Shown: positions 1-64,000 of the stretch, in pieces | Position numbering within the stretch: the stretch's first letter is position 1 | How the letters are laid out: each line of letters begins with the position of its first letter | Assembly (NCBI RefSeq): GCF_003704095.1 | Contig: NW_020846334.1 | Coordinates: forward strand, 1-64,000 | Origin: Pocillopora damicornis | Taxonomy: Eukaryota | Reading direction: 5' to 3' | Length of the DNA: 64,000 nt | The notes under the pieces: model-generated | Databases searched by the model: none | Told to the model about the DNA's origin: nothing | The model's input: the letters and a program-made list of their open reading frames with translations, nothing else | Made by a program: the position numbers and the translations under genes

Positions 1-36557: not shown

Positions 36558-39500
36558 TCAAAGCTTTTTCAACTCAATGTGAACAGCTCGTTTCCGATAC
36601 TCCGTGGCCTTTCTCAAGTCACCCAGCTGATGATGTAATACACTTAAGGTATGGTATGAACGTGCGACATCATCGTGGTTGGGTCCAAGCTTTTTCAATC
36701 GAATCTGCAGGGCAATTTCAAAGCATTCTTGGGCCTGTTGTAGATCATCTAACTGCTGATATACTACACCCATGTTATGGCAGCTGAGTGCGACATGGAT
36801 ATCCTCGATTCCAAACATTCTCTGCCGAATGTCTAGAGCACGTGCATAATCTGTTATGGCCTGTGGCAGGTTACCCAAGCTAAGGTTTACATTACCCAGG
36901 CTATGGTAAGTACGCGCGACAGCGACCTGCAGAAATGCATGCTTTCTCAGGAGTCGAAGCGTTCTGAGCCTAATAGTTAGAGAACGTTCGTAATGTTCCT
37001 TGGCGAACTGTAGGTCACCAACGTTAAGGTATGCATTACCTTGGTTCTCGTGCATAGACGCAATGTTTAGAGCTCGTTTGTAATACTCCTTGGCCTTTCT
37101 CAAGTCACCCAGCTGCTGATGTGCAACACCTAAAGTATGGTATGAAAGAGCGACATCGCTGTGGTTGGGTCCAAGCTTTTTCAATCGAATCTGCAGGGCA
37201 ATTTCAAAGCATTCTTGGGCCTGTTGCAGATCACCTAACTGCTGATATACTTCACCCATGTTATGGCAGCTGAGCGCGACATGGATATCCTCGATTCCAA
37301 ACATTCTCTGCCGAATGTCTAGAGCACGTGCATAATCTGTTATGGCCTGTCGCAGGTTACCCAAGTTAAGGTTTACATAACCCAGGCTATGGTAAGTACG
37401 CGCGACATCAACATGCGTAGGTCCAAGCTTTTTTAATTGAATGTCTAGAGCACGTTCGTAATGGTCTTTGGCCTGTTGCAGATCACGCAAGTCGATGTGG
37501 TGAGCGATGGCAACATCTACATATCCGGGTCCAAGTATTTTCAACTGACTGTCTAAAGGACGTTCATAAGGCTCCTGAACCTGTTGAAAATCCCCCAAGA
37601 ACTTTGGCTTTGTGGGACTCAAGCTACTGTGAGCATCCGCGACATCAACGTGCTCTTTGCCGTATGGCAGGGTCGTCCCTCTCGGTTTTGCATCATTGAC
37701 TATTTATAAATGATTCAAGCCAATATTAACTTAAATTTAACTTTATTTTGGTGGAGTCACTAGAATTTCTTTTGAAACCTGGTGGGAAGGATGAAGTTTC
37801 AGTTCAGCTGGGTTTAAAATGAAGTATCGGCATAATTCACTATGGAATTCACCTATAGTTGAAAGCTAAACCGTAGAAAGAACATTACAATCTCTCACAC
37901 TGTTTCCTTTTGAACAGCACACTATTGTATCTTATTTGAAATGTTATCAGCTTGTCCGGTTGTCTCGATATTAGGGCATCTTTGCGTTTGAAATGCGTTT
38001 TTCATCATATACTAATAACTCGATTTGTGCCAAAAATAGCCAGAAACGCAATATTCGATCATGGGAGAGTAAGCGTGCTCATGCTTGTTACGTTTGTGGA
38101 ATAAGCTGACGTTTTATGCTACGCGCGAGACAAATGTATATAAATTTTGTCGAATGCTTCTTCTGGAAATCGACTTGAAACAGCTTTCTACACTAACCTG
38201 AGCATTTCATGAAATACTCTTGAGCGGCTCTATATTCCTCTTCTCGAATCGTTGTCGATAACTGCACCTCAACGAGACCAAACTTGTTTAGAATTTCCTC
38301 TGTGACAAGATGTTTTTGTGCCATCTCATTGAGATGGCCCGTGCAATGGTCATCCCACAGTTCGTCTAATACCTGCAGAGAGCTACATTCCACTGTTATA
38401 ATAATGCTTCCTATTTGAGTGTCAACAAGCAGCAATTTGCGCACGTCCCTGAGATATTGCAGAAACTCATTTCGCTCATGCGGGCTGGATGCATCAACTT
38501 CCTTGAAATACTTGAGTGCGATGAAATTCAGAACCTCCTCAGAACTAGGTAAACAATCACTTCCAATCCTCATTGCCTCAGAGCCTCTTGTACTTCCATT
38601 TTCTTGTTGAAGCGATGATGCAGTAGGAGGCATTTCATTATGCTTAACTCCTACAACTGTTTTCCTCTCGATATCAGAACCCTCAGATGTTAGCACCATC
38701 AAACCTGAGGCTCCAGGTACTGGAGATTCTTTGATGGTCTTACAGTCAATCCGCATTTGAAGCTGAACTATTTGGATAAAAAGTTTCATCAACCAATGTT
38801 ACTTCAGGTACCACGATAGGGATGTGGCAACTCAAGCCTCTGCCCTCTTACTTTTAAATGGTACCGTTGATCTCAGACGTGTTTTCCGATACTTAAACTT
38901 TACAACGCGTTAAGAGCTGATAATTTCAATCAGTGATTTCCAAACTCTGATTACGCAATGCATAAAGTTCGTGCCTGCGAGTTGGAACATGTGAACTGAC
39001 AGTGACTGAAATATGAATCTGCGCTCTTACACATTTTAGTTTCTAAATTTCAATAAGCTTCAAGTCAGGTTTGGTTGAATAGAGGAGACTTGGGACCAAA
39101 TGATTCCTGTGCGACATGGAATTGTACCGAAACGTTTTATCACAGTTTTCACACTGACATCTTACACGAACAATTGGTGGGTAATTGCACATAGACTTTT
39201 GCCGCCGGTTCAACTTTTTCGGACCGGGAACAGGAAATTTTGTACCACTTCATTAGTATTTAAATCCGCAAAACGATATTGTCGAGCCGTTAGTTGGTAA
39301 CGTTCGGGCCCTTTCAGAAAATGTGTGGATTAAATGGTCAAAGAAGCTAATTTGAGGTTGTTAGGAGAAGATAAATTTCATATCTACAAGCAACCATGTA
39401 TTATTTTTTTATCATATAAACAGAATAGCCCTTTACTGACAAATAATTTATCGATCCAGTACCGAGCTGGTCTGTAAAATGTTGCAAGAGTTGTCTTGTG

Positions 39501-40842
39501 AACAAATCACACCGATGAGTGCTAGTCAGATTGCAAGGATCACCAATGATTTCAAAATGGGTGTAATATATCTTTTGATGTTACAGNNNNNNNNNNNNNN
39601 NNNNNNNNNNNNNNNNNNNNNNNNNNNNNNNNNNNNNNNNNNNNNNNNNNNNNNNNNNNNNNNNNNNNNNNNNNNNNNNNNNNNNNGTTTGTCAAGCTGA
39701 TCCTTTAAGTTTTGAGCTTCCTCTCCTAGCTGATCCTTTATGTTTTGAGCTTCCTCTCCTAGCTGATCCTTTATGTTTTGAACTTCCTCTCGGACTTCTT
39801 GTCGCAGAGATGTTACGGCTTCTTTAGTTGCAGCTATTACTTTACCCCCCAGCTGATCTTTGATATATTTAGCTTCCTCTTGAAACTCTTGTCGTAGAGA
39901 TTGTACCTCTTCAGTGGCGGCTTTCATTTCCCCTCCAAGCTGATCTTTAATATCTTTAGCTTCTTCTCTAAGTTCTCGCCTCAAGAACTGTACTTCTTCA
40001 GTTGTCGTTTTTACTTCATCTCCAAGCTGATCTTTGATGTTCTGGACTTCTTGTCTTACACACTGAGCATCTTTTCTTGTAGTTTTTAGTTCCTCTTCAA
40101 GCTGATTTTTAATGCCTTGGGCTTCCTCGTGAAAAGTCGTCTCCAAAGTTTTTCCTTTCTCCTCTATTGTATTTTGGACGTCCTGGATAGAAGAGTTGAG
40201 CTTTACCACTAATTCCTTTATTTCTATATCGTTTCTATACCAGTGTAGTAATTCCTTTACATTTCTGTCATCCTCCGCAGTGAGAGGATCATTCAAAAGT
40301 TTATCAATGGCATCCTCCCACTCAGTTCCCTTTGTTGAGCTAATTGATCTAGCAATTCTCAATAGAGCCTCTCTGATTTCTTGCCAGAGTAATTGAAACT
40401 CTTCATCTCTGATCTCCATGCGTTGATTCACATGACCGTACACGGTGTTTCGATAATATTTGATTCTCGCTAAATCCGCAGCTAAACTGTGGTCTGTACT
40501 TGCCGGTAGATCGTCCCATCCCGAGGCTGTAGGATGGAGGTTGCATATTGTCCGTAGCAACTTAAAGAGCAGAGTCACATCGAAATCTTCTGATTTGCCA
40601 TACGTCCCTGGGGAGGGGTAAAGACAATCCCACTGTGGTTTGGTGATCCTTGCTGCTGCGAGCTGGCTTTTTATAGCCGGATCATTTAATATTGTGGGGA
40701 GGTCTTTTGGTGGATGTATCTTGTCGAAAATTTCTCGTAGTATCATCGTTCCTCCGCAGATCAGCAGTCGTGCTGCACGTTGGAAATTCGTTTTCTCAGG
40801 AGTTGAATCAAGCGCCTTACTGGGGTCTGTGGCGGCTGCCAT
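36558..40842 (-). CDS. DZIP3-like HEPN, coiled-coil repeats, TRADD-N-like domain, TPR protein (no NTPase seen); 3' end decaying
   Basis: Exon A 40842-~39687 runs into a gap (NFQRAARLLICGG...FDVTLLFKLLRTIC...DLARIKYYRNTVYGH, then EEAQNIKDQLG repeats). Exon B 38767-38198 (GSIIITVECSSLQVLDELWDDHCTGHLNEMAQK) is flanked by phase-1 sites. Exon C 37699-36558 is a TPR array with a phase-1 acceptor. Exon joining is inferred from phase only. Confidence 0.7.
39687..40060 (-). repeat. Coding tandem repeats, 33-bp and ~87-bp units
   Basis: AGCTGATCCTTTATGTTTTGAGCTTCCTCTCCT repeats into the gap. Protein units are EEAQNIKDQLG (11 aa) and ~29-aa units. Confidence 0.85.
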
Positions 40843-43800
40843 TTCACCAATGAGATAACTGCAAAAACATAACACCACGTTTGATCCCTCATTAACTAGC
40901 AATGGATAGCTATCAACCCTTGACCCAAACCCTTCTCCTTTCTGACAGAGCGACTCCTGTCTTAAATGAGTGTTAACTTTGAAAACTTAGCCACACCGTT
41001 GTCGTTCTTTAAAAAATCAGGTTTGTTTTCTTCTGCTCTACCGTTTCGCTTTCTGCACCTTACAGCCCGGTGCATACCTGGACTCTGGAATAGAATGATT
41101 GTTACACAGTTGTACAGCTTACTCTTTCTTATCTTGCTGGCTCAGTTGAGCTTTTTAATCAAGCTGAGCTAGTTTGCTATGTACAATCATCTTCGATGTT
41201 CGCCCGGTTAACATGTTAATGTTTTAATTCAGTACCAAGATGACTCCTCTATCAATCACTTAGTCTTTTCCGTTCACTTTGTTTTAGTTTACAGCAAGAT
41301 TTAACGACGCTCTTCATTGTATGTTCGATTTTTTTGCGTCATGATTCTCTTAATCCGTGAAAAATTACATCAAGTACCAAAGAAATACCATTAAAACGAA
41401 AAAATAGAAAAGAAATGCACTCGTCATAGCAGCCTGTTTCTGTTCTCATTACGTGTATGTTTCATTTTAACTCCTGCGTTTTCAATTCAGTTTTAACCCT
41501 GTAGTCCGCAAATATATGCAAAAATACATTTTTACATGTATTAAACATGCATTCAAAAATACTTATGGCAGCCTTCCGTCCCTGGCGGCGATAGATCAAT
41601 TGCAACGTCTCTCCTGAATCACCAAAGTTATTAACATTTGATGAGACCGTATGATCCCGAATATTTTCTCTTCAGGAGAAATCTGAAAGGAGGCCTTCAA
41701 CTCCAATGTACAGCGAGAATTTGAAAATATTCTAAACTTTTTCCGGCTTTAATTTGATTTAGAGTCCTCATTATCATTTTTCAAAATCAGCCAGCGTGAA
41801 CGTGAACACTTATCTAAAAGAGTTCTTGAACTAAAAAGTTTACAAAGTGCAAGCATGTCAAACGTTTCTCTATCTCATCTCCTCAAAGCTGTTAACCAGT
41901 AAATCTTCCTTCATATTACATATAATGGGTTTGATTTGATTGTTTTTCAAATTTTTGAGGTGCTGCATGCGACCCCCGCGGTAGTTCTAATCAAATATAC
42001 GCTTCATTTGCGATGACAACAACTGAGATGCGTCGATTGTCGTAAGAATGCTGGATGAAATTAAGCAGTATATGAGCGCTGAAAGATCTAGGAAATGATA
42101 AAAGTAACGCTAAAATATCAGTCTCTTTTTGATGTCGATGCTGAAAAGCCAATTGAAAAATAGGCTTCGTGATGCGTTGGAGAGCAATCGGACAAGGAAC
42201 GACATTGAAATCTATACTTCACTCTTATTCGGTTATTACTAAAACTGGTACTACATATGATTTGTCTTTTTGAAAGTTCTTAATCGGCAGTTTTTATACA
42301 TGCACAGTATTTATCACGCTACCTCGATAGAATGCTTGTGATAGCTTCTTCCGGTTTTGGAATTTTTGGGAACATTTAATCAAATCGATTTTCATCCTGT
42401 ATTGTCAAATAATACACACTATTTCACTATTTGCGCAGAGTGTTCATGTACTCACCATTTGCAGTTTCAGGAACTAGCCATGATTGCACTGCTAGTTTAA
42501 AACAGAGGAGCCCCAAAATGAGAATTGTGATGAAGCAAGCGGAAGTCGGCTACGGGGTTTCCCATCAATCAATGGAGCTTGCAGTAGAGAAATGTAGGCA
42601 AGCAATGCGTGCATGCATAGTTTCCTCCCTCTCTTTCTCATTCATTCTGCATCATTTCAACTGTATTTCATTTATCACATATGATTTATTATTTTTTACC
42701 AACTCGCGCTTTAATTTGGAATGCAAATAAAGATCACCTTCTAGTGAAGATTTTTTTTATGGATTTTTAGCGAAAAGAAAAAGATTTAGCGCCAATAGGG
42801 ATAAAAAATTTAGATCTAATTCATTATTCAACAATTATACACTTATCATCTATTAACATACGACCATTAAGCCTTTGAAGACTTATTTTTTAAAATAAAC
42901 TCATCATTTTTGTGTCTTTTTCTCTTGAAGAGATGCTGCGGGTTTTTGCGTAATTTGTGCATGAAGAATTTACAGCTGTGCATCTGTATTTAGGCGAAGA
43001 CGTTATGCGGTAGCTGGAACAGGATTGCGTATTAAAGATATATTGCTAACGCGAGAAAGCTCCAACAGTGAACGTTGATTTCAACTCTAACACCCAGAAC
43101 TGTGTAATGAGATTTAAGGGAGAAGATGACTTGTTTTTATTTATAAAGAGAGTTTAAACCATTTATTTTGCGTCTACAAAGCTATACGTTGTTTTGGAAG
43201 TTTAATACGATTACGGCAAAAACAAAACGATGGTCTGAACTCTCGCAAGCATATCGATTGTTGTATAATGCACCGACTAGCTATTTAGATTCACATGGTT
43301 CATTTTTATATTTTAAATCTAACAATTACATCAGTTAACTGTTTTTCTATTCGGCGTCTGAGTCACCATAGGACGCCTTTTCATTTACTCTCAAATCAGC
43401 TCGGAAATTTTTCACTACTAAAAAAGTAAACTAGGAGCAGTCCCCCCCTTTTCGGCAGAGTGCGTCACGCGAGTCAGAAAAAAAAATTTGGTAAAAAAAA
43501 AATTGACGTAAGCGCCCCAAGGGAAGCTCTGGGTGAGGCACTTGAAAAGTAGGCCTCACTCCCAGGGCTCCCCACGACGCGCTAACATCAACTTTTTTTT
43601 TCACTAATTTTTTTTTACTTGCGCGATGGACTTCGCGATTCAGCAAACGTCCACCACTTTTCACCTCCACTTTTCACCTCCACTTTAGTTAATTATCGTT
43701 AATCATAATATTGTAAAGAATATTATTTAAATGGAATAAAACTACTCTTATCGAAAAAGTTCATCCAAATGCGCTATTTTGTCTTTTAACTTAGTGTGTC

Positions 43801-44019
43801 GCTTGGCTCCCGATAATTTCCTCGGCTTTCGTTTATCAGATAGTTACTAGCCTTTAGGCCGCGGACGAAAACAATTTTTTTCTTTGACGTTCGTAAGTTT
43901 GTCGTGATGCCCATTGAAAATGTAAGACGAGTTTCGATGGCCTTATGTAAAATAAACTGCCTCTCCTTGTCGCCAGTTCTTTGCCACTAATTAAACTTAC
44001 TCTGCCATGAATAAGGCTT

Positions 44020-44987
44020 ACTCATCAGAAGCTTTTTTGGTGTTGCATTGTCTTGTGCTTCAGTCATACAGAGGCCGTTTGCTGCAAACCGACCCTGTTA
44101 CCACTCAGGCTATTTGGACGAAGCTCTTCCTTCTTATAGCAAACACAAGGTTATATTTTTATTGCTTCATGGCGAAATCTTGGGCAACGAAAAGCATAAA
44201 TAACGGGATTCACCGTCAAACCGATGAGAGCAAGCAATAAAGAGATCAGCTCGTAGTTTGTTATCCGTTCTTTTCTCGCCAACTGTTTCGCGATTGGCTT
44301 TTAATGTAACAGTAAGGATAATGAAAAGTTTGGTCAGTTTGCGGCGCGATTTTAAGAGTGCTGTGTTCGTGGCTTTATTCTCCTCAGCATTAAACCACAC
44401 ATGATAAATCACATGCGAGTAACAGTAGATAAAAACAGTACTTGGTATAACAAGACAGATTGCTAGTAAAAAAAAAATGCGTAGGCAATATGAACAGTTT
44501 CGATATCAGTGGGTGATGAATCTTCCGTTGTCGTGGTAACATTATTACAAACATATCTGACCCGAAACATCTTTGAATCGATGATCGATGCTCCCATACC
44601 TAAAATTATGACTTAAAACCATATTTTGAGAGTAACTTTCCACATCAGAGACTTGCCCACTTTTTTCATGTGCACAAAAGATTTAAGAATCAAATAGTAT
44701 CTCTCCGCTGCCAACACAACAAGAAAAAGACTAGACCCCAAAGCATTCTAAACAAACTGGAAGTGAGAAAAGTAAGGCATACTGTAGCAAATAGGAAATA
44801 TTTCCACGAAAGAGGATGTGGAAAAAGTAAATACGAGTAGGCCAGCTGGCCTATCAGCCACGTATTCAAATTTAAAAGTTTCCAGCGCCTGAAAATGATA
44901 ACAAGGACGAGGAAATTCCCAAAAATGATGAATAGAATCATCAAGAGGAGCGGAAAGCACAGAAATAGCCAAATTTAAATCCTCCAT
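44020..44987 (-). pseudogene. GPCR pseudogene, paralog of 33914-34912
   Basis: Fragments in different frames: MEDLNLAISVLSAP, FGNFLVLVII, IYHVWFNAEENKATNTALLKSRRKLTKLFII, LLALIGLTVNPVIYAFRCPRFRHE. TM6 is partly deleted. Confidence 0.85.
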
Positions 44988-45819
44988 TGCAGAACAACTG
45001 CAAAATATCTGAAACGAAATAAAAGCAACATGAAAATCTTTTGCGATCCTGAATTGCAGGGCAGTTTACCCAGATAAGCAAGACTCAACAACACGAGAAA
45101 TGCCTTCGTTTAAGTAAAGTTCTGTCTAAATTTTAATTTGGCATGGTCGCAGTATATAACTAATATAATAAGGTATACTCCTGTTTTTTAAATCTATCAA
45201 CAATTTGTGCTTTAAGTTTTTGTAATCAGGAGTATGAGACAGCTTTCCCTACCCTAATAACACAAATGCTATAAGTTTTGATTCAAATTTCATTTGCTAA
45301 CAAGACAACAGAATAATTAACCTTGCGGCGATCATATTTCAACAAGAATTGGTGTCGTCCAAAAAAAGAAAAGCAAAATAAAAAAACAGTGTATTCATTC
45401 AAAATAATTTTTTCATCATGAGAACTCTAGTAATGTATTCTTTCTTCTATTCATTAAAATATTTTTAAGTTTTCCATAACAACTCAGTTTTAAATTTCCT
45501 TTCTATTGAGAAAGTAAACACATGACTGTTTTTACCCTCAGCTAAATTAATTCATCTTCCAAATGAGAGTGATATATAAACAATTTCAGGCGGCTGAAGA
45601 GACCAATTTAGCCCTTTATTGACTTGGATATGGTATGGGTGGTCTTTTAAAAGTAAATAGAGTAACTCGCTGAGGCAGATACTCTCTTTAAAACTTTGAC
45701 AGAATCGTCCGTCCAAACTTAAAAACTGTATTTCAAATGCATCGATGAACAGTTCGAAGTAGTGCATGCGGAGAGTATATGCGCTTTTGCTAAAAGTTGT
45801 GATCATTTTAATTCGGCAT

Positions 45820-46573
45820 TAAACTTGGAGAAAGCATTAGCGGTAGATGGTAGATTCGCTGGTTCATTCTGATAATAATGATATTTTTCTGGAATAAATA
45901 AAATGTTTGAAATTGGAAAAGTTCAAGAATAAACTATAGACAGAAAACCGTTTGACGATTGGTCTCCCAAATGTTGGAGTCCAAGTAATTATGAATGTTG
46001 TAGTGAAGATGACGAAAAGATTTGTTGGTTTCCAACGTGATTTGAAGAGAGCAAGGTTTGTAGTTTTGTCTTCCAATTTGAACCATACGCGATCATTACC
46101 CGTGAGTAACAGAAAATCACTGCCATATTCGGTAGAATTGACCACACGCAAGAAGGACGAATGTGTAGTGTAGTGTTAATAGTTTCTGATACACCTAGCG
46201 CATTGCTTGTGCAGCTAATCGAAGCATTATTCGAAGAATACTTAATCGCAGCAGTCCAATGATGAGTTGTCATTCCCACAGAACCTAAAAATGCCAACAG
46301 TAATCCATATCGGTAACCTTATTCAAAAGTGATGTTTGCTTTTTTCAGGTGCACGAATGGTCTTAAATTTGGATAGTACCTCTCCGCCGCCGGAGCAACC
46401 CGAAAGTAACTTGGGTCCAAGGCATGTACAAGGTATTGGATAGAGGAATATGGAATGCTGAACACGAGCAAAATTATATCCACGAAAGTGTAAAGAGAGC
46501 AAAATAGATCGGACCAAGCAAGTTGGGGTATGAGGTACGCGTTTCCTACACTTTTACGAGATAAGGCCTCCAA
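45820..46573 (-). pseudogene. More degraded GPCR pseudogene of the same family
   Basis: NAYLIPQLAWSDLF, AERYYPNLRPFVHLKK, VWFKLEDKTTNLALFKSRWK...ITWTPTFGR occur in shifting frames. TM1 is missing. Confidence 0.8.
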
Positions 46574-48556
46574 AGTTTATATTTAGAATGTTAACGGGGC
46601 TCGTACGCACTAAAGCGCGTACGCGGATCCCCCTTTTCAAGAGAATATGTAAAACCATCAGGTCAAGATTAGTTGCGTTCGCGTTAGTTATGGCTTTCCG
46701 TTCAGCTGCCCGCAAAACTATATTCCAACGCGGGAAAAGCTGTTTAGGGGTGACACATAGAGGCAGTGCCCATAGGGAGTAGCTGAGATGCGTGTTTTAT
46801 GAATTTTGAGTTCTCTTTAAACCCGCCTCCTCAAAGTCAAACTTAAATCATTTTCTTCTTTCGATATAGCGATAGTTTTAGCTCTTGCCTTACAAGTTCG
46901 GCTTATTTGAGAAACAAATGATGGGTAGCAAGGATTAAATAACGGGCTGATTCTGTACATAATTTTACTTCTGAAATGACGTATGTATTAATGTCTTCAG
47001 TTCCTCGTCGCTATGGGAATTGCACAACTTTTTTGAATCAATCGCCTTAGAACACCAGGGAAATGAAGCGCCGTCCTAAATCTAATTTTGACCGATTGCT
47101 GTCCAAACCCAAAATGAAATTTTTTTGTTTTGTTTGTCTATCTCTGAGTTATATGTAATTATATGTAGTTCTGAGAAATATTTACTCTGCTGTTTATGGT
47201 TTTCCACGAAAATTTCAATGGTTGACTTCCTGTCCACAGAACAAAGTAGGTTGGTGTTTGCACTCCAAAAAACTTAAGTGGTCTTCCATGTAAGAGAATG
47301 AAATTAGACAGCTGATCTATTACAATCGAACACTTGTTTCCCATTTTACCTTTATCAAGGAACTTTAACACAGGCTAAATTGGAAAAAATTAACCCTGCT
47401 CCAAACATGCAAAATTCATTAACACCATCTCATTCCTCTCTCTCTCCGGCAGCGAAGAATTCTTGCGCTGTCGCATCGACGTTTTCCTAAAAGAACGCAA
47501 CGTAAAGAATTAAAATTTTGACTCTCTTCACCTGTTTTTTTACTTAATGAAAACCGTGAAAAAGTACGCAAGTGCAAGTAATGTCAAAAAAACTGTTCAA
47601 ATGCTTTTCAATTCCAAAACAAACAAATTTGAATAATAGCTTTTATTTTAATTTTCAGTCAATAATTTTTAAAGTTGTAAAGAAGGTCGCTATTTATTGA
47701 GACACGTGGAAATTAAATAAATTACGAAGAGTCAAATAACTCTTGCCTACTTTTATTCAGTAAATTCTGTTACCTGGACGATAAGCAATGTAAAGATATC
47801 ATAATCACATATATTTTCATAGTTTTACAACAAATTTGGAAATGGTGTAGTTAAATGGCGGGAAAGCACAGATCAAGCCAAACCTCGATTTCTTAATTCA
47901 CGCAGAGAGAGAAATGAACTTCTCTTTGTTAGAGGCTTCCAAAAGGTTATCCCCACAGAGAGAGGCAGCAAGACGACATCAATCATATCTCCTAAACCTC
48001 ATAGAGTGAACTCTTCGTTTCCGGATAAGATTATTTGTTTTTAATTCAAATTGAAATCCCTTGTTAGCAGAGAGAACATCCAATCAACAAATACAGTGTG
48101 ATAACTTGTCTGTCCTCTAATCTACATTGTAAACCAATGAATAACTTAGTCCACCTGATCTCGAGATTAAAGTCTGATCACGAAAGACTGATATCATATT
48201 CAAGGTCAATTCTTGTTATCGCCTAATCTCTATATTCAGTTCTGTTAATGGCCTTGTGATCTATTAGCATAGAGCATCTATTGTCTTAAAAGAGTCCATC
48301 ATGAGAAACAAGAAAAATCGAAGCTGTGAAATTAATTTGGCATGTGGATTGATTGTCAAAAATGCCTTTATGGTATGAAATGACTTTCCAAATTATTCTC
48401 GACTTCAATCTATTTATTTGTTTAATGCTAAAAGTAAACTTAATTTAATCCTCAGTGGTGCAGCTCTGATCCACACTTGAAAAGGAGCGGAAGAGCCTTT
48501 CTTCAACGCCACAGTCAAGAAGTCAAGTAGTCTTCCCGAGCTTTTGGCTGTCAGCC

Positions 48557-49522
48557 ATGAACGAAGAAATTCGTCTATTGGCAGGGTTTGTTTCGCTGCC
48601 AATCTTCATTTGCAATGTAATTGGAAATGCACTCGTCATTGCAGTTGTTAAAATGAACAAAAAGATGCAATGTCCAAATACCTACCTGCTGTCCTGGCTC
48701 GCTCTGAGCGACTTGAGTTTTGGATTCATCGCCGAAACAAACATCTATTTATTAGCAAATGGCGCCAAGGGCCGTCTGTATGGAACATATATGTTTCACA
48801 CTTTGCATTCGATTCTTATTTTGACTCTGCTTTCGATCGAAAGATACCTTGCGATTTTAAAGCCATTTTACTACAAAGCTAAGGTTACCAAATCTCTCGT
48901 AGCAAAACTCCTGTGGATAATATTGGCCTTCACTGCAATCGTTACTGCACCAAGTTACTATCTACTGGGAAACGGTTATAACATGCTGGAAGTTTGTGCA
49001 AAATCGAAGTTAGACGAAATTGCCACTATAGGTTATTTAGCCGCGCTTCTGATGATCTCGATAACAGTTCCTGGCGTTGTCATGTGTTCTTGCTACACCA
49101 GAATAATAAAACATGTCTGGTTTAGCGACGAGGCCAAAAATGCAAAGAACAAAGCCCTTTTGAGATCTCGGTGGAAATTGACCAAGATTTTCATAGCCGC
49201 GACAATAGTTTTCGCCGTTAGTTGGTCGCCATCTTTTGGAAAGCTTTCTGCCAAAAGCTTTCGATGCAGCGAACGTTTTGTACTTTACGAAGCAATCTAT
49301 ATTTTGTTAGCGCTGTTAGGATCCACGGCTAATCCCATAATGTATTCGTTTCGTTGTTCAGGATTCAGACAAGCGGTGAAGGAGTTGTTCAGCAAAAAGT
49401 GCTGCAGAAAACATCGTATCAACTCGAGAAAATCAATGCCAGACAGTGTCACAGGCAGGAGACCGCGTTGTGACCAAACAAGGCAAAGTGACGTGATACT
49501 TCTTAGTGTTCGAAAGACATAG
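48557..49522 (+). CDS. Intronless orphan rhodopsin-class GPCR, 321 aa
   Basis: GNALVI, LALSDL, IERY, HVWFSDEAKNAKNKALLRSRWKLTKIF, SWSP, NPIMYSFRC. Confidence 0.92.
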   Translation: MNEEIRLLAGFVSLPIFICNVIGNALVIAVVKMNKKMQCPNTYLLSWLALSDLSFGFIAETNIYLLANGAKGRLYGTYMFHTLHSILILTLLSIERYLAILKPFYYKAKVTKSLVAKLLWIILAFTAIVTAPSYYLLGNGYNMLEVCAKSKLDEIATIGYLAALLMISITVPGVVMCSCYTRIIKHVWFSDEAKNAKNKALLRSRWKLTKIFIAATIVFAVSWSPSFGKLSAKSFRCSERFVLYEAIYILLALLGSTANPIMYSFRCSGFRQAVKELFSKKCCRKHRINSRKSMPDSVTGRRPRCDQTRQSDVILLSVRKT

Positions 49523-50120
49523 CTACAAACGCACGCGCGAAATAATTGCAGTAAAATTGTCAAAACCGTGACCCTAAACCAGAAGGTTACAAGAGGAGCG
49601 TGGATAGGCAACTTCCCATGCCTTCTCCAGTTATGACAAGGTTTGTCGATTCGCAGCTAATAAAGTGTACAGAAGACCATAACATTCCTAGAACTTAGGA
49701 TTTGCGATAACACAAACTTCAAAACATAACACAATTTTCGTCACAGTCTCTAAAAATATCTAGTCAAAAATTAGATGGATTTGGTGATGGTACATTTGTG
49801 TTTGATGGACTGTTCAGCTCTTAACAGTGGCTGTGATAAACAATTTATTTCTCTTAGCAATACCACTACATAGTCAAAGTTCAAGTCATGAGATTAATTA
49901 CATCGATCCATCTGTAGGAGCATTAAAATGCAGTTCCGTTAGTAAAGACAAGCTCTTCTTCGCTAGGAATATTCAGATGCAGTCCAGTAGAGAGAGTGCT
50001 GTTGATGATCTTAAAAAACACATCTGCACCATTTCAGGTTTGCTTTCTCTGTTACATCAATGGTTATTTGAACTTTTTTATGTATGTATTTACTTGCCGA
50101 AGTCACATCAGCAGGTTGCT

Positions 50121-60316
<10,196 letters not shown>

Positions 60317-60607
60317 AAGTAATAATTTACTGTGGAGCCAAAAATCCCGAACTTCTTAATTTTTTCGCCGAAAAATTGAATTACAGCCACCACGTGAGGG
60401 TTGAAATGCGCGCGCACGATTTCTTCACTTCCGGTAAAATCTTGAAAATCATTTTACAGCGAAAATCTACCCATTGAACACCTACTTTTTTAAGAATTTG
60501 AAAATTTATTTGCTATGTATCGAAATTATTTATTTATTTCGGTAGAGATTGTTTAAACTGAACAAAATCAGCAAAATGTTTCTTTAGCCGGCTCCGCCAT
60601 ATTGAAA
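60317..60607. promoter_or_regulatory. Putative bidirectional promoter ABCE1 / mTERF
   Basis: Divergent genes. CACGTG at ~60391, GCGCGCGC at ~60408, ACTTCCGG (ETS) at ~60427, CCGCCAT (YY1-like) at ~60594. Confidence 0.6.
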
Positions 60608-62327
60608 ATGGTGCAATACTCTTCTATTTGGTTATGTAGGACAACACCAAAATTCCTATCATGAACACAAGAATTCCTATCATGTCCAGTCCCTCTTTCC
60701 CCCACGTGTGCCATCTGAACTCAATATGGCGATCGCGTGGTTTTCATGTAGAGAATGTTTTTCTTACACTTTATTTAGGCTAAAAGGAATCTATCGCCTT
60801 GCTTTCCGTACTAATCGCTACTTCACAACTCCAGATCTTGGATCTGCTGTCAGCTGGAAAGAGGAGAAAGGTTTGATCGTCGATGATCGTAGCCAAAAGT
60901 CTTCCAAGAAAGATGATCTAAAGTTTCCTCGTCACTGGAAGGCAAAAACTCAACAAAAGACGCCAAAGGGTCAACAAGAAATACCACCTCATGAAGCCTT
61001 GAACTTATACCGATACGTGAAGAAACTGGAAACAACTTTAGGGCGCGGTAAAGGTTCCATTTCGAAAAGATGGTCGTATCTTCTAACAAAATACCTCAAA
61101 GCATACAATAAGCTAAATTGTTCTTCTGCTTTGTTATCCGAATCACCTCGGATTCTTGGCCTGACACCAAAGCTTCTTGAAGAGAGATTGAATTTCCTCT
61201 CCCAGATAGGGATCACTGGAAGGGATGCCTTGATAATTGCTCTGGAGTTTCCTGCCATCCTTTCGTGGGATTCACCCAACTTTATTGAGATGCTGAAAGT
61301 GCTCAAAGATTTGAACTGTGATATCGTCACCTTAATGTTTAAAACACCATATGTCTTCAGCCTTGATCAGAGCAGAGTTCAAGAAAATATCCGCAAACTT
61401 ACATCAGCTGGGATCGCAAAAAATATCATTGGGAAAATCATTTCAAATAATCCTCTGCTTCTCAGCTTCCCGCTTAGAGAGGAGTCTTTAGAGATTGTTT
61501 CTCTTTTGCTTAATTCGCATAAGAAGTTACAATCAGAATTGACAGGCAAAAGCCTTAAGGAAGAGGAGGCAGTCCTAAACTTAATCCTTCACTCTGCTGA
61601 GAAATTTAAAGAGCAGGTCGATTTGCAGGAAAATTTCAAGGAAGTCATAAGTTTTCTTGAAGAAATGGAGGTATCCCCACTTATCATTGCAGTCACAAAC
61701 CCAGTAATCTTTTCTACTGATGTTGATACTTTGAGTACTTCAGTGGCATTTTTGAGGAGCAAGCCCCTTTTGCTAGATATGGAGGCAGTGCAGCACCTTC
61801 TGATTACAAAGCCAGAAATATTTGTAAATTTGGACTCTGTGAAAAATAGGATTCAGCTGCTTTGTGATATTGTCCAAAACCCAACAGTACTTTACAGTCT
61901 TGTCAAAACAAGACAGTTTTTGTTTGACAGCAAAAATTCTACTGTGGAGGCTGTTATCAAATGGTTTCAGGATAGAGGTATCAAGAACAAAGAGATTGCT
62001 CATGTCATGACAGCAAAAAACTTCTTTTTCCTCGAGAAAGAGGAATTGGATGAGAAACTGGAATATCTATTGTCAGTTGGAGTGAAAGTTGAAGATGTCA
62101 TTAAACATCCATCATGTCTTTTGAAACCCATCGCTCATCTTAAAGAGAGAGTTGAGTTTGTAAAAGCAGAAAAACCAGAAGTTTTAAGCAACAGAAGCCT
62201 TGATGATGTTATGTTATCAAAGAATGAGCTCTTTGCTAATGAGGTGTGTGGATCAACACTGGAAAACTACACAGAATTTGTTCAATCACTGAACAAGGAG
62301 TTTGTTAAGGCTGGCAAAAAGAAGTGA
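60608..62327 (+). CDS. mTERF-family mitochondrial protein
   Basis: mTERF repeats (PRILGLTPKLLEERLNFLSQIG; LEYLLSVGV...IKHPSCLL...LKERVEFV). Preferred model: exon 60608-60630 (TG|gttatg) plus 60779-62327, giving a presequence-like N-terminus MVQYSSIWLKGIYRLAFRTNRYF. Alternative unspliced start at 60726. Confidence 0.8.
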
Positions 62328-63708
62328 TTAGTTGAATGATTGCACCCAATACTTCCTGTCTCTAAATAATTTGCACTTCTTGTTCTTGTAAATGACTTCT
62401 TAAAATTGAGAGATAAAACATTTGATAGAATGTTGCCCTTCTAATTCAACAGTTTCTAACCTGAGAGGAAACTAAGAACATTGAGATATGAAGTTTGAAT
62501 AAGGCAAACTGTGGCATTGAAATGAAGAAATTGTCCAAGGTTGTATGAAGTGAGATCCATACACAATTTTTTTGGTAATTTTACTAGAATCCTGGAATTA
62601 AAATGTCAAGTTTGATGATAACTGTATCCAATGACCGCTGACATGTCATACATTGTGAACCTTAAAAAGGCAATAAAATGTTAAATTGAATCTTCAACTT
62701 ACCAAATGGTCACCTCAATGATATTCAACTTTTTGTCCTTAAGAGTAACTAGTGTCTAATTTCTCCTTACATAATCAACCCTGAATCAAAGATTAAGGAA
62801 ATGATCAATCTAATGCAGCTCGATTGTTAAACAAATTCTCGCCATTTATTGAGATGTATAGATAACACTTTTTCTATAAGTTTTTGCCATTTCTTATATG
62901 TCAGACCCCTGATGCAGCTCAATCAGCCTTTTTAAGGGAACTTCCATCAGTGACCAAGAAAGAACTTCTCCTTACAATATCAAGCAGACAAGTGATGAGA
63001 ATAAAGAAAAATTTCAGTTAGGGGATTACAAGTTGATCCATCACCAAATTCTCCAAATTAACATCACAAGAATTGTATAGTAGACAGTAAGGAGAATTGC
63101 TGATGAGATCTGGGCATTAAAGGGTAAAGATTGAGACAGAGGAAAAAATCTCTCGCAGAGGGACAAAATTAGATTGTTGTTTTACCTTACTACTTTGCTT
63201 GCATCATTACCCTCCCTCTCTCCATGCCAAATTTTGGGTATGTATTTATTCTTTGCACCAGTTTGTTGTTAAAGTGTTGACAATAATCAGAGGTGGGCTG
63301 TAACAGAGTTATGCTGGTGACCTCCATTGCTGCCATCCCAAGCCTCTTTGCTTTGAACACAACTGATGAAGTTTTTTTTATACTTTCGATTGAAAACCAC
63401 TATCACAGATAAATTGGGGTTAAATCAACTCACAAATGGTACTCAAAGAGAAAGCAACAGCACTTGAATGTGGATTTAAAAGTTTATTTCAGATTTTTTC
63501 ATACAACAAACTCGTATGGGATTGGCTCCAAGGTTTCTGGTGTGTTTCTCTTGGTTCGCACAAAGTGTGCAGTTCGGGGTACAGCTGGCTGTAACAGATA
63601 GAAAACAAAATATTATGATCATTGTTGATAAAGAGGAAAAATTCCTTCCATACCTGTTAGAGTTCAGAGTCACATCGCATCTAAATTCCATGCTCTCTTG
63701 AGAAATGA

Positions 63709-64000
63709 TGGGAGATGCTGTGGCCTAATGGTTGTGCTGGGTTTTGGGTGCAAGGGAAGGGGTTCAAGATCTGGCTGACTCAGTGTGTTGTGTTCTTGGA
63801 CAAAACTCTACACTTTCACAGTTCCATTCTCCATTCAGGAGCGTAAATGGGTACCAACAAATTGCCAGGGAAGCCTGATGAAATACTGGGGGATAACCTT
63901 GCCATCAACTGGCCTCCCATCCATGGGGGAATGGTAATATTTCCATTCACTTCATAATAAAATCCAGGATGAGCTTCAGCTGGATGGGCCTCTTGATTCA
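63709..64000 (+). mobile_element. tRNA-derived SINE; related fragments at ~55018-55185, 57700-58090 (+) and 8660-8740, 9640-9740, 11000-11180 (-)
   Basis: A-box TGGCCTAATGG, B-box-like GGTTCAAGATC, body TGTGTTGTGTTCTTGG...AAATGGGTACC...GGGAAGCCTGATGAAAT. The body is repeated elsewhere in the window. Confidence 0.75.

Follow-up and report, generated by a model that had tools for sequence, protein, structure and literature searches.

The window analysed here, a stretch of 64,000 nucleotides of Pocillopora damicornis (contig NW_020846334.1 of NCBI RefSeq assembly GCF_003704095.1, positions 1 to 64,000), carries on its minus strand an expressed gene that encodes a HEPN domain, amphipathic repeats, a TRADD-N-like domain and an array of TPR units, as well as a neighbouring gene of the HEPN-STAND-TPR type. 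Their features are as follows:

39687..40858, minus strand: exon A, with the coding sequence from the ATG at 40842, the HEPN domain and the amphipathic repeats; 385 open codons up to the N stretch at 39686
40267..40710, minus strand: DZIP3/hRUL138-like HEPN domain (PF18738, HEPN_DZIP3; amino acids 45-192, E 8e-41)
40432..40452, minus strand: R-x5-H motif RNTVYGH, the predicted RNase site, inside HEPN_DZIP3
39688..40227, minus strand: 11/29-residue amphipathic repeats with a hydrophobic period of 3.65, predicted coiled coil
39587..39686: stretch of 100 N, probably hiding about 12 last codons and the donor of exon A
38198..38767, minus strand: exon B, 570 nt, flanked by AG and GT and of phase 1 on either side; TRADD-N-like domain
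38762-38727, minus strand: predicted first strand of TRADD-N (AlphaFold2 model of the whole of exon B)
38714-38559, minus strand: predicted disordered insert between the first strand and the core (AlphaFold2 model)
38411-38406, minus strand: GS turn (conserved motif and model)
36558..37699, minus strand: coding part of exon C, nine 42-aa TPR units, several of them shortened or degenerate
35834..36557, minus strand: 3' UTR, covered by RNA contigs (records 6, 12, 22 and 29)
36317..36557, minus strand: remnant of about two further TPR units within the 3' UTR, decayed and frameshifted, continuing the array of exon C (nhmmer)
22971..27054, minus strand: neighbouring HEPN (RNDEFAH type)-STAND-TPR gene, a separate single-ORF gene whose 36 initial codons are hidden by the N stretch 26955-27054
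26321-26298, minus strand: P-loop GNPGSGKS in the STAND domain of the neighbour

All three exons have RNA cover, with the transcript extending at least to 35834 on its 3' side, and the stretch is present in 20 of the 24 listed runs, six of them RNA; the contigs that we compared with the gene come from four RNA runs of four studies. One of these, X18 record 23, covers 40719-39728 and 38769-38198 as a single contig and joins exon A to exon B in frame, leaving 44 letters between 39728 and the exon B acceptor at 38767 unplaced while preserving phase 1. Given these 44 nt and the 12 residues that the orthologous Pocillopora meandrina model P0002 has at the same place, about 12 codons and a donor would lie under the N stretch. 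Together with exon C, X18 record 23 implies a protein of 956 aa; this transcript is about 10 codons shorter than the window allele with the 12-residue tail of P0002, a shortfall that may reflect one 11-residue repeat fewer, and the overall length should be about 956-966 aa. A further 5' exon precedes exon A, which starts at 40858: the match of both X15 record 8 and X17 record 16 ends at 40859, adjoining an acceptor AG. The coding exon that the P0002 model places upstream (41190-41122) cannot serve here, as there is an in-frame stop at that place, and a location within 40860-41262 was discarded since the 54 extra letters of X15 record 8 give no added depth there.

The original prediction had proposed splice junctions from the gap to 38767 and from 38198 to 37699, and the first of them is the one seen in X18 record 23, while the second is not directly seen in RNA. 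The B-to-C junction is nevertheless likely on the basis of splice signals, the open phase-1 frame, P0002 and depth arithmetic. Contigs of X15, X17 and X18 all stop matching exactly at 38198 and continue for 37, 197 and 176 letters further; the depth in intron bins equals that expected from exon-only records (6.42 observed versus 6.41 expected, and likewise 9.31 versus 9.07), and the depth of X18 over 37381-37699 computes to 9.45 compared to 8.7 for record 23. P0002 joins exons A, B and C at the same points and without any NTPase, though it is an imperfect model in which three internal stretches of about 150, 34 and 70 residues are absent. The closest named relatives of the gene are Pocillopora proteins.

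The HEPN domain scores 139.6 bits with the HEPN_DZIP3 profile (curated cut-off 27), and its RNTVYGH motif, of the Rx4-6H type, is intact, with R and H retained in 64 of 69 aligned homologues. The HEPN domain of the neighbour (RNDEFAH at 26711) is a distant homologue, matched with a profile-profile probability of 88% at 20% identity over 69 columns, and its own family keeps R-x5-H in 115 of 116 rows, in line with the proposal that the two genes carry HEPN domains of different subtypes. Previous work describes an expansion of DZIP3-type HEPNs in anthozoans and their fusion to TPR, NACHT and LRR (Anantharaman et al. 2013, PMC3710099; PMC8260672; PMC10236652), and the domain studied here shares family and Rx4-6H motif with the DZIP3/hRUL138-like HEPN (PF18738; PMC3710099) and with the anthozoan HEPN-NACHT-LRR receptors described there (PMC8260672, PMC10236652). 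Unlike these receptors, however, our gene has no NACHT or LRR, and in a HEPN tree that left out P0012, P0014 and P0028 (which lack the motif pattern) the HEPNs found upstream of TRADD-N form a clade apart from NACHT-LRR HEPNs (support 100/100), with this gene as sister to P0002 (99/96). The 11/29-residue periodicity noticed behind the HEPN domain also exceeds chance: compared with 1000 shuffles, identity autocorrelation has z scores of 5.7 (lag 11) and 7.7 (lag 29), and KDQL-type motifs are spaced by 25, 29, 29, 30, 11 and 11 residues.

Exon B, singled out from the start as a symmetric phase-1 exon resembling TRADD-N, matches the TRADD-like_N profile (PF20694) with 29.5 bits, above the cut-off of 23.7. 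Its AlphaFold2 model (whole exon) shows a strand at residues 2-13, disorder at 18-69 and then helices and three further strands, giving the four-stranded RRM/ACT-like topology. The GS motif (G119-S120) is invariant in 18 of 18 alignment rows and lies in the modelled hairpin turn between strands 2 and 3 (E111-117 and E120-125), matching the definition of the uS motif by Kaur et al. From these 18 rows we predict that the first strand of TRADD-N is split from the core. The model aligns to the TRADD N-terminal domain 1F2H with Z 5.1 and rmsd 4.4 over 104 residues (model residues 1-185, 9% identity), though this fold match is not specific, 1F2H being rank 9 and other ACT/RRM-like chains scoring within 1 Z of it; a model lacking the first strand reaches just Z 3.4. 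Foldseek found nothing significant for the models with and without the first strand (no match at E 0.001 for the full exon), a sequence search of the PDB with the TRADD-N core gave no match at E 10, and metagenome contigs scanned with exon B yielded 65 pattern matches with no relative among them. The coral domain thus resembles that of vertebrate TRADD (PDB 1F2H, 1F3V) in its predicted ACT/RRM-like fold and uS turn motif but differs by around 50 disordered residues after strand 1, the lack of a Death domain and the low sequence identity.

TRADD-N is single and internal in this protein, placed between constant N-terminal and variable C-terminal parts. Among 35 long homologues, drawn from the best 7992 candidates by shared words (the only ones scored), 17 carry TRADD-like_N and none of these 17 lists NACHT or NB-ARC; the tails behind TRADD-N include ubiquitin repeats, Ras, RVT and Ifi-6-16. 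The genome itself holds at least 90 HEPN matches and at least 18 TRADD-N-like matches. In paralogs on contigs C1462 and C386 the TRADD-N exon ends at the same phase-1 donor, with ORFs nearby that encode PARP14-like KH/Macro and polyubiquitin, and a further, GT4-linked copy on C392 has its exon end at the equivalent place. The HEPN–coil–TRADD-N cassette stays constant while its tail is exchanged (polyubiquitin, PARP14-like, Ras or TPR), so that to be without a STAND domain is normal for it. This family pattern and the RNA cover bear out the idea of an expressed, exon-shuffled chimera without an NTPase, whereas the suggestion that the coiled coil replaces STAND does not hold, because the coil sits within the constant HEPN exon whatever the tail and a Stylophora protein in the catalogue of Kaur et al. 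2021 (PMC8195603) carries coil and STAND together.

The architecture HEPN–coil–TRADD-N–TPR without ATPase has indeed already been catalogued in corals and anemones. The relevant parts of Kaur et al. 2021 (PMC8195603) describe cnidarian expansions of DEDD2-clade TRADD-N domains with N-terminal HEPN and variable tails, in which TRADD-N joins the constant to the variable part and has a GS turn motif as seen here, and propose that TRADD-N holds the adjoining parts in an inactive state, from which a signal releases them by shifting the interface at the conserved serine. Within HEPN places 1-45 of 210 and TPR places 31-60 of 152 of Figure 4-source data 1 of this paper, RMX40274.1 (Pocillopora) has an identical domain order without NTPase, though with 829 aa compared to the roughly 956-966 aa given above, and those TPR places include another seven rows of NTPase-less HEPN-TRADD-N-TPR proteins, from Stylophora and Exaiptasia. 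From the matching architecture rows, membership of our TRADD-N in the DEDD2 rather than the NCOA6 clade seems probable. The main text of the paper does not contain the word 'exon', and the phase-1 exon layout, the truncated origin of the TPRs and the split first strand are therefore additions. A search of literature, mostly outside subscription journals, found no experimental study of the cassette. A speculative reading of the exon structure, which we regard as a long shot, is that the split TRADD-N with its long, variable and disordered loop might form a tripwire for pathogen proteases or an allosteric latch that would free an ATP-independent RNase, with the phase-1 donor behind it acting as a socket that may capture sensor exons from neighbouring dead receptors.

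The absence of a visible P-loop between these parts, noticed at the outset, agrees with a search of all six frames of 36500-41300, which has no [GA]xxxxGK[ST] motif (with the 100 N at 39587-39686 unread), with the A-to-B transcript that skips the gap and with the ortholog. The HEPN-STAND part of the neighbour left no significant relic in the same interval either (best tblastn E 0.029). An NTPase exon hidden in the gap is ruled out for the X18 transcript, where A is joined to B with just 44 nt unplaced. In two published STAND-bearing relatives (from the rows of PMC8195603 mentioned above), STAND comes after TRADD-N, at a position where the sequence of our intron is complete. These relatives share the N-terminal cassette and the TPR end with our gene, as compared by architecture and not by sequence, but keep STAND and wHTH after TRADD-N, where we find the 498-nt B-C intron without gap or STAND relic. 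By domain content, the gene is not an NLR/STAND receptor, as it has no P-loop STAND NTPase.

The nine 42-aa TPR units of exon C were correctly assigned to the family of the gene at 23-27 kb, since their best matches in the genome are all STAND-TPR arrays of this family, with the neighbour narrowly on top (141.6 bits versus 139.6, 138.9 and 138.6). Homology to the family begins 12 codons into exon C, is absent from the B-C intron by nhmmer DNA-profile search and continues in decayed form past the stop codon, where the 3' UTR relic scores 23.6 bits compared to a maximum of 0.6 in 300 shuffles (0/300 reach it), even if a protein-level HMM does not detect it (1.9 bits versus a shuffled maximum of 3.7). 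Exon C is thus a piece cut from a longer array. It bears signs of wear: the first unit is degenerate and others are deleted or shortened, including one with a 6-residue deletion relative to P0002, unit scores range from 22.7 to 59.5 bits compared to 28.4-74.0 for the 15 main units of the neighbour (with a profile that included the allele of the latter), and there is an internal duplication of 359 nt (37058-37416 / 36572-36930, 92% identity). In trees of the best 45 and then the best 20 of 117 segments, its branch is long (0.65-0.77).

A recent direct duplication of the neighbour is not supported as the source, given an identity of 56% (nearly tied with C464 and C3336), rank 27 of 117 segments for similarity, the long branch and a marginal rejection of the clade of both (p-AU 0.049). 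Nonetheless, a member of the neighbour's family, which has matches on at least 20 contigs, would lie within 10 kb by chance with a probability of only ca. 0.002 (20 members, 234 Mb), pointing to an old local duplicate as the likely donor. It is likely, then, that the tail derives by capture from an ancient local copy of the HEPN-STAND-TPR family; alternatively, the gene may descend from a cassette gene that had a STAND domain and lost it.

This wear also fits the main alternative, in which function resides in HEPN–coil–TRADD-N while the TPRs are a remnant of recent capture, mostly passive and near-neutral, with triggering through TRADD-N contacts or a protein in slow decay. The degenerate, deleted and shortened units and the premature stop with decayed repeats behind it are what one would expect of such a tail, as are a dN/dS of 0.74 between the internal duplicates that is indistinguishable from neutral (p 0.66), a residue change caused by one of three listed RNA variants located in exons B and C or at their borders, and the existence of proteins that consist of the cassette without further tail. 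Yet 380 codons remain open, start and stop are the same in P0002, and the recurrence of the NTPase-less HEPN-TRADD-N-TPR combination in the Stylophora and Exaiptasia rows of the catalogue suggests that it is useful, so that we consider a passive tail possible but rather unlikely.

The neighbouring gene, 99% identical to P0040, which is 36 residues longer at the N-terminus, had been proposed as the partner of our gene, with the NTPase-less protein sensing or executing in complex with the HEPN-STAND-TPR protein. The genes are merely 9.5 kb apart and both RNA-covered in four of four runs (selected by our gene, with contigs showing presence only), the neighbour is the top TPR match by a narrow lead, and P0002 and P0065, a member of the neighbour's family, are probably on one scaffold, as the longest contig is 4,891,803 in length for both. 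However, P0065 is only 67% identical to the neighbour, and there is no recurrent linkage, with a TRADD-N exon match on 0 of 19 other contigs with neighbour-type STAND and such a STAND on 0 of 12 other TRADD-N contigs, counts that are lower bounds in a fragmented assembly. Plant NLR pairs are arranged head-to-head, but here both genes have the same orientation, in tandem, and are separated by two GPCR genes. The neighbour moreover has its own intact HEPN and P-loop, and neither its rank among the TPR segments nor the tree places its TPRs closer to exon C than those of other family members, making such a pair very improbable.

Hardly more credible is the related proposal that the protein is a decoy or a dominant-negative regulator, which would either titrate ligand away from STAND-TPR receptors or interfere with HEPN dimers. 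It would account for a TPR family common to at least 20 contigs of STAND-TPR-type genes and for the absent switch domain, but the catalytic motif is unimpaired and of the form usual in its family, no receptor exceeds about 59% identity in the TPRs, the two HEPNs have just 20% of residues in common and the TPRs are not particularly close to the neighbour. The short distance to the neighbour most plausibly reflects local duplication and not partnership.

We favor, with a probability of around 0.6, the reading that the gene, which is expressed, belongs to the HEPN–coil–TRADD-N expansion of cnidarians, has a truncated, captured TPR tail and acts alone as a ligand-gated immune RNase without an ATP switch. 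For its functional steps, this reading draws on the paper of Kaur et al. 2021 and on the enzymology of HEPN domains in general. TRADD-N would sit between the constant and variable parts and keep both inactive, until binding of a ligand by the TPRs might shift the interface at the GS turn and release this inhibition. All characterised HEPN nucleases require two domains that form a composite site, according to the part of bioRxiv 10.1101/760058 that deals with them, and two HEPN domains, probably joined by the coil, could in this way form a composite site that may cut viral or host RNA.

As the class is known, the finding mainly supplies a checked gene model. It is a clear case of how immune chimeras are built in corals: a TRADD-N exon with phase 1 on both sides precedes a captured and truncated TPR exon, and the repeats lost from the latter can still be recognised in the 3' UTR. 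With its intact predicted RNase motif and no ATPase, the gene would also be a compact test case for the proposals that TRADD-N is a conformational switch and that the DZIP3-type HEPNs of corals are immune RNases.

Upstream of exon A of the focal HEPN–coil–TRADD-N–TPR gene, the stretch 41122-41190 on the minus strand is a 91% match to the first coding exon in the model of P0002, the Pocillopora meandrina ortholog that joins exons A, B and C, but the P. damicornis window carries an in-frame stop there. The end of the focal gene's 3' UTR lies in a short interspersed repeat (35671-35863), of which further copies are found within the window at 1882, 10132, 53990 and 62949. RNA-contig depth is very high over this repeat, and the repeat may be the source of the gene's transcript end. 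Within the repeat region of exon A, two or three RNA runs carry three linked differences at 39829, 39836 and 39843, two of which change residues, and the copy number of these repeats seems to be variable as well.

For the neighbouring HEPN-STAND-TPR gene, protein P0040 is 99% identical to the readable ORF but extends 36 residues further at the N-terminus, so the N stretch at 26955-27054, written as 100 N, must by this comparison conceal at least 108 nt. The window also contains the following features, and in the GPCR cluster two genes look intact while the others are split across frames.

Other genes and repeats in the window
19417-20598, plus strand: cyclic-nucleotide-gated channel segment without introns (393-aa open frame; Ion_trans and cNMP_binding domains)
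20738-21093: tandem 30-nt repeat with short repetitive ORFs on both strands
29933-31053, 33914-34963, 44167-46318 and 48470-49522: rhodopsin-family GPCR gene cluster
60606-62327, plus strand: mTERF protein, single ORF

Elsewhere in the P. damicornis genome (G000), locus L066 (G000:C386:279500-289400) is a paralog of the HEPN–coil–TRADD-N cassette with two HEPN exons in tandem and a TRADD-N exon that contains stop codons. Between two N stretches, its other strand carries an ORF for polyubiquitin, an arrangement that is possibly a scaffolding inversion. A search of the genome contigs for STAND gave no hit on contig C371, which carries a 502-aa TPR ORF (G000:C371:157417-158511) of the same TPR family as exon C of the focal gene, possibly another STAND-less TPR exon.
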